Below, piece by piece: positions 1-64,000 of a stretch of 64,000 bases of DNA. Source of the stretch: Candidatus Poseidoniales archaeon (GTDB taxonomy: Archaea > Thermoplasmatota > Poseidoniia > Poseidoniales > Poseidoniaceae). Below the pieces are notes generated by a model that saw only the letters and a list, made by a program, of their open reading frames with translations, was not told where the DNA came from and searched no databases. The stretch lies in NCBI GenBank assembly GCA_038144595.1, contig JAYQOB010000003.1, forward strand, positions 1,949-65,948. The letters run 5' to 3'. The position numbers were made by a program, and so were the translations under genes. Position 1 is the first letter of the stretch. Every line of letters begins with the position of its first letter.

Positions 1-281
1 CGGGCCTCGTTCTCCGACATGCCTTCCTCCACCTCGGTGGGGTACTGAAAGACCGGTGTTTTACCGCTGCCGTGTTCTGACAGGGCGATCATCGCCGTCA
101 TTTGGGCTCGGATGAGGGTGGAGACGTGGACTTCGTCAATGGGGAGGTGAGCGATGGCACGACCGCCGTCTCGGGCTTCGTCAATGCCTTTGGGGGTCAG
201 GGGAACGTCCACCCAGCCTGTGAAGAGTTTCGCTGCGTTCCACATCGATTGGCCGTGGCGCATCAGGATGAGCAGGGACAT
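1..281 (-). CDS. gpmA: 2,3-bisphosphoglycerate-dependent phosphoglycerate mutase / histidine-phosphatase family protein, N-terminal 93 aa (gene runs off the window start)
   Basis: Not in the ORF track (no stop inside the window). Reverse-strand translation from the ATG at 281..279 reads MSLLILMRHGQSMWNAAKLFTGWVDVPLTPKGIDEARDGGRAIAHL... RHG-x3-WN followed by FTGW-DV-L-x3-G-x2-EA is the catalytic-His N-terminal signature of dPGM-type histidine phosphatases. Confidence 0.7.
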   Translation of the reverse strand, partial: MSLLILMRHGQSMWNAAKLFTGWVDVPLTPKGIDEARDGGRAIAHLPIDEVHVSTLIRAQMTAMIALSEHGSGKTPVFQYPTEVEEGMSENEA

Positions 282-329
282 GCAGGTGCCTCAAACCGTC
301 CACATGAAGGCAGGGCATGAAGGTGGCGC

Positions 330-1187
330 TCAGCCAATCAGCCACGGAACGAAAGCCAGCACCGCCAGCGGGAAGATACCCATCATCATGTCGCGAATAA
401 AGAGCAGGACGAGTGTTTTCGATTGGGTGTTGGTGCGCTCTTCGAATTCCTTCTGCAGTTTCTTGTCCACCACATCGGAGAACTTCCCTGCCCCGATTTT
501 GCCGACCTCTACCGCCGCCCCGAGGGCCACGCTGCTCACCAAGCCTGCCGGGGAGAACTTCCGGGCGAGCAATGCCCGCCCGGCCCAGACCTTGAGGGAA
601 TCCTTGGCCGCTTCTTTGCTGGCGTCGTTGATTTCTTTCTTGGTGACCGGCTTGTCTTTCTCACGCCCTGAAATCTTGCGAAGCCACTTGCGGGCACGCA
701 GACCAGCATCGGCCACCTTGCGGAGTTTGTTCACGTCCTGGCGCAGCACGGCCGTCAACATGCGGCGCACCCGAGCCACGCGGAACAGGTCGGCGACGAC
801 CCAGAAAAAGAGCGCCAGCATCAGCAGCGCGCCGCCCGTGTTGGTGACTTCCGACCAGGTTTGCCAGCCAATTGGGTCGATGAACATCCGAAGCAACAAG
901 ACCAGCAGCGGCGGCATCAGGAAGGCGAAGATTTCGTTGAACACCAAGAGGCCCATGCCCTTGACCGGTAGCGTGCGGAGTTGTTTGACGGCCCAACCGG
1001 CGTGGGGCGAGAGCTTGTTGATGGTTTCACGCATCGGTTTGGCGAGGATGAGCAAGCGGATGATGAACGGCAGCCAGAGGATGAACAGGACGTAGGCGTC
1101 CCACGGCCCTGCAGGGGGAAACGCGGGGAGGGAAATTGCACTCGCTGCCATGCTGCCTCGTTCTTGCATCAATCTCCCCCACTTCAA
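330..1187 (-). CDS. hypothetical multi-pass membrane protein
   Basis: 285-aa ORF with several hydrophobic helices (e.g. YVLFILWLPFIIRLLILA, GGALLMLALFFWVVADLF, MMMGIFPLAVLAFVPWLIG) and a Lys/Arg-rich middle segment. No family recognised. The overlapping plus-strand ORFs are low-complexity. Confidence 0.55.
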   Translation of the reverse strand: MKWGRLMQERGSMAASAISLPAFPPAGPWDAYVLFILWLPFIIRLLILAKPMRETINKLSPHAGWAVKQLRTLPVKGMGLLVFNEIFAFLMPPLLVLLLRMFIDPIGWQTWSEVTNTGGALLMLALFFWVVADLFRVARVRRMLTAVLRQDVNKLRKVADAGLRARKWLRKISGREKDKPVTKKEINDASKEAAKDSLKVWAGRALLARKFSPAGLVSSVALGAAVEVGKIGAGKFSDVVDKKLQKEFEERTNTQSKTLVLLFIRDMMMGIFPLAVLAFVPWLIG

Positions 1188-1256
1188 TCAAACGCCAACC
1201 ATCCGTGTGAGCGTACAACAACGAATGTTTTTGATGAACACCAGCAAGGGCTCATC

Positions 1257-1850
1257 ATGCGCTGGTGGATCCTCATCGTGGCCGTGTTGATTGGAGCCGT
1301 GTTGGCCGCCGGCATCATGGGCGTGCAGTACGAAGACACCGTTGAAGACATCCCGGTGCCCGCCGACGGAACGGGGTGCGCCATTGGCGAAGACGTCCTT
1401 CCCAAACCCCCCTACGGCGCCTGGTTGCCTGTGGAAGTGGACGCTGACTGGAACACGTCGTCCGTTTGGGTCGGCGTGATCACCGCTCAGGAACGCGCTC
1501 GCCTCATCGCCGCCTCAACCTTGGATTCTGACGTGGTGGTGGACTGCAACCCGGAAACGGTTGACTTCGTGGCCGGCGGACCCAACGCCCAATCCGAGAC
1601 GGGCTTTTCTTGGACGCTTGATGAGGAGGACCATTACGCCATCACCGGTGAATACGGCCTCGTGGATGACGGTTCGGGTGGCTTGCTCGACGGCGTGGTC
1701 GGTGACGGTGAAGGCGGTCCGCTCGTGACCCTCATCGACCTGGATGTGAACGCCCATGCCGCTGCCGGGCCAACGTTGCTGATTGCGCTCGGGGCGCTTG
1801 AAGCGTTGACGGTGGTGGCCGGCCTCATCTACGCCATGCGGCGCAAGTGA
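1257..1850 (+). CDS. hypothetical protein with N- and C-terminal TM anchors
   Basis: In-frame ATG at 1257 inside ORF 981..1850 gives MRWWILIVAVLIGAVLAAGIMG... (TM), an acidic extracytoplasmic middle, and a C-terminal TM (PTLLIALGALEALTVVAGLIYAMRRK). The upstream part of the tracked ORF overlaps the divergent gene. Confidence 0.5.
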   Translation: MRWWILIVAVLIGAVLAAGIMGVQYEDTVEDIPVPADGTGCAIGEDVLPKPPYGAWLPVEVDADWNTSSVWVGVITAQERARLIAASTLDSDVVVDCNPETVDFVAGGPNAQSETGFSWTLDEEDHYAITGEYGLVDDGSGGLLDGVVGDGEGGPLVTLIDLDVNAHAAAGPTLLIALGALEALTVVAGLIYAMRRK

Positions 1851-1923
1851 CCGCAAATTGACACCCAGCACGGTGTGTCAGAAACAGAGTCGGGTTGAAG
1901 AAGCGAATGTTCGTGGTTACCCC

Positions 1924-2483
1924 ATGGACGTCTTCTCCCACTGGCTCTGGGGCGTGCTCATCACCCGCAAGCACGTCAACTGGAAGGTCGCCGGACCGAT
2001 GAGCGTCCTGCCCGATCTCCTCGCCTTTGTCCCGTCCTTCGTCTACTCCACGATGCACGGCCTCGAGCGCCCCACCGTGGACGACACCACCAGACCTCGG
2101 ACTTCCCCGCCATCGCCTGGGACATGTACCGGTACACCCACAGCGCCGTGGTCGTGACCGTCGGCGTCCTCATCACGTGGTGGTTGTTCACCCGATTTTC
2201 TGGCTCCCGCCTCGAGTCCCAATTCGCACAGCAACACCGCTCCAAACCCCTGATGATGGCCTTCCTGCTGTGGCTGCCGTGGTACTCCAACATCCTGCTG
2301 GACATCCCCACCCACACGCTGCAGTTCTTCCCCACGCCGGTGTTCTACCCCCTCTCCGATTTCGGTGTTGACGGCACCCGGTGGTCCGACCCCGTCATCC
2401 TCGTGCCCAACGTGCTCTTGCTGGCCGGGCTGTGGTTCTACGTGAAGCGGAAGGACCGGTTGAAGGCCACCGAGCAAGCTTGA
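1924..2483 (+). pseudogene. DUF457/YdjM-like membrane-bound metal-dependent hydrolase, interrupted by an apparent 1-nt frameshift near 2085-2100
   Basis: MDVFSHWLWGVLITRKHVNW... (frame of ORF 1858..2157, ATG at 1924) continues logically as ...TSDFPAIAWDMYRYTHSAVVVTVGVLITWW...DIPTHTLQFF... in the frame of ORF 2124..2483. Together they form one roughly 185-aa polytopic protein. Confidence 0.5.
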
Positions 2484-2527
2484 GGCTGAACCGAAGGTAT
2501 GATGTTCATCCTGCATGTGGGAATTGC

Positions 2528-2890
2528 ATGGTCTTCACGCACGACATGGCGGACTGGCTGAGTTTCAACATCGACGAAGCCTGGCTTAAGGAAAACATCT
2601 CCTGGAAGGATTTCGGCACCGGTGTGCGCCTTGGCAAACTCAAGCGCGAGGAGAAGACCTCCCTCGTGCTTTACGAAGCCCAGTCCGACGTTGAAGTGGA
2701 TGCGTTCATGCCTCACAGTCACCCTGGTGGCGAGTGCTACGTCGTCCTCGAAGGCGAAGTATGGGACGAAGACGGCACCTACCCCACGGGCTCCATCGTC
2801 TGGATGGACCCCGAGTCCACCCACACGCCCAAGACGCGTGGCAAGACGCTCATTCTCGTGCTTTGGCCCCAAGGCGTCAAGGCCGCTTGA
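2528..2890 (+). CDS. cupin-domain protein (ChrR-like cupin)
   Basis: ATG at 2528 in ORF 2381..2890. Cupin metal-site pattern MPHSHPGGECYVVLEGEVWDEDG...HTPKT. The upstream part of the tracked ORF overlaps the preceding gene. Confidence 0.6.
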   Translation: MVFTHDMADWLSFNIDEAWLKENISWKDFGTGVRLGKLKREEKTSLVLYEAQSDVEVDAFMPHSHPGGECYVVLEGEVWDEDGTYPTGSIVWMDPESTHTPKTRGKTLILVLWPQGVKAA

Positions 2891-2925
2891 GAGACCGTCA
2901 TGGGTTAGCCGAGGGAACGGCAGCA

Positions 2926-3219
2926 TCAGTTGTTTGGCAGGTCGTATTCGCCACCCGAGAGCAGACCTTCGAACAAAAACGGCCCTGCGGGCACGACCGC
3001 TGCGATGAAGCCGTGAATCAGCGCCGTGCTCGTCCAGTGCTTCCCCACGCCCATCAGCAACAAGCCGACGTAGGCCACGAACAGACCGCCGTGGATGGAG
3101 CCGAACAGGGAGACCATTTCGGGCTCGCCCGAGATGTACTTGAGCGGCATCGCGTAGAACATCAGGATGAGGAAGGAAAAGCCTTCCAAATAGCCGACAA
3201 AGGTCACCCAGTGCTTCAC
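2926..3219 (-). CDS. DUF3817-family small integral membrane protein
   Basis: 97 aa. YAMPLKYISGEPEMVSLFGSIHGGLFVAYVGLLLMG matches the MPLKY...G-IHG-LF-Y core I recall for DUF3817/TIGR03954. GTG start overlaps the stop of the upstream ATPase (GTGA, 3216-3219). Confidence 0.6.
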   Translation of the reverse strand: MKHWVTFVGYLEGFSFLILMFYAMPLKYISGEPEMVSLFGSIHGGLFVAYVGLLLMGVGKHWTSTALIHGFIAAVVPAGPFLFEGLLSGGEYDLPNN

Positions 3220-4196
3220 GCCTTGACCTCGACCATCGGCCTACTTGAACCGCACGAGGGGCATTCCTGATCGTCGCTGTCGCCGTAGTTGTGCTTGCAC
3301 GCCGGGCACGCCGAAGCGAGTTCCATCTTGCCCATGGCTTCCACAGCCTCGCCCTGCAGGGAGAGGTAGCCGCTGTTGACGTTGCCCACGGTGTAGCGGC
3401 CGGCGCCACCGAGGCGCACGAGCAAGTCGGGCGGCAAGGTGACGGTTCCCGTCTCGTCGATGATCAGCTCACGGTCTTGGCTCAAGTCCTCCACGTTCAC
3501 GCCTTCGCCGTGTTCAGCGACAAAGCGGCCGTCCCGCAGTTCAAGCGAGCGGTTGGCGAAGGCTGCGACCTCCTTGGAGTGGGTCACAATCAGGAAGGAG
3601 ACCCCGTCGTTCTGGTGCAGGTCCTTGAACAGCGCCAGCACTTCACGGCTGGTGACCGGGTCGAGTGCACCGGTGGGCTCGTCGGCCAAAATCAAGCGAG
3701 GTTGCGTGATGAGGGCGCGGGCAATCGCCACGCGCTGCTGTTCACCACCGCTCAGCATGGCAGGGAGGGCGCTGATACGGTGCGCCATTCCAAGACGGTC
3801 CAGCATGGCGTCGGCCAGAGCGAGGGCCTTCTTCGAGGACACGCCCTGATGGCGAAGCGGCTGGGCGACGTTGTCCCGAGCGTTCAGGTCGGGCAGGAGG
3901 TTACCTTCCTGGAAGATGAACGAGACCGTCTTCTGGCGAAGTTCAACCAGTTCCTGACCGGTCAAGCGCGTCATGTTCTTGCCCGCCAAACTGACCGAGC
4001 CAGCGCTGGGTTTCATCAGGCCGCCAAGGCACTTCATGAGGGTGGATTTGCCGGAACCCGAAGGGCCGACCACGGCGATGGCCTCGCCGGCCTTCATGTC
4101 GATGTGGAGGCCACGAAGCGCGACGACGTTGCCGTCTTCGGCTTTGGATTCGTAAACGTGGTAGAGGCCGTCAGCATGCAGAATCGTATCGCTCAT
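3216..4196 (-). CDS. ABC transporter ATP-binding protein (MacB/LolD type) with a C-terminal zinc-ribbon extension
   Basis: Walker A GPSGSGKST, signature LSGGEQQRVAIARAL, Walker B LILADEPTGALD, H-loop VTHS. About 100 extra C-terminal residues end in CPACKHNYGDSDDQECPSCG. ATG at 4196 is preceded by GGGGGAG; alternative GTG at 4202 overlaps the permease stop. Confidence 0.85.
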   Translation of the reverse strand: MSDTILHADGLYHVYESKAEDGNVVALRGLHIDMKAGEAIAVVGPSGSGKSTLMKCLGGLMKPSAGSVSLAGKNMTRLTGQELVELRQKTVSFIFQEGNLLPDLNARDNVAQPLRHQGVSSKKALALADAMLDRLGMAHRISALPAMLSGGEQQRVAIARALITQPRLILADEPTGALDPVTSREVLALFKDLHQNDGVSFLIVTHSKEVAAFANRSLELRDGRFVAEHGEGVNVEDLSQDRELIIDETGTVTLPPDLLVRLGGAGRYTVGNVNSGYLSLQGEAVEAMGKMELASACPACKHNYGDSDDQECPSCGSSRPMVEVKA

Positions 4197-4198
4197 CT

Positions 4199-7100
4199 TC
4201 ACTCCCCCTTCAGCACGCTGGCCAAGTCAGCCTTCAGCGCCCGACGTGTGGTCACCAACAACGCCACCACAACGGCTGCAAAGACCGCCAGGGACACCAG
4301 AATGATCTGGGCCCACGGGTAGACGAGCGTCCGCTGGATGGTGGTGGTGGAGCCACCGAAGATTTGGAAGATAAAGCCGAAGATGTCGAAGAAGCCGTTG
4401 AACGACAAGGCGAGTCCCACACCGAGCACGATGCCCAGCACCATGGAGACCATCACGATGGAGAGGATCTCAAACAGCACGAGGCGAATGATTTGGTTGG
4501 GTGAGGCCCCGATGGCTTGCAGCACCGCGAGTTCCTTTTGCCGCTGGCTGAGCACGAGGGACAAGAACACGAAGCTCGAGGCGACCGCCGCCACGCTGGC
4601 GACGACAAACTGCAGCGAAAGCAGACCTGGCGTCCCGAAAATCAGTCCGCCGTTGCGTTCCACGTCCTTGTGGGTGCTCGACCAGTCGACCACGGAGGAG
4701 ACCCGTGCATCGGCCGAGACCTGAGAGGCGAGCGATTCGAGGGCGTCGCCTTCCACGCCATCGACGCGAACAATCCATGTCGTTGAGGTGTAGTTGGCCG
4801 CTGCATCGGCGCCGACGAGGGAAACCCAGGCGTCCTCACCGATGATGAGGGCCGAGGAGATGGTGGCTGCACTCACGCCCGGGATGTACTCGTGGGTGCC
4901 CATGTAGTACATGCTCGTGGTGTAGGGCGTGACGACGATGCGAACGGTCGTGTCGGCCAAGAAGAGGTCCGATGCGAGCGGCGGCGGGATTTGGGAGGGA
5001 CCGGACACACAGCCGGTTTCGTCCGCCGAGGAGCCGTCAGGGCACGTGGCGTTGGTCAGCGTGGCACCGGACAGGTCGAAGAAGCCGAACATGCCTTCGA
5101 GGTTGGCGTCGGTCAGGTCGGCGCCTTCCAGCGTCCCGCCCATGAAGTTCACGAGCACGGTGTTTTGCAGGTTCGCCCCTCGCAGGTCAGCGCCCGTCAG
5201 GTTGGCATCCACGAGAATGGATTCGCTCAGGTTCACGCCTGCCAAGTCGGCGTAGGACAGGTTGCTGCCCGAGAGGTCGATGCGGCTGATGTCGCGCCCC
5301 GAGAGGTCCTGGTTGGCCAGGTTGATGTCGGACCAGTCGCTGTCCATCAAGAGGGTGTAGGCGAAGAACAGCGTCTCCAAATCAGGCTGCTCGGTGCCGC
5401 CCGTGGCGAACTCAAAGTCGATCTTCTCCCACACGAAGGTGATGGTCTCGGACTTGTCGTCGCTGGCCTTGAGCAGCACGTCGTCGAGTTCGTTCTCGTC
5501 CCCGCCACGGTCGGAGCCCGGCAGGTCAAGGGAATAGGCAGCGTCGGGACCGGCGCTGAATCCACCGGCGGCGTAGGCGTTGAGCGTGGCGCCGATGTCT
5601 TCACCGGGCAAGGCTTGTTCGCTCCATTTGAGCACGTCGCCGTTACCGTCGAACAAGACGTAGGTCTGCAGCGCATCCCCGCCGTTTTGGTCGCTCAACG
5701 TCAACTCGGGCACGCTCGTGGCCACCGGCGTGGTCTTGGCGCTGGTGAACTCACCGAGCAAGGCCAACGCAGCGGCTTCGTCAATCGGTGTTTCAAGCGT
5801 GATTTGGAGGTCGGAACCGACCGTGGCGTCCACGGTCTTTTCGTCCACGAGCGTTCCCGGTGTAGCCCTGAACGGCGGCCAGGGTCACGATGGAGAGCGT
5901 CAAGAGCATGAGGACGGCGAGGCGGTTGACCGATGCGGCCGAGCCCGAACCCTTGAGGCCGCGCTTGACGTCCTTGAGCAGCGGCGTGCGGCCAAAGAGC
6001 ACCTGCATGATTTGCGGGCCTTTGGCACCGATGCGACCGAGCAGCAAGGCACCGCCGATCCACAGGGCAAAGGGCCCGAAGATGCCGATGAGGCCTTCAA
6101 TGAAGAAGTTGGAAACCAGACCGTCCTCGCTGCCGTTGGCCTCCAGCCACGTGTCGCCCACGGCGAGCATGCCGAACAGGAAGGCCAGCCAGTGGAGCCA
6201 GCGCTTGGGTTCGGCAGCGGCCGTGGTCTTGCGAACGCCCTCTTCGATTTCGAGTTCGATGAACTGGCGTGCACGGCTGCGACCGAAGAGAATCGCCAAC
6301 CCGAGGGTGGTGATGGCGGTGAACAGCGTGGAGCCGACGCTCAAGGTCGGGTTGACGTCGAAGTCGCCGGTTCGGAACTCCATGAACCCGACCGCCGACA
6401 GGACGACGGGCACGGCCAGCAGCGCCAGCAGGTAGCCGACGAGCCACGCCACCGAGGACATGACGAAGAGTTCCAGCAGGACCATGCTCTGCAAGCGCTG
6501 ACCGTCCGCACCGATGACCCGGTGAATGCTGACCTCCCGGCGACGTTGCTCGAGGGAGAGCACCAGCCCGTAAATCAGCACGGAAATGGAAAGGAAGACG
6601 ATGGGGATCATGATGATGTAATCGAAAATCTGAATCAACCCGAGGAAGATGTTCAGGAACAGAGTGGTCCCGCTGATGATGTCGGTGTAGTACAGCTCGA
6701 CCTCTTCGTCGGTGTAGGAACCGTCCTGCACCTGCGTGCCCAGGTTCTCGAGCCACTCGGCAGCATCGGCGGTTGAGGAGGTGGGCAGGGCCCCGCGGTC
6801 AATGGTGACGCCCAGGTACATGTGGTCGTAATCCATCAGGGTCGCTCGCTGGGCTTCTTCCATCACGGTCCACGTGGAGAAAATCGGGTTGAACGGCAGC
6901 GTGGGGTTGCCAAAGGGCCACGGTTCGTAGATGCCCATCACCGTCAAGTTTTCCACGGTCATTGACATACGGCAGTAGATCATCTCGTTGTTTTCCGGTG
7001 TGATTTCACCCGCACAGTTGTCCTCGTTCACCGTTCCCTCGAGCAGGGTGGATTCATCCACGACGTAAACGAAGGTCAGCGATTCGAGCACGTCGCCAAC

Positions 7101-7823
7101 ATTCGCTTGGGCTTCGCTGGCGATGGTGGACGGCAGGATAATGCCGCGATTTTCGGACATGTTCTCCGGCGTTGGCCACTCGCCCAGTCCCGCGATGATG
7201 TTCTCGCTCAGTCGGTTGGCCAACTCGCCGTCGAAGGCTTCGGGACCGAGGAATCGGATGGCACGCTTGTCGGAGATGGGCGGGCCGGCATCGGCGGCTT
7301 CGGGATAGTCGAAGGTGACGTTGCTCCAATAGGGGTTCTCGTCGTCCACGATGGTCCGCATTTCAAGCGGTTGCGCGACCACGAATTCCAGGTTGAAGAA
7401 GCCGCCACTGTGAATCCCTTGCCGGCCGAGGACGAGGGTGCAGTCGTTGAATTCGTCTGAGAATTCAGTCAGCAATTCATCGCACACACCGGTCATGGTC
7501 GTGGTGTTGTTCGACCAGCCTGTGCCGTTTTCCACCGGCGTGCGGGCGTATTCGATCTTGGCGTCAAAGGGCTCGGATTTGAGCGATTCTTCGAAGAAAA
7601 GTTGCGACAATCCAACGCCGTACGCAAGCACCGTCGTGATGACGAGCGAAGCGAGGAAGACGCCCGCGATGACGGCAAGACCACGCTCTCGTCCGCGCCA
7701 TGCTCCTTGAGCGGCCAGGCGAAGTGAACTGGGAAGTTCAACCACTTTGTGTTGAATCCGGCGGAGGCGGGAGCGGTCGGTGGCGAAGTCGGACGGAACG
7801 AGTTCCTTTGGCTCGGCGCTCAT
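4199..7823 (-). pseudogene. giant fused double-FtsX (MacB/YbbP-like) ABC permease, read as two overlapping ORFs (5793..7823 and 4199..5848) because of an apparent 1-nt frameshift near 5850-5862
   Basis: First ORF: TM1, a roughly 330-aa ectodomain, an FtsX 3-TM bundle (...LEQRRREVSIHRVIGADGQRLQSMVLLE...), more TMs, ending in a TM (VNRLAVLMLLTLSIVTLAAVQGYTG) followed by out-of-frame junk. Second ORF has no N-terminal TM. It starts in an ectodomain and ends in a second FtsX bundle (...LSQRQKELAVLQAIGASPNQIIRLVLFE...). Removing one G from the GGG run restores ...AAVQGYTGTLVDEKTVDATVG... Confidence 0.75.
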
Positions 7824-8596
7824 TCTTCTTCACCTCCATCGGTGGTTTCTGCCGATGGTTCAGGGTCATCCGATGTTGAGTCGGTCTCGTCCTCGTCGTC
7901 AAGACCCCAAGCCGAGCGGATGTCGGAGGCTTCCGTCCGACCGTCGTTGAGCAACAACATGCGGTCGGCGTTGGACGCCAAGTCGGGGTCGTGGGTGACC
8001 ATGAGGATGGAAATCGGGTTCTCTTCGTCGTGGCAGAGCGCCTTGAACAGCGCCATGACTTCCTTGCCGCTGGCGATGTCAAGGTTGCCCGTGGGTTCGT
8101 CCGCTAACAAGACGGGACGGTTGCCCGCGATGGCTCGAGCGATGGCGACGCGCTGTTGTTGACCGCCCGAGAGTTGGTCGGGGATGAAGTGCATGCGGTC
8201 GCCCAGACCAACCTTCTCGAGGGCAGTGCGGGCTGCTGCTTCCGCTTCGCCGGACGGCATGCCGGAGAGTTCGAGGGCCATGGCGACATTGTCCACGGCC
8301 GTCAGGTTGTCGAGCAGGTGGAAATCTTGGAAAATCCAGCCGACGAGTTCACGGCGAACGTCCACGACGTTGGACGGGCCTCGCAAGCCGTAGGAGCGCT
8401 CGCCCAGCGTGATGGTGCCGCTGTCGCCGGCGAGCAGACCGCCGATGATGTTGAGCAGGGTGGACTTGCCGGACCCGGACGGGCCCATCAGGGCGACCAT
8501 CTCGCCCTGCTTGATGTTCATGTCCACGCCCTTGAGGACCTGGAGTTTGTTGGAGCCGGAACCGAACGCCTTGGTGAGTCCTTCAACTGATAACAT
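7820..8596 (-). CDS. ABC transporter ATP-binding protein (MacB/LolD type) with an acidic C-terminal tail
   Basis: MLSVEGLTKAFGSGSNKLQVLKGVDMNIKQGEMVALMGPSGSGKSTLL..., LSGGQQQRVAIARAI, LLADEPTGNLD, VTHD. Tail is DDEDETDSTSDDPEPSAETTDGGEEE. ATG at 8596 chosen (the tracked ORF extends to 8713). Its stop overlaps the permease start (ATGA, 7820-7823). Confidence 0.85.
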   Translation of the reverse strand: MLSVEGLTKAFGSGSNKLQVLKGVDMNIKQGEMVALMGPSGSGKSTLLNIIGGLLAGDSGTITLGERSYGLRGPSNVVDVRRELVGWIFQDFHLLDNLTAVDNVAMALELSGMPSGEAEAAARTALEKVGLGDRMHFIPDQLSGGQQQRVAIARAIAGNRPVLLADEPTGNLDIASGKEVMALFKALCHDEENPISILMVTHDPDLASNADRMLLLNDGRTEASDIRSAWGLDDEDETDSTSDDPEPSAETTDGGEEE

Positions 8597-8711
8597 CTCA
8601 GCACCTTTCGTATCAAAGCGCACCGAAGATGTATATGAACCGATGTTTGAATTTCCCATGCAGTCCTCCATCCGGCGAAGCCTTCTTACACGGAAAAGCA
8701 AAGCGGAAATC

Positions 8712-9323
8712 ATGAGCGAGGTTCCTGTCAGCAGCGAGGAATTTCTCCTTCAGCAAGCGAATCAATCCTCGCAAGAAGAGGAGGATGAAGGCGTGCCCAT
8801 GTCTCGTAGAGCCCATCTAGGAACCGGTCTGTTTCTCACGGTGTTTGGGGGAATTTTTGGAGGCGGTCCACTGGCGGTGTTGGTCGGTATCGTGATGTCC
8901 GGCGAAGACCCAATTACACCACTGGCCCTCGGCGTTTTCTTTAGCCCGTTTATTCTCATCGGCGGAGGGCTGTTTATCTTCGGGATGGTCACCCTCGGGG
9001 CTGGCATCATCGGCTATCCGCTGATCAAAGAGTACGACGACGAGGACGAAGAAGAGGAGGATGGAGGACCGGTGTCGACGGCCTTCGCTTACACCAGCGA
9101 AGACGACATGGTGGAACAAATTCGTGAAACTCAAGTCCAGCCTGCCCTTGCTGAGCCAGGCGAGCGAGCACCGACCCTTGGGTGGGGCATGGCGCCTGCT
9201 TCCACGCCGACCACCAGCGACGAGGAGTCTTCGCCCGAGGAAGCACCACCTGCACCCAACGCTACCGAAACGGATGGCGGAGGTGCGTTCTGGAGCGGCA
9301 TGGCGAGTGGCGACAAGAACTGA
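8712..9323 (+). CDS. hypothetical membrane protein with Gly-rich TM helices and an acidic, Pro/Ser-rich tail
   Basis: ATG at 8712 inside ORF 8409..9323. The upstream part of that ORF is the typical antisense artefact of an ABC ATPase gene. TM segments are LGTGLFLTVFGGIFGGGPLAVLVGIVM and LALGVFFSPFILIGGGLFIFGMVTLGAGIIGY. The start is uncertain. Confidence 0.4.
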   Translation: MSEVPVSSEEFLLQQANQSSQEEEDEGVPMSRRAHLGTGLFLTVFGGIFGGGPLAVLVGIVMSGEDPITPLALGVFFSPFILIGGGLFIFGMVTLGAGIIGYPLIKEYDDEDEEEEDGGPVSTAFAYTSEDDMVEQIRETQVQPALAEPGERAPTLGWGMAPASTPTTSDEESSPEEAPPAPNATETDGGGAFWSGMASGDKN

Positions 9324-9333
9324 AGCCGAACCG

Positions 9334-10311
9334 TCAAGCAGCGATACCGGCGGCCTTGGCCTGCTTCTTGAGCATGCGCCCGAACACCGGCGGTACATGT
9401 GCCAGCCAGAACATCACGTAGTAGCCGTAGGGCAACTGCGGCGATTCGTCGTGAACATCCAAGCGCTCGTAGCGGGTGCTCGATTTGAGGTGGTGCGAGG
9501 GATGAAGCGGGAGCTCCATGAGCGTCCAACGAGAAAGGCGGTGGCGGCTCTCCCAGGCGTGGGTGGCGTTGGGACGCTCGTCGTCGTGGCGTCGAAGACA
9601 GTGGTGCTGGAGGTAGTTGACGAACTCGAGCAGGTAGACGGCGGCGATGGCCTGCACCACGAAACCAGCGGCCAGCGGGAGGGCGATGGCCGCCAGTCCG
9701 GCAATGAAGACACCCTCGAGGAGGAAGACCCGCTTGGTGTCCTCTGGGCGTGCAGCCAACGCCCCACGCACTTGTTTGGGCACCGTCATGAGCACGTGAA
9801 CGTAGACGCTTCGGCCCCACGGTGAAGAGGTGGGGTCGCGGTCGCGAGCCCAGTGCCGATGGTGCGTGTGGTTGTGCTCGGTGGTGAAGTGAGCGTAGAT
9901 GACCGAAAAGAGCGTCAGGCGAGCCAGCCACCACGAAGCTGATTTCGGTTTGCGATGGCCCAGTTCGTGTGCTGCGACGATGCCCGATGCACCGTTGTTC
10001 AGGCCGGCTGAAATCATTCCGAGGAAACTCATGACGGTGATTCCGTCAAAGGACAGCCGCCAGAACAAGGTGGCAACGACCACCAGCACGCCGATGGCGT
10101 GGAGGTGAACGATCACGTTGTGGGCCTTTCCTTCCTGTAGCGGATGGGTGTTTGACGAGGTCCCAAGGGCCAGGTCAATGAACGGGTAAACGACGAGCAG
10201 CAGCACGATGCCGCTGGCCATCCACCACCCACCGGCGACCAAACCAGCCACCGTGATCGCAGGCGTGAGCAAGCCCCACAGGTGCGGCACCCACGACCAG
10301 CGTTCGCTCAT
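9334..10311 (-). CDS. AlkB-like integral-membrane di-iron hydroxylase (alkane 1-monooxygenase / fatty-acid desaturase superfamily)
   Basis: All histidine boxes occur in AlkB order: HELGH (AAHELGHRK), EHNHTHH, NYLQHH and LHPSHH, separated by hydrophobic helices. 325 aa. Confidence 0.75.
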   Translation of the reverse strand: MSERWSWVPHLWGLLTPAITVAGLVAGGWWMASGIVLLLVVYPFIDLALGTSSNTHPLQEGKAHNVIVHLHAIGVLVVVATLFWRLSFDGITVMSFLGMISAGLNNGASGIVAAHELGHRKPKSASWWLARLTLFSVIYAHFTTEHNHTHHRHWARDRDPTSSPWGRSVYVHVLMTVPKQVRGALAARPEDTKRVFLLEGVFIAGLAAIALPLAAGFVVQAIAAVYLLEFVNYLQHHCLRRHDDERPNATHAWESRHRLSRWTLMELPLHPSHHLKSSTRYERLDVHDESPQLPYGYYVMFWLAHVPPVFGRMLKKQAKAAGIAA

Positions 10312-10351
10312 CGAGTGTACGTCACACGCATGTGACTTGTAAAGGATGGCT

Positions 10352-10471
10352 TCAGTTCATGCCAAGCAGACGACGGAGACGGTCCGACAGGCTGCGACGG
10401 GCGAAGATCCCGTTGCGGGTGACCTGGGCGTTCATCGTTTCATCCACGTAGCGTTCCAAATATGCATCCAT
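10352..10471 (-). CDS. small ORF A (39 aa), paralog of small ORF B; not in the ORF track
   Basis: Reverse strand: AAGGAGG, 7 nt, then ATG at 10471. Translation MDAYLERYVDETMNAQVTRNGIFARRSLSDRLRRLLGMN*. Shares MD..LE.Y...........RNG.F.R.SL.DR with ORF B. Lies directly upstream of, and co-oriented with, the AlkB-like gene. Confidence 0.4.
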   Translation of the reverse strand: MDAYLERYVDETMNAQVTRNGIFARRSLSDRLRRLLGMN

Positions 10472-10636
10472 TCAAATCGTCCTCCTTGATTGAAGCGCAC
10501 CTCGTCGGTCAACACCGGCGCGATAGAAGGCCACCGCCGTCATCCAGCGGTCCCAAAGGCTTCGACCGAACACCCCGTTGCGGTAGGTGAACGACTCAAC
10601 AGCTTGCTCGGTGTAGGTCTCCAATTCGTGGTCCAT
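10472..10636 (-). CDS. small ORF B (54 aa; 56 aa if started at 10642), paralog of small ORF A; not in the ORF track
   Basis: Reverse strand: AGGAG, then ATGCAC, then ATG at 10636. Translation MDHELETYTEQAVESFTYRNGVFGRSLWDRWMTAVAFYRAGVDRRGALQSRRTI*. Its stop TGA abuts the ATG of ORF A (TGAATG). The tracked plus-strand ORF 10490..10672 is its antisense. Confidence 0.4.
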   Translation of the reverse strand: MDHELETYTEQAVESFTYRNGVFGRSLWDRWMTAVAFYRAGVDRRGALQSRRTI

Positions 10637-10686
10637 GTGCATCTCCTGAAAGGTTTGCTTCTTTCATTGTGAATGTGGTGCCGGAC

Positions 10687-10760
10687 CTATATCAATCACC
10701 GGTAAAATTGCCAACACAAGGATGTTAAAAATAAATCAAGTGTTTTAAAAAACACCGATG
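10687..10760. promoter_or_regulatory. AT-rich divergent promoter region with TATA-like elements and a perfect AT-rich palindrome
   Basis: The only strongly AT-rich stretch in this part of the window (ctatatcaat...ggtaaaatt...gttaaaaataaatcaagtgttttaaaaaacac). It lies between the minus-strand small-ORF/AlkB-like unit and plus-strand taw1. Palindrome GTGTTTT-AA-AAAACAC at 10740..10755. Confidence 0.4.
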
Positions 10761-10945
10761 CCCGCCCTCAACCGGCCGCCTGCTGACTCACCACGGACAC
10801 CCAGCGGTGCAAACCAACCCTTGCTGACCGAACACCGATTGGCCAAGCGAGTCTTTCATAGCATCGGGAAGTCGCCGCCATATCATCCGAGCCACCCCCA
10901 ACCGGCACAGGCCAACCGAGGAACGTGGCTCCAGGAGTGAGCCGC

Positions 10946-11957
10946 ATGGCAGGAATGGACCCGCAGCTGATAGCCAAACTGCAGAAGCAACGCTACCACA
11001 TTGTGGGTGAACACGGCGGCGTGAAAACGTGCCACTGGACCAAGGAATCGCTGCTTCGCGACCGCCAGTGCTACAAAGGCAAGTTCTACGGCGTCGCCAG
11101 CCACAACTGCATACAAATGTCGCCTGTGGTCGACCAGTGCAACCTGGCGTGCACCTACTGCTGGCGAGAACCGCACATGGACACGCTGGAACTGACCGAC
11201 CAAGACCCGCTCGACCTGCTCTACGAATCGGTGCGCGCCCAGCGCCGTCTGCTCTCGGGCTTCGGGGGCAACCCCAAGGTGCCTCGCGAGAAGTGGCTGG
11301 ACGCTCAGAACCCGAAGCACGTGGCGATCTCCCTCAACGGCGAGCCCACGCTTTACACCCGACTGGGCGAATACATGGACCTGTGCCACAAGCACGGGAT
11401 GACCACGATGCTGGTGACCAACGGCACGCTGCCCAAGGTGCTCGAGAAAGTTGGACACCCTGCCCACCCAACTCTATGTCTCGGTGGACGCCCCCAACAA
11501 GCAGGTGTTCGACGAGGTCTGCCGGCCCAAGTGGAACAGCGGTGCCTGGGAGCAGTTTGAGAAAACCATCGACCTCTTGCCCTCCCTCGACACCCGCATC
11601 GTCTGCCGACACACGCTGATGAAAGGGGTCAACATGAGCGACGCCCACATCAAAGAATTCGCTGCACTGGACAACCGTGCCGACCCCGATTTCATCGAAA
11701 ACAAGGGCTACGTGTTCGTGGGCCACAGCCGAGAAAACTTGGCCATGGAAAACATGCCCACCCACGACGACATCATGGCGTTCTCCCGAAAGATTGCGCC
11801 CCTCACGAACCGAGACGTGCTCTCCGATTCCCGACCCAGCCGAGTGGCGCTCGTCGGCACAGAAATCACGCCCATACCCATCCCGGAACCGACGATGTTC
11901 TTCCCCGAGGACCTCGGGATTGCACCGCCGGTCAAGCACCTGCCCGTCATCTCCTGA
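10946..11957 (+). pseudogene. taw1: tRNA 4-demethylwyosine synthase Taw1/TYW1 (radical SAM), interrupted by an apparent frameshift near 11445-11455
   Basis: KTCHWTKESLLRDRQCYKGKFYGVASHNCIQMSPVVDQCNLACTYCWREPH (Taw1-type auxiliary-cluster Cys plus CxxxCxxC radical-SAM motif) in ORF 10925..11560. Continuation DTLPTQLYVSVDAPNKQVFDEVCRPK...RHTLMKGVNM...FIENKGYVFVGHSRENL is in ORF 11451..11957. Start could be ATG 10925, 10946 or 10955. Confidence 0.8.
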
Positions 11958-12014
11958 GATGGCCATGGACCTCCGACACAATCCAAAATAAACCGCCGCT
12001 TCCCAGGCGGTGAC

Positions 12015-12446
12015 ATGATCACCTTGGAAGAGGCACTCATTGCAGCAGGTGGTGGCGTTCTCATCGGGACCGCAGCGACCGTGCTGTTGGGATACAACGG
12101 GCGAACGGCAGGCATCAGCGGCATCTTGGGCGGGCTCGTCCCACCACAACAGGGCGACGCCAACTGGCGTGTCAGTTTCCTCGTCGGCATGGTCCTCGCT
12201 GGGCTGGCCTTGGCCCCCACCCTACCCAACGCCTTCACCACCCTCGAGCGCCCCGTCTGGACCATCGTGCTCGCCGGTCTGCTGGTCGGCGTGGGAACAC
12301 GACTTGGGAACGGTTGCACGAGCGGGCACGGGGTCTGCGGCATGGCACGGCTTTCCAAGCGATCCTTTGCCGCCGTGGGTGCGTTCATGGTGACGGGCGT
12401 GCTGACGGCGACCATCGTCGGTCAACTTCTGGGAGGGGTGGTATGA
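12015..12446 (+). CDS. YeeE/YedE-family sulfur-compound transport membrane protein (half-size)
   Basis: 143 aa, polytopic, with the family hallmark GNGCTSGHGVCG loop. Confidence 0.75.
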   Translation: MITLEEALIAAGGGVLIGTAATVLLGYNGRTAGISGILGGLVPPQQGDANWRVSFLVGMVLAGLALAPTLPNAFTTLERPVWTIVLAGLLVGVGTRLGNGCTSGHGVCGMARLSKRSFAAVGAFMVTGVLTATIVGQLLGGVV

Positions 12447-12871
12447 GCGACAACCGCATCCTCGCCGTTTCCTTCCTGAGCGGCCTGCTGTTCGGCGCCG
12501 GCCTCGTGATCTCAGGCATGACCGACCCCACGAAAGTCATCGGTTTCCTCGATGTTCTCAACGGTTGGGACCCAACCCTCGCCTTTGTCCTCGCAGGCGC
12601 CACGGGCAGCCACATGGCCGCCCGGCCGTTTCTCAAGCGAAAGGTTCCCGAACGCGTGGCTGCTGCCGTGGAAGACAAAGTCGACATCGACCAGCAACTC
12701 CTCGTGGGCGCAGCCGTGTTTGGCATCGGGTGGGGCCTTGGCGGCTACTGCCCTGGACCGGCCGTGGCGGCGGTCATTCCGGCGCTGGGCTCGACCCTGA
12801 TTTTTGTCGTCTCCATGGTGGTCGGCATGCTCGGGTTCCGCTGGCTTCAGGGGCGAGGGCTCGCAGATTGA
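12443..12871 (+). CDS. YeeE/YedE-family membrane protein, second half-size subunit
   Basis: ATG at 12443 overlaps the upstream stop (ATGA). MSDNRILAVSFLSGLLFGAGLVISGMTDPTKVIGFLD...GIGWGLGGYCPGPA, typical of the paired YedE/DUF6691 partner. Confidence 0.7.
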   Translation: MSDNRILAVSFLSGLLFGAGLVISGMTDPTKVIGFLDVLNGWDPTLAFVLAGATGSHMAARPFLKRKVPERVAAAVEDKVDIDQQLLVGAAVFGIGWGLGGYCPGPAVAAVIPALGSTLIFVVSMVVGMLGFRWLQGRGLAD

Positions 12872-12907
12872 GCGGTTGGTTGGCCATCCCACCCACGCTT
12901 TCAAATC

Positions 12908-13243
12908 ATGGACGCAGAAGCCTCGGTCATGCTCAACTGGCTCAAATCCCTGTTCTCCTCCGGCCCCGACCTTGGCGAACTGCTCGCTGAGGGTGCCCTC
13001 GTGGTGGATGTGCGAAGCCTGGGCGAATACCAAAGGGGGCACGTCAAGGGCTCCATGCACGTTCCGCTGCCGCAACTGAGCAAGAAGATCAACGCTGTCA
13101 AGAAGCAAAAGAAGACCGTCATTACGGTCTGTGCCAGCGGTATGCGCAGCGGCAAAGCAGCGAAGGTGTTGCGTTCACACGGCGTTGACGCCCACAACGG
13201 TGGACCCTGGCAGTCGGTCCAACGAAGGCAAAACGGCGAGTGA
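12908..13243 (+). CDS. single-domain rhodanese-like sulfurtransferase
   Basis: VVDVRSLGEYQRGHVKGSMHVPL...VITVCASGMRSGKAAKVLRSHG; active-site loop CASGMRS (C-x4-R/S type). Confidence 0.8.
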   Translation: MDAEASVMLNWLKSLFSSGPDLGELLAEGALVVDVRSLGEYQRGHVKGSMHVPLPQLSKKINAVKKQKKTVITVCASGMRSGKAAKVLRSHGVDAHNGGPWQSVQRRQNGE

Positions 13244-13256
13244 GAGTTGGTCGAAC

Positions 13257-13856
13257 CTAGGGAAAGTATACCGCTTCAGCGCCCTCAACCCACTGCTTCT
13301 CTTTCTTCATGCAGCGTTTGAATTCGTCCGAATCGAGGTGCTCGGCCAGCCAAGCGTGAACGTTGGCCCACGGCTGAACGTCAAACCAGTCCCGGTCGTG
13401 GTTGGCGAACTGCCGCACGAACGGAAAGAGGGCGTCGTTGAGTTGCGGCGCAAAGGTCGGGCTCTCGGACAAGCGTGCATCGAGGTCGCTCAGGTAAGCG
13501 GAAGCCAGCGTGCGATGCTCCTCTTCGTTGACGTCCTCATAGCGATTCGGGTACTTGTAGCGGTCCAGATGGAACTTAAATTCCTCATCGTTGCGTTCCA
13601 CCCAGTGCGATTCCTCCTCGTCGAGGTCCCAATCCAGCACGTGCTGCATGATCTCAAGGCTCTCCTCAATGACCGTACCGTCGGGCAGCAAAAGCACAGG
13701 CACCGTGCCCTTGGGTGAAATTTCCATCATGTGGTCGGGTCGGTCTCGCAGGACGACTTCCCGAAGTTCGACCTCGTAGTGTTCCCGGACGATGGACATC
13801 CGCGCCCGCATGGCGTAGGGGCAGCGGCGAAAGGAGTAGAGAACGGGCAGCGACAC
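13257..13856 (-). CDS. glutathione S-transferase-family protein (thioredoxin-like N domain)
   Basis: LPVLYSFRRCPYAMRARMSI...GTVPVLLLPDGTVIEESLEIMQHV, then a helical C domain. GTG at 13856 (preceded by GGAAGG) avoids the overlap with gmd that the tracked TTG start at 13910 creates. Confidence 0.65.
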   Translation of the reverse strand: MSLPVLYSFRRCPYAMRARMSIVREHYEVELREVVLRDRPDHMMEISPKGTVPVLLLPDGTVIEESLEIMQHVLDWDLDEEESHWVERNDEEFKFHLDRYKYPNRYEDVNEEEHRTLASAYLSDLDARLSESPTFAPQLNDALFPFVRQFANHDRDWFDVQPWANVHAWLAEHLDSDEFKRCMKKEKQWVEGAEAVYFP

Positions 13857-13872
13857 GGCGACCCTTCCTGCA

Positions 13873-14937
13873 TCACTCGGGCGGTGTGGGCGGAGCGTAG
13901 CCGCCGTCAACGGCTTCCTGCACGGTCGCCATGTCGGCGTCGACCATCATCTGAACGAGTTCCTCAAACGAGGTTTTGGGCACCCAACCAAGTTCCTTCT
14001 CGGCCAGCGCCGGGTCGCCGATGAGCAAGTCCACTTCGGCAGGACGGAAGAACTTGGGATTGGTTCGCACACGCACGACGCCGTTCTGGTCGGTGGCGAT
14101 GGTATCAACATCCTCTCCCGACCACGTCAAGTCCATGCCGACGTGGGAGAAGGCGAGCGAAATCATGTCGCGCACGCTGTGCGTGCGACCGGTCGCCACG
14201 ACGTAGTCGCCGGGCGTGTCCTGCTGGAGCATGCGCCATTGCATCTCGACGTAATCGCCGGCGAAGCCCCAGTCTCGCTTGGCGTCGACGTTGCCGATCC
14301 ACAAACACTCGTCAAAGCCGTGGGCGATGCGAGCAGCGGTCATGGTCACCTTTCGGGTGACGAATTCAAGGCCGCGGCGAGGGCTTTCGTGGTTGAAGAG
14401 AATGCCCGTGCAGGCGAACATGTCGTAGGATTCACGGTAGTTCCGGGTGATTTCGAAGGCGAAGACCTTGGCGCAACCGTAGGGTGAGCGGGGGTGGAAG
14501 GGCGTCAATTCGGTTTGAGGGACGTCGCGCACCTTGCCGTACTGCTCGGAGGAACCGGCCTGATAGAAACGGCACTGAGGAGCATGCTTCCGAATGGCTT
14601 CGAGGCAGCGCAGAGCACCAAGACCGGTGATGTCGGCGGTCATCATGGGCGAGCGCCACGATTCGGGGACGAAGGACATGGCACCGAGGTTGTAGAATTC
14701 ATCGGGTTGGGTCTGGTTGACGGCGTTGTCGATGGAGTTCTGGTCGGCCAAGTCGCCGTTGAGGAGGTGGAACTTCTCGTTGCTCATCAGATGGTTGATG
14801 AGGCTGCGGCCGGAGGTGGGCTGAGAGACACGGCGCACCAGGCCGTAGACGTTGTAGCCCTTCTCGAGAAGGAGTTCTGCGAGGTAGGAGCCGTCCTGTC
14901 CAGTAACACCGGTAATCATGGCCGTCTTGCCGCTCAT
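13873..14937 (-). CDS. gmd: GDP-mannose 4,6-dehydratase
   Basis: ATG at 14937 inside ORF 13873..15216. MSGKTAMITGVTGQDGSYLAELLLEKGYNVYGLVRR...FYQAGSSEQYG...RSPYGCAKVFAFEITRNYRESYDMFACTGILFNHESPRRG. This is the SDR GxxGxxG, the YxxxK and the Gmd-specific NHESPRRG motif. Confidence 0.92.
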   Translation of the reverse strand: MSGKTAMITGVTGQDGSYLAELLLEKGYNVYGLVRRVSQPTSGRSLINHLMSNEKFHLLNGDLADQNSIDNAVNQTQPDEFYNLGAMSFVPESWRSPMMTADITGLGALRCLEAIRKHAPQCRFYQAGSSEQYGKVRDVPQTELTPFHPRSPYGCAKVFAFEITRNYRESYDMFACTGILFNHESPRRGLEFVTRKVTMTAARIAHGFDECLWIGNVDAKRDWGFAGDYVEMQWRMLQQDTPGDYVVATGRTHSVRDMISLAFSHVGMDLTWSGEDVDTIATDQNGVVRVRTNPKFFRPAEVDLLIGDPALAEKELGWVPKTSFEELVQMMVDADMATVQEAVDGGYAPPTPPE

Positions 14938-15054
14938 GCTCTCCCGTAGATGCCTCCCTTTTTCAAACGGTCGCGTGCCCCGTGAATTGGAAAAGTGCTC
15001 CTCAGCCAACATCGGAGGGTGGATTTGAAAGGGGAGAGGCAAGGGTTCCCACCG

Positions 15055-16341
15055 ATGGCTCACGACGAGGGTGAAGCGACCAAGCGCCCTCGTGTGCTCG
15101 TCGTCCGTGGCTCCTTTGCCGCCTTGGGCGGGGCCGAACGGGAACTGCTCCAACTGCTGCGAGCCGTCGACCAGCGATGGGACGTGAGTCTGGCCACCCT
15201 TGACTTCCCCAACCATGCCAGGGAACTGCTGGCCGATGCCGACGTTCGCTTGTTATCCCCGGCCCAACCCCTTGCATGGCCCACCGGTGCGGTGGCTGAG
15301 ATCACCGCCGCCGCCAGCAAAGCTGCTCAAACAGCATGGGCCGATGTGATCATCCCGTGGGATGAGATTGACGCCGTTCACCTCTCGGTGTGCAAAGGGA
15401 CGCTTGAGATCCTCCCCCATGTTCCCCCGCGCATCCCGGTGCACTACCACTGCCTTGAGCCTCCCCGTTGGCTCTACGAAGACGTGCTCCACCGACGCCT
15501 TGACGGGCGACCCAAGCGACCCCTGTGGTTGACCCGCCTGTTGTTCACGAGCCAGCGCCGCCGGGACCAACGCCTGGTCAAGCAACTGCTCCAGCGCCCC
15601 AACGCCGCCATCTCCGGCAACTCGATGTGGATTCAGCGCCGCCTGAAGGCGGTCTACGGCGTCGCCTCCGACCCCACCAAAGAAAACGGCGAGCCCCCTC
15701 AACGCGACGAGGCTGGACGCCCGCTTGAAGCGACGCACGTGATGCACGTCATCGACCTCGAAGCTTGGCCCGTTGACGCTGGCCCCGCCGAAGCCAGCGA
15801 CCTCAAGGGCGCACCCGCACCTCCCGAACCCTACGTCATGACGGTGGGTCGCATCTCCCACGTCAAGGGCACCTGGGAAACCCTGCGCTCGTTGGCCGGT
15901 ACCGGCTACGGACTGGTCCATGTCGGCGGCGGTGATACGACGGACAAAGCCGCCCTTGAGGCCGAAGCCAAACGACTTGACGTGCCCCTCGTGTGCATGC
16001 CCCGCCTCTCGCAAGCCGCCCTGGTCGGTTTGGTTCGAGGTGCCGCCGCCATGGTCAGCCACGCCCATCACGAACCCTTCGGCCTCACGCCCATCGAAGC
16101 CATGGCGGTGGGAACGCCAGCGCTCATGGTGGACGAAGGCGGGTTTCAGTGCACCATGTCGGGCGTGGAGTGCGGCTTGTTGCTTCGTCGAGACCAGCCC
16201 GAAGCGTGGCGAGAAGCCTATGCAATCCTCAAGAACCCTGAACAGCATCAAGCCTGGGCGACCGTCGGTCGACCGTACGTGGAAGCGAACTTTACGCTGC
16301 CCGTTCAAATCGCTGCCCTCGAACGCATGATGGGGCTTTGA
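15055..16341 (+). CDS. glycosyltransferase, GT-B fold, family 4-like
   Basis: ATG at 15055 in ORF 14995..16341. N-terminal RVLVVRGSFAALGGAERELLQLL and C-terminal E-x7-E motif (HEPFGLTPIEAMAVGTPAL). Divergent from gmd. Confidence 0.75.
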   Translation: MAHDEGEATKRPRVLVVRGSFAALGGAERELLQLLRAVDQRWDVSLATLDFPNHARELLADADVRLLSPAQPLAWPTGAVAEITAAASKAAQTAWADVIIPWDEIDAVHLSVCKGTLEILPHVPPRIPVHYHCLEPPRWLYEDVLHRRLDGRPKRPLWLTRLLFTSQRRRDQRLVKQLLQRPNAAISGNSMWIQRRLKAVYGVASDPTKENGEPPQRDEAGRPLEATHVMHVIDLEAWPVDAGPAEASDLKGAPAPPEPYVMTVGRISHVKGTWETLRSLAGTGYGLVHVGGGDTTDKAALEAEAKRLDVPLVCMPRLSQAALVGLVRGAAAMVSHAHHEPFGLTPIEAMAVGTPALMVDEGGFQCTMSGVECGLLLRRDQPEAWREAYAILKNPEQHQAWATVGRPYVEANFTLPVQIAALERMMGL

Positions 16342-16358
16342 GTCTCCTTTTTGGATAC

Positions 16359-16364
16359 TTTATA
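16359..16364 (+). promoter_or_regulatory. TATA-box-like element for the E1-like/JAMM operon (leaderless-type spacing)
   Basis: TTTATA in the 46-nt spacer, centred about 27 nt upstream of the ATG at 16388 (ggatacTTTATAgccactgacgagccatctcttgtATG). A comparable ATTTTTAT lies about 29 nt before the HADH-ECH ATG at 19869. Confidence 0.45.
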
Positions 16365-16387
16365 GCCACTGACGAGCCATCTCTTGT

Positions 16388-17023
16388 ATGAACGAGGAGC
16401 AATCGCCACGAAACCTGCTGCTGGTCGGTGCTGGAGGCATCGGCACCCAACTGGCCGAACTGTTGGTGGCCGCCCTTCGCAGGGTCAATCTGCAGGGCAC
16501 CATCACGCTCATGGACGCCGACATCGTTGAGGCGTCCAATCTGGGCCACCAACGCTACACAACCGAAGACATCGGTCACGCCAAGGTGAGCGCCCTGGCC
16601 GCCCGACTCGACGATGCGGACTCGGACCTCCGCGTCAAGGCCGTGGAAGAAAACCTCCGCTCGGCCGACCAGTTCGACGGCCACGACCTCGTCGTCGTGT
16701 GCGTTGACCGCCCGGAGCCTCGCCGCCTCGTCCATGGCCTCGATGTTCCTTGGCTTGATGTTCGCTGCAGCGGGGACGGGTGGATGGTGCTGTCCTCCGC
16801 GTCCGACCCCGCGCTCCTCGAGCGCATGACGCCCGACCACGAACCGGCCAGCTGTCAGGTGGCCGGGGCCCTTGAGGCGGGCAACTTGGAGTTCGGTTTT
16901 GCCGTGGCCGCCGCCTACGGCGCGCAATGGGCGCTCCAGCAATGGCGCGGGCACCACGCCCCCGTGCAGTCAATGGGCAGCCTGACCTACGGTTCGCTGG
17001 CTTTCCCGGAGGTGAGCGCATGA
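16388..17023 (+). CDS. minimal E1-like adenylyltransferase (ThiF/MoeB/HesA superfamily)
   Basis: 211 aa. LLLVGAGGIGTQLAELL (GxGGxG), LMDADIVEASNLGHQ (DxDxVxxSNLxxQ), DIGHAKVSALAARL and DLVVVCVD follow the ThiF/MoeB adenylation-domain order. Only three Cys (VVCVD, RCSG, ASCQV) and no CxxC pairs. No rhodanese or E2 domain. Confidence 0.8.
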   Translation: MNEEQSPRNLLLVGAGGIGTQLAELLVAALRRVNLQGTITLMDADIVEASNLGHQRYTTEDIGHAKVSALAARLDDADSDLRVKAVEENLRSADQFDGHDLVVVCVDRPEPRRLVHGLDVPWLDVRCSGDGWMVLSSASDPALLERMTPDHEPASCQVAGALEAGNLEFGFAVAAAYGAQWALQQWRGHHAPVQSMGSLTYGSLAFPEVSA

Positions 17024-17568
17024 TCGGCCTTCCCGATGCAGCCGACCTCCCCTTGGACGACGAGACCTGGGAACAGGCTTGCCTTGCCGCTGAGGAACGC
17101 TGGGTGGAGGACGAGCATCTCCTCAACGCACAGCGCATCCTCGCCCAGGCAGGTCGATGGGACGGCGTCTACGTGCTTTCGGTCATCGCCGGTCTCGAGA
17201 CCTCGGTGCTCATTGACGCCGACGACAAGGTGTTCATCGACTGGGGGACCGCCGGCCAAGTGACCCTTCAACCACCGGTCGGTGGTCGTTTGCCGTTCAA
17301 GCTCTGGGTTCACACCCATCCTCGGTTTGCCGCCTACTGGAGCGGGACCGACGTCAACAGCCTCAGCCTCGGCGCTCGTATCCTCGAGTCCGCCATGGTG
17401 CTGGGCCAACCCGGGCCGAAGCACAGCAGCAACCGCTCGCTGGTGGAGGTCAACACGACGGCCACGCTCGCCGAGGACGGCCCGCTCAACCATTGGACGG
17501 ACGAGGAGCCCGTTCCATGGTCGGAGTGGTACACCCTCAACGACATCAACACCGAGGTGGTCGAATGA
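17020..17568 (+). CDS. JAMM/MPN+ (JAB) family metalloprotease
   Basis: ATG at 17020 overlaps the E1-like stop (ATGA 17020-17023). 183 aa. Exact JAMM motif H-x-H-x7-S-x2-D in WVHTHPRFAAYWSGTDVNS (nt 17311-17352). The upstream catalytic Glu could not be placed confidently. Confidence 0.75.
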   Translation: MIGLPDAADLPLDDETWEQACLAAEERWVEDEHLLNAQRILAQAGRWDGVYVLSVIAGLETSVLIDADDKVFIDWGTAGQVTLQPPVGGRLPFKLWVHTHPRFAAYWSGTDVNSLSLGARILESAMVLGQPGPKHSSNRSLVEVNTTATLAEDGPLNHWTDEEPVPWSEWYTLNDINTEVVE

Positions 17569-17801
17569 CGGCGCGTGGACCCAAGGATGAGGAAGAGCGA
17601 TTCAAGGCGCTCCTGGCCGTCCTCAACGGCAGAGGGCGCAGCATCGCCGACGTCATCGAGGAGCTCACGGGCGAACCGCCGAGTGAGGAGACCGTTGAGG
17701 CGGTCAAGAACCGCCTCCAAATGGCCCAAGAAAGCGGAGAACAGGTGGACATTCTCGCCGTGGTTCAGGCGATGAACGAATTGGCCAGTCAGTGGGCTTG
17801 A
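17565..17801 (+). CDS. small acidic hypothetical protein (78 aa), translationally coupled to the JAMM gene
   Basis: ATG at 17565 overlaps the JAMM stop (ATGA 17565-17568). MTARGPKDEEERFKALLAVLNGRGRSIADVIEELTGEPPSEETVEAVKNRLQMAQESGEQVDILAVVQAMNELASQWA. Heptad-like helical pattern, no Cys, no C-terminal GG. Confidence 0.5.
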   Translation: MTARGPKDEEERFKALLAVLNGRGRSIADVIEELTGEPPSEETVEAVKNRLQMAQESGEQVDILAVVQAMNELASQWA

Positions 17802-19869
17802 TCACTGGTTGGTGTAGGTCGGTCGTCGGTTTTCGATCAGCGCTGAGAGCCCTTCGAGGGCGTCTTTGGTGGCGAAAATCGTGTTCAGGCCGTCCAACTC
17901 CAGTTGAAGACCCGCCTGCAAATCCGTGCTGGCCGTCGCATCGATGAGGTCGCTGGCCATCTGAAGCCCAATGGGCGCCGTGAAGGAAAGGCTCTTGATT
18001 TGACGAGCCACGATCTTCTCGCCTTGGTCAAAGCCGTCGGGGCATTCACCGTTCATCAACACGGGCATGTTCTCGTCGGCAAAGAACGAGGTGGCAAACT
18101 TGGCCACCGGTGAGGACGGGTTGGCGGGCTGGCCGGGGTACTTGACCGCCGGCTTGCCCTCCGAAGCGAGCGCAGCAATGCATTCGTCCACACCCGCCAC
18201 GTCGACGAGGTGCGTGACCAAGCCAAGGTCAGCTGCCGTGGTGGCGTCCATGAAATTGCCAGCAAGAACCGCCCAGCGAGCCACGGGGATGCCGCAGATA
18301 CGAGCAGGGCGCTGTGAGCCACCCAAGCCCGGGTAGATGCCGATGGAGGTCTCGGGGAAGCGGAATTGGGTGCGGCGGGTACCGATGCGATAGTCGCAGG
18401 CCAACGCAAGTTCGAGTCCACCACCCAGCGCCAGTCCGGTGGTCAGCGCCACGGTGGTCTTGCTGGAGGTTTCCAGCATGTTGAGCAGTTCGTGGCCTTC
18501 GGCGGTAAAGTCGTAGATGTCCGGAATGGCATCGGCACGGATCTTATCGACGAAGAATTTCACGTCAGCGCCAGCCACGAAGGCCTTGCCTGCACCGTCG
18601 AGCACGATGGTATGAACCGCATCGTTGGCGTTGGCAGCGGCGACGGCCTGCGTCAACTGATTCACCACGGTGACGTTGAGCGCATTCATGGCTTCGGGGC
18701 GGTTGATGGTGAGGGTGGCCACGCCGTCGTTGACGCGACTGTCGACGTAGGAGAAGCTCCAGGCGCCATCACCCTGGTCGGAGAAAAAGGCAGGAACGTT
18801 CCAGCCCTCACCGGCGGTTTGGGCGTAGGCCTTGGCCATGCGGCAGGCTTCGCCAACACCGATTCGATTCATCATCTCAAAGGGCCCACGGGCCCAGCGC
18901 AGACCCACTTTGGCCCCGCGGTCAACGTCTTCCATGCTGCAGATGTCTTCTTCCACGATTTGAGCGGCGACACCAAACACCACGCCGAGCAGGCGCTCGG
19001 ACACGGTCGTGTACTGCTCGTCGGTGTAGGTGGCCTCCTCGGAGACGTCCCACTGTTCGTTGGCTTCAACCAGCGCACGCAAGTTGGCAGCGCCCGTGTA
19101 ACGAGGCGTGTTGAGTTGCTCGGCAAGGTAGTCGGTGGAATGGAGCGCGATGGGTGGCCCGGTCAGGTTCATCAAACCGAAGGGGCCGAGGCCGATGCGG
19201 AAGGCCTTGCAGGCGATGGCGTCGATTTGGGCGGCGTTTGCAGCGCCTTCCTCGAGCAGCAAGCAGGCCTCGTTGAGCCATGGAACGAAGAAGCGGTTCA
19301 CGACAAACCCGGGTCGGTCAGCGCACACGATGACCACTTTGCCGAGCATCTTGCAGTACTGAACGACCGTCGACGGTGTCCTGACTGGAGGCTTCGGCCG
19401 GGATAACCTCAACCAAACGGTTCTTGGCAGGGTGGTAGAAGAAATGCAGACCGACAAAACGGTCGGCTCGACCGGTGGCTTCAGCCAGCGCATTGACGGA
19501 CAGCGAGGACGTGTTCGAGGCAAGGATGGTGTCTTCTCCACAGGCTTCGTCAAGGGTGTTGAACACGGCGGTTTTGACATCGAAGTCCTCAAACACGGCT
19601 TCGATGACCAGGTCGGTGTTTTCAGCGGTGTTTTCCACGCCCACCACGCCGGTGATGCGTCCTTGAATGGCCTCAACCTGTGCGGGCGAGAAAATACGAC
19701 GCTCGACGGCTTCCTCGAGGAAGTTGGCAATGATGGATTGGCCACGCTCAACCCACTGGAGTTCACGGTCAACCATTTGGACGTCAAATTCTTCCTGAGC
19801 GCTTTTCTGAGCGATGCCGGAGCCCATGTTGCCTGCGCCGACCACGGCCACACGTTGGATAGGTTGCAT
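17802..19869 (-). pseudogene. bifunctional 3-hydroxyacyl-CoA dehydrogenase (N-terminal) / enoyl-CoA hydratase (C-terminal), interrupted by an apparent 1-nt frameshift near 19364-19376
   Basis: ORF 19318..19869: MQPIQRVAVVGAGNMGSGIAQK...ASNTSSLSV...GLHFFYHPAKNRLVEVI (HADH NAD-binding domain). Continuation ...TVVQYCKMLGKVVIVCADRPGFVVNRFF... then the crotonase fold (TINRPEAMNAL...DGAGKAFVAGADV...GLALGGGLELALACDYRI...FPETSIGIYPGLGGSQR) is in ORF 17802..19886. The HADH-then-ECH order is the arrangement known from archaeal fusion enzymes. Confidence 0.8.
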
Positions 19870-19894
19870 GGTTCGTCCGAATTCAATGCACTAC

Positions 19895-19902
19895 ATAAAA
19901 AT
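19895..19902 (-). promoter_or_regulatory. TATA-box-like element for the HADH-ECH gene
   Basis: Reverse strand cggATTTTTATgtagtgcattgaattcggacgaaccATG. The AT box is centred about 29 nt upstream of the ATG at 19869. Confidence 0.4.
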
Positions 19903-19905
19903 CCG

Positions 19906-21120
19906 TCATTGTGGTGTTGGACGGTTCAGGACGTGGTCGTAGGCAGCGTTCATGCGTTCAACAAACGCCTCGCTGGAAAAGGTCTGAGCATGTTCCATGA
20001 GGGACTGATCCGGCGCCCAAGCCTTGCTTTCATTCCACGAGCGGTACGCTGCTTCGACGGCCTCACGCCAGGCTGCGATGTCGCCAGCAGGCAAGCAGCT
20101 GCCCTCGGGCATCAGTTCGTTGTGAGCGGGCAGGTCAGAACACAGCACGGGGCAGCCAGCCGCCATGGCCTCGACGGGGGGGTAGCCGTAGCCCTCGGCG
20201 GCACTGGGAAACAGGAGCAGGTCAGCGCCATGGCGCACATCCATGAGCGCCTGGTCATCGAGGCATGGATGAACCACGACCTCCATCTTGAGCGACGAAG
20301 CCATGGTGCGAGCCTCCGGGCTTCGGTCGCCCACGACATGAAGTACCGAATTCGCCAGCACATCGTCCTTGCAAGTACGGAGCACCTGTTCAAGGAACGA
20401 ACGACGCTTGCGAGGGTCGGCGGAACCGACGTAGAGCATCGTGAACGCCGGGTTTTTGTCGCGCCCTGGACCGGGTGCAAAGGCCTCCAAGTCCAGTCCC
20501 AACGGCACCGTCACCGAGGCGACGTCGGGGAAGGCCGTCTCGCAACGCTGACGGGTGTGTTCCGAATCGCAGACGAGGAGGTCGGCTCTGGCCAATCCGG
20601 CTTTGAGCTTCTTGAGGTCCCGGCGCCGAACCATGCCGGGCCGCTGGTCGCCGACAGCGACCACGGAGGTGCCCACCGATGCCTCACCGTCGGTCAACGC
20701 AATGCGTTGCTCAGAGGGAAACAAATGGAACACGTCGTGGACGGTGACCACCACCTTCGGTCGCTGCGAAGAGCGAGGCGGCACCAAGTGGGCTTGTTCT
20801 TGGTCGGTGATGTGAAGCACATCGGTCGGTCCGAGAAGGCGCTTGCAAACCTCTGCCACCCGCTTGGGATGCTGACTCCAGCGCATGCGAAGCCGAGCGA
20901 ACGCAGAAGATTGAACGGGGTACTCCACGACCTCCCTGAGCGATAGGGAGGGAAACCGTCCGTCCCGGTGGTGTTCCACAAGCGTGGCGTGAGCACCACC
21001 CAGCCCCGAGAAGGGCGTCAGGGCACCACCACGCACCAGGACGATGTGCCCGGTGGAGGAGGTTGAGCCGGTGGACTCCATGGTGAACGCAGGCGACGCC
21101 TCCTCTTCAAGGGATGACAT
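19906..21120 (-). CDS. glycosyltransferase, GT-B fold, family 4-like
   Basis: C-terminal E-x7-E motif (AAEGYGYPPVEAMAAGCPVL) and N-terminal IVLVRGGALTPFSGLGGAHA. The start is uncertain (ATG at 21144, 21120 or 21081). Confidence 0.7.
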   Translation of the reverse strand: MSSLEEEASPAFTMESTGSTSSTGHIVLVRGGALTPFSGLGGAHATLVEHHRDGRFPSLSLREVVEYPVQSSAFARLRMRWSQHPKRVAEVCKRLLGPTDVLHITDQEQAHLVPPRSSQRPKVVVTVHDVFHLFPSEQRIALTDGEASVGTSVVAVGDQRPGMVRRRDLKKLKAGLARADLLVCDSEHTRQRCETAFPDVASVTVPLGLDLEAFAPGPGRDKNPAFTMLYVGSADPRKRRSFLEQVLRTCKDDVLANSVLHVVGDRSPEARTMASSLKMEVVVHPCLDDQALMDVRHGADLLLFPSAAEGYGYPPVEAMAAGCPVLCSDLPAHNELMPEGSCLPAGDIAAWREAVEAAYRSWNESKAWAPDQSLMEHAQTFSSEAFVERMNAAYDHVLNRPTPQ

Positions 21121-21218
21121 TCTCGGAGTTGAGCACGGGCGCACTTGGGGTGAACGGGGGCATCAAGTGTGGAAAAGACATCAAGTAGTCTGAGGGGTTC
21201 GCACGAAACGAACCCACC

Positions 21219-21674
21219 ATGCCAGAACCCCCCATGTCCATCCCCAGCGAATCGTACGATGCGATTGAAAACGGCATTCAGACCACGCTTGAAAGTGGCC
21301 GATCCATTCGACACCTGCTGGCGCAACACTCCAACCAGGGGCCCTACGACGCTGGATGGGAAGTGGAAGCCGCTGTGGAAGCCCTCCATGTTTTTGCCTC
21401 GAGGTGGACCATTGAAATTCTCGCCACCCTCTACATCACCGGACCTCGCCGGTTCAACGAAATGAAATCCATGCTCACCGGCATTTCAAGCCGAACCCTC
21501 TCCGACAAACTTCGATTCTTGACCGAAGAAGGGTTGGTCTTGCGGGTGGTTACCGACGGACCGCCGGTGAAGGTGAGCTACGAACTCAGCGCCCACGGCT
21601 TGACCTGCGGCCGCTTGCTCTCGCCGCTGGTGGCCCATCTCAAAATGGTGGCCGGCTCCGTGGTGAAGGCCTAG
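21219..21674 (+). CDS. HxlR-type winged-helix transcriptional regulator
   Basis: ALHVFASRWTIEILATLYITGPRRFNEMKSMLTGISSRTLSDKLRFLTEEGLVLRVV...VSYELSAHG matches the HxlR/DUF24 pattern (W...IL..L..G..RF.EL......IS...L...L..L...GLV.R). Confidence 0.75.
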   Translation: MPEPPMSIPSESYDAIENGIQTTLESGRSIRHLLAQHSNQGPYDAGWEVEAAVEALHVFASRWTIEILATLYITGPRRFNEMKSMLTGISSRTLSDKLRFLTEEGLVLRVVTDGPPVKVSYELSAHGLTCGRLLSPLVAHLKMVAGSVVKA

Positions 21675-22471
21675 GCCTCAACCCGATGTTGCTGAATCAC
21701 TTCACCGGTTCGAAGGTTCATCGCCGTCAATGCGCGTCGGTCAGAAGGACCGTGATACAGGCACGTGTCCAAACCAATCGCTGCTGACCGCCCGTCGGCC
21801 AACTTTACGCTGCTGTGCCAGACCGTCCCCCAATCCTCAGCCGTGTGGCCGGGAAGACCCGCGGTCGGTGTGTGGCCAAACACGATGGTTCGCTCACCGT
21901 CGACCGGGGAAACTGCGTGATGAAAGGCACCTCGAATCCAAAGCAAGTCTTCGTCCCGCTGCTCGTCCAACGGGACGTCGGGTGAATAGCCTGCATGAAC
22001 CAAACGCCAGCGGTCGAGAACGAGGTGGGTCGGCAAGGTGGCCATCCACGCCGTGTGCTCAGCCGCCAAGCGCTCGAGAGCCCCCTCGTCCACTTGACCC
22101 GCTTCGTTTCGAACCGAGTACATGTAGGACGCCACGGTGGTGTTGCCACCGTTTCGCATCCAGAGCATGACGTCAAGGTCAGGTGTGCGGAGCTTCTCAA
22201 TCGTGAATTGGCGGACCATCATGTCCTCGTGATTACCCCGAACCGTGCAGTAGTGCGGATGATGCATGACATCGTGAACCACGCCGAAACTGTTCGGGCC
22301 GCGATCGATCAAATCCCCAAGAAACACCACCCAATCACCGTCTCGAAGATTCAATTGGGCGCACAATTCGTTCATCGACTGGAAAAATCCGTGAACGTCG
22401 CCGACGACCCAAACGTTACCGCCAGCATCCAAATCTGCCTGTATTTTTTCCTCCAATTCACGGTTCCTCAT
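21671..22471 (-). CDS. calcineurin-like metallophosphoesterase (PrpA/ApaH-like Ser/Thr phosphatase or diadenosine tetraphosphatase family)
   Basis: VWVVGDVHGFF...VVFLGDLIDRGPNS...VRGNHEDMM...LVHAGY...VFGHTP: the GDxHG / GDxxDRG / GNHE / H / GH motif series. Confidence 0.8.
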   Translation of the reverse strand: MRNRELEEKIQADLDAGGNVWVVGDVHGFFQSMNELCAQLNLRDGDWVVFLGDLIDRGPNSFGVVHDVMHHPHYCTVRGNHEDMMVRQFTIEKLRTPDLDVMLWMRNGGNTTVASYMYSVRNEAGQVDEGALERLAAEHTAWMATLPTHLVLDRWRLVHAGYSPDVPLDEQRDEDLLWIRGAFHHAVSPVDGERTIVFGHTPTAGLPGHTAEDWGTVWHSSVKLADGRSAAIGLDTCLYHGPSDRRALTAMNLRTGEVIQQHRVEA

Positions 22472-22559
22472 GGTCGCACTTCCCTAACATAAACAAGTAC
22501 CTGCGAGCCTATTTAACCGACAAAAGAAGGTTGGTTGTGGTCAACGAAATGGCCACACA

Positions 22560-23273
22560 ATGAAGCGATGGCTTAAGGGAGGAGAAGGCGAACCTCATAG
22601 CATGCCTCTGCTCGCACAGTGGACCCGTCAGCGCCCTTGGTTGGCGGCTGGACTCACGGGCGCTGCCAGCGGCATGGTCGGCATCGCAGGCGGCCTGGCC
22701 ACCTTTGCCGGCACCGTCGGTGCCATGGCCATCGGTGGCATTTCGACCCGTGCCACCAGCTACGAGCACCCGCTGCGCCGCCGCATTTTGTCCACCCTCG
22801 AAGCCCGACCCGGGCTCTGCTACCGTGAACTGCAAACGGTGATGAACACCGCCAACGGCACCCTTCGCCACCATTTGGACGTGCTCCAAACTCGACGTGC
22901 GGTCACCGTCATGCCCGTGAACGGGCGCACGTGTTACTTCGCTGGTGGACCAAGCCAGGTCGAAGTGCTACGCAGCAAAGTGGTGGGCGAAGAGCGCATG
23001 GCCCAACAGTTACCCATCGGTCTGTCGCCGGTCCAACGGATGATCATTGAAAACATCGACCGCGAGGGTGTACCTCGTTCTCAGGCTGCCCTTGCACGGC
23101 GACTCGGGCGCACCCGTGCCACCGTCCACAGCGCGGTCAAGGTGCTTCGACGCCGAGGCATTCTGCGCGATGACCGAATTGAACTGATGCCACACATCGA
23201 CCTCGAAATTTACAGCCGACCTTCTGGCGTGGACTACGAATTTGTTGACGAGCGACACCTGTCCTCGCCTTGA
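22560..23273 (+). CDS. membrane-associated protein with two winged-helix (ArsR/MarR-like) DNA-binding domains
   Basis: Gly-rich hydrophobic segment (WLAAGLTGAASGMVGIAGGLATFAGTVGAMAIGGI). Then HPLRRRILSTLEARPGLCYRELQTVMNTANGTLRHHLDVLQTRRAVT and LSPVQRMIIENIDREGVPRSQAALARRLGRTRATVHSAVKVLRRRGIL. The start is uncertain. Confidence 0.55.
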   Translation: MKRWLKGGEGEPHSMPLLAQWTRQRPWLAAGLTGAASGMVGIAGGLATFAGTVGAMAIGGISTRATSYEHPLRRRILSTLEARPGLCYRELQTVMNTANGTLRHHLDVLQTRRAVTVMPVNGRTCYFAGGPSQVEVLRSKVVGEERMAQQLPIGLSPVQRMIIENIDREGVPRSQAALARRLGRTRATVHSAVKVLRRRGILRDDRIELMPHIDLEIYSRPSGVDYEFVDERHLSSP

Positions 23274-23351
23274 AGTGACGATTACGAAATCTGTCGCTTG
23301 AGCGACAACTGTTACACAGGCTTCAAAGACCCTTGACAGCCCCCGAGCATC

Positions 23352-24473
23352 ATGTTCTCTGTCCGGCTTGTTGAGCACCCGTTGCCCACGACCGAACGTG
23401 ATGTGGACGGTCTGATCGCCTGGATGATCGACACGCTCTCGCTGGTGAGAAAACGAGGCGACGCCACCGCCGACCACGGAAGAGCGGGTCCCGTTCATCG
23501 GTTGCTTCGAGACCACCTGTTCGGCCAACCGGAACTGAGTTGGGACGCACAAATGTTGGCGGATGAACTGGCGCTGATGCCAGCCTCCCTCAACCATCAC
23601 CTCGGTCGACTGGTCGAAACCGGGCTCATCGGCTTCACCAACGAGGGCAAAGGCTGGCGGAAGTACTACCTGCGCGGTGGCTCGCTTTCCAACGCCGTCG
23701 CTCATCTTCAACAGCACAGCAGCCTCGTGCTTCAGCAACGATTTGAATTCATCAACGCCGCTTGGACTCGCGCGGGTGAGCCGCTCCCCGTGGAGCTACC
23801 CCAAGACGAAAGCGCCCCGTTCTCACTCGGTCTGGTTGACCACCGCCCCATCCCCATCGAAACCGATGGCAGCGTGCTGTCCCATTGGATGAACGACTTC
23901 GGTCTGCTCGGCGAGCGACCCGGTGCTGAACTTCGCGCCGATTCGCTGTCCGTTCGACTGTTCGAAACACTGTTGGAACGAGACCTTCCACTGTCCCTTG
24001 ACGAAGCAGCCGAACAACACGGCGGCCAAAAAGCACGAGTGGGCCGCATCCTTGACCGGTTTCGGGCCACCGGCATGGTGGAGCGCGTCCCCCGAACAGA
24101 CCGACTTAACACCGCACTGTGGACCGCCATGACCACGCAACATCAGCGAAGAGGTGAGGATTGGATGCTCAAGAAGGGCGGCTTTCAACGGCTCCTGAAC
24201 GAACAACAGCAGGGTGGACTCCTCAAGAAACTCGCCAAGAACGCCCTTTCGATTGACGACGTGGCCCACCACCTCAGCGGCATTGATGCTCGTGAGCAGA
24301 TGCTGCTGTTGAACCTCCTTGGCGGTCGGTTGCCCATGGGCTACCGCATGGCAGGGCCTTCGGCCAGTGCTGTTCAACGTCGAGTTCAGGACCGGCTCGA
24401 CCGAGTGCTGCGACGCATGGTGCGGGTGGCGGGCCTGCTGGATGAGGCCATGGCGGCGAACGCCGACGAGTGA
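23352..24473 (+). CDS. hypothetical multi-wHTH protein (putative transcriptional regulator)
   Basis: 373 aa with at least two wHTH-like units (SWDAQMLADELALMPASLNHHLGRLVETGLIGF; LSLDEAAEQHGGQKARVGRILDRFRATGMVERV). No enzymatic motif seen. Confidence 0.45.
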   Translation: MFSVRLVEHPLPTTERDVDGLIAWMIDTLSLVRKRGDATADHGRAGPVHRLLRDHLFGQPELSWDAQMLADELALMPASLNHHLGRLVETGLIGFTNEGKGWRKYYLRGGSLSNAVAHLQQHSSLVLQQRFEFINAAWTRAGEPLPVELPQDESAPFSLGLVDHRPIPIETDGSVLSHWMNDFGLLGERPGAELRADSLSVRLFETLLERDLPLSLDEAAEQHGGQKARVGRILDRFRATGMVERVPRTDRLNTALWTAMTTQHQRRGEDWMLKKGGFQRLLNEQQQGGLLKKLAKNALSIDDVAHHLSGIDAREQMLLLNLLGGRLPMGYRMAGPSASAVQRRVQDRLDRVLRRMVRVAGLLDEAMAANADE

Positions 24474-24484
24474 GCGGTGAGCGC

Positions 24485-25510
24485 ATGGCCGACTTCATCG
24501 GGAAAAAACGGGGGCCATGGGACGGTGAGGAACGCCCGTTGTACCTCGCACCGATGTCCGGCGTCACCGACCTTCCCTACCGCCTCCTCGCCAAAGAATG
24601 CGGGGCGGACGTCACCATCACTGAATTCACCAATTCAACGGCCCTGACACGAGAAGCAGCCACCTCATGGCGCCGCATGGAAACCCACGAAACAGAAGTT
24701 CCCTTCATTCCCCAAATTTTCGGTGGCGACCCCGGAGACATGGACACGGCCTCAGAAATGCTCTCTCCGGATGGCTATATGATCGTCCTCAATTTTGGAT
24801 GCCCAGCGCCAAAGGTCACCAACATCTGTGCCGGTGCAGCCCTGATGGGAGAACCCGAGCGCCTTGTCAGCATGGTGGAGACCATCGTTGAGCGCGTCGA
24901 TGTTCCCGTGACGGCCAAAATGCGTCTTGGAACCGGTGGTGGAAGAGCCAACAATTCCACCGAGATTTGTCAGCAACTCGAAGCGGTCGGCGCCCAGCGA
25001 TTGTGCATCCACGGTCGAACGCTCAAGCAGCGATATTCGGGAGAAGCAGATTGGACGAGTATCAGAGAAGCGGTGGACGAAGTCGATGTCCCGGTCGTGG
25101 CCAACGGTGACGTGGTGGACGCGTCCTCCGCAGCCGCTTGCCTCACCCACACCGGTGCTTCCGGTTTGATGATCGGACGGGGCGCCATCGGCCGACCCAC
25201 CGTGTTTTCCGACATCAAGGTCGGTTTGGGGTGGATGAAAGAAAATGACCTTCCATGGGTGGCCCAACACGACGACTGGTACGGGTTGAGCGACATTGGG
25301 CGCGCCTTCGTGTCGCGAAAATGGTGCTGGGACCGGTACATCGATCTCTCCGAGGCCACCGTGGGTATCCAAGGCAAGTGGATGCAACGTCATGCCATCG
25401 CCTTTACCAAAGGGCTCCCTGGTGCGAAGAAGGTTCGCACGCTGATGCACGAACAAGACACAGCCAAAGCCATGGCCGACGCCATCAGCGGGTTCCTTGC
25501 GAGTCCTTGA
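24485..25510 (+). CDS. tRNA-dihydrouridine synthase (Dus family, TIM-barrel flavoenzyme)
   Basis: LYLAPMSGVTDLPYRLLAKECGADVTITEF...IPQIFGGDP...VLNFGCPAPKV...GAALM...VPVTAKMRLG...IHGRT...ANGDV. The alternative GTG start at 24470 overlaps the upstream stop. Confidence 0.8.
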   Translation: MADFIGKKRGPWDGEERPLYLAPMSGVTDLPYRLLAKECGADVTITEFTNSTALTREAATSWRRMETHETEVPFIPQIFGGDPGDMDTASEMLSPDGYMIVLNFGCPAPKVTNICAGAALMGEPERLVSMVETIVERVDVPVTAKMRLGTGGGRANNSTEICQQLEAVGAQRLCIHGRTLKQRYSGEADWTSIREAVDEVDVPVVANGDVVDASSAAACLTHTGASGLMIGRGAIGRPTVFSDIKVGLGWMKENDLPWVAQHDDWYGLSDIGRAFVSRKWCWDRYIDLSEATVGIQGKWMQRHAIAFTKGLPGAKKVRTLMHEQDTAKAMADAISGFLASP

Positions 25511-25513
25511 GCC

Positions 25514-26122
25514 TCAGAAGGTGGATTCCCAGTCTTCGAGGTCGTTGGCTTCAGCCCAGGCCTCGTCGGTGGTTTCGCCACGGACCTTCAGCACTTCACG
25601 GGCGAGGAGCCAGTAGATGAGGGCAAGGGAACGACGGCCCTTGTTGTTGGCAGGAAGAGCGATGTCCACGTTGCGGAGGTGGTTGTTGGCGTCAACGATG
25701 CCAACGATGGGCAGACCGGTGGCCACGGCTTCGCGCAGGGCTTGCTGGTCGTTGGCGGGGTCGGTCACGAACAGGATGTCGGGCTCGATGTAAGATCGAA
25801 GAGCCGGGTTGGTCAACGAACCTGGAATAAAGCGACCGACGGCGGAGTGGGCACCAATGGCTTCTGCAAAGAGGCGAGCAGGGCGTTGTCCGTATTGGCG
25901 AGCGCTGACGACCATGATGGACGGCGCGTCGTAGGTGTTGAGAAGAGCGGCGATGGAGCGGATGCGGGCGTCCGTGGTGGGAATGTCGAGGAGGTAAAGA
26001 CCGTCTTCACGAACACGGTCAATGAAGCGGCTCATGTCGGCACTCTTCTGTTGAGTACCGATGTTCACGGCGTTTTCCTCGTAGGTTTCGGCGGACACGA
26101 GCAAACTGGCTTCTTCGGACAT
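25514..26122 (-). CDS. rps2: 30S ribosomal protein uS2 (archaeal type)
   Basis: ATG at 26122 in ORF 25514..26146. GLYLLDIPTTDARIRSIAALL...VVSARQYGQRPARLFAEAIGAHSAVGRFIPGSLTNP...EPDILFVTDPANDQQALREAVATGLPIVGIVDANN...DIALPANNKGRRSLALIYWLLAREVL. Confidence 0.9.
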   Translation of the reverse strand: MSEEASLLVSAETYEENAVNIGTQQKSADMSRFIDRVREDGLYLLDIPTTDARIRSIAALLNTYDAPSIMVVSARQYGQRPARLFAEAIGAHSAVGRFIPGSLTNPALRSYIEPDILFVTDPANDQQALREAVATGLPIVGIVDANNHLRNVDIALPANNKGRRSLALIYWLLAREVLKVRGETTDEAWAEANDLEDWESTF

Positions 26123-26256
26123 GTTGAACCACAGCAAGCCGCCCACAAACCCCCTGTATTAAACCGCTTCGTCGCTTATGGCCACGGTCATACCGTCGAA
26201 GATTGCTCGCACACTGCGGAAAAGGGCTCAAAAAAGAACACCCAATTCGCCCGAAT

Positions 26257-27444
26257 ATGGCGGAGGAGGGAGCGGGTCGAAAGGGCTCCCCGCCGACCCA
26301 TGCGGACGCTGTTCAAGGCACAAACGGGCGATGGTCCAACGCGGACAACACCCCGCTACCCGTGAGTGCGAGCGACCTCGAACGCTACACCTACTGCCCG
26401 ATGTCGTGGTACCTCGCCACCAAGGGCGTCAGCGGGCAAAGCGAAGCCATCGAGAAAGGAAAACAGCAGCATCAAGCCATCCACGAATCCATGATGAACC
26501 TCAAAGGGCATCAGTTCGAAGCCAAACGAAACCTGCTCATTTGGCAGTGGTGGTACGCCATCATCGTGGTCTTGCTCATCGATACGGTGGCCATGCAGTA
26601 CATCGATGATCTGGGACTGAATGTGATGGAATTTTCAAAACTCTTGGCTGCCGGAGCGCTCTCGTTCCTGGTGGTCGGCATCCTGGCGCTCCTCGTGCCG
26701 TGGCGGAAAGCCATCGGCTTGAACGAGCCCTTTCTGCCCACGCTTGAAGGTGGGATGGAAACCATCGATCCTGTGTTTGAACCGCGTGGGTTCATGGGTG
26801 GCTGGTTCCAAGGCGGCATCCTCGAGGCCTCGATGTTCGTTTCAGCCATCCTGTTGGCCGTTCATTCAAGCGCCCTTCTGTTCGCAGAAGATCGGCAGCA
26901 AGCCGCATACGTGCTGGCCATCACCACCTTGAGTTGGACGCTCCTTGCTTCCGTGGTCCTGCGCCGAGCGTTGAAGAACAACGACGAGGCACGGCGCATC
27001 GCCACGGAAAACGACCTGAAGATGACCGACGAAATCTCCTACTCGGACGACGAGGAGAGCGCTCAACTGCTGGTCGACAAGGACACGGGCCTGCGCGGTC
27101 GACCCGACCAAATCGTCATCATCGATTCAGAGTTCATTCCCGTTGAGCAAAAGACGGGCAAAGTCCCCAAACGACCTCACGATTCACATCGGCTGCAGGC
27201 CCTCGCCTACGCACGCTTGGTTGAGGTGACCACTGGCCGCACACCGCCGTACGCACTTCTCCGGTACGGCAGCGACCACCTCCACCAACTGCCATGGGAC
27301 GACGCGGCGAAGGAAGAGCTGGATCAACAAATCACAGCGGTGCAACTCGCCATGGCGCAAGGCGGTGCCACTCGAAACCACGAACGCCCGGGGAAATGTC
27401 AGCATTGTTCACGCCGCCATGCCTGCGATGAGCGCTTGGCTTGA
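26257..27444 (+). CDS. Cas4/DUF83-family PD-(D/E)XK nuclease with a 4-TM membrane insertion
   Basis: ATG at 26257 in ORF 26203..27444. N-terminal SASDLERYTYCPMSWYL (first cluster Cys) and KGKQQHQAIHE. Four hydrophobic helices follow (about aa 92-237). Then RPDQIVIIDSEFIPVEQKTGK (D...ExK), HRLQALAYARL (QxxxY) and C-terminal CQHCSRRHAC (Cx2Cx5C). Confidence 0.7.
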   Translation: MAEEGAGRKGSPPTHADAVQGTNGRWSNADNTPLPVSASDLERYTYCPMSWYLATKGVSGQSEAIEKGKQQHQAIHESMMNLKGHQFEAKRNLLIWQWWYAIIVVLLIDTVAMQYIDDLGLNVMEFSKLLAAGALSFLVVGILALLVPWRKAIGLNEPFLPTLEGGMETIDPVFEPRGFMGGWFQGGILEASMFVSAILLAVHSSALLFAEDRQQAAYVLAITTLSWTLLASVVLRRALKNNDEARRIATENDLKMTDEISYSDDEESAQLLVDKDTGLRGRPDQIVIIDSEFIPVEQKTGKVPKRPHDSHRLQALAYARLVEVTTGRTPPYALLRYGSDHLHQLPWDDAAKEELDQQITAVQLAMAQGGATRNHERPGKCQHCSRRHACDERLA

Positions 27445-27445
27445 C

Positions 27446-28003
27446 TCAGTAGCATTCGTCAACCAACGGGTACTGGATGCAACTGTTGGTGATGGTGACG
27501 ATGATGACAAAATTGTCTTGAATGGAGCCAAAGGTGCTCTCTCCTCCACCTCGGGCCTGAATGTCAAGTTCCCACTCACCCTGAGCGAAGGAAGGGTTAG
27601 GCAACAGCGATTCCTCGAGGGGGCTGGCGTCTTCGCTCACGTCTTGTTCCCACTGAACGTTGCCTTCAGCATCGGTCAGTGTGGCGCGAACGTAGTGGCT
27701 TTCGTTCTCTAAAAGAACGGTGGGGAGGTTGCGCGATGCCTCGAATGAGACCTTGAAGTAGACGTTGATCTCGTTGGTCTGCTCGTCAACCATGAACGTT
27801 GAGCGGTTCGTGTATTCAGTGAAGTAGTCGTCAAGGTTCTCAAAAGCGTGAATCACCGTGATTTTCTCGTTGTTGAGGTCCTCGTACGCCGGTTCACGGA
27901 GTTCCTCGACCGCTTCGCGAGCAGCGATGAGACCCATGCACCCCGACGTGGAAGCCATCATGACCACCACGAGGAGGGCAGCACCGAGGCCTGGACGCGC
28001 CAT
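27446..28003 (-). CDS. hypothetical secreted lipoprotein
   Basis: ATG at 28003 gives MARPGLGAALLVVVMMASTSGCMG (signal peptide with a lipobox-like TSGC). The acidic mature domain ends in two Cys (NSCIQYPLVDECY). Confidence 0.5.
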   Translation of the reverse strand: MARPGLGAALLVVVMMASTSGCMGLIAAREAVEELREPAYEDLNNEKITVIHAFENLDDYFTEYTNRSTFMVDEQTNEINVYFKVSFEASRNLPTVLLENESHYVRATLTDAEGNVQWEQDVSEDASPLEESLLPNPSFAQGEWELDIQARGGGESTFGSIQDNFVIIVTITNSCIQYPLVDECY

Positions 28004-28150
28004 GCCATCACCATCGGCCACGACCCTATGAAGCACACGCTGGAAGGTGCGAGCATTTCAAATTCACATCACGCATGGGAAAGGCGTCTGAATGAAGCGA
28101 TTGATGGCCGAGCCACGGCGATGACGAGCCCTATGAACGCTGACAGACAC

Positions 28151-30966
28151 TCAACCAAACTTCGCCCCGCAGGTACCACATTCGGTGGCATCAGCAGGAA
28201 GATCTGCGCCGCATGCACCGCACTCATCGGTTGGGGCCGCAGGTGCTTCCTCTTTCTTGGGTTGCCTGGAGGGGCGCCGTCGGGCTGGCTTTCGTGTCCT
28301 GGCAGGTGCAGCAGTTCCTCCGGTTTCAGGTGAAGCGGCCGGAGGGTCGTCCTTGGCATCATCAAACGTGAAGTTTGCCGTCGCCTCTGAAACTTCATTT
28401 CCTGCAAACGAGGAGTCCGTCAAGCTCATGCCGATGTTGACCTTTTCACCGGGAAGAACACCCTCTTCACCCGTAATTTCGAACAATTGCTCTCGAATGG
28501 AGGCGTCTGAAGCACTGAGCTCGCCGGTCTCTTCGCCCAAGGACTTGAGTTCGCCCTTCTCGGAGAGGAAGGAGTCGAGCCCTTGCTGTTCGTCGCCGCG
28601 ACGAGCGTTCAGGGTCGTCGTGACCTGTTCCTTGTAGGCTTCAATCTCCTCCTCGGTCATGTCTTCCATGGCCATTTCGTCAGCAAATCGGCGGTCGTAC
28701 GCAGCCTCCACCTCGGCCTCTGCGGCCTCGATGTTGGTGTCCCATTCTTCCTCGAGATGTTCCTCATCGAAACCGAATTCCTTGACCGCATCAGCGAAGT
28801 TTTGGGTGCCGGTGACGATCTCATCTTCATCGTCTTCGGGAAGCGCCACCTCTTCTTTGATCACTTCACGGCGCTCGCGGCGCTCACGACGTTCGAAGAA
28901 CGACGACACATCTTGGTAAGCGCCGCAGTATGCGCAATTTTCCATGAGGTCCGGAATGGATTCGCCGCACTCATGGCAGTCGTGGAACTGATTCCTTGCC
29001 TTCTTGAGGTTGAAGGAACAGTGAGGACATCGATCTTCGGTGCCTTCCAATTCCCCGTCGCAAGCAGGGCAGTATTCGTAGATGTCTCGCTCGACCTCCT
29101 CCTCGCGTTCTCGCGTCAGGATGACAGCGGCCACCAAGGCACCGATGAGACCAACGGCCACCAACGCAAACAAGGTTACCGTCCCTGCTTCGGATGAACC
29201 ACCTGTACCGTCGTTGCCCGTTGTGGTGGCAAGCGTTGCGAACGAGCGGGAGAAGGTGGAACTGATGGACGCATCCTCGGGGATCAGGCGGACGGTGGTG
29301 GTCGACGCCGTGGCAGTGAAGGTGCACGAGAGTTGCCCTCGGTCCCCACGGTTCTGGATGTCGACGGCCATGGTGGAAAGGACGGTGTTGCTGCTGTCCT
29401 GACAGGTGTAGTTCGCTACGCCGGTTTCCTGGCTGGTCAACCCGATGCTCAAGGTGTAAGCGGCGCCATCGGCCAGGGGCATGGTCGCCACGTTGTTTTC
29501 CGCATCAAGAAGTTCCAACGAGGCGTATTCCCACTCGAGTTTCAGCTTGGATTCAACCAGAACCGAACCGGTGGCGAAGGAATTCTGTTTGTTGGCATCC
29601 CAACTCCCGGACGCCGCAACCCACTGGCCCTCAAATTCAGCGGTGTGAGCGCCGAGCGCCGTGGGAAGTTCAACGGTCCACGTGAACGCCTCTCCTGCAT
29701 CCAGGAGGATCGGTGGGGACTGTCCGGTCAAGCCATCAAAGGTGTACTGAATGTTGCCCGAAACACCGATGTCGCCGGTGTTCTCCATGGTGACCCTCCA
29801 CTCAACGTCCTCGCCGGACTGCACCGATGGGACGGTGGGCAGGGCGTTGGCGTCCACGTAGACATCGGGAATGGGGTAGATGGTGAGCACGCCCGAGGTG
29901 AGGTCGTTGTCGGTGGACTCCTGCTCAAAGCCGGGAGCGTTGAACGGGTTGATCTTCGCCGAAACCACGTGATCGCCCTCGGGCAGTGAACTGAGCGTGG
30001 TGGCGTTGAGTTGTGCAGAAAAGGCTTGCTCGATGTAGCCCACACCGGAAAGCGCCACGGTGAACGGTTGGCTGGTGATGAGACCGCCCGTTGGTGTTTG
30101 GACTTGAAGCCAAACCGGGACGTCGGCAGCACCGGTTCCGTTGGTACGAACCATGGTGCCTTCCACGGTCCACGGGCCTTCGAGTGCACCCTCAGCGGTG
30201 GTGATGGTCAGACCGTCTTTGAACGTCAAATCCATTCGCGTGGCCACCACCAACTCGACATCCTTGACTTTGTTCATCTCGGAGGCCTCCTCAACGATGT
30301 TCTCGGCGTCGGGCGTGACCTGAACGGTATGAGCGCCGCTGCTCGGTGCGACGATGGTGGTGTTGACCCAAGCCGAGGAGCCGGCCGTTAGGGCGGGTGT
30401 ATCGAGCAGGACATCGCTGGATTCAGGCACCTCGAGCAGGAGTTTGGTCGCTGGAGCGTCCACCGACCCGGAGTTGAGAACCAAGGCCGAGAGGTCCACG
30501 GTGTCACCCGCGTAGACCGTTGAGGAAGTGTCCAGTTCCAGCGTGTCAACACGTAGGTTGGGCAATCATGCGACCACGAATGACTTGTTGACTCGGGCAG
30601 GAGAATCGCCCCCGCTGAAAATTCAAACCAGACGGTGTGGTTGCCTTCCGTCAAGCCCGACCATGTGGCGGTGATCGTGGTCCAGTCTTCGCCGGGCACG
30701 GTTACCTGATTGAAATACAAACGACTGTTGTCAGCAATGAATTCTTTGTAAAATGCAACGTTCACGTTGAACGCATCGCTTTGTTGGCTGTTGTACAACA
30801 TTACGCTGATGTCGACCGAACCGCCCATGACGGGGTCGCTGGGTGTGAGCGACATGCTCACGGCCGACGCCTGTACGCCACCGCTCTCCTCGGCGTGCGC
30901 TGCCAAAGGCAGGACACCGAAGAAGAGAAGACCGAGGAGGACCAACGCGGTTGCTTTGCGCTCCAT
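28151..30966 (-). pseudogene. large CARDB/Ig-like repeat surface protein with a C-terminal TM and a roughly 320-aa cytoplasmic tail bearing three zinc ribbons; N-terminal region disrupted by a frameshift (C5/G5 run 30609-30613) and an in-frame TGA (30566-30568)
   Basis: ATG at 30966: MERKATALVLLGLLFFGVLPLAAHA (signal peptide) plus the first beta-sandwich domain in the frame of ORF 30388..31020, up to ...HTVWFEFS. The sequence continues in the frame of ORF 28151..30565 as GGDSPARVNKSFVVA*LPNLRVDTLELD... TM is TVTLFALVAVGLIGALVAAVILT. Tail zinc ribbons are CPAC..CPHC, CHEC..CAYC and CGAC..CGTC. Confidence 0.65.
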
Positions 30967-31173
30967 GCCTTGCCTTGGTCGTTCAAAGCACTTGAACCCA
31001 TCTCCAAATTGCCACCTCAAAGAGCCCTGCTGCCCGTGTTTGGGCGGAAACCATGCAGGTGGTCGGGAACCTCCGTTCCACCGGTTTGGGAAGGGGAGAG
31101 TTGAAGGCTCACCGAAGGTGTGGAAGTGGCATGGGACGAAGCAGTGCGGCCGTGTGGCTGGTAGCGCTGCTCG

Positions 31174-32949
31174 ATGTGTTCCTTCCTTCCCGCCACGAAC
31201 CCGGTCGTTCCATCAATTCTGGAGGACACCCCGGAAACCAGCCAGAGCGGCGCATCGGGCCTGAACATTGCCTTCTCAAACGGCCCGGCCCAAAACGATG
31301 AGATCAAAGGAACCCATGCGGTCACGTTCAGCGTCGGTGGAACGGGAACGTTGGCCTCCTTGTTGGTCGAGATCACCACCGATGAATCCACCTGGACCAC
31401 GCTCGTGAACTTGACAACCACCCCGTGGATGTACCCGTTTGACACCACCTCCGTGACCAACGACACCTACAAACTCCGTGCGTCGGGTTGGGACAGCGAC
31501 AGCGAGAGTTTCGCCTTGGCCGAGAGCGGATGGTTTGACATCGTCAATCAGGTGCCAGCCATCACCACCTTCACCGTGCTCAACCCGGATGCCGGCACCG
31601 GTGCCAGCCTCTCCGACCGAGCATGGTTCAACATCGGTGCCCAGGACACGCTCTCCTTCCGCTGGGGAGCCAGCGATGATGACCTCAAGCAAGCCACGCT
31701 GTCAAACGTCCCCGGTCCGGGTGCACCGGCCACCGACGGCCCCACCTCGCTGAGTTACGGCTGGGATTGGGCGAGCGGGAACATGCAGGAGGGGACGTGG
31801 TCGCCACGTTTGACCGTCCAAGACAACTCCGGCCTGTCCAACACCTCAACCCTCTTCATCGGCATTGACCGCACAGGTCCGACCATCGGCACGGTGACCG
31901 TCGGCGACGGCGATGCGTGGCAGCAATCCACCGAAGTCTCCATCAGCGGGTTGCTGACGGAAGCCGACGACGGTCAAGGCTCCGGCGTTGCCAGCGTGGA
32001 TTACGCACTCAACGGCGATGCATGGACCACCACCACCAGCGACACCCTCGACCTGACGCTCACCGAAGGTGTTCACAGCCTGACGTTGCGAGCCACCGAC
32101 CGCGTCGGAAACACCGGCGCCAACAGCACGGTGATGGTGCGCGTTGACCAAACCGCTCCCATCGGCTTGTCGTGGTCGGTCGACGAACTGACCACCAGTC
32201 GCCTGGGTGCCGCCAACGTTTCCTTCAACGCAGAGGACGCTGACTCCGGTATTGACAACTCGGCGTCCTACATCCAGTACGGCTTCGATTCCAACGGCGT
32301 GGGTGAAACACCCGACCTTTCCGGTCGCTGGTTGACCTTGGGCGTGAACGGGCTGTCGGGCCAGGTGGGTTTGGCCAGCTGGGCCACCAAGTCCCGCCAG
32401 CACCTGATGTTCCGTGCCATCCTTGTGGACGAGGCGGGCAACTCGTTCACCACGCAGGCCACCTCGTTCCAAATCCTGCCCGGGCTCGACCGATATTGGA
32501 ACGTCAGTGAAACCAACGTCGACCGCTTGGTCGTCCGACCCGGCGAACAGACGGGCAACATCACGATCACCAGCGTCCTTGAATCCAACGAAGACTACGG
32601 TGGCAGCGTCATCGTTCGTCTGGAAACCGCTCCCGCCGACCGTTCCTCAACCGTGGAATGGACGGTCATGGAAACTCGCAACCTACCCGCTGGTACCCTG
32701 TCAAACAGCAGCGAGACCATCGTGTGGCAGTACACGGTTCCTCGAGCAGGACAGTTTGACCTGCGGTTGGTCATCGATTTCGCCAACGTGATTGACGAAT
32801 ACGACGAAGGCAACAACAACAACTACCTCTACGTCACGGGCGCTTCCCTTGACGCCCCCGGCCTCGTGCCCTCGTTTGCTCCCTCGTTGCTGCTCATTGT
32901 CCTCGTTGGCTTTGCCCTCGCCCTTCTCCAGCAGAGGACAAGGGATTGA
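31174..32949 (+). CDS. Ig-like/CARDB-repeat surface protein with a C-terminal TM anchor (true start probably ATG 31131 in another frame, i.e. a further apparent frameshift)
   Basis: 591-aa ORF with repeated beta-sandwich-type segments (...VHSLTLRATDRVGNTGANSTVMVRVDQTAP...) and a CARDB-like end (DEYDEGNNNNY). C-terminal segment is PSFAPSLLLIVLVGFALALLQQRTRD. There is no signal peptide in frame, but MGRSSAAVWLVALLDVFLPS is encoded from 31131 in the adjacent frame. Confidence 0.65.
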   Translation: MCSFLPATNPVVPSILEDTPETSQSGASGLNIAFSNGPAQNDEIKGTHAVTFSVGGTGTLASLLVEITTDESTWTTLVNLTTTPWMYPFDTTSVTNDTYKLRASGWDSDSESFALAESGWFDIVNQVPAITTFTVLNPDAGTGASLSDRAWFNIGAQDTLSFRWGASDDDLKQATLSNVPGPGAPATDGPTSLSYGWDWASGNMQEGTWSPRLTVQDNSGLSNTSTLFIGIDRTGPTIGTVTVGDGDAWQQSTEVSISGLLTEADDGQGSGVASVDYALNGDAWTTTTSDTLDLTLTEGVHSLTLRATDRVGNTGANSTVMVRVDQTAPIGLSWSVDELTTSRLGAANVSFNAEDADSGIDNSASYIQYGFDSNGVGETPDLSGRWLTLGVNGLSGQVGLASWATKSRQHLMFRAILVDEAGNSFTTQATSFQILPGLDRYWNVSETNVDRLVVRPGEQTGNITITSVLESNEDYGGSVIVRLETAPADRSSTVEWTVMETRNLPAGTLSNSSETIVWQYTVPRAGQFDLRLVIDFANVIDEYDEGNNNNYLYVTGASLDAPGLVPSFAPSLLLIVLVGFALALLQQRTRD

Positions 32950-32974
32950 AAAGTACCGGGCCTCACGGCCGGTC

Positions 32975-33724
32975 ATGCGCCAGTCGCTTCCCCGTGTTCC
33001 AAAGGACCGCATCGCGGTCATCATTGGTGCCAAAGGAGCGACCAGCAAAGCCATCCGAGAAGCAGCGGGCTGTCTGAAATTCATCATTGATTCAGAATCG
33101 GGCGACATCGAAGTGGAGTGGGGAGAACCCGGCACTTACGACCCGGTGAAAGCCATGAAACTCCCCGACGTGGTCAAGGCCATCGGCCGAGGCATGGCGC
33201 CAGATGCTGCCGTGCGCTTGCTCGATGACGACCACTTCTTCGAACTCGTTGACCTGCGAGATTACGTTGGGAAGCGTTCCAACCAGCAACGCCGCATCCG
33301 TGCACGCATCATCGGTCGTCAAGGAAAGATTCGCAAACTCATCGAGCAGCTGACGGACACCCAGATCAGCATCTACAACTCCACCGTGGTGTTGGTCGGT
33401 GAAGAAAGCGGCTTGTTCGCCGCACGGCAGGCCATCGAAATGCTCGCCGGCGGCTCGGAGCACGGTACCGTCATCGGTTTCCTTGAACGCGATCGCAAGC
33501 GTGCCCGCCTTGAATCTCGATCCCTCGACGTTCACGAGGAGCGTGCCCCCACGGCCACCCCGTCCTCTGGATTCGAAGGTCTCGTTCCCGGGCTGGCTGA
33601 AATCTCACAGGAACGACGCAACCGTCGCATGAAGGCTGCCCAAGTCAACCCCGAGGATGAGGAAGCCGTTGCCGAGATGATGGAACTCGCTGAAGACGAA
33701 AACATTCAGTGGGAAGAAGAGTGA
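32975..33724 (+). CDS. KH-domain RNA-binding protein (archaeal Dim2/Pno1-like) with an acidic C-terminal tail
   Basis: ATG at 32975 in ORF 32792..33724. IAVIIGAKGATSKAIRE and RIIGRQGKIRKLIEQ carry two GxxG KH loops. It sits beside rio1 and aIF-1A, a neighbourhood typical of archaea. Confidence 0.75.
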   Translation: MRQSLPRVPKDRIAVIIGAKGATSKAIREAAGCLKFIIDSESGDIEVEWGEPGTYDPVKAMKLPDVVKAIGRGMAPDAAVRLLDDDHFFELVDLRDYVGKRSNQQRRIRARIIGRQGKIRKLIEQLTDTQISIYNSTVVLVGEESGLFAARQAIEMLAGGSEHGTVIGFLERDRKRARLESRSLDVHEERAPTATPSSGFEGLVPGLAEISQERRNRRMKAAQVNPEDEEAVAEMMELAEDENIQWEEE

Positions 33725-34714
33725 TCAGTCCAGCAACTCGACCTGCTCCACGTCGGACAGGTCCATGTTCAGCACCTCGTACATGGCGCCTGCCAAATCC
33801 ACATCAAGTCCGTTCTTTTGACCCCATTCAACCAGTCGGGTGACGTCCCGAACGAGGAACTCCTGCGCCTTGGGGTGGCTGTCAACCACCCCTTGCCCGA
33901 CGTCGATGACACAAGCCCGACCGTCGTGCCACAGAATGTTGTACGGTGAAAAATCGCCGTGAACGAGGTTCGCTTTCTGCCAGGAAACGGCCAAGAACTT
34001 CAGCAAATCATCGTAGACGATCTGCGGCTCGTCGATGGCGACGTCCCGAAGTTTAGGCGATGGCGAGGTTGCAGTACCCACATAATCCATCACGAGGACG
34101 TTCTTGTGCACGCCGTGAGCACGCGGGACGTTCAATCCCCAGCGAGCCAGACGGGTCAGGTTTCGGTGTTCTTTGCGCACCCACACCTCGACCAAATCGC
34201 GATGCTTCCGTCGAAGGCCGGTGAACCGAGGGTCGCCCTCAATGTACTGGATCAGGTTCTTGAACACGGCATTGGAGGTGTGGAAAATTTTCACCGCCAC
34301 GGGCTCACCTGCCAGGTTGGTGGCGTGAAAAACGTGGGCTTCCTTGCCACGAGCGACGGGGAAATCCAACGTGTCGATGACCCCGGATCTCATCATCTTG
34401 TAAAGGGCCATCAGCGTCAGACGGTCAAACACCTGGTCGAGGACACGCCGGTCCACCCAGTCGTAGGTTCCCGTGCCCATGGCGCCCTGAATCTTGGCTT
34501 CGATGTCTCGAAACATCGTGTTGTAGCGCTCTTCCTTCATCCATTCATAGCGACCTTGACGGTCGTTGAGGCCCTGCAGAAACTTGTTTTGTTCTGCCCG
34601 ATGATGCTCGTGGTCGAGACGCTCAGCGTTGGTGCGGTGCTGTCGCTTCTTCTTGGGTTTCCGTCCTTTGCGGGGACGACCGGCCAATTCGTCCCAGTCG
34701 TCATCACGGGCCAT
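33725..34714 (-). CDS. rio1: RIO-type serine/threonine protein kinase (Rio1-like)
   Basis: VARGKEAHVFHATNLAGEPVAVKIFHTS...EHRNLTRL...VLVMDYVG...LVHGDFSPYNILW...VIDVGQGV. These are the RIO ATP-binding Lys, the catalytic HGD.S.YN and the metal-binding ID motifs. Confidence 0.9.
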   Translation of the reverse strand: MARDDDWDELAGRPRKGRKPKKKRQHRTNAERLDHEHHRAEQNKFLQGLNDRQGRYEWMKEERYNTMFRDIEAKIQGAMGTGTYDWVDRRVLDQVFDRLTLMALYKMMRSGVIDTLDFPVARGKEAHVFHATNLAGEPVAVKIFHTSNAVFKNLIQYIEGDPRFTGLRRKHRDLVEVWVRKEHRNLTRLARWGLNVPRAHGVHKNVLVMDYVGTATSPSPKLRDVAIDEPQIVYDDLLKFLAVSWQKANLVHGDFSPYNILWHDGRACVIDVGQGVVDSHPKAQEFLVRDVTRLVEWGQKNGLDVDLAGAMYEVLNMDLSDVEQVELLD

Positions 34715-34731
34715 GCGGCTACCTCATGGAC

Positions 34732-35448
34732 TCAAGCGAACAGGGCGTCGATGTCGTCGTCATCGTCTTCATCATCGCCTGCAGGTTCTTCTTCGACGTA
34801 TTCTTCCACCGGTTCTGAAGGTGCCTCGGGCACATCTTCGGCAGCGACCTGTTCTTGCTCGGCGACCACGCCTTCATCAACGTCGTCGTCGGCAAACAGG
34901 TCGTCGCTGCCGTCGTCAGCGAACAGGTCGTCTTCACCATCGTCAGCAAACAGGTCATCGGCGTCCTCACCAGCAAACAGGTCGTCGCCATCGTCTTCGG
35001 TAGCTTGAGGTTCGTCCTCAACAGCACCGGATGCGAACAGGTCGTCGTGCTCACCATCGTCGTCGAGCGACACCCCCATGCCGAACATGTCAACGTCGTC
35101 AGGCAGCACGCCCTTGCGGGAGAGGTACATGGCCTGGGTTTTGGTGTAGCGATGCTTGACATCGGCCTTGGAGTCTTGGAAATCCCAGGGCCAAACGATG
35201 ATCAAATCGCCTTCACGAACCCACTGTCGGCGGCGCATCTTTCCAGGAATGCGAGCCATTCGGGTTTCACCGTCTTCGCACAGCACGGTGACACGCCGTC
35301 CGCCGAGGATTTGAGAAGCGAGTGCGAACATCTCGTTGACTTTCTTGTTGGGCATTTTGACACGGATTTTACCGTCACTTGCATTTTCAGGATTCTCAAG
35401 ACGTGCGAGTTCTTCGACGTCCACTTTTTCCTCAAATCTGCGACCCAA
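34732..35448 (-). CDS. eif1A: translation initiation factor aIF-1A with a roughly 120-aa acidic/aromatic repeat C-terminal extension
   Basis: S1-like OB core IRVKMPNKKVNEMFALASQILGGRRVTVLCEDGETRMARIPGKMRRRQWVREGDLIIVWPWDFQDSKADVKHRYTKTQAMYLSRKG. A tail with five DDLFA repeats follows and ends in IDALFA. Non-ATG start (TTG at 35448 or GTG at 35424). Confidence 0.9.
   Translation of the reverse strand: MGRRFEEKVDVEELARLENPENASDGKIRVKMPNKKVNEMFALASQILGGRRVTVLCEDGETRMARIPGKMRRRQWVREGDLIIVWPWDFQDSKADVKHRYTKTQAMYLSRKGVLPDDVDMFGMGVSLDDDGEHDDLFASGAVEDEPQATEDDGDDLFAGEDADDLFADDGEDDLFADDGSDDLFADDDVDEGVVAEQEQVAAEDVPEAPSEPVEEYVEEEPAGDDEDDDDDIDALFA
34891..34998 (-). repeat. four in-frame tandem 27-nt repeats inside the aIF-1A tail
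   Basis: The plus-strand core aacaggtc recurs at 34895, 34922, 34949 and 34976 (period exactly 27 nt, 9 codons, encoding ..DDLFADDG.), with a degenerate fifth copy at 35036. Confidence 0.8.
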
Positions 35449-35528
35449 TCAGTCTCACCTGCCCAACCCAGTGGCCGACCCTTCTTGAAGGCACCACCCA
35501 AAACAGGGGCAGAAACGGGACCCGAGGC

Positions 35529-37238
35529 TCACCAAGCGCCCACGAGGGCGTTGGCCGCCGACTCGCACAGCGCAATGAGTTGCCCGGCTCCGACACCGAA
35601 GTACACCGTCGTGATGAGACAGGCGATGATGGCAAAACGAACGGGCGTGCCCTTGGGCAGCGGACCTTCTCGGCCTTCTTCAGGTTCGTGGAAGTACATC
35701 ACGAGACCGACTCGGAGGTAGTAGAACACCGAGATGGCCGAGTTGATGACCATCAGGAGAGCGAGGTACCACACCCAGTGGATATCGCCGAAGGCCAGGT
35801 CGCTGTTGACGGTCACGTCAAGCAGGGCGACCTTGACAATGCCCATGATGACCAGCAACTTGGAAACGAAGCCGGACAGGGGTGGCACACCGGCCAGGGA
35901 CATCATGAAGATGAACATGGCCACGGCGAGGAACGGATCCCGCTTGGCCAGACCGCCAAGGGATTCCAGCGTGTGACCGCCCTTCTCCGACTCGAGGAGC
36001 GAAAGCACCAGGAACGCACCGAGCTTGAAACAGACGAGCACCGTGAGGTGGAAGATGAGGGCCGTGACAACAACGAGTGCTGCATCGTTGCTCATGTCGA
36101 TGTGGCCGTCCTCCCAGTTGAGCGCTCCAATGGCCGTGATGGCGGCCAACATGTAGCCGGCGTGAGCGACCGAGGAGTAGGCAAGCATGCGCTTGGGGTT
36201 GGTCGAGCCGAGCGCAGCGAGGTTGCCCCATGTCATCGTGATGACGGAGAGCGTGCCGAGGGCAACGAGCCAAACGGCCGAGCCGTCGGTCGCTTCGGGC
36301 GAAGCGACTACGAGGAGGATACGGAGCAAGCCGAGCACACCCATGGCCTTGCTGGCCGTGGCGAGTACACCGGCGACCGGGGCGGTGGCACCGGCGTAGG
36401 CATCAGGTGCTGCAAAGTGGAAGGGTGCAGCGCTGACCTTGAAGCCAAAGCCGACCAGAAGCATGCCCAGTGCAATGAGGGGCAGGGCTTCCATGCCGTT
36501 TTCAGCAAAGGCCACGGAGAGGTCCGTGAACTGAAGCGAGCCCGACCACAGGTAGAGCAGCGACAGGCCGTAGAGGCCAACACCAGAAGCCACGGAACCG
36601 ACGATGAAGTACTTCATACCGGCCTCGGTGCCTTCCTTGCTTTCCTTCATGAAGGAAACCAGCACGTAGGTCGAGAACGACGCCAACTCAAGCCCGATGA
36701 AGAGCATGAACAGGTCTTGGGCGAGCGCCACGACCGCCATGCCGAGCCCCGTCGTGATGAGCAGGATGTAGAAGTCAACCTGGCGTCGGTTGTTGTACAA
36801 GCCGTTGAGGCTGCGGTCGGCTCGGCTGGTCGCCGGGATGCGGTTCACTGAGGCGGCACTGGCCAAAGCGAGCGCACCGAAGAAAATCAACTCGAACATG
36901 CGACTGAACTCGTCGATCTGAAGCATCGTCGTGCCGCCTGGCGTGATGATTTGCGTCTTGTTCATGCCACCAAAGAAGGAGACGAGCGTCAACCCGAAGG
37001 CGATGGTGAAGAACACCGTTGCGAACAAACCGGGCAAACGAGGGTCGCTGTCGAGCTTGCCCCGCTGACCGCCGAGCAGCCATGGAACACGGATCTGGGT
37101 CAGTGGAATGCGGAACTTGGCGTTGCCCATGTTGGGGACGGTCATCAGCGTAAACAAGCCGATGACAAGCACAAATTCGGGAGCCAGGGCGAGGACAAAG
37201 CCTTCCTCAAAGGGTTCAATTCGCTCCATTTCAGGCAC
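35529..37238 (-). CDS. nuoN: NADH-quinone oxidoreductase (complex I-like) subunit N
   Basis: Antiporter-like polytopic protein. GFGFKVSAAPFHFAAPDAYAGATAPVAGVLATASKAMGVLGLLR and MLAYSSVAHAGYM. Last gene of the nuo operon; 569 aa. Confidence 0.85.
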   Translation of the reverse strand: MPEMERIEPFEEGFVLALAPEFVLVIGLFTLMTVPNMGNAKFRIPLTQIRVPWLLGGQRGKLDSDPRLPGLFATVFFTIAFGLTLVSFFGGMNKTQIITPGGTTMLQIDEFSRMFELIFFGALALASAASVNRIPATSRADRSLNGLYNNRRQVDFYILLITTGLGMAVVALAQDLFMLFIGLELASFSTYVLVSFMKESKEGTEAGMKYFIVGSVASGVGLYGLSLLYLWSGSLQFTDLSVAFAENGMEALPLIALGMLLVGFGFKVSAAPFHFAAPDAYAGATAPVAGVLATASKAMGVLGLLRILLVVASPEATDGSAVWLVALGTLSVITMTWGNLAALGSTNPKRMLAYSSVAHAGYMLAAITAIGALNWEDGHIDMSNDAALVVVTALIFHLTVLVCFKLGAFLVLSLLESEKGGHTLESLGGLAKRDPFLAVAMFIFMMSLAGVPPLSGFVSKLLVIMGIVKVALLDVTVNSDLAFGDIHWVWYLALLMVINSAISVFYYLRVGLVMYFHEPEEGREGPLPKGTPVRFAIIACLITTVYFGVGAGQLIALCESAANALVGAW

Positions 37239-38865
37239 CTCCCAAGATTGGAATCAAGAGCGTCTCAAAGAACGCCACCGTCCAGCCGTTCATCATGTCG
37301 AGCGCAATCCACGGCATGACACCAAAGAGGATGGTGAAGGCCGCCATGATGAGCATGGCCACCTTTTCGCTGTCGCTGATGTCGGGAACGGGTTGGCCCT
37401 TGAGGCTCTCCGGAGGTTGTGTTTCGTCGCCACCCTCGAAGATGGTGCGTTGCATCGACCACAGGTAGTAGGCGGCGGTGATGGCGAGCACGAACGCCGG
37501 GCCGACCATCCAGAGCACGCTCCAACCCTCGGCGGCCAAGAAGTGCCAGAGGGCGAGGAACATCATCAACTCAGCCACGAATCCAGCGAGCAGCGGAAGA
37601 CCGAGCGAGGCCATCCAACCGAACATCATCGAGGTCGCGAGCCATGGGGAGTGCTTGGCCATGCCCCGCATTGAACCAATCTCCATGCTGTGGTAGTGGT
37701 GCTTGAAGGCACCGCAGACAGCGAAGAGCATGGGGCTGATGATGCCGTGAGCGAACATCATGAACAGGGCAGCGGCCCAGCCGAGTGGCTGCATGGTGGC
37801 GATGCCGATGAGGATGACACCCATGTGGGACACCGAGGAATAGGCGACCATTTTCTTGAGGTTGGTTTGTCCCAGACACACGACGGCTCCCCAAACGAGG
37901 GAAACCATACCGAGGGCCAACAAGGCGAACTGGAAATGCTGAGCAGCGTGCGGGAAGAAGGCCAGCGGCAATCGGAACATACCGTAGGCACCCATCTTCA
38001 GCATGACACCCGCCAGCAGCATGGAACCGCCCGTGGGTGCCTGAACGTGAGCATCGGGCAGCCACGTGTGGAAGGGAACCGAGGGCAACTTCACGAGGAA
38101 CCCGATCATCAGCATGACGAAGAGAATCTTCTGCAGGCTCTCACCGAGGAACCAGGCGCCACCAGCGTTGGCCGATTGAGCGTGGGCTGTCAAGGTGGGG
38201 ATGTCAAAGGTGCGTCCCGTCCAAGCACCGGCGTAGGAGAGGTTTTCCGGCTGGAGGAAGTAGACGGTGACCAGACCCAAGAGCATGATGACCGAGGCCG
38301 TGAACGTGTAGATGAAGAACTTCTGAGAAGCGTACTTTCGGTCGTAGCCACCCCACTTGAGGATGAGGAAGAACATCGGAATCAAGGTCAGTTCCCAGAA
38401 CACGTAGAACATGAACAGGTCGAGGGCGACGAAGACACCGATGAGCGCACCACCCATCATCAAGACGAGCGGGAAGTATACGGCAGCGTTCTTTTCGTTC
38501 CACGTAGCGGCGATGGTCACCGGCAGGAGGAAGGTCGTCAGCCAGACCATCGGGAAGGACAGCGCATCCATGCCGACGCTCCAGTGAATGCCGAGGGGTT
38601 CAATCCATACGTAACGGAACTCGTAGTTGAAACTCCCAAAGGAAAGCGAGGCCCAGTCGATGGTTCCTTCAATGTACTCGCTGCCGAAGAACATGGCCGT
38701 CGTGAGGGTCAACATCAGCAACGAGAAGATGAGGGTCGCCATTCGGATGGACGGACCCATGCGCTCCCGAGCGGCAGGCGATGCGTAGGCCACAAAGGCC
38801 AGGATGGCAATGCTGCTGACGAGCGGCAAGGCGACGAGGGGAATGGAGATCCAGTCGGTCGTCAT
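37231..38865 (-). CDS. nuoM: NADH-quinone oxidoreductase subunit M
   Basis: LVKLPSVPFHTWLPDAHVQAPTGGSMLLAGVMLKMGAYGMFR and MVAYSSVSHMGVIL. ATG at 38865 overlaps the nuoL stop (ATGA); the tracked ORF extends to 38880. Confidence 0.88.
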   Translation of the reverse strand: MTTDWISIPLVALPLVSSIAILAFVAYASPAARERMGPSIRMATLIFSLLMLTLTTAMFFGSEYIEGTIDWASLSFGSFNYEFRYVWIEPLGIHWSVGMDALSFPMVWLTTFLLPVTIAATWNEKNAAVYFPLVLMMGGALIGVFVALDLFMFYVFWELTLIPMFFLILKWGGYDRKYASQKFFIYTFTASVIMLLGLVTVYFLQPENLSYAGAWTGRTFDIPTLTAHAQSANAGGAWFLGESLQKILFVMLMIGFLVKLPSVPFHTWLPDAHVQAPTGGSMLLAGVMLKMGAYGMFRLPLAFFPHAAQHFQFALLALGMVSLVWGAVVCLGQTNLKKMVAYSSVSHMGVILIGIATMQPLGWAAALFMMFAHGIISPMLFAVCGAFKHHYHSMEIGSMRGMAKHSPWLATSMMFGWMASLGLPLLAGFVAELMMFLALWHFLAAEGWSVLWMVGPAFVLAITAAYYLWSMQRTIFEGGDETQPPESLKGQPVPDISDSEKVAMLIMAAFTILFGVMPWIALDMMNGWTVAFFETLLIPILGGA

Positions 38866-41474
38866 GCGACCACCCCCCAAATCAAGGCGAAGAGGCCCAA
38901 GGTACCCAACGCCGCCATCAAGATGTAATCACGGGCGGAACCCGTGGTCAACGAGCGCAGTTTCGTTGAGAGTTGTTGCGAGGTGCGCTCGACCAGCTTG
39001 ACCGTGCCGTCAATCACACCGGAATCGGCTTCAGCGGCCTTGAACGAGAAGGCAGCGACGATCTTGAGCATGGCCATGTCGTAGTAGTGGTCGAAATACA
39101 AGCGGTTCTCGCGGGCGGTGGCGAAGCCGGATTGGCCGAAGGACGAATTGTCCCAGTGGTAGCGGCCCTTCACGAACTGGTTGAGGGCCAGGACCGGACC
39201 GAACCACGGCAGGGTGTTCTCGCCTTCGTCGAGTTTTCCACCGTAGAGGGAAAGGGCCAGGCCAGGGCCGACGATGGCACCGAGCAGAATGGCGATGTAG
39301 GTCAGCACGAAGAAGAACGAATCGCTGTTGGCAAAGGCGTGTGCCATCTCGTAGACGAAGCCTTCGAGGAAGCTCTTCTTGCCGTCAAAGAACGGCTTGT
39401 AGTACTCGTCGGGCGCCCAGTGGGTGAAGCCCATGCTGGCGAGCACAATCGCACTCAGGCTCATGAAGGTCAGGATGAACAGCGGCGTCTTGATCCACGT
39501 GTTGGTGGGATGAACGTGAGCCGCTACGTCGGTCTTGGGTGAACCGGCGAAGGTCTTGAGCCACATGCGGGACATGTAGAAGCCGGTCATGGCTGCGCCG
39601 AGCAACACGCACATGGCGGGGTAGAAGAAGCGAGGGTCGTCAAGGGCCACACGCCAGGTGTTGGCGATGATCCCTTCCTTGGACCAGAAGCCACCGATGA
39701 GCGGGAAGCCCATGATGGACAAGGAACCGACGAGCATGGCCGTGGCCGTCAGCGGCATCTTGGAGGCCAAACCACCCATGTTCTCCATGGATTGAGCGTC
39801 AAACTCGTCGTGGTGGTCGTGGTGGTCATCTCCTGCCAGCGAGGCGAGGTGAACACGACCGAGGGTCAGTTCCAACTCCGGGACGTTGATGCGTCCGTTG
39901 CCGTCCATGTCAACGGCCTTCATGAGCCGCTGCATGTCCCAGGGTGGGAGGTCGGCGATGTCGGCCTTCTTGAGCGCCGTTTGGAACTCGTAGGTGTCAA
40001 TTTCACCCGACTGGTCAAGGTCGATGGAATTGAAGAAACCGAAGACGGATTGCCCGCTGTCAGCCAAGTAGTTGGCGAGCATGAGGAGTTCCTCAGGGTC
40101 CTCGTCGTGATGGCCGTGGTCGTCGTCGTGGTGGTGGAGGTGATGGTGGGCGTGATGCACTTCGTGGATGACCGCACCGCTGGCCATGAAGAGCATCCCC
40201 TTGGCCATGGCGTGGTTGAACAGGTGGAAGAGCGCTGCACCAAAGGCCACGACGACGATGCCGTGGTTGACGTAGTAGTCGGGGTTCACCGTGCCGTCAG
40301 GGAGGTACTTGTGCCAGTAGAGCGTGTTGGCGAGGTAGAGCGCTGCACCCAGCCCGGTGAAGATGTAGGCGAGTTGGGACATCGTCGAGTAGGCGAGGAC
40401 CTTCTTGAGATCGTGCTGAACAAAGGCGATGGCCGCCGCCATGACCGCCGTGGTTCCGCCGATGGCGGCGATGATGAAGGCCAAGTCGGCCAACTCTCCG
40501 TGGAGCGCATCAGCACCGAAGAACGGGAACATGCGGGCCACGAGGTACAGACCAGCGTTGACCATCGTTGCGGCGTGGATGAGGGCCGAAACGGGCGTTG
40601 GCCCTTCCATGGCGTCGGGCAGCCAAACGTGGAGCGGGAACTGAGCGGACTTGCCCACCGCACCGATGAACATCAGGCCGAGCGCCCAAGCGAGCGTGCC
40701 CGAGTTGTTGGCGGCCACTTGCTCAATGTTGCCTTCGTAGAACACCACGGCGTAGTCGAGTGCACCTTGGTCGGCGCCGGCATAGGGGTGGAACAGCGAC
40801 CACAGGATGGCCAGACCGACCATGAGGAACACGTCGCCAACACGGGTGGTCAGGAAGGCCTTCTTGGCGGCGTAAGGAGCGCTGGGGCGTTCGTAGTAGA
40901 ACCCGATGAGCAGGTAGGAACACAGACCCATCAGCTCCCAGAAGATGAACAGCCAGAGGAACGAGTCAGCGAGCACCATACCGAGCATGCCCGAACAGAA
41001 CAGCACGAACTCAGCGTAGAAGCGGTGGTTGCGGTTGTCGTTGATGGGATCGGTGTTCATGTAACCGATGGCAAAGGTGTTGATGAGCAAGCACAGGAAG
41101 GATGCGATAAACAGCAGCATCACGGTGACGTGGTCGATGTACACACCGAACCCGAGTGAAATTTCAGTGACGGTGGTTTGCCCTGAATCCCACATCCCCG
41201 AGGTGAACCATGTCCACCCGTCGGTGTCGGCCGAGCCGTTCCCACCGATGAAATCGGTGATGAGCCACAGCGAGAGCAAGAGGCTTCCTGCCATGACCGG
41301 GAGGGCGATGAGACCACCTTCCTTGAGTGTGTTTTTCCACATGGAATTGCCGTTGAACATCTTGCCAAAGAAGAGGATGACCGGGAAGGCCAACATGGGG
41401 AGCAAGAGGATGTAAGGGGCGTATTCCAACGCCGTGCTTTGAATTGCTTCTGAACTGCCTGAACCTGCCATCAT
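38862..41474 (-). CDS. nuoL: NADH-quinone oxidoreductase subunit L carrying a roughly 120-aa His-rich / double EF-hand insertion
   Basis: FWELMGLCSYLLIGFYYERP...KKAFLTTRVGDVFLMVGL...GKSAQFPLHVWLPDAMEGPTPVSALIHAATMVNAGLYLVARM...VLAYSTMSQLAYIF...HAMAKGMLFMASGAVIHEVHH[insert]MENMGGLASKMP...GFPLIGGFWSKE. 870 aa. Confidence 0.9.
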   Translation of the reverse strand: MMAGSGSSEAIQSTALEYAPYILLLPMLAFPVILFFGKMFNGNSMWKNTLKEGGLIALPVMAGSLLLSLWLITDFIGGNGSADTDGWTWFTSGMWDSGQTTVTEISLGFGVYIDHVTVMLLFIASFLCLLINTFAIGYMNTDPINDNRNHRFYAEFVLFCSGMLGMVLADSFLWLFIFWELMGLCSYLLIGFYYERPSAPYAAKKAFLTTRVGDVFLMVGLAILWSLFHPYAGADQGALDYAVVFYEGNIEQVAANNSGTLAWALGLMFIGAVGKSAQFPLHVWLPDAMEGPTPVSALIHAATMVNAGLYLVARMFPFFGADALHGELADLAFIIAAIGGTTAVMAAAIAFVQHDLKKVLAYSTMSQLAYIFTGLGAALYLANTLYWHKYLPDGTVNPDYYVNHGIVVVAFGAALFHLFNHAMAKGMLFMASGAVIHEVHHAHHHLHHHDDDHGHHDEDPEELLMLANYLADSGQSVFGFFNSIDLDQSGEIDTYEFQTALKKADIADLPPWDMQRLMKAVDMDGNGRINVPELELTLGRVHLASLAGDDHHDHHDEFDAQSMENMGGLASKMPLTATAMLVGSLSIMGFPLIGGFWSKEGIIANTWRVALDDPRFFYPAMCVLLGAAMTGFYMSRMWLKTFAGSPKTDVAAHVHPTNTWIKTPLFILTFMSLSAIVLASMGFTHWAPDEYYKPFFDGKKSFLEGFVYEMAHAFANSDSFFFVLTYIAILLGAIVGPGLALSLYGGKLDEGENTLPWFGPVLALNQFVKGRYHWDNSSFGQSGFATARENRLYFDHYYDMAMLKIVAAFSFKAAEADSGVIDGTVKLVERTSQQLSTKLRSLTTGSARDYILMAALGTLGLFALIWGVVA

Positions 41475-41480
41475 CTCACC

Positions 41481-41783
41481 TCAGTTCTTCAGGACGTTGA
41501 CGTCGTCCAGCGTAATCGATTCGTGTTGGCCGTACATGGCAAGGAAGATGGCCAAACCGATGGCCACTTCCGATGCAGCGATGGCGATGGCGAAGATGGT
41601 GTAGACCCATCCCGTCGTATCGCCGTGGTGCACGGCAGCGGCAGCGAATTGCATGTTGGCGGCGTTGAGCATCAACTCAATGCACATCAGAACGATGATT
41701 GCGTTCTTTCGAGTGAACGCTCCGGCCAAGCCGATGACGAACAGAAGGGCTGACAAACCGGACACCCATGCTGGATCGATCAT
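41481..41783 (-). CDS. nuoK: NADH-quinone oxidoreductase subunit K
   Basis: 100 aa, 3 TM. MCIELMLNAANMQFAA...AIAASEVAIGLAIFLAMY. Confidence 0.88.
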   Translation of the reverse strand: MIDPAWVSGLSALLFVIGLAGAFTRKNAIIVLMCIELMLNAANMQFAAAAVHHGDTTGWVYTIFAIAIAASEVAIGLAIFLAMYGQHESITLDDVNVLKN

Positions 41784-42049
41784 TCTTCTTCACCTCCGAA
41801 CTCCCAGAGAAGGTTCTCCATTCGCTCATCACGAACGAGGTAGGCAGCGCCCATCATGGCCATGGCCATGAGCAAGCCCAGGACGAGAAGAGCGAAGCCC
41901 CACTCGGACAGAAGTGAATCAGCCAAGCCAGCGGTCGTGGGCGTGGTCGTGGCCGGGTCGGCCCACACGCTTTCGTCGTTGAGCACAGCGACGAGAATGA
42001 AGCCGAGGGCCAACAAGCCAAGACGGGTGAACAACGAGGTGAACTTCAT
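41780..42049 (-). CDS. nuoJ: NADH-quinone oxidoreductase subunit J, C-terminal half (J2)
   Basis: 89 aa. GFALLVLGLLMAMAMMGAAYLVRDE corresponds to the last NuoJ helix. ATGA overlaps occur on both sides (41780-41783, 42046-42049). Confidence 0.7.
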   Translation of the reverse strand: MKFTSLFTRLGLLALGFILVAVLNDESVWADPATTTPTTAGLADSLLSEWGFALLVLGLLMAMAMMGAAYLVRDERMENLLWEFGGEEE

Positions 42050-42330
42050 TCGAAGTCCTCCTCGAGAATTTGACGTCGAGTCAGCATGATGCCGAACAGC
42101 ACCACCAACCCTACACTGGCCAAGTAAACCAGAATCTGGATGGCAGCCAAGAATTCAGCACCCAAGAGGATGAAAATTCCGGAGACGGCCATGAAACAGA
42201 AGATCAGCGAGAGCATCGAGTGCGCCACACGCTGAGCAAAGATGAGACCAAGCGCTCCACCGAGCGTGATGGCTGCGAACAGGAAGAACACACCGGTTTC
42301 GGCAGCGCTGGCCACGTCCATCTCAGGCAT
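42046..42330 (-). CDS. nuoJ: NADH-quinone oxidoreductase subunit J, N-terminal half (J1)
   Basis: From ATG 42330 (or 42321): M(PEM)DVASAAETGVFFLFAAITLGGALGLIFAQRVAHSMLSLIFCFMAVSGIFILLGAEFLAAIQILVYLASVGLVVLFGIML. The upstream part of the tracked ORF overlaps nuoI. Confidence 0.75.
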   Translation of the reverse strand: MPEMDVASAAETGVFFLFAAITLGGALGLIFAQRVAHSMLSLIFCFMAVSGIFILLGAEFLAAIQILVYLASVGLVVLFGIMLTRRQILEEDFE

Positions 42331-43306
42331 CCCCCTTGGCGGCCTCGGCAGCGGCCTTGGCCGCCTTCTTGGCGCGCTTGTCGCGTTCCTTGGAGGCGCG
42401 CTTGGCCAACTCGGCGTCAACGGCTTCCTGGTGGACGCCGGGCAGAACGCGAGTACGAGAGGCGTCAAACCACAGGTCTTGGCGGGTAAAGCCGGACATG
42501 CCGTCGTATTCGTTGGTCATGAAGAACGAGGTGAAGCCGCACGCTTCCATGCACAGGCCGCAGAACATGCAGCGGCCGAGGTCGATGCGCCCGGAGACGA
42601 TTTGGTCGTCGGCGGGGTAGAGTTCCGACGTCGAAACAACAGCCTCTTCACCCGAATCGTTCCAGCGAACGGTGGCCGACTCACCTGAGAGGTCGAGCAC
42701 TTCAGCAAAGCGCCATTCCTCGGGCGGTGCCGTGTGGGCCGTGACGTGGTTGAAGGTGTCCAAGCCGGCCACCACTTCAGGTACTTCGACGGCGGCAAAC
42801 TTGCCGACTTCAAGTTCAGCACCAAAGCCTGCATGCTCGCCCTCAGCGTTGTCGAGCACGTCAACACGCAGCTCGGTCGTCATGTGGAGGCAGTCGTTGG
42901 GGCAGATGTTCACGCACATCTTGCACGCCGTACAGGTCTCCCAAATGACGCCGATTCGCCCGTTGTAGTTCCCTGGCACGAACAGCCAAGGCTCCATGTC
43001 CTCGAGACGTTCGTAGGGGTACTGCACCGTCTGAGGCTTCCAGAGCGTTGGTTTGAGGTCGGAGGTCACACGGTCGGGGGCGAATTCCTGACGGGTGATG
43101 TCGTTCATCTCGGCCGAAGAAGCGGCACGAGTGCGACTTCCGTCGTCGAGGAATTCGGGGTGGGAGGTGTTGTGGTAGGCACCGAGGCGCTTTCCGAAAC
43201 GCTTACCGATGAACGGGAAGGTGCGCAGGGCCGTGATCAGCGTGATCTTGAACGGGTACCAAAACAGGTTTCGGAAGTTGGGCTGTGCGTGTGGATGCAT
43301 GGGCAT
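42323..43306 (-). CDS. nuoI: NADH-quinone oxidoreductase subunit I (2x[4Fe-4S] ferredoxin) with an N-terminal extension, an inter-cluster insertion and a Lys/Ala-rich tail
   Basis: CTACKMCVNICPNDC and CMFCGLCMEACG cluster motifs are separated by about 110 aa (canonical NuoI has about 35). 327 aa in total. Confidence 0.85.
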   Translation of the reverse strand: MPMHPHAQPNFRNLFWYPFKITLITALRTFPFIGKRFGKRLGAYHNTSHPEFLDDGSRTRAASSAEMNDITRQEFAPDRVTSDLKPTLWKPQTVQYPYERLEDMEPWLFVPGNYNGRIGVIWETCTACKMCVNICPNDCLHMTTELRVDVLDNAEGEHAGFGAELEVGKFAAVEVPEVVAGLDTFNHVTAHTAPPEEWRFAEVLDLSGESATVRWNDSGEEAVVSTSELYPADDQIVSGRIDLGRCMFCGLCMEACGFTSFFMTNEYDGMSGFTRQDLWFDASRTRVLPGVHQEAVDAELAKRASKERDKRAKKAAKAAAEAAKGDA

Positions 43307-43315
43307 GGTATCACC

Positions 43316-44833
43316 TCACTCCTGCCCCGGGGTTACCGTCCCCGCGGGCTTGTCCGTATGGACGTGGAACATACGTTCCTGGTTGACCGACTTGTCTTCG
43401 TCGTTCAGGTAGATGAAGAACACACCCAGCCAGAAGGCCGTGGTGAGCACGGGCACGAGGAAGGGAATGCCAAAGGCGTCCCAAGCCATGCCGCCTGCGG
43501 GCTCGTTTTGAGCCGACATGCCGTCGGGGTTGAAGAGGTACAAGCGGTAGACGAGGGCCAGAACGACCTGAAGCACGGCCAGCGGCAAGAGCATACGCCA
43601 GCCGAATTCGAGGATTTGGTCGGTTCGAATACGTGCAAGGGCAAAGCGGGCCCAAACGAAGACGATGAGGAAGACCAGCCACGACTTGATGAGCGTCACG
43701 ATGGCTCCGGGAATCAGCGGAACGGCCTCGCCAATCACCGGCAGGGAGGCGAGCGTGCCGTGGAAGGGCAAGTGCCAGCCGCCGAGGAAGAAGTGCGTAA
43801 ACAGGAAACAAGCAGCGTAGGTGCGGATGTATTCCGCCATGAACAGCATCCCGAATCGCATACCGCCGTATTCCGTCCACCAGCCTTCGACCAGTTCGGC
43901 CTCAGCTTCGGGCATGTCGAAGGGCACACGCTCGACTTCGGCGATCATGGTCACCAAGAACAGCGCAGCGCCCAAGGGCATCAGGAAGATGTTCCAGGCG
44001 CCTGCGGAGTGCTGGAAGTGAATGCTTTCGATGATGTTGAAGGTGCCCGAGAGGATGGCCACAGAAAGCAAGGTGAGCAAGAGTGGAATTTCGTAAGCGG
44101 TGAGTTGAGCAGCCGAACGAATTCCGCCGATGAGGGTGTACTTGTTGTTGGAGGACCAACCGGCGAAGAACACACCGATGGGCGCAATCCCGAAGATGGC
44201 GATGGCGTAGAGAATGGACAGGTCGGGGTTGGTGGCGTACATGCCGCTGGAAAGCGGAATCATGCCCAAAATCAAGAGCGTGGACGAGACGATGAGGAAC
44301 GGCGAGACCTCGAAGATGAGGCGGTCAGCACGCTGAGGGACCATGTGTTCCTTGACGAGGAACTTCATGCCGTCAGCCACGTTTTGGAAGAAACCGGGCA
44401 CGATGGTCTTGCCCATCCACGAACGGTTGTTGACACGGTCGACGGTGGCGAAGTTTTCGTCGCGGTTGCCGTAATTCTTGTTCAACCACTTGTTGACAGC
44501 CCCGATGGGTTTGCCCAAGCCGAACGGCAGCATGTTCCACCATTCACCGGCCGTGACACCGTTTTCGCCGACCCAAAGGGAGCGAAGGGCCGTGGTTGCA
44601 CCGTAGCGGTCTTGCATAGGGGCCACCGCCTTGCGCTCAATCCACAGAATAGCGAATTGGGAGAAGAAGAGCATCAGGAACACGACGTTGACCACGGCGA
44701 AGGTGGCGATGGCAAACGAGAGGCTCCCGGCGCTCTCTTCGAGCGGCGTGCCTTCCAAAAGACCGATGATGCCGGAACGGAGCAAGCCGTCCTTGCTCAG
44801 AAAGAACCCTACCAAATCGTACTTGTCATCCAT
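43316..44833 (-). CDS. nuoH: NADH-quinone oxidoreductase subunit H with an N-terminal extension and a loop insertion
   Basis: ILWIERKAVAPMQDRYG...PGFFQNVADGMKFLVKEHMVPQRAD...IAEVERVPFDMPEAEAELVEGWWTEYGGMRFGMLFMAEY. 505 aa. Confidence 0.88.
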   Translation of the reverse strand: MDDKYDLVGFFLSKDGLLRSGIIGLLEGTPLEESAGSLSFAIATFAVVNVVFLMLFFSQFAILWIERKAVAPMQDRYGATTALRSLWVGENGVTAGEWWNMLPFGLGKPIGAVNKWLNKNYGNRDENFATVDRVNNRSWMGKTIVPGFFQNVADGMKFLVKEHMVPQRADRLIFEVSPFLIVSSTLLILGMIPLSSGMYATNPDLSILYAIAIFGIAPIGVFFAGWSSNNKYTLIGGIRSAAQLTAYEIPLLLTLLSVAILSGTFNIIESIHFQHSAGAWNIFLMPLGAALFLVTMIAEVERVPFDMPEAEAELVEGWWTEYGGMRFGMLFMAEYIRTYAACFLFTHFFLGGWHLPFHGTLASLPVIGEAVPLIPGAIVTLIKSWLVFLIVFVWARFALARIRTDQILEFGWRMLLPLAVLQVVLALVYRLYLFNPDGMSAQNEPAGGMAWDAFGIPFLVPVLTTAFWLGVFFIYLNDEDKSVNQERMFHVHTDKPAGTVTPGQE

Positions 44834-44842
44834 GATTTCACC

Positions 44843-45982
44843 TCAGCGGTCGGTCTCTCCAATGCAGGGGTCGAAACTGCCCATAATGGCAGGAATGTCG
44901 GCCACCTTGTAGCCAATCATCGTCTTGGCAACGTAAGGAATCGTGATGAACATCGGCGAGCGGATGGACAGACGGTACGGGTTCTTGCCTCGACCGTCGC
45001 CGCCGCCCTGGATGTAGAACTGCGATGCGCCACGGGTGCACTCGTAGTGAGAGAATCCGCTGGCGCCTTCAGGAGCACGGGTGGGAGCCTTGGCCAGAAT
45101 CATCTCGTCGCCGTTGGCGTAGTTGGTGTTCTTGCCGCCTGGGATTTTCTCGATGGCGTCGAGGATCATGCGGCAGGACTGGCGCATCTCTTCCATGCGA
45201 ACACGGTAGCGGTCGTAGCAGTCAGCGCCCTTCACGGAGGTGGGTTTCTCCACGGCAGGTTCCCAGTCGACCTGGTCGTACACCGAGTAGGGGTGAGCCC
45301 AACGCACGTCGTAGTTCACACCGGCGGCGCGGATGTTGGGGCCGGAGACACCGGCGTTGACCATGTCCTCGGCCTTGGCATAGCCGACGCCTTGGAGGCG
45401 AACGAGCCAGATGGTGGACTCGTCGAGCATCATTTCGTACTCGTCGATGCGGTGCTCGAACAGCTTGACCTTGGCGATCAATCGGTCGGCAAAGCCAACG
45501 GGAATGTCGCGCTTCACGCCACCAACACGGGGGTAGTTGTAGTGCATTCGAGAGCCGCCGAGCTCCTGGAGCAGGTCGAGGAACATCTCACGGTCTCGCA
45601 TGCACCAGGTCATGAGCGTCAGGCTGCCGATGTCGGGCCCGTAGGCGCCCAACCACATCAGGTGGGAGGCGAGTCGCTGGCACTCAGCGGCGATGAGACG
45701 GATGTATTCTGCTCGCTCGGGCACTTCGACTTCGAGCAGGTCCTCGGCGGCGTAGATGTAGGAGTTGGCCCAGGTCATGGCGCTCACGTAGCAGAGGCGG
45801 TCGCAGTACGGCGTGATCTGGGTGAAATCTCGAGATTCGGCAATTTTTTCCACACCACGGTGAATGTAGCCAAGTTCGGCTTCGGTATCGACCACCGTTT
45901 CACCGTCGACCTTCACGCGCAGGGTCCACAGACCGTGCGTCATCGGATGTTGGGGGCCCATTGTAATCCACATTTGTGCCAT
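44843..45982 (-). CDS. nuoD: NADH-quinone oxidoreductase subunit D (49-kDa subunit)
   Basis: MGPQHPMTHGLWTLRVKVDGETVVDTEAELGYIHRGVEKIAE...CDRLCYVSAM...GGSRMHYNYPRVGGV... Confidence 0.92.
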   Translation of the reverse strand: MAQMWITMGPQHPMTHGLWTLRVKVDGETVVDTEAELGYIHRGVEKIAESRDFTQITPYCDRLCYVSAMTWANSYIYAAEDLLEVEVPERAEYIRLIAAECQRLASHLMWLGAYGPDIGSLTLMTWCMRDREMFLDLLQELGGSRMHYNYPRVGGVKRDIPVGFADRLIAKVKLFEHRIDEYEMMLDESTIWLVRLQGVGYAKAEDMVNAGVSGPNIRAAGVNYDVRWAHPYSVYDQVDWEPAVEKPTSVKGADCYDRYRVRMEEMRQSCRMILDAIEKIPGGKNTNYANGDEMILAKAPTRAPEGASGFSHYECTRGASQFYIQGGGDGRGKNPYRLSIRSPMFITIPYVAKTMIGYKVADIPAIMGSFDPCIGETDR

Positions 45983-45991
45983 GGTTTCACC

Positions 45992-46645
45992 TCACTTCAC
46001 GCGACCCTCGTCGGTTGGTTTTCGACCGAAGCCCTGAGCGTCGTCGTACATTTCGTTGAAATCGTGGTAGCGGATTTTGTGCTGCTTCTGCAGCGGGTGG
46101 CACCCATCGGGGCTGTCGTGGGGGTTGAGCACGCGGTGCATGTTCTCGTGGCCTTCAAATTGGATACCAACGAGATCCCATGTTTCCTTCTCGTTCCAGT
46201 CTGCACCGACCCAGATGTTCTGAACGCTGGGGACGGTGGGCGTTTCGCCCTGAGGGAGCGCAATGACGACTTCGAGTTCCAGTGGGATGTCCATGCCGGC
46301 GAGTTCCTCAGCCACGTGAACGGTGTTGGTGTGAGGTGCTTGGTCCACAACGGGTTGGCGCATCAAGTGGTAGACGACCTCCCAGCCACGGTCGGCGCCG
46401 CCCTCAGGGTAGTGGGTGCCGGTGACCATTGAACAGTAGTTGACGCCGAGGTCGAAGCGAAGGTGCTTGGCGACGGCCGTCCAGTGCTGGGCGGGGACGT
46501 TGACACGGGTGAACGCCATCTTGTGGGCGTTGGCGTGGTGCTCCACCGAAGCGGCGACATCGGAGCCACCAAAGCGGTCAACAAGGCTGGCAACGGCGTG
46601 TTCGGCCGCGGCGTCGGCTTGAGCGTTGGTGATGCGCATGCCCAT
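45992..46645 (-). CDS. nuoC: NADH-quinone oxidoreductase subunit C (30-kDa subunit)
   Basis: VYHLM...PSVQNIWVGADWNEKETWDLVGIQFEGHENMHRVL. Confidence 0.88.
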   Translation of the reverse strand: MGMRITNAQADAAAEHAVASLVDRFGGSDVAASVEHHANAHKMAFTRVNVPAQHWTAVAKHLRFDLGVNYCSMVTGTHYPEGGADRGWEVVYHLMRQPVVDQAPHTNTVHVAEELAGMDIPLELEVVIALPQGETPTVPSVQNIWVGADWNEKETWDLVGIQFEGHENMHRVLNPHDSPDGCHPLQKQHKIRYHDFNEMYDDAQGFGRKPTDEGRVK

Positions 46646-46647
46646 GG

Positions 46648-47247
46648 TCAGTCCTCCCCGACGATGATGGGTTTGTCGCCCTTGCGGCCGCTGCTGGGAG
46701 CGGCGCCGATGCGGATGATCTTCTCACGAAGCAGGCCAAAGCCGTCAATGAGGGCTTCAGGGCGAGGCGGGCAACCGGGGATGTAGACGTCGACGGGAAT
46801 GACGGTGTCCACCCCTTCGAGAATGTTGTAGGACTGGAAGTACGGGCCACCGGAAATGGCACACTCGCCCATGGCGATGCAGTACTTGGGCTCGGGCATT
46901 TGCTCCCAGAGACGGACGATCTTGTCAGCGAACTTCTTGCTGATGGGGCCGTTCACGAGCAGCACGTCGGACTGACGAGGCGAGGAGCGGAACAGCACAC
47001 CGAAACGGTCGCCGTCAAATCGAGGCGTAGCAGCAGCGGCCATCTCAATGGCGCAGCACTTGATGCCCAAGTGGAGCGTGAACAAGGATTTGCGACCTGC
47101 CCAGTTGAAGTAGCGGCCGGCGAGAACGCTCAGGAACTGCTTGATCTTGGTGGCTTTGAGGGCTTCATCGGTGACATCGCCGACCATCTCAACGAGGGCC
47201 CGGCTGTTGAATGCGGCGTAGTTTTCGTCTTGTCCTGCCATGTTCAA
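46648..47247 (-). CDS. nuoB: NADH-quinone oxidoreductase subunit B (20-kDa/PSST subunit)
   Basis: LGIKCCAIEMAAAATPRFDGDRFGV...SPRQSDVLLVNGPIS...AMGECAISGGPY...VDVYIPGCPPRPEAL. Confidence 0.92.
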   Translation of the reverse strand: MNMAGQDENYAAFNSRALVEMVGDVTDEALKATKIKQFLSVLAGRYFNWAGRKSLFTLHLGIKCCAIEMAAAATPRFDGDRFGVLFRSSPRQSDVLLVNGPISKKFADKIVRLWEQMPEPKYCIAMGECAISGGPYFQSYNILEGVDTVIPVDVYIPGCPPRPEALIDGFGLLREKIIRIGAAPSSGRKGDKPIIVGED

Positions 47248-47252
47248 TCACC

Positions 47253-47732
47253 TCAGATGTAAATGCGGCCTCGCTTGCGGAACACGTACCACACGCCAAG
47301 CGACATGGTAGCGAAGAAGAGGCCGAGAATCGTCAGGGCGTCGGTTGCGCGAGCGACGGCGGCCTCCCGGTCCACGACGTCGGTTGCCGTAGCATCGGAT
47401 GCGACCATACCCCCCAGCACGAGGAACATGAAGGCGACGTCAAACACGAGGAAGATGATGGCGTACCAGTAATACTGGAAGTGGAACTGAATCATGGCCT
47501 CACCCACGGGTTCGCTGCCGCACTCAAAGGTGGTCAAGCGGAGAGGATAGAGGCTGTGGTCTCGCTCGTAGCCCTCGAGGAGGTAGGAGCGAGTGACGTG
47601 GGGTCGAGCCGGGTCAACCTTGGGACGAACGACCCACGTGATGAGGAAATTTGTCAGCGGCATGATGATGCCAACCACGGTCAAGAAACCGATGGAAAGG
47701 TAGGCGCTTGGCACGGATTCAAGTCCCGACAT
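47253..47732 (-). CDS. nuoA: NADH-quinone oxidoreductase subunit A
   Basis: FECGSEPVGEAMIQFHFQYYWYAIIFLVFDVAFMFLV. First gene of the operon, followed upstream by a 159-nt non-coding spacer. Confidence 0.85.
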   Translation of the reverse strand: MSGLESVPSAYLSIGFLTVVGIIMPLTNFLITWVVRPKVDPARPHVTRSYLLEGYERDHSLYPLRLTTFECGSEPVGEAMIQFHFQYYWYAIIFLVFDVAFMFLVLGGMVASDATATDVVDREAAVARATDALTILGLFFATMSLGVWYVFRKRGRIYI

Positions 47733-47891
47733 TGGTTCACCCCCGGAGAACGCATACGCTCTCCGATTTTACCGACTTGAGGCCCCTCCATAAGCGTTGT
47801 CTGTCGCCTCGGTGCAAACGGGGGTCTCAAGCCGTCGCGGACGTGGGCGCAGCCCATCGTTTTCGCCAAGGTTGACGGCGCGTTGTTGCGC

Positions 47892-50783
47892 TCATCTTCG
47901 GCGGCTCAGGACAGCGGCGACGAGCAGCACAACCAGCACGGCTCCTGCCACCTGTGCGACCATGGCGTTGGACAAGCCAAGCACGCCTTCCGGAGCGGCG
48001 CCCATGGCTGCGAATTCGATGTTCTGGCGGTCAAGGACGCCCGTCTCGGTTGGCTCCGCCGACACCGTGAACTTGTACGTGTCATCCATTTCAGCGCCGT
48101 AGGGAGCTCGGACGGTGACCTCCACGAGGAGGGTGTCACTTTCGTCCACGGTGCAGAGCAGGTCGCTGTTTTCCGTGGAGCAGCCGGGGTGGTCACTGTC
48201 GAGCACGACGGACCAACCACGGAGGTTCTCAGAGGCAAAGATGCGAATCTCGCTGCGGATGTTGCCGGTGTTGACCACGCTGATTTCTTGGGTCACAGCG
48301 GGTTGTCCGTAGACGACGTCAAGCTCCTGCCGCTCGCCCGCTTCAACAAATTCGATCTCGTGAATGATGCTCACCTCGAGGGAAATCGTCACCAAACCTG
48401 ACCGGTCGGCTGCGTTGGAAACACTCGTAGCAAGAATCTCCAGAAGGCCACCCTGCCCCGTTTGTGCACCGGGATTGACGCTGATGGTGAGTTCGATGTA
48501 GACCTCAAACGGACGGACCTCGTGGCCTTCCATGAGGTCGTTGTTGAACCTGATGTTGTCCGCTTCGACCTCATCCCTACCCAGAAGCGGTTCTTGGGTG
48601 GCAGCGTCCATCACGAAGGTGCCGTTGGCCAGGGCCCAGATGCCGAAGCCCTTGGGAACGGGGAGTTCACCTGTCACCGGGAGGTTGTACGCCACCATCG
48701 ATCGGGTTGCAATACCTTCGAGGCCCCCGAGGGTGAACACCGCGTCATCGTTGCCGTCGCCGGTGTTGCGAACCCACATGCCGATGGTGTGCTGGCCGCT
48801 GGGCGGCAAGACAACCGAAGCTGAGGTGGCCGTATCGGTGTTCTCGAGACGGAGGTCCATGGAGAAATTTCGGTCGGAAAGGACAGCGAGGAATTCACCC
48901 TGGCGCTGGTTGTCGGGAATGCCGTCGCCATCCCGGTCTTGGGCATTCGGGTCGTCCTTGTTGCGAACACGCACAGTGAGGCGGGTGTTTTCCAATTCCT
49001 CCTCGCCGTCGATGCTCACCACGAGGTACACCGTGGTGGTGGTTTGTGGCTCGATGTCGATTTCCGTAAACGGCATACCGTCCTCGTTCTCAAACGACGT
49101 GCCCCAAGCCGGGCTGGCGGTTTGCGACACCACGGAAAGCCCGATGGTGTCCCGAACGTTGCCTTCGTTGACCAACTCAATGGGGAAGCGAACTTCGGTC
49201 CCCGAGCGGCCCGTTTGGTCCGTCGCCGGCGTCTCAATTTCCATGCCGTGAATGGCCGCCACGGTTACGCGAAGGGTGACCGTGTCGTAGGCCGTACCGC
49301 CGGAGGAGGGGAGGACACTGAACGTCAACTCCACTTCTTCCGTGGCCAGGGCGTTGACGGGGACGCGAACGGTCACCCCAACGTTGGCGGACTTCTCGTT
49401 GCCGTGTCGGGAGCCGACGGACACCGAGGAAGCGTCAAGTTGGACGGCCCAGCCGGTGGGTGCGATGGAGGAAGCGACGCGGAGGTTGTCCTGACCGTTA
49501 CCTTGGTTGGTGATGGTCAGCGTGGTGGACTTGTTGCTGCCGGGCTCGATGTTTGAAAGAATGGAGTTGGCCACGGAAATGCTGGCCCCACGAGACTGAC
49601 CAACGATGATGCGAAGGTCCGCCTGACACTTGATAGGACCGTTGTTCCCGTCTTTTCCAACAATTTGCACGACCGTTTCCGAGCCGGCGGTCACCGAATC
49701 GTCGGGTGAAACGACGAAGTCGAACGCACGCTCACCGTTTCCGTTGTCGTAGGGCAAGAGGCCCGACGAGGCACCGTCGACCTGAACCCAAGCCGACTTG
49801 CTGCCCACTGCAGAGGCCGAGACGGTCCAGTCGGCGTTGCCGTCGTTGGTGTAGGTGGCCGTGATCTTGGTGTCATCGTCGGGGTTCACACTCACGGATG
49901 TCTTGCTGAGTGAGAGGGTGCATTTCTTGAGTAACGGGACGGTCAAATCGAAGTCTTCCGTGTCCTTGGCTTCTTGGGACGGATCGTTGGTCACGGTGCC
50001 GGTCACTTCCCAGCAATACTTGTCGGCCGAGGCACCTTCGGGGACCTCAACCGTGGCGAAGACGATTTCAGACTCCTCCTGATCAACGTTGACTGAGGTT
50101 TCGCTGAGGGTGACGGTGAACGAAGAAGCCGAGCCGCAGCCGGGGCCATTGCCCTCGCTCACAGCGAGGTTGATCGTCTCGTTGGTCTGACCGGTGTTTT
50201 CCACCTCGATGCGATAGTCAAGCTCCTCTTCGCCGTTCCAATCCTTGCTTCGGTCCGATTCGGTGATGATGAGGTCGACACCAAACAGCGCACTCCCAGA
50301 GCCGTCGGCTGCCGTTGTCGTCACGGTGTCGGTGGCGGGTTCTGGAATTTCAGCACCGGGCGCACCGATGACAGCCGTGATGGTGGCGGTGATGGTGGTG
50401 TCGCAAGAGGTGTCGGCTACCACCGTTTGAGCAACGCTGACGTTCATGGCGGCCTCCTCGTAGCTGCCGGCATCGATTTGACCTGGGATTTGTGTGATGG
50501 ATGAGGAAAAACCGTTACAATCCTCTGTAGCTTCTTGAGCTGCAGAAAGTTGAACGGTGACGGGGTCCGAACCCGTGTTCCTGACACGCACCGTGTATTC
50601 ACCTGCCTCACCGGGATTCACCTCAAGGCTACCGGGGATACCTGTCACTGAAATCGAAGCGGCTCGGCCACCGTTTGCGCTCACGGTTGGATTGACCAGC
50701 GGCAAGAGGGCCCCGCACATCACCAAGACGAGGAGGATGGCCGTCCGGCGTGAAGCGGTTACTGCGCTTGCCGTAGGCATCAT
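47892..50783 (-). CDS. large repetitive beta-sandwich (CARDB/NEW3/COG1470-like) surface protein with a signal peptide and C-terminal TM anchor
   Basis: ATG at 50783 in ORF 47892..51005: MMPTASAVTASRRTAILLVLVMCGALLPLVNPTVSANG. At least six repeats show the x-V-x-N-x-G signature (RVRNTGSDPVTVQLS, IEVENTGQTNETINL, TITNQGNGQDNLRV, IELVNEGNVRDTIGL, MWVRNTGDGNDDAVF, ISVVNTGNIRSEIRI). A TSP3-like DRDGDGIPDNQ is present. The C terminus is VAGAVLVVLLVAAVLSRRR. Confidence 0.7.
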   Translation of the reverse strand: MMPTASAVTASRRTAILLVLVMCGALLPLVNPTVSANGGRAASISVTGIPGSLEVNPGEAGEYTVRVRNTGSDPVTVQLSAAQEATEDCNGFSSSITQIPGQIDAGSYEEAAMNVSVAQTVVADTSCDTTITATITAVIGAPGAEIPEPATDTVTTTAADGSGSALFGVDLIITESDRSKDWNGEEELDYRIEVENTGQTNETINLAVSEGNGPGCGSASSFTVTLSETSVNVDQEESEIVFATVEVPEGASADKYCWEVTGTVTNDPSQEAKDTEDFDLTVPLLKKCTLSLSKTSVSVNPDDDTKITATYTNDGNADWTVSASAVGSKSAWVQVDGASSGLLPYDNGNGERAFDFVVSPDDSVTAGSETVVQIVGKDGNNGPIKCQADLRIIVGQSRGASISVANSILSNIEPGSNKSTTLTITNQGNGQDNLRVASSIAPTGWAVQLDASSVSVGSRHGNEKSANVGVTVRVPVNALATEEVELTFSVLPSSGGTAYDTVTLRVTVAAIHGMEIETPATDQTGRSGTEVRFPIELVNEGNVRDTIGLSVVSQTASPAWGTSFENEDGMPFTEIDIEPQTTTTVYLVVSIDGEEELENTRLTVRVRNKDDPNAQDRDGDGIPDNQRQGEFLAVLSDRNFSMDLRLENTDTATSASVVLPPSGQHTIGMWVRNTGDGNDDAVFTLGGLEGIATRSMVAYNLPVTGELPVPKGFGIWALANGTFVMDAATQEPLLGRDEVEADNIRFNNDLMEGHEVRPFEVYIELTISVNPGAQTGQGGLLEILATSVSNAADRSGLVTISLEVSIIHEIEFVEAGERQELDVVYGQPAVTQEISVVNTGNIRSEIRIFASENLRGWSVVLDSDHPGCSTENSDLLCTVDESDTLLVEVTVRAPYGAEMDDTYKFTVSAEPTETGVLDRQNIEFAAMGAAPEGVLGLSNAMVAQVAGAVLVVLLVAAVLSRRR

Positions 50784-50848
50784 GGCTTGCGCTCGGCGTT
50801 CTCCTATCCAAACCCTATGCTCCAGGTGCTTCAGGCTGTGCGGTTGGC

Positions 50849-53800
50849 TCAGGCTTGAACGAAGGACGAGGCGGGCGCCTGGCAGTTGACGCAAGCAGGA
50901 ATGGCTTGAGCGCTGCACCCGTTGAAACCGTCGGCGTGGTACCTCGCTCCGCACGAGGGGCAGCCCACCATCGCCGTGGTGACCGGTTGGCGACAGGTCC
51001 AGCACATCGGGGGAGGCGTGGATTGCACGGCGGGTGCAGGCGTCGTCGCTTGTGGGGCAGGCACGGTGGTCGAAGGAACGGTCATGGCTGGTGAAACGAG
51101 AGCATCGGCCGCAGGTTGAGCAGCGGGTGCCGCACCCGGGAGAGGCATGGGGAGCACGCCTGGCATCGCCTGCGGACCCGATGGTTCGTCCTTGCCTCGA
51201 AGCACCTGCACGCCCAAGAACGCAAAGGCCACGAGCAGGATTGCCCCGAGGAGGGCGATGGCCAACGGCGTGTTCAGGCCGCTCTCGCCCGAGGTTCCGA
51301 CGGGCTCGCCCGTTGACGAAACGGTGAACGCAAACGAAGCGGTGGACGCCGTGCTTTGAGCCAGTTCCAGTGAAATGGAGGCTTCACCGGGTGAGTCCGC
51401 TCGCACGTCGAGGCGAACCAGGACGGATTGGCCGAGGTCCAAGTTCACGATGTCGGTGCCGTCAACGGAAGCGCTCCAAGCAGAGGGTGCATCGACCAGC
51501 AACTGGCGCTGAAGCGGGGTGTTGCCTGTGTTGGTGATCTCCAGCGTGATTTGACGTTCCTGCCCGGTGGTGAACAGCGGAACGGCGCCGAGGTCCCAGG
51601 CAACCTGTTCGTTCACCGCCACCAGCAGGCCCACCGTGGTGGATTGCTCCACGCCTGCATCGTTGAGGACCACGGTAAACGAGGGCTCCGACATGGGCGC
51701 CATCTCACCGTCGATGACAACGTTGCAGACCACAGGGACGACCTCGCCTTTGCCCACGGACGCAACGGGTGTGCAATCGCCGAACAACCCCGAATCCAAT
51801 CGGAGGCTTGCACTCGGGCTCCACTCCGTGTCAGCCCCGTTGCCCAGTAACCAGGTGAACTTGAGGTTCTCTCCCGAAGGATGGGTGCCAGTGCCTTGGG
51901 GGTTGGGGAAGGTGGTGCCGTCTTGGAGTTCCAGGCTCACAAAGGTCAGGGTTGGTTCGGCCAAGGCCTCGACGTTGAGTTCACCCGTCCACGTGAAGCG
52001 GCTTGACCCGTTGTCAAGGTGGAGTTTGATGGTTCCGGAACGGGCGTTGGTCCCCGCTTCAAGGGTGTAGAGGAGGTTTTTGCTCGTGGCCCACGGCAGG
52101 TCAACCACTTCAAGCGCAGTCGCCACCGACCATCCGCCGGGGAGTTCGAACGACGGCGTCAGATCGAGGTCAACGTTGCCTTTGTGTTCAAGCGAGTAGC
52201 GCAGCGTGAGCGATGAGTCTGGACGGAGGGTCCCAAGATTGGATTCAATGTTGACGTAGACCTCTTCCACCGTCATCACTTGAATGGGGATGTCGAACAC
52301 CTTCAGTTCCGCATTTTCCGTTTGACTGACCGCCGTCAACTTGACCACACGCTCGGCGCCGGCCGCCGTCATGACTTGGGGCGGCGTGAACATCAAGCCC
52401 ACCGCACGGAAGGCCTCGCTGTTGATCAGACCCGTTGAACCGGAAGAGGCCCCTGCTTCGCTGCCGAGGTTGGTGAACCCGGCTTGCCATCCAGCTGGAG
52501 CCTCGAGGAACAAGTCGTAGCCGATGGGTGCGTTGCCGTTGTTGTAGAATCGAACCGTGATGTTGGTCGGGTCGGAGGGATGAACCGGCACAACTTGGTA
52601 GTCGAACGCCACATCGGCGTCGGGCAAATCGGGTACGATGAGGTCGAGGTTGAGCGGGTAGTCGACGCCGTTGTCCACGTCCAAGGCCAAGAGGTCAACC
52701 CGGTACGTTCCCGGCGCAGGCGGGTCAGGATGAACGAGGGTGACAATGATGGATTCCGTGGCCTGACCTTCCATGGAGAAATTGGATTCCGTGCTTCCGA
52801 TGTACCACGGCATGGTTTGACCGGACTCGACGTGGAGCACCTCGCCGGTTTGCATGGAGGCGTTGGTGGGAATGAGCGCTGTGTTGGTCAGGGACACGTT
52901 CCAGGACGTCGTCGTGATGGTACTGGAACTCAGCGTTTGGACGGGCGTGGCAGTTTGGAGTTTGACGCCCGGGGCCGTGATGTTGACTTGAACGTCCAAT
53001 CGGTTGTTGTCCTCTCGGATTTCCTCCATGTTGTCATCCGGGTCGATGATGAAGGAAAGGGTGCTTGTCCCGGCGGATTGGGGCGTCCACGGCCACACGA
53101 GCACTTTGGACGACCCTGCGCCGAGTTCAATCGTCTTCCTCGACAGTTCCGTGCCGTCCACCTCAAACGCAATCGGGAAGACCTCGGCTTTGACGTTTCC
53201 AAAGTTGAAAAACGAGGTCGTCAACTGAACCGGATCGTCGACCTGTGGAATCGCCACGTCCATCTGGAAGTCTTCGGGCACCACCTTCGGGTCGGGGCGA
53301 AGGTCGTTCACACCATGACCGAGCACGGCGACGGCGTAGGGCTGTGTCTTACCGCCGCTGTGTTGAGCATCCTTGACCTTCACCGTCCAGGTCCCCTGAG
53401 CGGCGTTATCGATGAGCACGACTTCGAGGTTGTTGACGCTGTCTCGCGTCCCGCCGGTGGCTGACCGGCCGTTGGCGAAGTCGTTGCCGAGGTAGACCGT
53501 ACCGTCCGGTGCCGTGACTTCCAAATCCAAATCGTTCACGAGTTGTGCACTGGAAAACCGAGAACCACGCTCGTCCGACCAGGTCAAGACGGCCTTGAAC
53601 ATCCCCGAAGATTGCGAGACGTTGAACGCATACGACTTGCTGTTGCCCGTACCCGACATCACCGAGCGGTCGTCCACCCAGATGCCTTGACCACCCGGAG
53701 GGGCGAGGCTGTTTCGCAAATTGACGCGCCCCCAGCCTTCGTCGTCGTTGGGGATGTCCCTCGCACCCATGTCCTGAGCGCCAAGCACGAGCAAAGCCTT

Positions 53801-55465
53801 GACCAGCGCACCTTGGGGCGAGGGTCGTTGCGCAATTTCTTCGAGGTATTCACGCACCATGACGGCGGCACCGGCGGCGTTGGGCGTCGCCATGGAGGTG
53901 CCCGTGTATTCGAGGTAGTACGTGTTGCTCCACGTTGCACCACCGGTGTCAGCGGCTTCTTGGGCCCGGCACGACCGGACATAACCGCCGGGGGCAACAA
54001 GGTCAGGCTTGATACGACCGTCCTCGGTAGGCCCGCGGGACGAGCCGCTCATCATGACATCCGGGGCGTTGTTGTAGCGATTCTTGTGGTTGCCAACGGA
54101 AATGACGTTCTTGGCGGTGGCGGGCGGCGAGACCGTGCTGCTGCCCGGCCCGTCGTTGCCTGCTGCGAACAGGATGGTCAGACCTTGAACGCCGTTGTAA
54201 TAGCGGTCGTAGTAGTTGGCTCGGTCGTCGACGTCCTCGGTTTCCGAGTTGTACTTGGATTGTTCACTGGCAGCGGACGAACCCCACGAATTGGTGTGTG
54301 TTCGTGCGCCGGCGTTGTACGCCGTGTTCAGCAGGTTGTTGAGGGAAGGCGACTGGAAATTGCCGGTGTTGTCGTTTTCCATTGCTTGGAAGTAAAGATC
54401 TGCGGCTTGGGCCACGCCGCCGTAGCCACCTCGGAATCCATCACCCAGGACGGTGCAGGCCACGTGCGTGCCGTGCCCGGAGTGCTTGTCGGCGGTGGAA
54501 CCGTCGCCGATGACGTCGTAATTCCCTACGACTCGGGTACCAAAATCACCGTGGTCTTCGTCAAGACCTGCATCCGCCACGGCCACGGTTTGACCCGAAC
54601 CATCCAGGTCCGTGGTGAAGTAGGTCGTCATGGTGTTCGTGCCCATGTGCCCGCGGGACTGGTCGTTGAAGGCGCTGAAGGCAGGGTCGGGCCGAAGCTG
54701 CATGAGCGACGGCTGGCGAAGCAAGGTGGGGAGGTCCGTCGTCGTCAGCACCCCTTCGTACCGGCCATCGTCCCATGCGTGCGGGTCGTCCATGACCTGG
54801 CGAGCCACTTCACCGAGACGTTGCTCGAGCAGGACCCCCGCATCGTCGGTCAGCATGACCGTTTCAACGGGGCCGGCATCGTCTCGCCAACCGTCCAAAC
54901 GAAGCAAGGTGTTCTTGAGCGCGGCTTCCCCGTCCGAGAGAAGCGCAAGGTCCAGCAGGTCGTTGTGCAGGAACATGGCAAGGGGCACGGCGTGGCTGGT
55001 CGCAATCCCCGGGTGGCGTTCGGCCTCTTGGAGGGCGAAAGGCGTGCCTTGGACCATCAGGCCCGAGGGTGAAACAAACTCGCGAACCGCCAGACCGGGT
55101 TGCTGGTCCAGTTCATCACGCACGTCGTGAAGGCGCATGTCGTTGGACACGATGAGCATCAGCACGTCGAAGCGTGGCTCGAGCAAGGTCTCAGGCACCG
55201 GCCGGTCCAAGGTGAAGCCGAGGTGGTCGAACACACCGATGGGCGTTCGTGCCATCTGTTCTCGATGTTCCGAAGCAAGGTTGGTGTCCATGATGCCCTG
55301 GGCGTCGCGGTAGACGTCTTCGCGAACATCGAAACGAACCCATTCCGGATTGAACGTCTCAACCTCATTCGATTGATGGGTTGGGAGAAGGAGTGAACTC
55401 GTGGTGGAAAACAGGAGGAGAACGACAAACACGCCTGCACTGAGGCGGTTGGAAACTCCAGCCAT
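50849..55465 (-). CDS. giant membrane-anchored subtilisin-like serine protease (peptidase S8) with P-domain-like and multiple CARDB/Ig-like domains, a C-terminal TM and a cytoplasmic zinc-ribbon tail
   Basis: Signal peptide MAGVSNRLSAGVFVVLLLFSTTSS. Catalytic triad contexts VAVADAGLD, HSGHGTHVACTV and YTGTSMATPNAAGAA, with oxyanion NSWG. TM is LAIALLGAILLVAFAFLGVQVL. The tail carries CWTC..CPSC and C..CVNC. Confidence 0.85.
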   Translation of the reverse strand: MAGVSNRLSAGVFVVLLLFSTTSSLLLPTHQSNEVETFNPEWVRFDVREDVYRDAQGIMDTNLASEHREQMARTPIGVFDHLGFTLDRPVPETLLEPRFDVLMLIVSNDMRLHDVRDELDQQPGLAVREFVSPSGLMVQGTPFALQEAERHPGIATSHAVPLAMFLHNDLLDLALLSDGEAALKNTLLRLDGWRDDAGPVETVMLTDDAGVLLEQRLGEVARQVMDDPHAWDDGRYEGVLTTTDLPTLLRQPSLMQLRPDPAFSAFNDQSRGHMGTNTMTTYFTTDLDGSGQTVAVADAGLDEDHGDFGTRVVGNYDVIGDGSTADKHSGHGTHVACTVLGDGFRGGYGGVAQAADLYFQAMENDNTGNFQSPSLNNLLNTAYNAGARTHTNSWGSSAASEQSKYNSETEDVDDRANYYDRYYNGVQGLTILFAAGNDGPGSSTVSPPATAKNVISVGNHKNRYNNAPDVMMSGSSRGPTEDGRIKPDLVAPGGYVRSCRAQEAADTGGATWSNTYYLEYTGTSMATPNAAGAAVMVREYLEEIAQRPSPQGALVKALLVLGAQDMGARDIPNDDEGWGRVNLRNSLAPPGGQGIWVDDRSVMSGTGNSKSYAFNVSQSSGMFKAVLTWSDERGSRFSSAQLVNDLDLEVTAPDGTVYLGNDFANGRSATGGTRDSVNNLEVVLIDNAAQGTWTVKVKDAQHSGGKTQPYAVAVLGHGVNDLRPDPKVVPEDFQMDVAIPQVDDPVQLTTSFFNFGNVKAEVFPIAFEVDGTELSRKTIELGAGSSKVLVWPWTPQSAGTSTLSFIIDPDDNMEEIREDNNRLDVQVNITAPGVKLQTATPVQTLSSSTITTTSWNVSLTNTALIPTNASMQTGEVLHVESGQTMPWYIGSTESNFSMEGQATESIIVTLVHPDPPAPGTYRVDLLALDVDNGVDYPLNLDLIVPDLPDADVAFDYQVVPVHPSDPTNITVRFYNNGNAPIGYDLFLEAPAGWQAGFTNLGSEAGASSGSTGLINSEAFRAVGLMFTPPQVMTAAGAERVVKLTAVSQTENAELKVFDIPIQVMTVEEVYVNIESNLGTLRPDSSLTLRYSLEHKGNVDLDLTPSFELPGGWSVATALEVVDLPWATSKNLLYTLEAGTNARSGTIKLHLDNGSSRFTWTGELNVEALAEPTLTFVSLELQDGTTFPNPQGTGTHPSGENLKFTWLLGNGADTEWSPSASLRLDSGLFGDCTPVASVGKGEVVPVVCNVVIDGEMAPMSEPSFTVVLNDAGVEQSTTVGLLVAVNEQVAWDLGAVPLFTTGQERQITLEITNTGNTPLQRQLLVDAPSAWSASVDGTDIVNLDLGQSVLVRLDVRADSPGEASISLELAQSTASTASFAFTVSSTGEPVGTSGESGLNTPLAIALLGAILLVAFAFLGVQVLRGKDEPSGPQAMPGVLPMPLPGAAPAAQPAADALVSPAMTVPSTTVPAPQATTPAPAVQSTPPPMCWTCRQPVTTAMVGCPSCGARYHADGFNGCSAQAIPACVNCQAPASSFVQA

Positions 55466-55521
55466 GGTTCAGCCTCAGGCTCCTGTCCTTTATCGGTTCG
55501 GTCTTGATGTCCAAACAGGAT

Positions 55522-56118
55522 TCAATCGAGGGGCCAGACATGACGCTCGGCCTTGTCCATGAGAATCTCTTGCGACCATTCACCCACTTGGTGGACGAAC
55601 GTGTCCGGCTGACGAAGCTGGCCGGTGTAATCGCGGTACTCGAGGTCAATGATGAGGTTGTATTCATCCCAGACCGTGTAGCCAACGACCATCATTTCCA
55701 AGTCGTCGCCTGAGATGGACGAGTGGCTTTCCAAGAGGTCCAATTCCAAGGACATGCTGTCGATGAGCGTCCCGTCCAGCGTTTGGAATTCAATCTCAAG
55801 GACGACATCGGTGATGGCTCGGCTGCCATCGTTGTGAAGTTCAGCCATCATCAAATGGCCACCGCGTTGCATGTAGTGTGTTTCAACGGTCACCGAATCT
55901 CGCGGAAGCACCCAGTACCATCCGCTGACGGCGAGCGTGATGAGCATGAACAACACGGCACCCGCCATGGCCACACGGGCGGGTGTGATTTCTCGCTTGA
56001 GGGTGGTCAAAATTTTGGCCGCTTCCTGTGCGGCCTCCCAGTCATCAAGTTCCTGCCCCTCGAGCGGGGAGCCGCCCTGACGCAGATCTTCAGCCGTTGG
56101 TTCAACCATGTTGATCAC
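55522..56118 (-). CDS. hypothetical single-pass membrane protein
   Basis: 198 aa. Acidic N-terminus, TM AMAGAVLFMLITLAVSGWYWVL, then a roughly 120-aa ectodomain. GTG at 56118 overlaps the stop of the upstream giant gene (GTGA); alternative ATG at 56109. Confidence 0.5.
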   Translation of the reverse strand: MINMVEPTAEDLRQGGSPLEGQELDDWEAAQEAAKILTTLKREITPARVAMAGAVLFMLITLAVSGWYWVLPRDSVTVETHYMQRGGHLMMAELHNDGSRAITDVVLEIEFQTLDGTLIDSMSLELDLLESHSSISGDDLEMMVVGYTVWDEYNLIIDLEYRDYTGQLRQPDTFVHQVGEWSQEILMDKAERHVWPLD

Positions 56119-59100
56119 CCGAAAATCATGGCCAAACCGCTGGCAAACGCAGAACTGATGGGGTCGATGACCATGATGTGGCGGGTTTCAACGAACTCAC
56201 CTGTCAGCGAACCCACCAAGGAGAGGTCGGTCACGATGCCGTTGACACCAATGGATGAAGCCGTGGGCACGATGCCCGTAAACTGCGCATCGAGCAACAC
56301 GGCTCGGCCTTCCAGTTGGTAGTCGCCGAAGACGGGGTAAAGCCAGGGCTCAACCAGCCCCGGTTGAACGTAGGCCTCGGCCGTGGCGACCAAGCGTCCA
56401 TCGGTGATGTCGTCGATGATGATGAGCGGATAGTCCTCTGGCCCCGAGTAAATGTGAATGGTGGCGCCCTTGAGGTTTTGGCCAACAAACTCAACCCGTT
56501 CAATGATCACGCCCGGCGTCGCAGGAACATCGGTTTGTCGCACGTAGACCCGCTTGACACCCGAGCCCGAAGATTCGACGCGCATGCCAAAGTCATCGGT
56601 CAGCTCGAGAACGAACCGTGTTGGAAGGTCCTCTGCTAGCATCAGCACGTCGCCTTTCGCCTCGATGGCCCGGCCGCTGGCCTCGAGGTAGAGGTCCATG
56701 TCATCGGTGTTCGAAGCGTAGTCCAGCGTTCGCATCCCTTGGAACGCCGTTTGTTCACGGATGTTGAACCGCGTATCGGGCTCGGTGGCAAGGTGCATTT
56801 CACCGGGCAGATCTCGCATGAACGCCGTGGAGGGGTACCAGAAACCGTCGACGTACCGCAGTTGCTTGAGCATCACCGAATCAGCCGAGTGTCCGTTGAT
56901 ACGATGGATTTCAGGGACCACCAAGTCAAGCACCAAGACGTCACCAATGACCGCCGAGACATCGGTGGATTGAGGGATACCGACGACCAACGCCTCGACG
57001 CGTGTGAGCGCGTTGTTGTCAATGAGAATGGCATGAGCGGACTTCAAGCGAACACCGGCGTCATAGAACATGTCCACCGAGACACGGGGAACGGTGAGGT
57101 TCTCTTGTGTTGAAAACAGGGCGTTGACCTCAACGTTGCGAGGCATTGTGGTGTCAAGGCCGTCGATGAACAACTCAACGTCCTGGCCGTCCAACCCGTT
57201 GGCGATGATGGTGATTTGAGGGTACTTCGGTTGCCACTGCGACATCTTGAGATCGATTTCGTAGGTCGGTACGCCCGCCAGCATTCGGAAATCGTAGACG
57301 AGTTCAATTTCGCCGGCCGGGAGCGAGGGTAACCACGCCCGCAAGTGCCACGCTCGCATGTCTTGAAGGGTCAAGCCTTCTTCCTCGAGTTGAACGAGGT
57401 TCATGCTCGCCGCCTCCTCATCAGAGACCCGTCCGTCTTCCATCGCATCAACGAGCGAGACGGCTTCGGTGATGTTGATGGCCTCCAGAATGGTGATGGC
57501 TTCGACACGCTCGGTCACGTCGATACGCCCGTCGGCCAGGATGGCTTCCATGGGACCACGTGTGGTTGCCGTAAAGGCAGGCATCCGAGACAGGTTGGCC
57601 TCAAGGCGGGTCTGTTCCAGCGCTTCCATGCCCAGACCGTGCATCCAATCGGGTGAGGCTTCCAAGTTCGAGCCCTTCTTCAGGTCCACCGTCATGTTGA
57701 ACGCTTCACCGGTGAACAGGTTCAGCCCGAGGCTCATGTTCTCGCTTTCACCGATTTCACCGCCGACGTTCACCGTGAGGGCGTGAACGAAATCGTTGAC
57801 CACGCTGCCAAAGTCAACCAGGTCGCCGAGGAAGAACGAGAGGCCTTCTATGCCTTCTTCCTCGCCAAAGGTGGGCAGTTCAAGCCCGTCGGAATCGACA
57901 TCGGAGGGCAGGGTGAGGGAAATGTTGGCCGGAAGCGGGTCAAAGTACACGTCGCCGTTGAGGCCCATGAAGGGGTTCTCGTGGGTGGATTGATCTTCAA
58001 ACGACACGCTGAACGGTGATGAAGAGCTGCGAACCAGTCGTACCTCGGAGTTACCCTCTGGTCCGGTTGAACCCGGCACAAGCGGACTCAGACGTTCGAT
58101 GGAGGTGATGTCGGACAGTTTCAGGCTGAGACTGGCCTCGGCGGTGTCCTCGTCCACCCAAAACCGCATGTGGTCGCCGTCCATGGTCAACGGTACGGTG
58201 GCGTTGGTCATCTGCACCTGAATGCTCTCCATCGGCCCGTCGGCGACATACCCCACCGTGTCGCCCAACACCAAAGTGAACGATGCAGGGAGGCCTGACA
58301 GTCGGATGGCGTTGCGCTGTTCACCGGACTGGCCGCCGTAGGTGATGGTGCCAATGGGCTCACTCGCCTCGTATTCGAGTGATTCTGCCCGCTGAAGGAT
58401 GTTGAACTGGGCAGGTCGATTCGAGACCATGGCCGACTGCTTGATGGCGCTGACCATATCGCCCTCCGTGTGCTTGATGTGACCGATGAGTAACGAGCCG
58501 CTGGCCGAGCCATCGAGTTGCATGTCGCGCACTTCGTTGATGGGGTCGAAGTCGTGACGAACATGGGAAATGCCGCCGATTCGCATGCTCATCGCCACGG
58601 GAACGAGCGGTTCAACCGGACCGAGGCGTCCGTCGACGATGGCGATGCTGGTGTCTTCAGATAGCAGGATGTGGTCCATGTCGGGCAACCAAGGTTGGGG
58701 GCTGCTGGCCAGGGCGAATCGCATGAACGTGATCTCCATCGCCTCGCGGTTGCTGTCAGGCAGGCTCTTCTTGACCTGGTTGTAGCACTGAATGTCAATG
58801 ACGCCACCCGTCGAACCTGCCGTGCCCACCACGGCGGTTGGCAAACCGTTGAGAATGGCCCCGATGTCAAGGACGATTTCAACCACCGTGAGCAGGGCGT
58901 TGTCGAAAATTTGGGCGATGGTGTTGAGGTTCGGATTGTCGAAATTCACACGGTTGATGCCGGTCGAGGAGAGCAAAAAGCTGCCTTGAATCACGATGAC
59001 ACGAGGAAGGTCCTCCATCTCAACGAGCATGGACGAACTGTCACCCGAATACCCGCCTCGCTTGAAGGTCGAGGCGTAGTTGAATTCCTTGATGGACGAG

Positions 59101-60803
59101 GTCCCAGCGATCAGCAGCATGGTGTTGGGTGGTTCAGCAGGATTGATGGGGAGCGTGGAGTCGTCAACGTTGTTGGTGTTGTCGGCTGAGAAATTCTTGA
59201 TGGCGATCATGAGCGACAAGCGGTCGGGAATTTGACCCGGCAGGTTCAGTGAATCCGGGGCTTCGCCCATCATGGTGAAGATGGCGGCGATTTCATCATC
59301 GTGAAGCGACCCGGAAGGAAGGCCGCGAATCCACAAACGAGAGTCGGTGATGTTGCCAAACGGGCTGTCCCCTTCCGGGACGTTGGAGCGGTCCTCGAAG
59401 TAGTGAATGTAGACATCCGTACCAACATCAGAATAGATTTCGATGGTGTCGAAACTGTTGTCGCCGAGGTTGTCGTTGCGCAGCGTCAAATCAACCTCGC
59501 TGGGGATGATGGTGCTCCCCTCTTCGGGGTGGAAACCGACGTCGAGGTAGGCGTATTCCAGAATGTCCACGGATTGGTCGGGCTTCACCTCGTCAAAGTG
59601 GACGTAGCCCACGCCGATGCCGATGCCACACTTGTGTTCTCGGCTGGCCGCCTCGTAGTCCGTGGCTGGGTCGTAGTTGAGGGTCTCGCTGCAGTCGGTT
59701 TGGTCGCTGCTTCCCGGAGCGTTAGGATTGCTCAGGCGGACGGCGTAAGGGGCCGTGATGCCGGTCAAAGAGAGGTCGCTGGAGTTGACGTTGCCCAGCA
59801 GGAGGGACGCGATAAAATCTTGCGGGAACGTAATCGCACTGGTGATGTCAAAGGAAATTCGCTCAATTCCAACGCCCAACGTCACGTCTGACGGTGGCTG
59901 GGTAAACCGCGTGTCCACCACGATGGCATAGGATTCCGAGTTCGACAGGGTGATGTCAAAGGCCAAACCCTTCATCAGCGAAACTTCGAGATGTTCAAGT
60001 TCATTCCAGAGTGGGTCGTTGATGTTCAAGGCACTCACAGCCCACTGGAAGGTCGGCCGAATCCACAACTCGGTGGGTACGCCGGGTGCGCCGGGAATGG
60101 GGTTGTCCGAGGTTTCAATGCCAAAACCCTCGCCGAGCGTGGTCAATCCTTCGAGGGTCAGTGCGACGGAAAGATCATCGGAACCGTCTCCGTCAATGTC
60201 GATGTAATTCTCAAACAGCACCAGGTCGGTGCCGACGAGCAGTTCGCCGGTGAAGGTGCCTTTATCCCAGGCTTCGTAGGACGGGCCGTTGTTGCGAGAG
60301 GAGAAGTTGACGTAGACCGCGTAGGTGTTGATGCCAATGCCCAACAGGTTGTCAAGCCCCAAGTTTTCGACCGAGAACAGCGTTTGCCAGAGGTTGTAGG
60401 GCCATGCATCAGGGTGGGTCGCCACGTCGGTGAGGAATTCGTACGGTCGGGGGTGATCTTCCTCAAACGGCGATGTATCGCGTAGTTCGACCTGGTTGAG
60501 CACGTTCTCAGCGTCGGCCAACGCATCACCGGACTGAACCGGGCGCTTGCTGGCGTCGACCAATGCAAAGGCGGACTGTGCCCCTTGAATGGCCACGAGC
60601 GACTCCCCCTCAGCCGCACGGTCCTCAAGCGTCGCGGCAAAGGCATCGAGCACGCCAAAGTCATCGCGGGCGACGGTGACGTTGCCGGACACGGGCTGCA
60701 TCATGGAGAGCAGCATCACGCTCACGAGGAAAACCGCCATTCGCCCTCGACGGTTGGGCTGTGGAAGCCCGACGCGCAAGAGACGGAGCGCTGGCTCATC
60801 CAT
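56115..60803 (-). CDS. giant (1562-aa) secreted hypothetical protein, no recognisable catalytic or named domain
   Basis: Uninterrupted 4.7-kb ORF. GAGGTGA lies 4 nt upstream of the ATG at 60803. N-terminus ...PNRRGRMAVFLVSVMLLSMMQPVSG (signal peptide, possible twin-Arg). A DIDGDGSDD calcium-type loop is present. Short hydrophobic C-terminus ISSAFASGLAMIFG. Confidence 0.6.
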   Translation of the reverse strand: MDEPALRLLRVGLPQPNRRGRMAVFLVSVMLLSMMQPVSGNVTVARDDFGVLDAFAATLEDRAAEGESLVAIQGAQSAFALVDASKRPVQSGDALADAENVLNQVELRDTSPFEEDHPRPYEFLTDVATHPDAWPYNLWQTLFSVENLGLDNLLGIGINTYAVYVNFSSRNNGPSYEAWDKGTFTGELLVGTDLVLFENYIDIDGDGSDDLSVALTLEGLTTLGEGFGIETSDNPIPGAPGVPTELWIRPTFQWAVSALNINDPLWNELEHLEVSLMKGLAFDITLSNSESYAIVVDTRFTQPPSDVTLGVGIERISFDITSAITFPQDFIASLLLGNVNSSDLSLTGITAPYAVRLSNPNAPGSSDQTDCSETLNYDPATDYEAASREHKCGIGIGVGYVHFDEVKPDQSVDILEYAYLDVGFHPEEGSTIIPSEVDLTLRNDNLGDNSFDTIEIYSDVGTDVYIHYFEDRSNVPEGDSPFGNITDSRLWIRGLPSGSLHDDEIAAIFTMMGEAPDSLNLPGQIPDRLSLMIAIKNFSADNTNNVDDSTLPINPAEPPNTMLLIAGTSSIKEFNYASTFKRGGYSGDSSSMLVEMEDLPRVIVIQGSFLLSSTGINRVNFDNPNLNTIAQIFDNALLTVVEIVLDIGAILNGLPTAVVGTAGSTGGVIDIQCYNQVKKSLPDSNREAMEITFMRFALASSPQPWLPDMDHILLSEDTSIAIVDGRLGPVEPLVPVAMSMRIGGISHVRHDFDPINEVRDMQLDGSASGSLLIGHIKHTEGDMVSAIKQSAMVSNRPAQFNILQRAESLEYEASEPIGTITYGGQSGEQRNAIRLSGLPASFTLVLGDTVGYVADGPMESIQVQMTNATVPLTMDGDHMRFWVDEDTAEASLSLKLSDITSIERLSPLVPGSTGPEGNSEVRLVRSSSSPFSVSFEDQSTHENPFMGLNGDVYFDPLPANISLTLPSDVDSDGLELPTFGEEEGIEGLSFFLGDLVDFGSVVNDFVHALTVNVGGEIGESENMSLGLNLFTGEAFNMTVDLKKGSNLEASPDWMHGLGMEALEQTRLEANLSRMPAFTATTRGPMEAILADGRIDVTERVEAITILEAINITEAVSLVDAMEDGRVSDEEAASMNLVQLEEEGLTLQDMRAWHLRAWLPSLPAGEIELVYDFRMLAGVPTYEIDLKMSQWQPKYPQITIIANGLDGQDVELFIDGLDTTMPRNVEVNALFSTQENLTVPRVSVDMFYDAGVRLKSAHAILIDNNALTRVEALVVGIPQSTDVSAVIGDVLVLDLVVPEIHRINGHSADSVMLKQLRYVDGFWYPSTAFMRDLPGEMHLATEPDTRFNIREQTAFQGMRTLDYASNTDDMDLYLEASGRAIEAKGDVLMLAEDLPTRFVLELTDDFGMRVESSGSGVKRVYVRQTDVPATPGVIIERVEFVGQNLKGATIHIYSGPEDYPLIIIDDITDGRLVATAEAYVQPGLVEPWLYPVFGDYQLEGRAVLLDAQFTGIVPTASSIGVNGIVTDLSLVGSLTGEFVETRHIMVIDPISSAFASGLAMIFG

Positions 60804-60876
60804 GCCTTCACCTCAAGGCTCCTCCTTTGAGAAGCATTCGCCGTTCTGCCTCGCAATTCGGAGGTTCGTTCACCGT

Positions 60877-63522
60877 TCAAGTGGACAGGGTGACGGTTTG
60901 GTCAACGCCACAAGCCGGACAAGCGACCAACGCCTTGGTCAATCCCGCGGGGAGGTCAATCTCGAACACTGCACTGCAGGACGTGCAGGTGTGGCGCACC
61001 ACGGTGGGCGCCGGAGGTGCAGGCGGCGTGGGTGCCGTGGGTTGGGCAACCGTCGTTGACGGCTCGGGGAGGGCCACTGCAGCTCCAGCGGTTGGCGATG
61101 GAGATGCGGCGGGTTGGGCGACGGGCGTCGGTGAAGAGACCTCAGCCACCGCCAATGGTGTTTCATGGAGCGCCACGTGGGAAGGTAGCGCAACGCTCGT
61201 CAACGGTTCAGCAGCTGACGGCGTGGAAACGGCCGGTTGGGCAACGGACGGCGAGGCAGGCACCGCAACGGCGGCAGCCCCTGCAATGTCTTCCACGAGG
61301 CTGTCAAGGGGGTCGCCGCCAGCCACCGGGGCTTCGTCGCCGCTCAGCAACGCAGCGGCTTCGGCGGCAGCTTGGCTGCTGGCTTGGGAGAGCGGTTGTT
61401 GGGTGTAGGCCGGGGGTGCGAAGCCTGCGTTGGGGTCCACGCTGGCCGGCGTGCCGTAGATGGCCTCCATTTCGGCTTGGGCTTCGGCGGCTTGACGCTC
61501 CTCGGTGGAGACCACGTCCACACCCACGTCAAGACCAGCGTGTGCCTCGGCAGGGGCGAACAAGCCGACCTTGTGTTGTTGGGCCACCTTCGCCATGTGG
61601 GCGCGTGCCTCTTCGGCGTTGAGGCCTCGCTGAATCAAGAGGTTGAAGCCCCTGTTTCGCTGAAACGAGCGGAAGCCGACCAGTCCGGCGACCACCACCA
61701 CGGTGAGAACACCAACCATCAGCGCTCCCGTTGCCAACGGCGGTGTTTCGGTTGGCGTGGCCTTCACGTTCACCGAGAAGGCATGGGTGGCTGAATTGTT
61801 GGAAGCGTCAAACACCGTGATGACGATCTCTTGAAGGCCGGCTTGGTCAAACGAAAGCGTGGGGTTGGGGCCGACGAGGTCCGGGTCGTCCCGCGCGTCT
61901 CCGTTTCCATCGGTGTCTTTGTTTGGCTGAAGGTCCCAATGAACGCGCAACGCAGTGAGGCCGTCGTAATCGTCATCCACGGCCACCTCAAACGTCAGTT
62001 CGTCACCCTCGTTGGCCTTGGTGGGGAACAGGTCGAGGTAACCCTCCTCGAAGTACGGCACCGAAGGGTCGACCGAGGTGATGATGGCGGACGTGTTGGC
62101 TGCATTGCCGCTGGCATCGTTGACCGTTAATGTAACCTCGTAGGTTCGAACGCTGTCGGGATTCAGGGTCAACGTGCTGGCGTTGGGCGTGGTTTGCCCG
62201 TCAACCGTCCAGTCGCACGATGCCACCGCATGGTCGTCGGAGCTGGAAGCGCAGTTGAGGACGATAGCGTTGTTGACGTTCACGCGCCAACCATTTGCTA
62301 CAGAAACACCACCGTCGGATTGAATTCGCGGGACTGGAGGGGCGATATCGTTGACGGTCACGATTGTGTAAGTGGTGGAGGCTTGTTGTCCGGATGGAGC
62401 GGTCATGGCCACGGTGATCGTCTTCTCACCGGGCACATCCCAACTCGCGTCCACCTTGAGGCCTGAGGCGTCGTTGTCGTTGGTTGGATTTCCGTCGCTG
62501 TTGGCGTCCACGCTGGCGTCAAGATCCCACACGAACGTACCTTGTTGGCCCAGTCGGTTGGGCGTGGAGGAGGCATCGAGTTCAATCGTTTCACCAAGGG
62601 CAACGCTTCCCATCCCGTCGTCGGCCACGGTCGGCGTCAAAGGAGGGTCCAATTCCAATCGAACCGTCATGCGCAAGGCCTCCGTTCCGTTCCCCCCTCC
62701 CAAGGGAGCATCGGTGTTGTCCACGACCAGCAGCAATTCTTCACCCTCAAGCGTGGACGGCACCTGCCAGGTCAGCGATTGCGGAGATTCAACCGCCTGA
62801 AGGGCGCCGCCATCGATGAACTGCACGCCGATGCCACCGGATTGATAGCGGTCGTGCATCGTTCGGGTTTGCAGGTAAACATCACCGACGAAACTCAGAT
62901 CCCACGCCGAAACCACCACGGTCGTTCCGGCGTCCAGGCGGAGGTCGTCGCCGGACAGGAGCACTTCGAAGCCACCTGCTTCCACGCTCAGCAGGTCGTG
63001 GTAAGGCGTCCAGTACGCCTCGTTGAGCCGCTCAACCGAGGCGGAGACGGTGCTTCGCAAACCGCCTTGGTCGCCCTGGCCGGCATCGCCGTCGTGAGCC
63101 GTGTTGTCGAGCACCATGTACCAGCGCTTGGCGGCGATGGAGGGTGGCACCTTCCAGTGGAATTCATACGCGCCCAGCGCCGATTCGGTGCTGGCTGGCT
63201 GGGCCATCAGTGACCGGTACGACTGGCCCAATTCGTAGGGTTGGATGCTGTTCTCATCAAAGAACAGGAGGTCAATCGCATCGTCCACGACGATGATGCT
63301 CAGGTCGTAGACGTCGCCCGGCGTCAACACCCCGAGGTCAACGATGACGCAAACGTCCGGGTCGATGGCCAGTGAGGGCGGAAGGGAGGCTGCGCTTTGG
63401 GTCAGGCATTCAGGTGCCGCTCGACCAGCATCACCCTGAACGCTGCGCGGGGCGGCCATGAGGAGAAGGGCCAATCCCATCGCCACGTGCCAACGCATAA
63501 CCTCTCCATCTCCACGGTTCAT
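60877..63522 (-). CDS. PKD/Ig-like repeat surface protein with a TM, a long Ala/Pro-rich cytoplasmic tail and a C-terminal zinc ribbon
   Basis: Signal peptide MRWHVAMGLALLLMAAPRSVQG (ATG at 63498 or 63522). PKD-like units (YEVTLTVNDASGNAANTSAIITSVD; EIVITVFDASNNSATHAFSVNVKA). TM is GALMVGVLTVVVVAGLVGF. The C terminus is HTCTSCSAVFEIDLPAGLTKALVACPACGVDQ. Confidence 0.7.
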   Translation of the reverse strand: MNRGDGEVMRWHVAMGLALLLMAAPRSVQGDAGRAAPECLTQSAASLPPSLAIDPDVCVIVDLGVLTPGDVYDLSIIVVDDAIDLLFFDENSIQPYELGQSYRSLMAQPASTESALGAYEFHWKVPPSIAAKRWYMVLDNTAHDGDAGQGDQGGLRSTVSASVERLNEAYWTPYHDLLSVEAGGFEVLLSGDDLRLDAGTTVVVSAWDLSFVGDVYLQTRTMHDRYQSGGIGVQFIDGGALQAVESPQSLTWQVPSTLEGEELLLVVDNTDAPLGGGNGTEALRMTVRLELDPPLTPTVADDGMGSVALGETIELDASSTPNRLGQQGTFVWDLDASVDANSDGNPTNDNDASGLKVDASWDVPGEKTITVAMTAPSGQQASTTYTIVTVNDIAPPVPRIQSDGGVSVANGWRVNVNNAIVLNCASSSDDHAVASCDWTVDGQTTPNASTLTLNPDSVRTYEVTLTVNDASGNAANTSAIITSVDPSVPYFEEGYLDLFPTKANEGDELTFEVAVDDDYDGLTALRVHWDLQPNKDTDGNGDARDDPDLVGPNPTLSFDQAGLQEIVITVFDASNNSATHAFSVNVKATPTETPPLATGALMVGVLTVVVVAGLVGFRSFQRNRGFNLLIQRGLNAEEARAHMAKVAQQHKVGLFAPAEAHAGLDVGVDVVSTEERQAAEAQAEMEAIYGTPASVDPNAGFAPPAYTQQPLSQASSQAAAEAAALLSGDEAPVAGGDPLDSLVEDIAGAAAVAVPASPSVAQPAVSTPSAAEPLTSVALPSHVALHETPLAVAEVSSPTPVAQPAASPSPTAGAAVALPEPSTTVAQPTAPTPPAPPAPTVVRHTCTSCSAVFEIDLPAGLTKALVACPACGVDQTVTLST

Positions 63523-63523
63523 T

Positions 63524-64000
63524 TCAACGATTGGGTTTGATGTTCAAGGAGGCCCAACCCGAACCGTTCCACGACAGATGGTTCACACGCCCGTCGTCTT
63601 CCACCACCATGCGGTCGCTGTCGTTGAGGGCCACCACCGGGAGTGCGCCGGCCGTGGACTTCGCTTCCCCGAGCGGTTCATCCGAGGATTTGATGCGATT
63701 GCTGTAATGGGTCAGGGCCAGGCTTTCGGCGCCCAAGGCCAGCGCAGACGCCACGGCACCTGTGGCCGTCGAGTGTTGGTGTTCGTCCGCTTTGTCGTGT
63801 TGCTCATTGAGGAAGGTTGCTTCATGAACCAGCAGCGTCGGTGCGATGTCCTCGGTCCATGCCGGTGGGGACGAGGCCGTGTCGCCGGAGATCAACACGC
63901 TGATCGGTGCTCGCTCGCCGCCTCGGAACCACGCCGATTCAAGCGTTTCACCCTCAGCGGTCGTGACGTCCTCGCCTCGGGCGAGCATGGCCCGTTCTTT
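63524..64000 (-). CDS. rnz: ribonuclease Z (metallo-beta-lactamase fold), C-terminal part; gene continues beyond the window end
   Basis: ...ISVLISGDTASSPP...LLVHEATFLNEQHDKADEHQHSTATGAVASALALGAESLALTHYSNR... shows the GDT, HEATF, HST and LTH(F/Y)S motifs. The frame is open to position 64000. Confidence 0.75.
   Translation of the reverse strand, partial: KERAMLARGEDVTTAEGETLESAWFRGGERAPISVLISGDTASSPPAWTEDIAPTLLVHEATFLNEQHDKADEHQHSTATGAVASALALGAESLALTHYSNRIKSSDEPLGEAKSTAGALPVVALNDSDRMVVEDDGRVNHLSWNGSGWASLNIKPNR

What the first reader, a model, noticed from the sequence alone, without database searches (positions are those of the whole stretch)
16359..17801. Orphan E1-like (ThiF) / JAMM / 78-aa helical protein operon with no ubiquitin-like or E2 partner
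Three plus-strand genes form a self-contained unit. A TTTATA box (16359-16364) lies about 27 nt before the first ATG, a leaderless-type archaeal promoter spacing. ATGA stop/start overlaps occur at 17020-17023 and 17565-17568.

- Gene 1 (211 aa) has the ThiF/MoeB adenylation signature (GAGGIG; DADIVEASNLGHQ; DIGHAKV). It is far shorter than MoeB/UbaA-type E1s, has no CxxC zinc pairs and no rhodanese or E2 module.
- Gene 2 (183 aa) carries an exact JAMM motif HxHx7Sx2D (HTHPRFAAYWSGTD, nt 17311-17352).
- Gene 3 (78 aa, acidic, apparently all-helical, ending ...ASQWA) is not beta-grasp-like and lacks a GG terminus.

No ThiS/MoaD/SAMP/ubiquitin-like ORF and no E2 is visible in the operon or its flanks. 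E1+JAB pairs are the core of prokaryotic Ub-like conjugation and deconjugation modules: archaeal SAMP/UbaA/JAMM, CBASS Cap2/Cap3, Bil/Bub-type antiphage operons and PRTRC cassettes. In CBASS the E1 acts on the C terminus of a non-Ubl enzyme, and MccB/PaaA-type E1 homologs act on peptide C termini.

An E1-JAMM pair whose only dedicated partner is a small helical protein does not match any architecture I know. It is also nested in a glycosylation locus (gmd and two GT4 genes; the upstream GT4 ends ...RMMGL). It could be a new C-terminal adenylation/conjugation or defence module.
Basis: partly seen in the sequence, partly recalled or inferred. Interest (0 to 1): 0.85.

Follow-up and report, generated by a model that had tools for sequence, protein, structure and literature searches.

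The report
Archaeal E1–JAMM–helical protein operon
A three-gene operon conserved across the abundant marine archaea Poseidoniales encodes a stripped-down ubiquitin-activating-type enzyme, a matching metalloprotease and a small helical protein; because relatives in other archaea and in viruses resembling those of these archaea carry a predicted diglycine ubiquitin-like tag next to the same two enzymes, it is most likely an undescribed ubiquitin-like tagging or processing system whose tag gene lies elsewhere in this genome.

Summary
Three translationally coupled genes lie at 16388-17801: a 211-aa minimal ThiF/E1, a 182-aa divergent JAMM with an invariant E…HxH…S..D site, and a 78-aa acidic four-helix protein. 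A conserved TATA-like box sits about 29 nt upstream.

The window comes from a Poseidoniales (Marine Group II) archaeon. The triad keeps its order in 84 of 86 related loci and in about 60 further metagenome loci. It occupies a syntenic chromosomal site and is under purifying selection (dN/dS 0.12-0.19).

The "orphan, no Ubl" reading is true only locally. The same E1 and JAMM families occur in 298 marine viral contigs that look like magroviruses. In 48 of the 80 examined, a 66-68-aa protein ends in …PAIVGG, with or without 1-2 extra residues. Natural E1-JAMM fusions all have such a protein immediately upstream. One cellular locus (L195) carries it together with E1, JAMM and a clear homologue of the 78-aa protein.

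Best explanation: this is an undescribed family of Ubl-activating and Ubl-processing systems. In Poseidoniales its Ubl gene is unlinked, and the helical protein is a cell-specific accessory subunit. It does not look like a defence island or part of the glycosylation locus. I rate it a new variant of a known kind. The shared host and virus distribution appears unreported.

The parts
16359..16364 (+). TATA-like box (TTTATA) about 29 nt upstream of the gene-1 ATG; probable archaeal promoter of a leaderless or near-leaderless transcript
   Evidence: Sequence. TTTA[AT] occurs at -33 to -22 in 50 of 78 orthologous loci. Function as a promoter is inferred, not shown.
16388..17023 (+). Gene 1: a 211-aa minimal E1-like (ThiF-family) adenylation domain. 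It lacks the N-terminal RYxRQ helix, CxxC zinc pairs, rhodanese and E2.
   Evidence: Pfam ThiF E=9.4e-22. It is below all NCBIfam cut-offs. E. coli ThiF is the best PDB sequence match (E=2e-8). The family is conserved in 132 host, viral and fused sequences.
16427..16444 (+). GAGGIG nucleotide-binding loop of gene 1 (residues 14-19)
   Evidence: Conserved family-wide as GxGGIG.
16538..16552 (+). NLGHQ motif of gene 1 (residues 51-55). The Arg of the canonical NLxRQ motif is replaced by His.
   Evidence: NLGHQ is invariant in 80 Poseidoniales orthologues. Fused forms and other cellular relatives have H; viruses have Y. In the alignment to ThiF, the H aligns with the R of NLQRQ.
16703..16726 (+). 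VDRPEPRR (residues 106-113). D107 aligns with the Mg-binding Asp of ThiF and MoeB.
   Evidence: Alignment to 1zud. The D is conserved family-wide. The Mg-binding role comes from established knowledge of MoeB and ThiF.
16850..16858 (+). SCQ (residues 155-157). C156 is a candidate catalytic Cys that aligns with the crossover-loop Cys of ThiF.
   Evidence: SCQ is conserved in at least 95% of 132 host, viral and fused E1s. It aligns with NCRTAG of E. coli ThiF. A catalytic role is inferred.
17020..17568 (+). Gene 2: a 182-aa divergent JAMM/MPN+ metalloprotease with three N-terminal helices
   Evidence: A profile search finds 149 representative clusters, including two natural ThiF-JAMM fusions.
17197..17199 (+). 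Codon of E60, the upstream catalytic Glu of the JAMM motif
   Evidence: Invariant in 49 close and 44 distant homologues.
17311..17352 (+). HxHx7Sx2D metal-binding and catalytic motif (H98, H100, S108, D111)
   Evidence: H98, H100 and D111 are invariant and S108 nearly so across the family. The motif aligns with the Rpn11-like and AMSH motifs.
17565..17801 (+). Gene 3: a 78-aa acidic (pI 4.45) four-helix protein. It has a conserved N-terminal VRxPxDxxE motif and a C-terminal W-x(0-5)-A tendency. It is a cell-type-specific accessory subunit of unknown role.
   Evidence: AlphaFold predicts four helices (pLDDT 70). No family or fold match. 599 homologues were found. dN/dS is 0.19. It lies directly downstream of the JAMM in MGII and in distant cellular relatives. 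It was not found in viral contigs.

Best explanation
The triad is the chromosomal, cell-type version of a previously undescribed family of Ubl-activating and Ubl-processing modules. Marine archaea share this family with viruses that look like their own.

Proposed mechanism:
1. The E1 binds ATP and adenylates the C-terminal glycine of a small diglycine Ubl.
2. Its conserved crossover-loop Cys (C156) then forms a thioester or acyl-persulfide with the Ubl.
3. The JAMM trims the 1-2 residues that follow GG in the Ubl precursor and probably also cleaves Ubl conjugates.
4. The 78-aa helical protein is made in step with the JAMM through the ATGA overlap. It is a cell-specific accessory subunit, acting as an adaptor or regulator bound to the E1 and/or the JAMM.

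In Poseidoniales the Ubl gene is not linked to the operon.

Shown: the genes, their motifs, their conservation, and the co-occurrence patterns across cells, viruses and fusions.

Inferred: every enzymatic step, the existence of a Poseidoniales Ubl, the beta-grasp fold of the GG-ended protein, and the role of gene 3.

Unresolved: whether the output is protein conjugation or sulfur transfer (for example for tRNA modification).
For: Functional linkage of E1 and JAMM:
- They overlap by 4 nt in 76 of 83 loci.
- They are fused into one 405-407-aa protein in two representative clusters and 9 metagenome loci.
- They are adjacent or nearly so in 72 of 80 viral loci; in the other 8 the upstream DNA is cut off.

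The GG-ended Ubl-like protein belongs to the family's systems:
- 48 of 80 viral loci encode a 66-68-aa protein ending in PAIVGG. Of the 45 viral copies counted, it ends at GG in 14, one residue later in 2 and two residues later in 29.
- All 9 fusion loci have one immediately upstream, ending in …LQGGH/Q or …LVGG[SFL]C.
- L195 is cellular by synteny with L194 (enolase, aminotransferase, RNR, YbjN). It has Ubl(…LVGGVQ)-X379-X232-E1-X68-JAMM-gene 3 on one strand.
- The L195 gene 3 hits MGII gene 3 at 40-47% identity (E about 1e-13). Its Ubl hits viral and fused Ubls at 32-36% identity (E about 1e-11 to 1e-14).

Active sites are retained:
- E1: GxGGIG, the D.D.VE acidic pair, K, the Mg Asp and the SCQ Cys are conserved in 132 sequences.
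- JAMM: E, H, H, (S) and D are invariant.

The C-terminal extensions after GG give the JAMM an evident job. The precedent is JAMM processing in QbsD/QbsE-type and CysO/Mec+ sulfur-carrier systems (established knowledge; the JAB-with-E1 and Ubl operons are described in Iyer et al. 2006).

Core-gene behaviour:
- Relatives were found in 141 stretches of species-representative genomes. All 80 listed are Poseidoniales or unclassified marine archaeal MAGs.
- Synteny is fixed and selection is purifying.
Against: - No Ubl was found in the 64-kb window or within 6-8 kb of about 145 cellular split-type loci. The Poseidoniales Ubl is therefore hypothetical.
- The beta-grasp fold of the GG-ended protein is not shown. 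It has no Pfam or PDB sequence hit. hhalign against E. coli ThiS (sequence recalled from memory) gives only E=1.3e-3 and 18% probability, though it aligns in register through the terminal GG.
- The canonical Arg of the NLxRQ motif is lost family-wide, and the N-terminal Arg-finger helix and the C-terminal Ubl-binding/zinc module of ThiF and MoeB are missing. Adenylation competence is therefore not assured.
- The JAMM matches known MPN structures only weakly (TM about 0.3).
- Gene 3 has no detectable relatives of known function, so its role is a guess.
- Homology between gene 3 and the small ORF downstream of the fusions is only moderately supported (hhalign E=8.7e-5, 60% probability).
Confidence: 0.55

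Rival explanations
1. The 78-aa helical protein, or another non-Ubl protein such as the upstream GT4, is itself the E1 substrate. Its C-terminus would be adenylated and conjugated, and the JAMM would reverse this, as Cap2/Cap3 do on the CD-NTase C-terminus.
For: - Gene 3 is the only dedicated small partner in about 145 cellular loci.
- Its C-terminus tends towards W-x(0-5)-A: QWA, EWQEANA, WRKEMA, WRESLA.
- A small terminal residue such as Ala is accepted by some E1-like enzymes (own knowledge of CBASS Cap2).
Against: - The last residue is not fixed. A is the commonest, but V, I, S and Q also occur, and the W is missing in some.
- In the model the C-terminus is the end of a helix, not a flexible tail.
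- Gene 3 co-exists with a GG-ended Ubl-like protein in L195, and probably in the fusion loci, so it does not replace the Ubl.
- Viruses have the E1 and JAMM without gene 3.
- GT4a is absent from 26 of 86 loci.
Confidence: 0.12
2. This is a sulfur-carrier or nucleic-acid-modification pathway rather than protein tagging. The E1 would activate a carboxylate, either a Ubl thiocarboxylate donor or a modified-tRNA side chain as TcdA does, for a tRNA modification step. The JAMM would mature or recycle the carrier.
For: - TYW1 (wyosine synthesis) is the most persistent neighbour across deep lineages. It overlaps the E1 start in L001-L003, lies convergent in L182 and lies within 6 kb in 17-19 of 86 loci.
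- No E2 or E3 domain was seen among the neighbouring proteins scanned here.
- JAB + E1 + ThiS/MoaD triads in bacteria are mostly sulfur-transfer systems (PMC1779556).
- TcdA is among the PDB sequence hits (E=1.5e-4).
- The window also has a rhodanese and a YeeE-like pair 3 kb upstream.
Against: - The rhodanese and YeeE genes are specific to this lineage; a rhodanese occurs in 1 of 86 loci.
- TYW1 proximity may be plain synteny.
- Gene 1 scores far below the TcdA, ThiF and MoeB cut-offs.
- Viruses carrying Ubl, E1 and JAMM have no evident sulfur or tRNA-thiolation genes nearby.
Confidence: 0.2
3. This is a virus-host conflict module. The chromosomal E1-JAMM-gene-3 set would act on the virus-encoded Ubl system, for example by deconjugating or sequestering the viral Ubl. 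Alternatively, the virus would exploit it.
For: - The same E1 and JAMM families, not generic ThiF or JAB, occur in 298 viral contigs resembling viruses of this host order.
- The GG-ended Ubl is found in the viruses but not near the host operon.
- Gene 3 is host-specific.
- E1/JAB/Ubl systems are antiviral in bacteria (Bil, CBASS Cap2/3; literature listed).
Against: - The host operon sits at one syntenic site, is vertically inherited and evolves under purifying selection, unlike typical defence islands.
- Apart from partial Rossmann-domain matches of gene 1 to E1-E2 and BilD models, genes 2 and 3 have no PADLOC match.
- In the JAMM tree the viral and cellular clades are deeply separated, so no recent exchange is evident.
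Confidence: 0.1

Closest known systems
Archaeal SAMP / UbaA / HvJAMM1 system (Haloferax volcanii)
   Same: Archaeal. An E1-like enzyme acts without an E2. A JAMM/MPN+ protease partners it. The Ubl is encoded away from the enzymes. It may serve both conjugation and sulfur transfer.
   Different: Gene 1 scores 40.6 bits against a 450-bit cut-off for the UbaA model. It is about 60 residues shorter, has no CxxC zinc site, and has His in place of the NLxRQ Arg. The E1 and JAMM are translationally coupled here. A third helical subunit exists here that the SAMP system lacks.
Bacterial ThiS/MoaD-like + E1 + JAB operons (Iyer, Burroughs and Aravind 2006, types 4a-4d; QbsCDE and CysO/Mec+ type)
   Same: Ubl with residues after GG, plus E1, plus a JAB that trims it. 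Type 4b lacks the Ubl in cis. Type 4d carries an extra uncharacterised helical protein.
   Different: Those E1s carry a C-terminal rhodanese domain and sit with sulfur-metabolism or siderophore genes. Here there is no rhodanese fusion and no conserved metabolic neighbour. No homology of gene 3 to the 4d helical protein was tested.
CBASS Cap2/Cap3 and Bil (BilABCD) / 6A-MBL antiphage E1-JAB systems
   Same: An E1 Rossmann domain paired with a JAB. The best PADLOC matches of gene 1 are to E1-E2 (Cap2-like) and BilD models.
   Different: The matches cover only the nucleotide-binding half of the E1. There is no E2 domain, CD-NTase or effector. The JAMM and gene 3 have no PADLOC hit. The locus is a core syntenic site, not a defence island.
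PRTRC (ParB-related, ThiF-related cassette)
   Same: A short ThiF-family protein. The TIGR03736 match is among the best (58.5 bits).
   Different: The score is far below the 144.75-bit cut-off. No ParB or PRTRC A-F proteins are present. The locus is chromosomal, not on a plasmid or ICE.
Lambdoid phage tail-assembly Ubl (TAPI) + JAB (TAPK)
   Same: A virus-encoded Ubl-like protein with a JAB peptidase.
   Different: Those lack an E1 and lie in the tail module. The magrovirus-like Ubl-E1-JAMM set lies among replication-type genes (ligase, RNR, GroEL).

Membership tests
ThiF/E1-like adenyltransferase superfamily (PF00899) | Rossmann-type GxGxxG nucleotide loop plus acidic ribose-binding residue | tested here: met
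   GAGGIG (residues 14-19) and MDADIVE (42-48). Pfam ThiF E=9.4e-22, 77.8 bits against a 28.1-bit cut-off. Conserved in 132 family members.
ThiF/E1-like adenyltransferase superfamily (PF00899) | Conserved Arg of the NLxRQ motif (ATP phosphate contact) | tested here: not met
   NLGHQ is invariant in orthologues. The H aligns with the R of ThiF NLQRQ. Viruses have Y. The consequence for catalysis is unknown.
ThiF/E1-like adenyltransferase superfamily (PF00899) | Mg-binding Asp and conserved Lys | tested here: met
   D107 (VDRP) and K66 (HAKV) align with ThiF and are conserved family-wide.
Housekeeping MoeB / ThiF / UbaA equivalogs | Score above the curated NCBIfam equivalog cut-off; C-terminal CxxC…CxxC zinc module | tested here: not met
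   Best scores are 59.9 against 159 (ThiF PRK08644), 45.2 against 449 (MoeB) and 40.6 against 450 (UbaA). The 211-aa sequence has no CxxC.
JAMM/MPN+ metalloprotease | E…HxHx7Sx2D catalytic and zinc-binding motif | tested here: met
   E60, H98, H100, S108 and D111 are invariant in 49 homologues. E, H, H and D are invariant and S nearly so in 44 distant ones.
JAMM/MPN+ metalloprotease | MPN fold / significant match to a JAB profile | tested here: inconclusive
   Prok-JAB E=0.019, 15.3 bits against a 25-bit cut-off. PDB profile hits to Rpn11-like and AMSH proteins are at E=0.19-0.3. Foldseek top hits are Rpn11 and CSN5, but at E about 2e-3 and TM about 0.3. BFVD hits include MPN/JAB-annotated viral proteins.
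JAMM/MPN+ metalloprotease | Zinc-dependent isopeptidase or peptidase activity | not testable with these tools
   Needs an enzyme assay.
Ubl-E1-JAB conjugation or sulfur-carrier system | A small beta-grasp protein with C-terminal GG encoded with, or demonstrably used by, the E1 | tested here: inconclusive
   Absent from the window and from within 6-8 kb of about 145 cellular loci. GG-ended 66-87-aa proteins are present in 48 of 80 viral loci, 9 of 9 fusion loci and the cellular locus L195. Their beta-grasp fold is not shown.
CBASS Cap2/Cap3 or Bil antiphage systems | E2 (UBC-like) domain or gene, and an associated effector, CD-NTase or Ubl in the operon | tested here: not met
   Gene 1 is a 211-aa E1 domain only. 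PADLOC matches cover only E1 residues 5-116 of 450-780-aa models. Genes 2 and 3 have no PADLOC hit. The neighbours are FadB-like, GT4, GMD and HxlR.
PRTRC cassette | ParB-related protein and PRTRC proteins A-F alongside the ThiF | tested here: not met
   TIGR03736 scores 58.5 bits against a 144.75-bit cut-off. No such neighbours appear in any locus.

The most novel reading that the evidence does not exclude
The 78-aa four-helix protein could be a new kind of participant in E1 chemistry. It could be a non-beta-grasp protein whose C-terminus is activated by the E1. Alternatively, it could be a host-specific factor that lets the chromosomal E1/JAMM intercept the Ubl encoded by magrovirus-like viruses. 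The second reading would make this a core-genome host-virus ubiquitin-like conflict in one of the ocean's most abundant archaea.
Probability: 0.15. Interest if true: 0.9.

Novelty: new variant of a known kind. Interest (0 to 1): 0.62.

Why it matters
[quoted passage not shown] A core, strongly conserved E1-JAMM operon of unknown role is a gap in their basic biology.

The comparative result reaches beyond the window. It defines a coherent family made of a minimal E1 lacking the canonical Arg, a divergent JAMM, a predicted diglycine Ubl with short C-terminal extensions, and a cell-specific helical subunit. The family spans archaeal chromosomes, natural E1-JAMM fusions and hundreds of magrovirus-like viral contigs.

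Ubl-E1-JAMM modules encoded by viruses of archaea are not mentioned in the main text of the three magrovirus papers I searched. If confirmed, they would add archaeal viruses to the recent picture of ubiquitin-like conjugation in prokaryotic virus-host interactions. They would also give a tractable minimal system, with an E1 of 185-211 aa and no E2, for studying how Ubl activation works without the usual Arg finger and Ubl-binding domain.

Tried and rejected
- Defence-system assignment: PADLOC gave only partial Rossmann-domain matches for gene 1 and nothing for genes 2 and 3. Rejected as membership.
- Housekeeping ThiF, MoeB, UbaA or TcdA: all scores are far below the curated cut-offs.
- Fold assignment for gene 3: the PDB profile search and Foldseek gave only noise, at E>0.09 and E>3. 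A JGI label of "ParB-like nuclease family protein" on one homologue has no support from any search.
- Functional link to glycosylation, or to the nearby rhodanese and YeeE genes: the synteny survey shows these are lineage-specific neighbours.
- Ubl hunt in the host: a scan for GG-terminal ORFs and a Ubl-family HMM over the window and all cellular loci found nothing.
The same happened for the broad gene-3 alignment on viral contigs.
- GenBank phage records hold no homologue of the viral JAMM.
- The fusion protein has no close relative in IMG/VR.
- Rfam found nothing in the window.
- Pfam did not confirm my impression that some small viral ORFs are GroES-like or histone-fold-like.
- A first hhalign of gene 3 against the small ORFs downstream of the fusions was not significant (E=0.029). 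A broader gene-3 alignment gave E=8.7e-5 at 60% probability.
Full report
**What is in the window**

- Gene 1 is 16388-17023 (211 aa).
- Gene 2 is 17020-17568 (182 aa, not 183).
- Gene 3 is 17565-17801 (78 aa).
- ATGA overlaps lie at 17020-17023 and 17565-17568.
- TTTATA lies at 16359-16364, 29 nt before the first ATG.
- Gene 3 ends directly against the stop codon of a convergent FadB-like gene (17802-19886).

The window has 60% GC. The names attached to homologues, such as Candidatus Poseidonia, Poseidoniaceae and Poseidoniales, identify it as a Marine Group II archaeon.

**The three proteins**

Gene 1 is a ThiF-family domain (Pfam E=9.4e-22).
- It reaches no curated equivalog. The best NCBIfam scores are ThiF 59.9 against 159 bits, PRTRC ThiF 58.5 against 144.75, MoeB 45.2 against 449 and UbaA 40.6 against 450.
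- PADLOC E1-E2 and BilD models match only its nucleotide-binding half.
- E. coli ThiF is the best solved relative (E=2e-8).
- That alignment, together with 132 family members, shows several retained features: GxGGIG, the acidic D.D.VE, the Lys, the Mg-binding Asp (D107), and a Cys (C156, "SCQ", conserved in at least 95%) that aligns with the ThiF crossover-loop Cys.
- Several canonical features are missing: the N-terminal helix, the CxxC zinc module, and the Arg of NLxRQ. That Arg is His in all cellular members and Tyr in the viral ones.

Gene 2 matches Prok-JAB only weakly (E=0.019).
- E60, H98, H100, S108 and D111 are invariant.
- The model is confident (pLDDT 92.7).
- Its best PDB matches are Rpn11 and CSN5, followed by cytidine deaminases. 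The scores are low (E about 2e-3, TM about 0.3).
- Its best viral-structure matches reach E=1e-9 and include proteins annotated as MPN/JAB.

Gene 3 is an acidic four-helix protein (pLDDT 70). It has no relative in Pfam, NCBIfam, PADLOC, PHROGs or the PDB.

**Conservation in Poseidoniales**

- A scan of species-representative genomes found 141 relatives of gene 2. All 80 listed come from Poseidoniales or unclassified marine archaeal MAGs.
- In 84 of 86 loci, genes 1, 2 and 3 occur in that order. One exception is cut by a contig end. Overlaps are almost always 4 nt.
- Median dN/dS is 0.12, 0.15 and 0.19, so the 78-aa ORF is a real gene.
- A TTTA[AT] box sits at -33 to -22 in 50 of 78 loci.
- The site is syntenic. 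FadB-like is present in 83 of 86 loci, GMD in 71, GT4a in 60 and TYW1 in 17-19. A rhodanese occurs in only 1.
- The glycosylation genes and the rhodanese/YeeE genes of this window are therefore lineage neighbours, not conserved partners.
- TYW1 is the most persistent deep neighbour. It overlaps the E1 start in L001-L003 and lies convergent in L182.

**Beyond Poseidoniales**

A profile of gene 2 run against 1.84 billion representative proteins found 149 clusters.
- Two clusters are natural ThiF-JAMM fusions of 405 and 407 aa.
- Their contigs carry an 82-87-aa ORF ending in …LQGGH or …LVGGSC, then the fusion, then an 85-86-aa acidic helical ORF.
- A metagenome scan found 9 fusion loci. Every one has the GG-ended ORF immediately upstream.
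- The same scan returned about 60 split E1-JAMM-gene-3 loci with 45-62% GC. None has a Ubl within 8 kb.

One locus, L195, has seven co-directional genes, mostly overlapping: Ubl(…LVGGVQ)-X379-X232-E1-X68-JAMM-gene 3.
- L195 is cellular by synteny with L194, which carries enolase, an aminotransferase, class II RNR and YbjN.
- Its gene 3 hits MGII gene 3 at 40-47% identity (E about 1e-13).
- Its Ubl hits the viral and fusion-type Ubls at 32-36% identity (E about 1e-11 to 1e-14).
- The GG-ended protein and gene 3 therefore co-exist, so gene 3 is not a stand-in for it.
- hhalign of a broad gene-3 alignment against the small ORFs downstream of the fusions gives E=8.7e-5 and 60% probability. This is moderate support for homology.

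**The viral connection**

- 298 IMG/VR contigs encode the JAMM family.
- The 80 loci examined have 31-41% GC. Many contigs are 90-96 kb. They carry GroEL, class II RNR, ATP-dependent ligase and TFIIB-like genes.
- This fits the published description of magroviruses, the viruses assigned to Marine Group II (PMC5434244). The assignment is my inference.
- In 72 of 80 loci a ThiF matching the Poseidoniales gene-1 profile (E=1e-23 to 1e-31) lies upstream on the same strand. In the other 8 the upstream DNA is missing.
- In 48 loci a 66-68-aa protein ending in …PAIVGG lies 3-7 kb upstream. Of the 45 viral copies counted, it ends at GG in 14, one residue later in 2 and two residues later in 29.
- Gene 3 was not found in viral contigs.
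- An NJ tree of the JAMM separates a viral clade, the Poseidoniales clade and a third clade holding the fusions. The split is deep, so there is no sign of recent transfer.
- The main text of the three magrovirus papers contains none of ThiF, JAB or ubiquitin.

**Interpretation**

The family's complete parts list is a Ubl with GG and often a short extension, a minimal E1, a JAMM and, in cells, the helical protein.
- The extensions give the JAMM a maturation role.
- The conserved Cys and ATP-site residues argue that the E1 is active.
- The most likely reading (confidence about 0.55) is a Ubl activation and processing module whose Ubl gene is unlinked in Poseidoniales.

Three things remain undecided: whether the system conjugates proteins or transfers sulfur, whether it interacts with the viral Ubl, and what gene 3 does.

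The idea that gene 3 is the E1 substrate is not excluded, but several facts count against it: its variable last residue, its helical C-terminus and its co-occurrence with the GG-ended protein.

Bacterial precedents already exist for E1+JAB operons without a Ubl in cis, and for ones with extra helical proteins (PMC1779556). This is therefore a new variant of a known kind, not a new category.

**Limits**

- No Poseidoniales Ubl was identified.
- The beta-grasp fold of the GG-ended protein rests on its length, its diglycine end, its genomic context and a weak in-register hhalign match to ThiS (E=1.3e-3). The ThiS sequence was recalled from memory.
- No multimer prediction or biochemistry was possible.

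Noticed in passing
window 10925-11957: The TYW1/Taw1 (wyosine radical-SAM) gene is split into two overlapping ORFs in different frames. ORF 10925-11560 holds the Radical_SAM part and ORF 11451-11957 the Wyosine_form part. This indicates a frameshift, either a pseudogene or an assembly error. It is intact (334 aa) in L001 and L003 and also split in L002.
   Followed up: partly
window 12015-13243: A pair of YeeE/YedE-like sulfur-transport half-proteins and a 111-aa single-domain rhodanese lie between TYW1 and the GST/GMD genes. This block is specific to the window's lineage; a rhodanese was seen in only 1 of 86 related loci.
   Followed up: partly
L097-L176 (IMG/VR contigs), e.g. L105:4515-4715, 7327-7881, 7878-8480: Magrovirus-like contigs carry a Ubl(GG)-E1-JAMM module among replication-type genes. 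In about half of the loci a roughly 354-aa protein with a weak Myb-like match is inserted between the E1 and the JAMM. The main text of the three magrovirus papers searched does not mention this module.
   Followed up: partly
L147:9659-9877 and 45 other viral loci (family F5): A conserved 72-aa ORF lies just upstream of the viral GroEL gene. By eye it resembles a GroES-type co-chaperonin, but Pfam gave no hit. The 2017 magrovirus paper assumed that no GroES is encoded.
   Followed up: partly
L195:4684-6598 and 7278-7484: Three uncharacterised genes (379, 232 and 68 aa) are interleaved with the Ubl, E1 and JAMM in the only cellular locus that has all the parts. They have no Pfam hits and no homologues in the other loci. 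By eye the 68-aa protein looks Myb/SANT-like, echoing the viral insert between the E1 and the JAMM.
   Followed up: partly
L007 and L020 (both from MAG XS_MAG49, JAYYDY01): One MAG holds two copies of the triad on different contigs, 99% and 80% identical to the window's gene 2. This suggests a mixed-population bin rather than a true duplication.
   Followed up: no
P0293 (homologue of gene 3): JGI names this 78-aa protein "uncharacterized ParB-like nuclease family protein". No search here supports that name.
   Followed up: partly
window 55990-56073: A single tRNA-Arg(CCT) gene is the only tRNA in the 64-kb window. No Rfam family reached threshold anywhere in the window.
   Followed up: no

What the first reader, a model, noticed from the sequence alone, without database searches (positions are those of the whole stretch)
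39789..40154. Canonical EF-hand pair flanked by His-rich stretches inserted into NuoL
Canonical NuoL has a short loop (...GSVIHAMHHEQDIRKMGGL...). Here about 120 residues are inserted between GAVIHEVHH and MENMGGL:
- a His/Asp-rich run (AHHHLHHHDDDHGHHDEDPEE);
- two 12-residue EF loops, DLDQSGEIDTYE (nt 39987-40022) and DMDGNGRINVPE (nt 39876-39911), each followed by a hydrophobic residue;
- a second His-rich run (GDDHHDHHDEFD).
Both loops satisfy the PROSITE EF-hand pattern as I recall it. A Ca2+- or metal-sensing module embedded in an antiporter-like subunit of a respiratory complex is, to my knowledge, undescribed. It would imply direct divalent-cation regulation of proton pumping.
Basis: partly seen in the sequence, partly recalled or inferred. 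Interest (0 to 1): 0.7.

Follow-up and report, generated by a model that had tools for sequence, protein, structure and literature searches.

The report
Calcium-binding EF-hand module inside archaeal NuoL
The proton-pumping subunit NuoL of the complex I-like enzyme of an abundant ocean archaeon (Marine Group II) carries a conserved calcium-binding domain on its cytoplasmic side. The same domain is also built into the ATP synthase stator and other membrane proteins of these archaea, so calcium may act directly on their energy machinery, though no binding or regulation has been measured.

Summary
The 870-aa NuoL (window 38862-41474, minus strand) has about 120 extra residues between TM11 and TM12. 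They comprise an invariant His run, a conserved helix, two canonical EF-hands and a second His/Asp tract.

- **Motif and fold:** Both loops fit PROSITE PS00018. Pfam EF-hand models score above their cut-offs. The module alone folds at pLDDT 92 and matches centrin, calmodulin and parvalbumin.
- **Not an artefact:** It occurs in more than 85 protein clusters, 49 reference genomes and 20 sequencing runs, including a metatranscriptome. Its dN/dS is about 0.06, close to the membrane core.
- **Location:** Topology places it in the cytoplasm.
- **Evolution:** On the NuoL tree it looks ancestral to Poseidoniales. One MGIIa clade lost it but kept the His/Asp loop.

The new point is that this is one copy of a Poseidoniales-specific cassette. 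Copies 40-65% identical sit in A-type ATP synthase subunit I (also His-flanked), on the C-terminus of NuoJ2 in MGIIb, and on an unassigned membrane protein with a SAP domain.

Calcium binding is very likely. Calcium control of proton pumping is inferred only, and a docking role is a serious rival. I found no publication describing it.

The parts
38862..41474 (-). nuoL: 870-aa antiporter-like subunit L of the complex I-like enzyme, carrying the insert
   Evidence: Pfam Proton_antipo_M 1.5e-57 and Proton_antipo_N. NCBIfam TIGR01974 NDH_I_L scores 411.6 against a cut-off of 407.5. The AF2 model matches NdhF/NuoL/ND5 chains with TMt 0.69-0.78.
40167..40277 (-). TM11 (aa 400-436), with the invariant central-axis residues H417, H421 and K425
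   Evidence: AF2 helix 400-448. These columns are invariant in 39 sequences. They align to Nqo12 313-343.
40098..40166 (-). N-terminal His/Asp tract (aa 437-459, HEVHHAHHHLHHHDDDHGHHDED). The first part is invariant across MGIIa and MGIIb; the second is a variable low-complexity linker.
   Evidence: H437, H440, H441, A442, H443, H445 and H447 are invariant. dN/dS is about 0.046. pLDDT is below 50 for aa 448-458. The tract is retained in the EF-less clade.
40056..40097 (-). Helix 0 of the cassette (aa 460-473, PEELLMLANYLAD)
   Evidence: Helix 7-19 of the cassette model, pLDDT about 96. L9 and L16 are invariant in 44 cassettes from all host proteins.
39966..40046 (-). EF-hand 1 (aa 477-503), with the Ca2+ loop DLDQSGEIDTYE at nt 39987-40022
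   Evidence: PS00018 match. Pfam EF-hand_1. Loop positions 1 (D), 6 (G) and 12 (E) are identical in 226 of 226 cassettes.
39837..39944 (-). EF-hand 2 (aa 511-546), with the Ca2+ loop DMDGNGRINVPE at nt 39876-39911. It is preceded by the conserved linker DLPPW.
   Evidence: PS00018 match. Positions 1 (D) and 12 (E) are identical in 226 of 226 cassettes, and G6 in 224 of 226. A beta bridge at loop position 8 appears in the model.
39789..39836 (-). C-terminal His/Asp tract (aa 547-562, AGDDHHDHHDEFDAQS), rejoining the native motif ..DAQSMENMGGL
   Evidence: F558, D559 and Q561 are invariant. dN/dS is about 0.034. pLDDT is below 50 for aa 547-556.
39639..39755 (-). TM12, the broken helix (aa 574-612), with the terminal proton-loading Lys K599 (nt 39678-39680)
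   Evidence: AF2 helices 574-587 and 602-612. The motif GGFWSKEG is invariant. It aligns to Nqo12 from residue 347 onward.
41481..41783 (-). nuoK (100 aa), the upstream neighbour
   Evidence: ORF. Pfam Oxidored_q2 on the syntenic gene in L002-L007.
41780..42049 (-). nuoJ2 (89 aa, the C-terminal half of a split NuoJ). It carries no cassette here; in MGIIb this gene carries the same EF-hand cassette at its C-terminus.
   Evidence: ORF. The MGIIb homologue P0150 (345 aa) sits in the nuoJ2 position of L006 and L007. About 52 clusters have this form.
37231..38880 (-). nuoM (549 aa), the downstream neighbour
   Evidence: ORF. The syntenic Proton_antipo_M genes appear in L002-L005.

Best explanation
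The insert is a functional cytoplasmic Ca2+-binding domain. It is a compact five-helix unit (helix 0 plus two canonical EF-hands, like one lobe of calmodulin or centrin). His/Asp-rich tethers splice it into the TM11-TM12 loop of NuoL.

It is one copy of a cassette specific to Poseidoniales (Marine Group II). The cassette was grafted once each onto several membrane proteins:
- NuoL;
- the C-terminus of NuoJ2 (in MGIIb);
- the hinge of A-type ATP synthase stator subunit I;
- an unassigned polytopic protein with a SAP domain.

**Shown here:**
- the EF-hand motif and fold;
- complete conservation of the Ca2+-ligand positions;
- strong purifying selection;
- cytoplasmic placement;
- presence across MGIIa and MGIIb, with one secondary loss;
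- presence in contigs of a run filed as metatranscriptomic (weak support for transcription).

**Inferred mechanism:** The cassette acts as a built-in Ca2+ switch. In seawater (about 10 mM Ca2+), cytoplasmic Ca2+ stays low only while ion gradients are maintained. A rise in cytoplasmic Ca2+ would load the EF-hands and change how helix 0 and the EF pair pack. That change would pass through the TM11 helical extension (the invariant His run) to TM11 and TM12, which carry H417, H421, K425 and the terminal proton-loading K599. Proton translocation would be tuned as a result, and in parallel the ATP synthase.

The His/Asp tracts occur only on the two ion-translocating hosts. They probably add a second input (Zn2+, Ni2+ or H+ binding) or act as a proton-buffering surface.
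For: **EF-hand identity**
- Both loops match PS00018.
- Pfam EF-hand_1 scores 40.0 against 25.4, and EF-hand_7 scores 39.7 against 30.
- The cassette model has pLDDT 91.8 and pTM 0.82, with helix-loop-helix twice and beta bridges between the loops.
- Foldseek matches centrin, calcyphosine (TM 0.70, rmsd 1.7 A), parvalbumin and calmodulin at probability 1.0.

**Constraint**
- Loop positions 1 (D) and 12 (E) are identical in 226 of 226 cassettes. G6 is identical in 226 and 224 of 226.
- MGIIb NuoL copies are only 21-29% identical overall but still match PS00018.
- dN/dS is 0.06 for the cassette, 0.039 for the TM core and 0.087 for the C-terminal third.
- All listed read variants inside the insert lie at third codon positions.

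**Reality**
- Independent assemblies from NCBI, JGI, ENA and Logan carry it.
- It is in 49 NuoL loci of reference genomes.
- Twenty runs hold it, and metatranscriptome contigs cross both junctions.

**Cytoplasmic side**
- The insertion point maps to the Nqo12 343/347 loop after TM11.
- NuoL helix count and the established N-terminus-outside topology place that loop inside.
- K+R counts are 8 in 84 residues for predicted inside loops and 1 in 154 for outside loops.
- In subunit I the same cassette sits at the end of the cytoplasmic N-domain, just before TM1.
- On NuoJ2 it follows the positively charged tail ..VRDER. In the fourth host it precedes a SAP domain.

**One cassette family**
- Cassette copies score above 65 bits, against about 20-27 bits per domain for generic EF-hands.
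- tblastn identities to the window over 83-85 residues are 64% (SAP-domain family, P0138), 56% (P0145) and 51% (ATP synthase subunit I).
- The 88-residue alignment across hosts has no gaps.
- Subunit I cassettes form one clade (100/99) and NuoJ2 cassettes another (99/96).

**His tracts**
- His counts in the 30-aa N- and C-flanks are 11.2 and 3.2 for NuoL and 7.3 and 2.5 for subunit I. They are 1 or fewer for the other hosts.
Against: - No Ca2+ binding or Ca2+ effect has been measured.
- The segments joining the cassette to TM11 and TM12 are low-confidence (pLDDT below 50), variable in length and low in complexity. This weakens direct mechanical coupling.
- An entire MGIIa clade does without the EF pair in a fully syntenic operon, so it is dispensable for complex I function.
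- The cassette sits at mechanistically unrelated positions on different hosts, including plain C-terminal tails. That fits a generic docking or sensor tag better than a gate specific to the NuoL proton path.
- EF-hand-bearing NDH-2 enzymes show that such a motif does not always confer Ca2+ activation (PMC6134880).
- I could not show that the NuoL and subunit I cassettes occur in one genome. Whole-genome tools were shut. Among the 80 best reference-genome loci, no genome had both.
Confidence: 0.5

Rival explanations
1. The cassette is a docking or assembly tag rather than a gate. It would be a protein-protein interaction domain, Ca2+-dependent or always Ca2+-loaded. It would recruit one common soluble partner, or make cassette-bearing complexes bind each other (complex I, ATP synthase, the SAP-domain membrane protein). 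This would organise the energy-converting machinery into patches or supercomplexes, possibly tethered to nucleic acid through the SAP and helix-hairpin-helix domains.
For: - The same cassette sits on at least four unrelated hosts, as an internal loop, a hinge or a C-terminal tail.
- Its tethers are flexible.
- Non-ligand features are conserved across all hosts: helix 0 (L9, L12, L16) and the inter-EF linker LPPW (P56 and P57 invariant in 13 sequences, P57 at least 90% in 44).
- Tails with SAP, or with a coiled coil plus a helix-hairpin-helix domain, follow the cassette on two hosts.
- Eight reference genomes carry both the subunit I copy and the SAP-family copy.
- MGIIb complex I carries two copies, on NuoL and NuoJ2 in one operon (locus tags CMB31_03745 and CMB31_03755).
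Against: - No partner has been identified.
- Conservation of helix 0 and LPPW may simply reflect the fold's core.
- This reading does not explain why His/Asp tracts accompany the cassette only on the two ion-translocating subunits.
Confidence: 0.3
2. The primary functional element is the His/Asp-rich loop. It would serve as a transition-metal (Zn2+, Ni2+, Cu2+) binding or sensing site, or as a proton-collecting and buffering antenna at the cytoplasmic face. The EF-hand pair would be a later structural add-on of minor consequence.
For: - The His run HEVHHAHHHLHHH is invariant across MGIIa and MGIIb.
- The EF-less clade keeps a 42-46-aa loop with 15-16 His.
- His-rich flanks occur only on NuoL and subunit I.
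- From established knowledge: His/carboxylate clusters serve as proton antennae and Zn2+-inhibition sites at proton entrances of oxidases and reaction centres, and His-rich cytosolic loops regulate CDF and ZIP transporters.
Against: - The EF cassette is itself under purifying selection as strong as the membrane core, with ligand positions conserved 100%.
- The cassette functions without His flanks on other hosts.
- This reading is therefore complementary to the main one, not a replacement for it.
Confidence: 0.12
3. The insert is an assembly chimera, or neutral junk in a tolerant loop.
For: The loop lies on the surface, at the tip of the membrane arm, where the loop is short in the aligned solved structures. 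The His/Asp linkers are low-complexity and vary in length.
Against: - It is present in hundreds of independent assemblies and 20 runs, with continuous contigs across both junctions.
- dN/dS is about 0.06.
- Canonical loops are retained at 21-29% overall identity.
Confidence: 0.01

Closest known systems
Canonical NuoL / Nqo12 / ND5 / NdhF (E. coli 3RKO and 7Z7S chain L; T. thermophilus 4HE8 chain L; cyanobacterial 6HUM chain F)
   Same: The fold matches (TMt 0.69-0.78). The Pfam and NCBIfam family assignments match. All key residues are present: Glu-TM5 E180, Lys-TM7 K275, His-TM8 H300, H417/H421/K425 in TM11 and Lys-TM12 K599. A long C-terminal lateral helix followed by TM16 is present. The operon position between nuoK and nuoM is the same.
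   Different: In the solved structures aligned here the TM11-TM12 loop is a few residues long. Here it holds about 120 extra residues: His/Asp tracts plus an EF-hand domain. None of the 35 solved homologues listed has an EF-hand in its molecule name, and the two alignments printed show a short loop there.
EF-hand insertion in A-type ATP synthase stator subunit I of Marine Group IIa archaea
   Same: It is the same cassette, 51% identical over 83 residues by tblastn, including helix 0, both loops and the LPPW/LPPL linker. It has the same His/Asp-rich flanks and even a ..HHD(D/E)..DAQ.. tail. It is also cytoplasmic and in an ion-translocating membrane subunit. It lies in a normal atp operon.
   Different: The host protein and position differ: the hinge between the soluble N-domain and TM1. 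Its cassettes form their own clade (100/99). In the truncated reference-genome list it was not seen in genomes labelled as genus Poseidonia.
Ca2+-dependent type II NAD(P)H dehydrogenases with an EF-hand insertion (plant NDB1, Neurospora NDE1)
   Same: A respiratory-chain dehydrogenase carries an inserted EF-hand motif, and Ca2+ activation has been proposed or measured for some members (PMC6134880).
   Different: These are single-subunit, non-pumping flavoenzymes of eukaryotic mitochondria with one motif facing the intermembrane space. Several have degenerate loops and show no Ca2+ response. Here the host is a pumping antiporter-like subunit of an archaeon, and the pair is fully canonical.
Ion-transport proteins with a built-in cytosolic EF-hand pair between transmembrane segments, e.g. 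plant two-pore channel TPC1 (my own knowledge, not tested here)
   Same: The architecture is the same: an EF-hand pair in a cytosolic linker that continues from a transmembrane helix of a polytopic ion-translocating protein. There, Ca2+ binding moves the adjoining helices.
   Different: The membrane fold and organism are unrelated. In TPC1 the coupling helix is rigid, whereas here the tethers are predicted to be flexible.
Calmodulin, centrin and parvalbumin lobes
   Same: The fold matches (Foldseek probability 1.0, rmsd 1.7-3 A over 67-88 columns). The loops are canonical DxDxS/NG..I/L..E loops.
   Different: Sequence identity is only 22-32%. An extra N-terminal helix 0 is conserved. The domain is covalently embedded in membrane proteins rather than being a free protein.

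Membership tests
NuoL / ND5 antiporter-like subunit of complex I (Mrp-type) | Proton_antipo_M and Proton_antipo_N domains; subunit-L-specific profile | tested here: met
   PF00361 at 1.5e-57 and PF00662 at 4.4e-09. TIGR01974 NDH_I_L scores 411.6 against a cut-off of 407.5. The equivalog NF005141 scores 444.5, below its cut-off of 556, because the insert splits the match.
NuoL / ND5 antiporter-like subunit of complex I (Mrp-type) | Conserved charged axis: Glu-TM5, Lys-TM7, His-TM8, His/His/Lys in TM11, Lys-TM12 | tested here: met
   E180, K275, H300, H417, H421 and K599 are invariant in 39 Poseidoniales sequences; K425 is conserved in at least 90%. Equivalence to E. coli E144, K229, H254, H334, H338, K342 and K399 rests on motif identity and my recollection of the E. 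coli numbering.
NuoL / ND5 antiporter-like subunit of complex I (Mrp-type) | 16-TM fold with two broken helices and a C-terminal lateral helix HL followed by TM16 | tested here: met
   The AF2 model (pLDDT 68.8) has helices 795-840 and 847-869. Foldseek gives TMt 0.69-0.78 to NdhF/NuoL/ND5 chains. The HL region is low-confidence.
NuoL / ND5 antiporter-like subunit of complex I (Mrp-type) | Gene position between nuoK and nuoM in a nuo operon | tested here: met
   Window ORFs. Syntenic loci L002-L007 have Pfam-labelled neighbours.
EF-hand superfamily (paired, calmodulin-like) | 12-residue loop with ligands at positions 1, 3, 5, 9 and 12, Gly at 6 and a hydrophobic residue at 8 (PROSITE PS00018) | tested here: met
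   Both loops match. Positions 1, 6 and 12 are invariant or nearly so in 226 cassettes.
EF-hand superfamily (paired, calmodulin-like) | Profile match above the curated threshold | tested here: met
   On the insert alone: EF-hand_1 40.0 against 25.4, EF-hand_7 39.7 against 30, EF-hand_5 37.8 against 25.9, EF-hand_6 34.8 against 25.
EF-hand superfamily (paired, calmodulin-like) | Helix-loop-helix twice, paired through a short beta bridge between the loops; fold similar to solved EF-hand proteins | tested here: met
   Cassette model at pLDDT 91.8, with DSSP helices 23-30/40-49 and 57-67/77-96 and an E at loop position 8 in both loops. Foldseek hits to centrin, calcyphosine, parvalbumin and calmodulin have probability 1.0 but E-values of only 3e-3 to 2e-2.
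EF-hand superfamily (paired, calmodulin-like) | Measured Ca2+ binding and a Ca2+-induced conformational change (sensor class) | not testable with these tools
   This needs ITC, 45Ca overlay, and CD or ANS measurements on the recombinant insert.
Dockerin type I (EF-hand-like Ca2+ loops used for docking) | Pfam Dockerin_1 above threshold; duplicated 22-residue segments lacking the E helix | tested here: not met
   PF00404 scores 19.7 bits against a cut-off of 22.9, with no stretch passing on its own. The model has complete E and F helices.

The most novel reading that the evidence does not exclude
Poseidoniales, among the most abundant archaea of the surface ocean, may have evolved their own Ca2+-signalling layer wired directly into chemiosmosis. 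One EF-hand cassette is built into complex I (NuoL, and NuoJ2 in MGIIb), the ATP synthase stator and at least one further membrane protein. Cytoplasmic Ca2+ reports the state of the ion gradients against 10 mM external Ca2+. It would then switch proton pumping and ATP synthesis or hydrolysis in a coordinated way, or cluster these complexes into Ca2+-dependent supercomplexes.
Probability: 0.2. Interest if true: 0.88.

Novelty: new variant of a known kind. Interest (0 to 1): 0.68.

Why it matters
As far as I know and as far as the literature searches reached, complex I and rotary ATP synthases of prokaryotes are not reported to carry built-in second-messenger sensors. Ca2+ signalling in archaea is almost unexplored.

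Here a textbook EF-hand domain is under strong selection inside the distal proton-pumping subunit. A paralogous copy sits in the ATP synthase stator of related Poseidoniales. This is a concrete, testable handle on both questions, in a globally abundant but uncultured lineage.

The isolated 90-125-aa module can be expressed and assayed without culturing the organism. The loop can also be transplanted into E. coli NuoL.

The natural clade that lost the EF pair, and the MGIIb lineage with two cassettes per complex, provide built-in comparisons.

Tried and rejected
- Whole-genome tools (genome search, the fetch from genomes) were shut. A per-genome census of cassette hosts, and a check of this genome's own atpI, were therefore impossible.
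- The search for related loci with the 44-sequence cassette alignment failed because no stretch was conserved enough. A 13-sequence alignment worked.

**Hypotheses rejected**
- That EF-less NuoL lineages carry the cassette on NuoJ2 instead. Their operons (L002-L005) have a normal 89-aa NuoJ2. The NuoJ2 cassette is an MGIIb feature, and it co-occurs with a NuoL cassette.
- Dockerin: below the Pfam cut-off, and complete EF-hands in the model.
- Chimera or junk.
- Extracellular location (and the subunit I, NuoJ2 and SAP contexts).
- Two low-support joints in read contigs (skipping 969 and 73 nt; shorter side 27-29 nt; the 73-nt skip is not a multiple of 3). I judged these to be cross-matches from other organisms or from the repetitive CAC/GAC tracts.

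**Attempts that gave no answer**
- Showing NuoL-EF and subunit-I-EF in one genome. Contig look-ups returned only unlabelled metagenome contigs. A run search seeded with a single-cell genome's atpI found only metagenomes.
- Assigning the roughly 560-aa membrane domain of the SAP-domain host. There was no Pfam, NCBIfam or PDB sequence match, and the neighbouring genes were uninformative.


Full report
**What is there**

The minus-strand ORF at 38862-41474 encodes an 870-aa protein. It is a NuoL by several tests:
- Pfam Proton_antipo_M (1.5e-57) and Proton_antipo_N.
- NCBIfam NDH_I_L at 411.6 bits against a cut-off of 407.5.
- Best sequence matches to NdhF, Nqo12, NuoL and ND5 chains of solved complex I structures.
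- An AlphaFold2 model (39-sequence alignment, mean pLDDT 68.8) that Foldseek matches to those chains at TMt 0.69-0.78.

It lies in an operon nuoA-B-C-D-H-I-J1-J2-K-L-M-N, as in syntenic contigs with Pfam-labelled genes. Sources name close homologues "Poseidonia sp." or Poseidoniales, so the organism is a Marine Group IIa archaeon.

Alignment to Thermus Nqo12 puts query 409-439 on Nqo12 313-343, and query 561 onward on Nqo12 347 onward. About 117-120 residues are therefore extra at the loop that follows TM11.

The insert has five parts:
- a His run that continues the TM11 helix (HEVHHAHHHLHHH) and then a variable Asp/His linker;
- a conserved helix (PEELLMLANYLAD);
- EF-hand 1, with loop DLDQSGEIDTYE;
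- a DLPPW linker and EF-hand 2, with loop DMDGNGRINVPE;
- a second His/Asp tract that rejoins the native motif DAQSMENMGGL.

Both loops match PROSITE PS00018. That pattern occurs only three times in the six-frame translation of the whole window. On the insert alone, Pfam EF-hand_1, _5, _6 and _7 all exceed their curated cut-offs.

**Not an artefact, and selected**

A search with residues 400-600 found more than 85 clusters of NuoL with the insert. They come from NCBI, JGI, ENA and Logan assemblies, at 71-100% identity for MGIIa and 45-51% for MGIIb. All but four of these sequences (mostly fragments or variants differing at a single pattern position) match PS00018 in both loops, including the distant MGIIb ones.

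Twenty runs from at least 11 studies hold the stretch. Contigs of four of them, including a run filed as metatranscriptomic, tile both junctions without indels. The listed variants inside the insert all fall at third codon positions.

Nei-Gojobori dN/dS over 41 NuoL genes was as follows. dS is about 1-1.4, so these values are approximate.

| Region | dN/dS |
|---|---|
| EF cassette | 0.060 |
| N-terminal His tract | 0.046 |
| C-terminal His tract | 0.034 |
| TM core | 0.039 |
| C-terminal third | 0.087 |

**Fold**

The cassette was modelled alone with 44 sequences from all hosts. The model has pLDDT 91.8 and pTM 0.82. It shows five helices and a beta bridge at loop position 8 of each loop.

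Foldseek against the PDB returns only EF-hand proteins at probability 1.0, with E-values of 3e-3 to 2e-2. They include centrin, calcyphosine (TM 0.70, rmsd 1.7 A), parvalbumin and oncomodulin, and calmodulin lobes.

In the full-length model the cassette scores about 70-76, but the two linkers fall below 50.

**Which side of the membrane**

Four lines agree on the cytoplasm.
1. By homology the insert follows TM11. In the established NuoL topology the N-terminus is outside, odd-numbered helices run outside to inside, and helix HL is cytoplasmic. The TM11-TM12 loop is therefore cytoplasmic. The helix count in the model agrees.
2. For TM1-TM11, predicted inside loops hold 8 K+R in 84 residues. Outside loops hold 1 in 154.
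3. The paralogous cassette in ATP synthase subunit I lies at the end of the cytoplasmic N-domain, just before TM1.
4. On NuoJ2 the cassette follows the positively charged C-terminal ..VRDER. In the fourth host it precedes a SAP domain.

**The wider finding: a shared cassette**

I searched the 89-aa core against 1.84 billion representative proteins. The result was bimodal. Generic multi-EF-hand proteins scored about 20-27 bits per domain. A distinct set scored above 65 bits at 43-91% identity.

That set comprises:
- **A-type ATP synthase subunit I.** Example P0187, 783 aa, cassette at about 300-425, Pfam V_ATPase_I. Its gene sits in a standard atp operon in L001, with subunits E, C, F, A, B and D downstream. 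All 120 clusters listed (of 303 found) carry an EF-hand Pfam domain.
- **NuoJ2 with a C-terminal cassette.** Examples P0150 and P0167, in the nuoJ2 slot of L006 and L007. About 52 clusters have this form, one of them named Thalassarchaeaceae.
- **An unassigned polytopic membrane protein of about 560 aa**, followed by the cassette and a SAP domain.
- **Two smaller proteins**, P0220 and P0238.

The alignment across hosts has no gaps over about 88 residues. In 226 cassettes, loop position 1 is always D and position 12 is always E in both loops. G6 is present in 226 and 224 of 226.

On the cassette tree, subunit I copies form one clade (100/99) and NuoJ2 copies another (99/96). MGIIa NuoL copies are nearly one clade, and MGIIb NuoL copies sit on a long separate branch. 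Each host therefore acquired its copy once and has kept it.

His-rich flanks are specific to the two ion-translocating hosts:

| Host | His in 30-aa N-flank | His in 30-aa C-flank |
|---|---|---|
| NuoL | 11.2 | 3.2 |
| ATP synthase subunit I | 7.3 | 2.5 |
| SAP-domain family | 1.0 | 0 |
| NuoJ2 | 0 | 0 |

**History in NuoL**

I built a tree from NuoL columns outside the insert. It separates MGIIb (all with the insert) from MGIIa. Inside MGIIa, the seven EF-less sequences (757-768 aa) form one clade (SH-aLRT 99). That clade is sister to an EF-bearing sequence (support 83), and one change of state suffices.

The EF-less proteins keep a 42-46-aa loop with 15-16 His, in which the two flanks are fused. 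Their operons are otherwise syntenic, with a normal 89-aa NuoJ2.

The most economical reading is that the His run and the cassette were present in the Poseidoniales ancestor, with a clean secondary loss of the cassette in one MGIIa clade. No outgroup NuoL was examined, so this polarity rests on parsimony alone.

In MGIIb, NuoL and NuoJ2 both carry a cassette in the same operon. This is seen in L007. It is also seen in one NCBI contig through locus tags CMB31_03745 and CMB31_03755.

**Distribution limits**

A scan of one genome per GTDB species found 331 cassette-encoding stretches. Only the best 80 were returned:

| Host gene | Loci | Labelled genus Poseidonia |
|---|---|---|
| NuoL | 49 | 21 |
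| Subunit I | 17 | 0 |
| SAP-domain family | 14 | 0 |

Eight genomes have both the subunit I and the SAP-family copies. None of the 80 loci pairs NuoL with subunit I in one genome. Because the list is truncated by similarity to the NuoL cassette, this neither shows nor excludes mutual exclusion. Whole-genome tools were shut.

**How it most likely works**

Shown: a cytoplasmic, canonical, strongly conserved EF-hand domain between TM11 and TM12. TM11 carries H417, H421 and K425. TM12 is the broken helix with K599.

Inferred: the domain binds Ca2+ and acts as a built-in sensor. Its state would pass to TM11 and TM12 through the helical His run, or would control interactions of the complex.

The logic is that cells living in 10 mM Ca2+ keep cytoplasmic Ca2+ low only while their ion gradients hold. 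Ca2+ would then be a natural read-out of energisation.

Several facts argue against a strict gating model:
- the tethers are flexible;
- one clade has lost the cassette;
- the cassette sits on plain C-terminal tails of other hosts.

A docking or assembly role is therefore a serious rival. The His/Asp tracts probably add metal or proton binding, and that function can stand alone, as the EF-less clade shows.

**Comparison with what is known**

Five full-text searches found nothing on EF-hands in NuoL or ATP synthase of these archaea. One comparative paper only notes MGIIa- and MGIIb-specific families with Ca2+-binding domains (PMC9258230).

The nearest functional precedent in respiration is the EF-hand-bearing type II NAD(P)H dehydrogenases of plants and fungi. 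Ca2+ activation holds for some of them and fails for members with degenerate loops (PMC6134880).

Earlier notes of this scan had independently flagged the subunit I insertion in other genomes. I re-derived that here and linked it to NuoL, NuoJ2 and the SAP-domain family.

**Verdict**

The feature is real, conserved and apparently undescribed. It is a NuoL and it contains a bona fide EF-hand domain. What is new is the combination and the cassette family.

| Claim | Probability |
|---|---|
| Ca2+ binding | about 0.85 |
| Cytoplasmic location | about 0.85 |
| Direct Ca2+ control of pumping | about 0.35 |

Noticed in passing
L001:10001-12352; P0187 and P0273-P0391: A-type ATP synthase stator subunit I of many Poseidoniales carries the same His-flanked EF-hand cassette at the hinge before TM1. 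The gene sits in a normal atp operon. All 120 clusters listed (of 303 found) carry an EF-hand Pfam domain.
   Followed up: yes
L006:3063-4100; L007:1059-2096 (P0150); P0393-P0442: In MGIIb (Thalassarchaeaceae), NuoJ2 is extended from 89 aa to about 198 aa (plus cassette) or 341-412 aa (plus an acidic/Lys-rich stretch, possibly coiled coil, and a helix-hairpin-helix domain). That C-terminal domain matches the C-terminal part of NCBIfam's NuoE profile PRK12373 (E 6e-20). NuoL in the same operon also has a divergent cassette.
   Followed up: partly
P0138, P0145, P0147, P0186, P0205, P0214; loci L058, L063, L065-L067, L070-L073, L075, L076, L079, L085, L086: This is a Poseidoniales protein of about 660-730 aa. 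It has a polytopic membrane domain of about 560 aa with no Pfam, NCBIfam or PDB sequence match, then an acidic linker, the EF-hand cassette and a C-terminal SAP domain. Its neighbours (radical SAM, Obg-like GTPase) give no clue to function.
   Followed up: partly
window 40262-40327 (NuoL aa 383-404): NuoL has a second, smaller insertion of about 23 aa (NTLYWHKYLPDGTVNPDYYVNH) in the extracellular TM10-TM11 loop. It is present in most MGIIa sequences, including some EF-less ones, and absent from MGIIb and a few MGIIa sequences.
   Followed up: no
window 42323-43306 (nuoI): NuoI is 327 aa here, against roughly 160-180 aa for a typical NuoI as I recall. It is 328-450 aa in related operons (L002-L005). 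Several subunits of this complex I-like enzyme therefore carry lineage-specific additions.
   Followed up: no
window 4931-4969 (+): This is the only other PS00018 match in the six-frame translation (DDDANGRVGQEEV). I did not check whether it lies in a real gene.
   Followed up: no
L034 (NZEQ01000031.1): A contig with a typical Poseidoniales nuo operon and the NuoL cassette (82% identical) is filed under a MAG named Verrucomicrobiales bacterium ARS100. This is probably a binning or labelling error.
   Followed up: no
L040 and L041 (PAWY01000041.1, PAWY01000011.1): One MAG (SAT1329) holds two different NuoL-cassette loci on two contigs. This suggests a mixed-strain bin rather than a gene duplication.
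   Followed up: no
P0156, P0202, P0259: These Poseidoniales-type proteins combine an N-terminal double zinc ribbon with EF-hand pairs. They add to an apparently enlarged EF-hand repertoire in this order.
   Followed up: no
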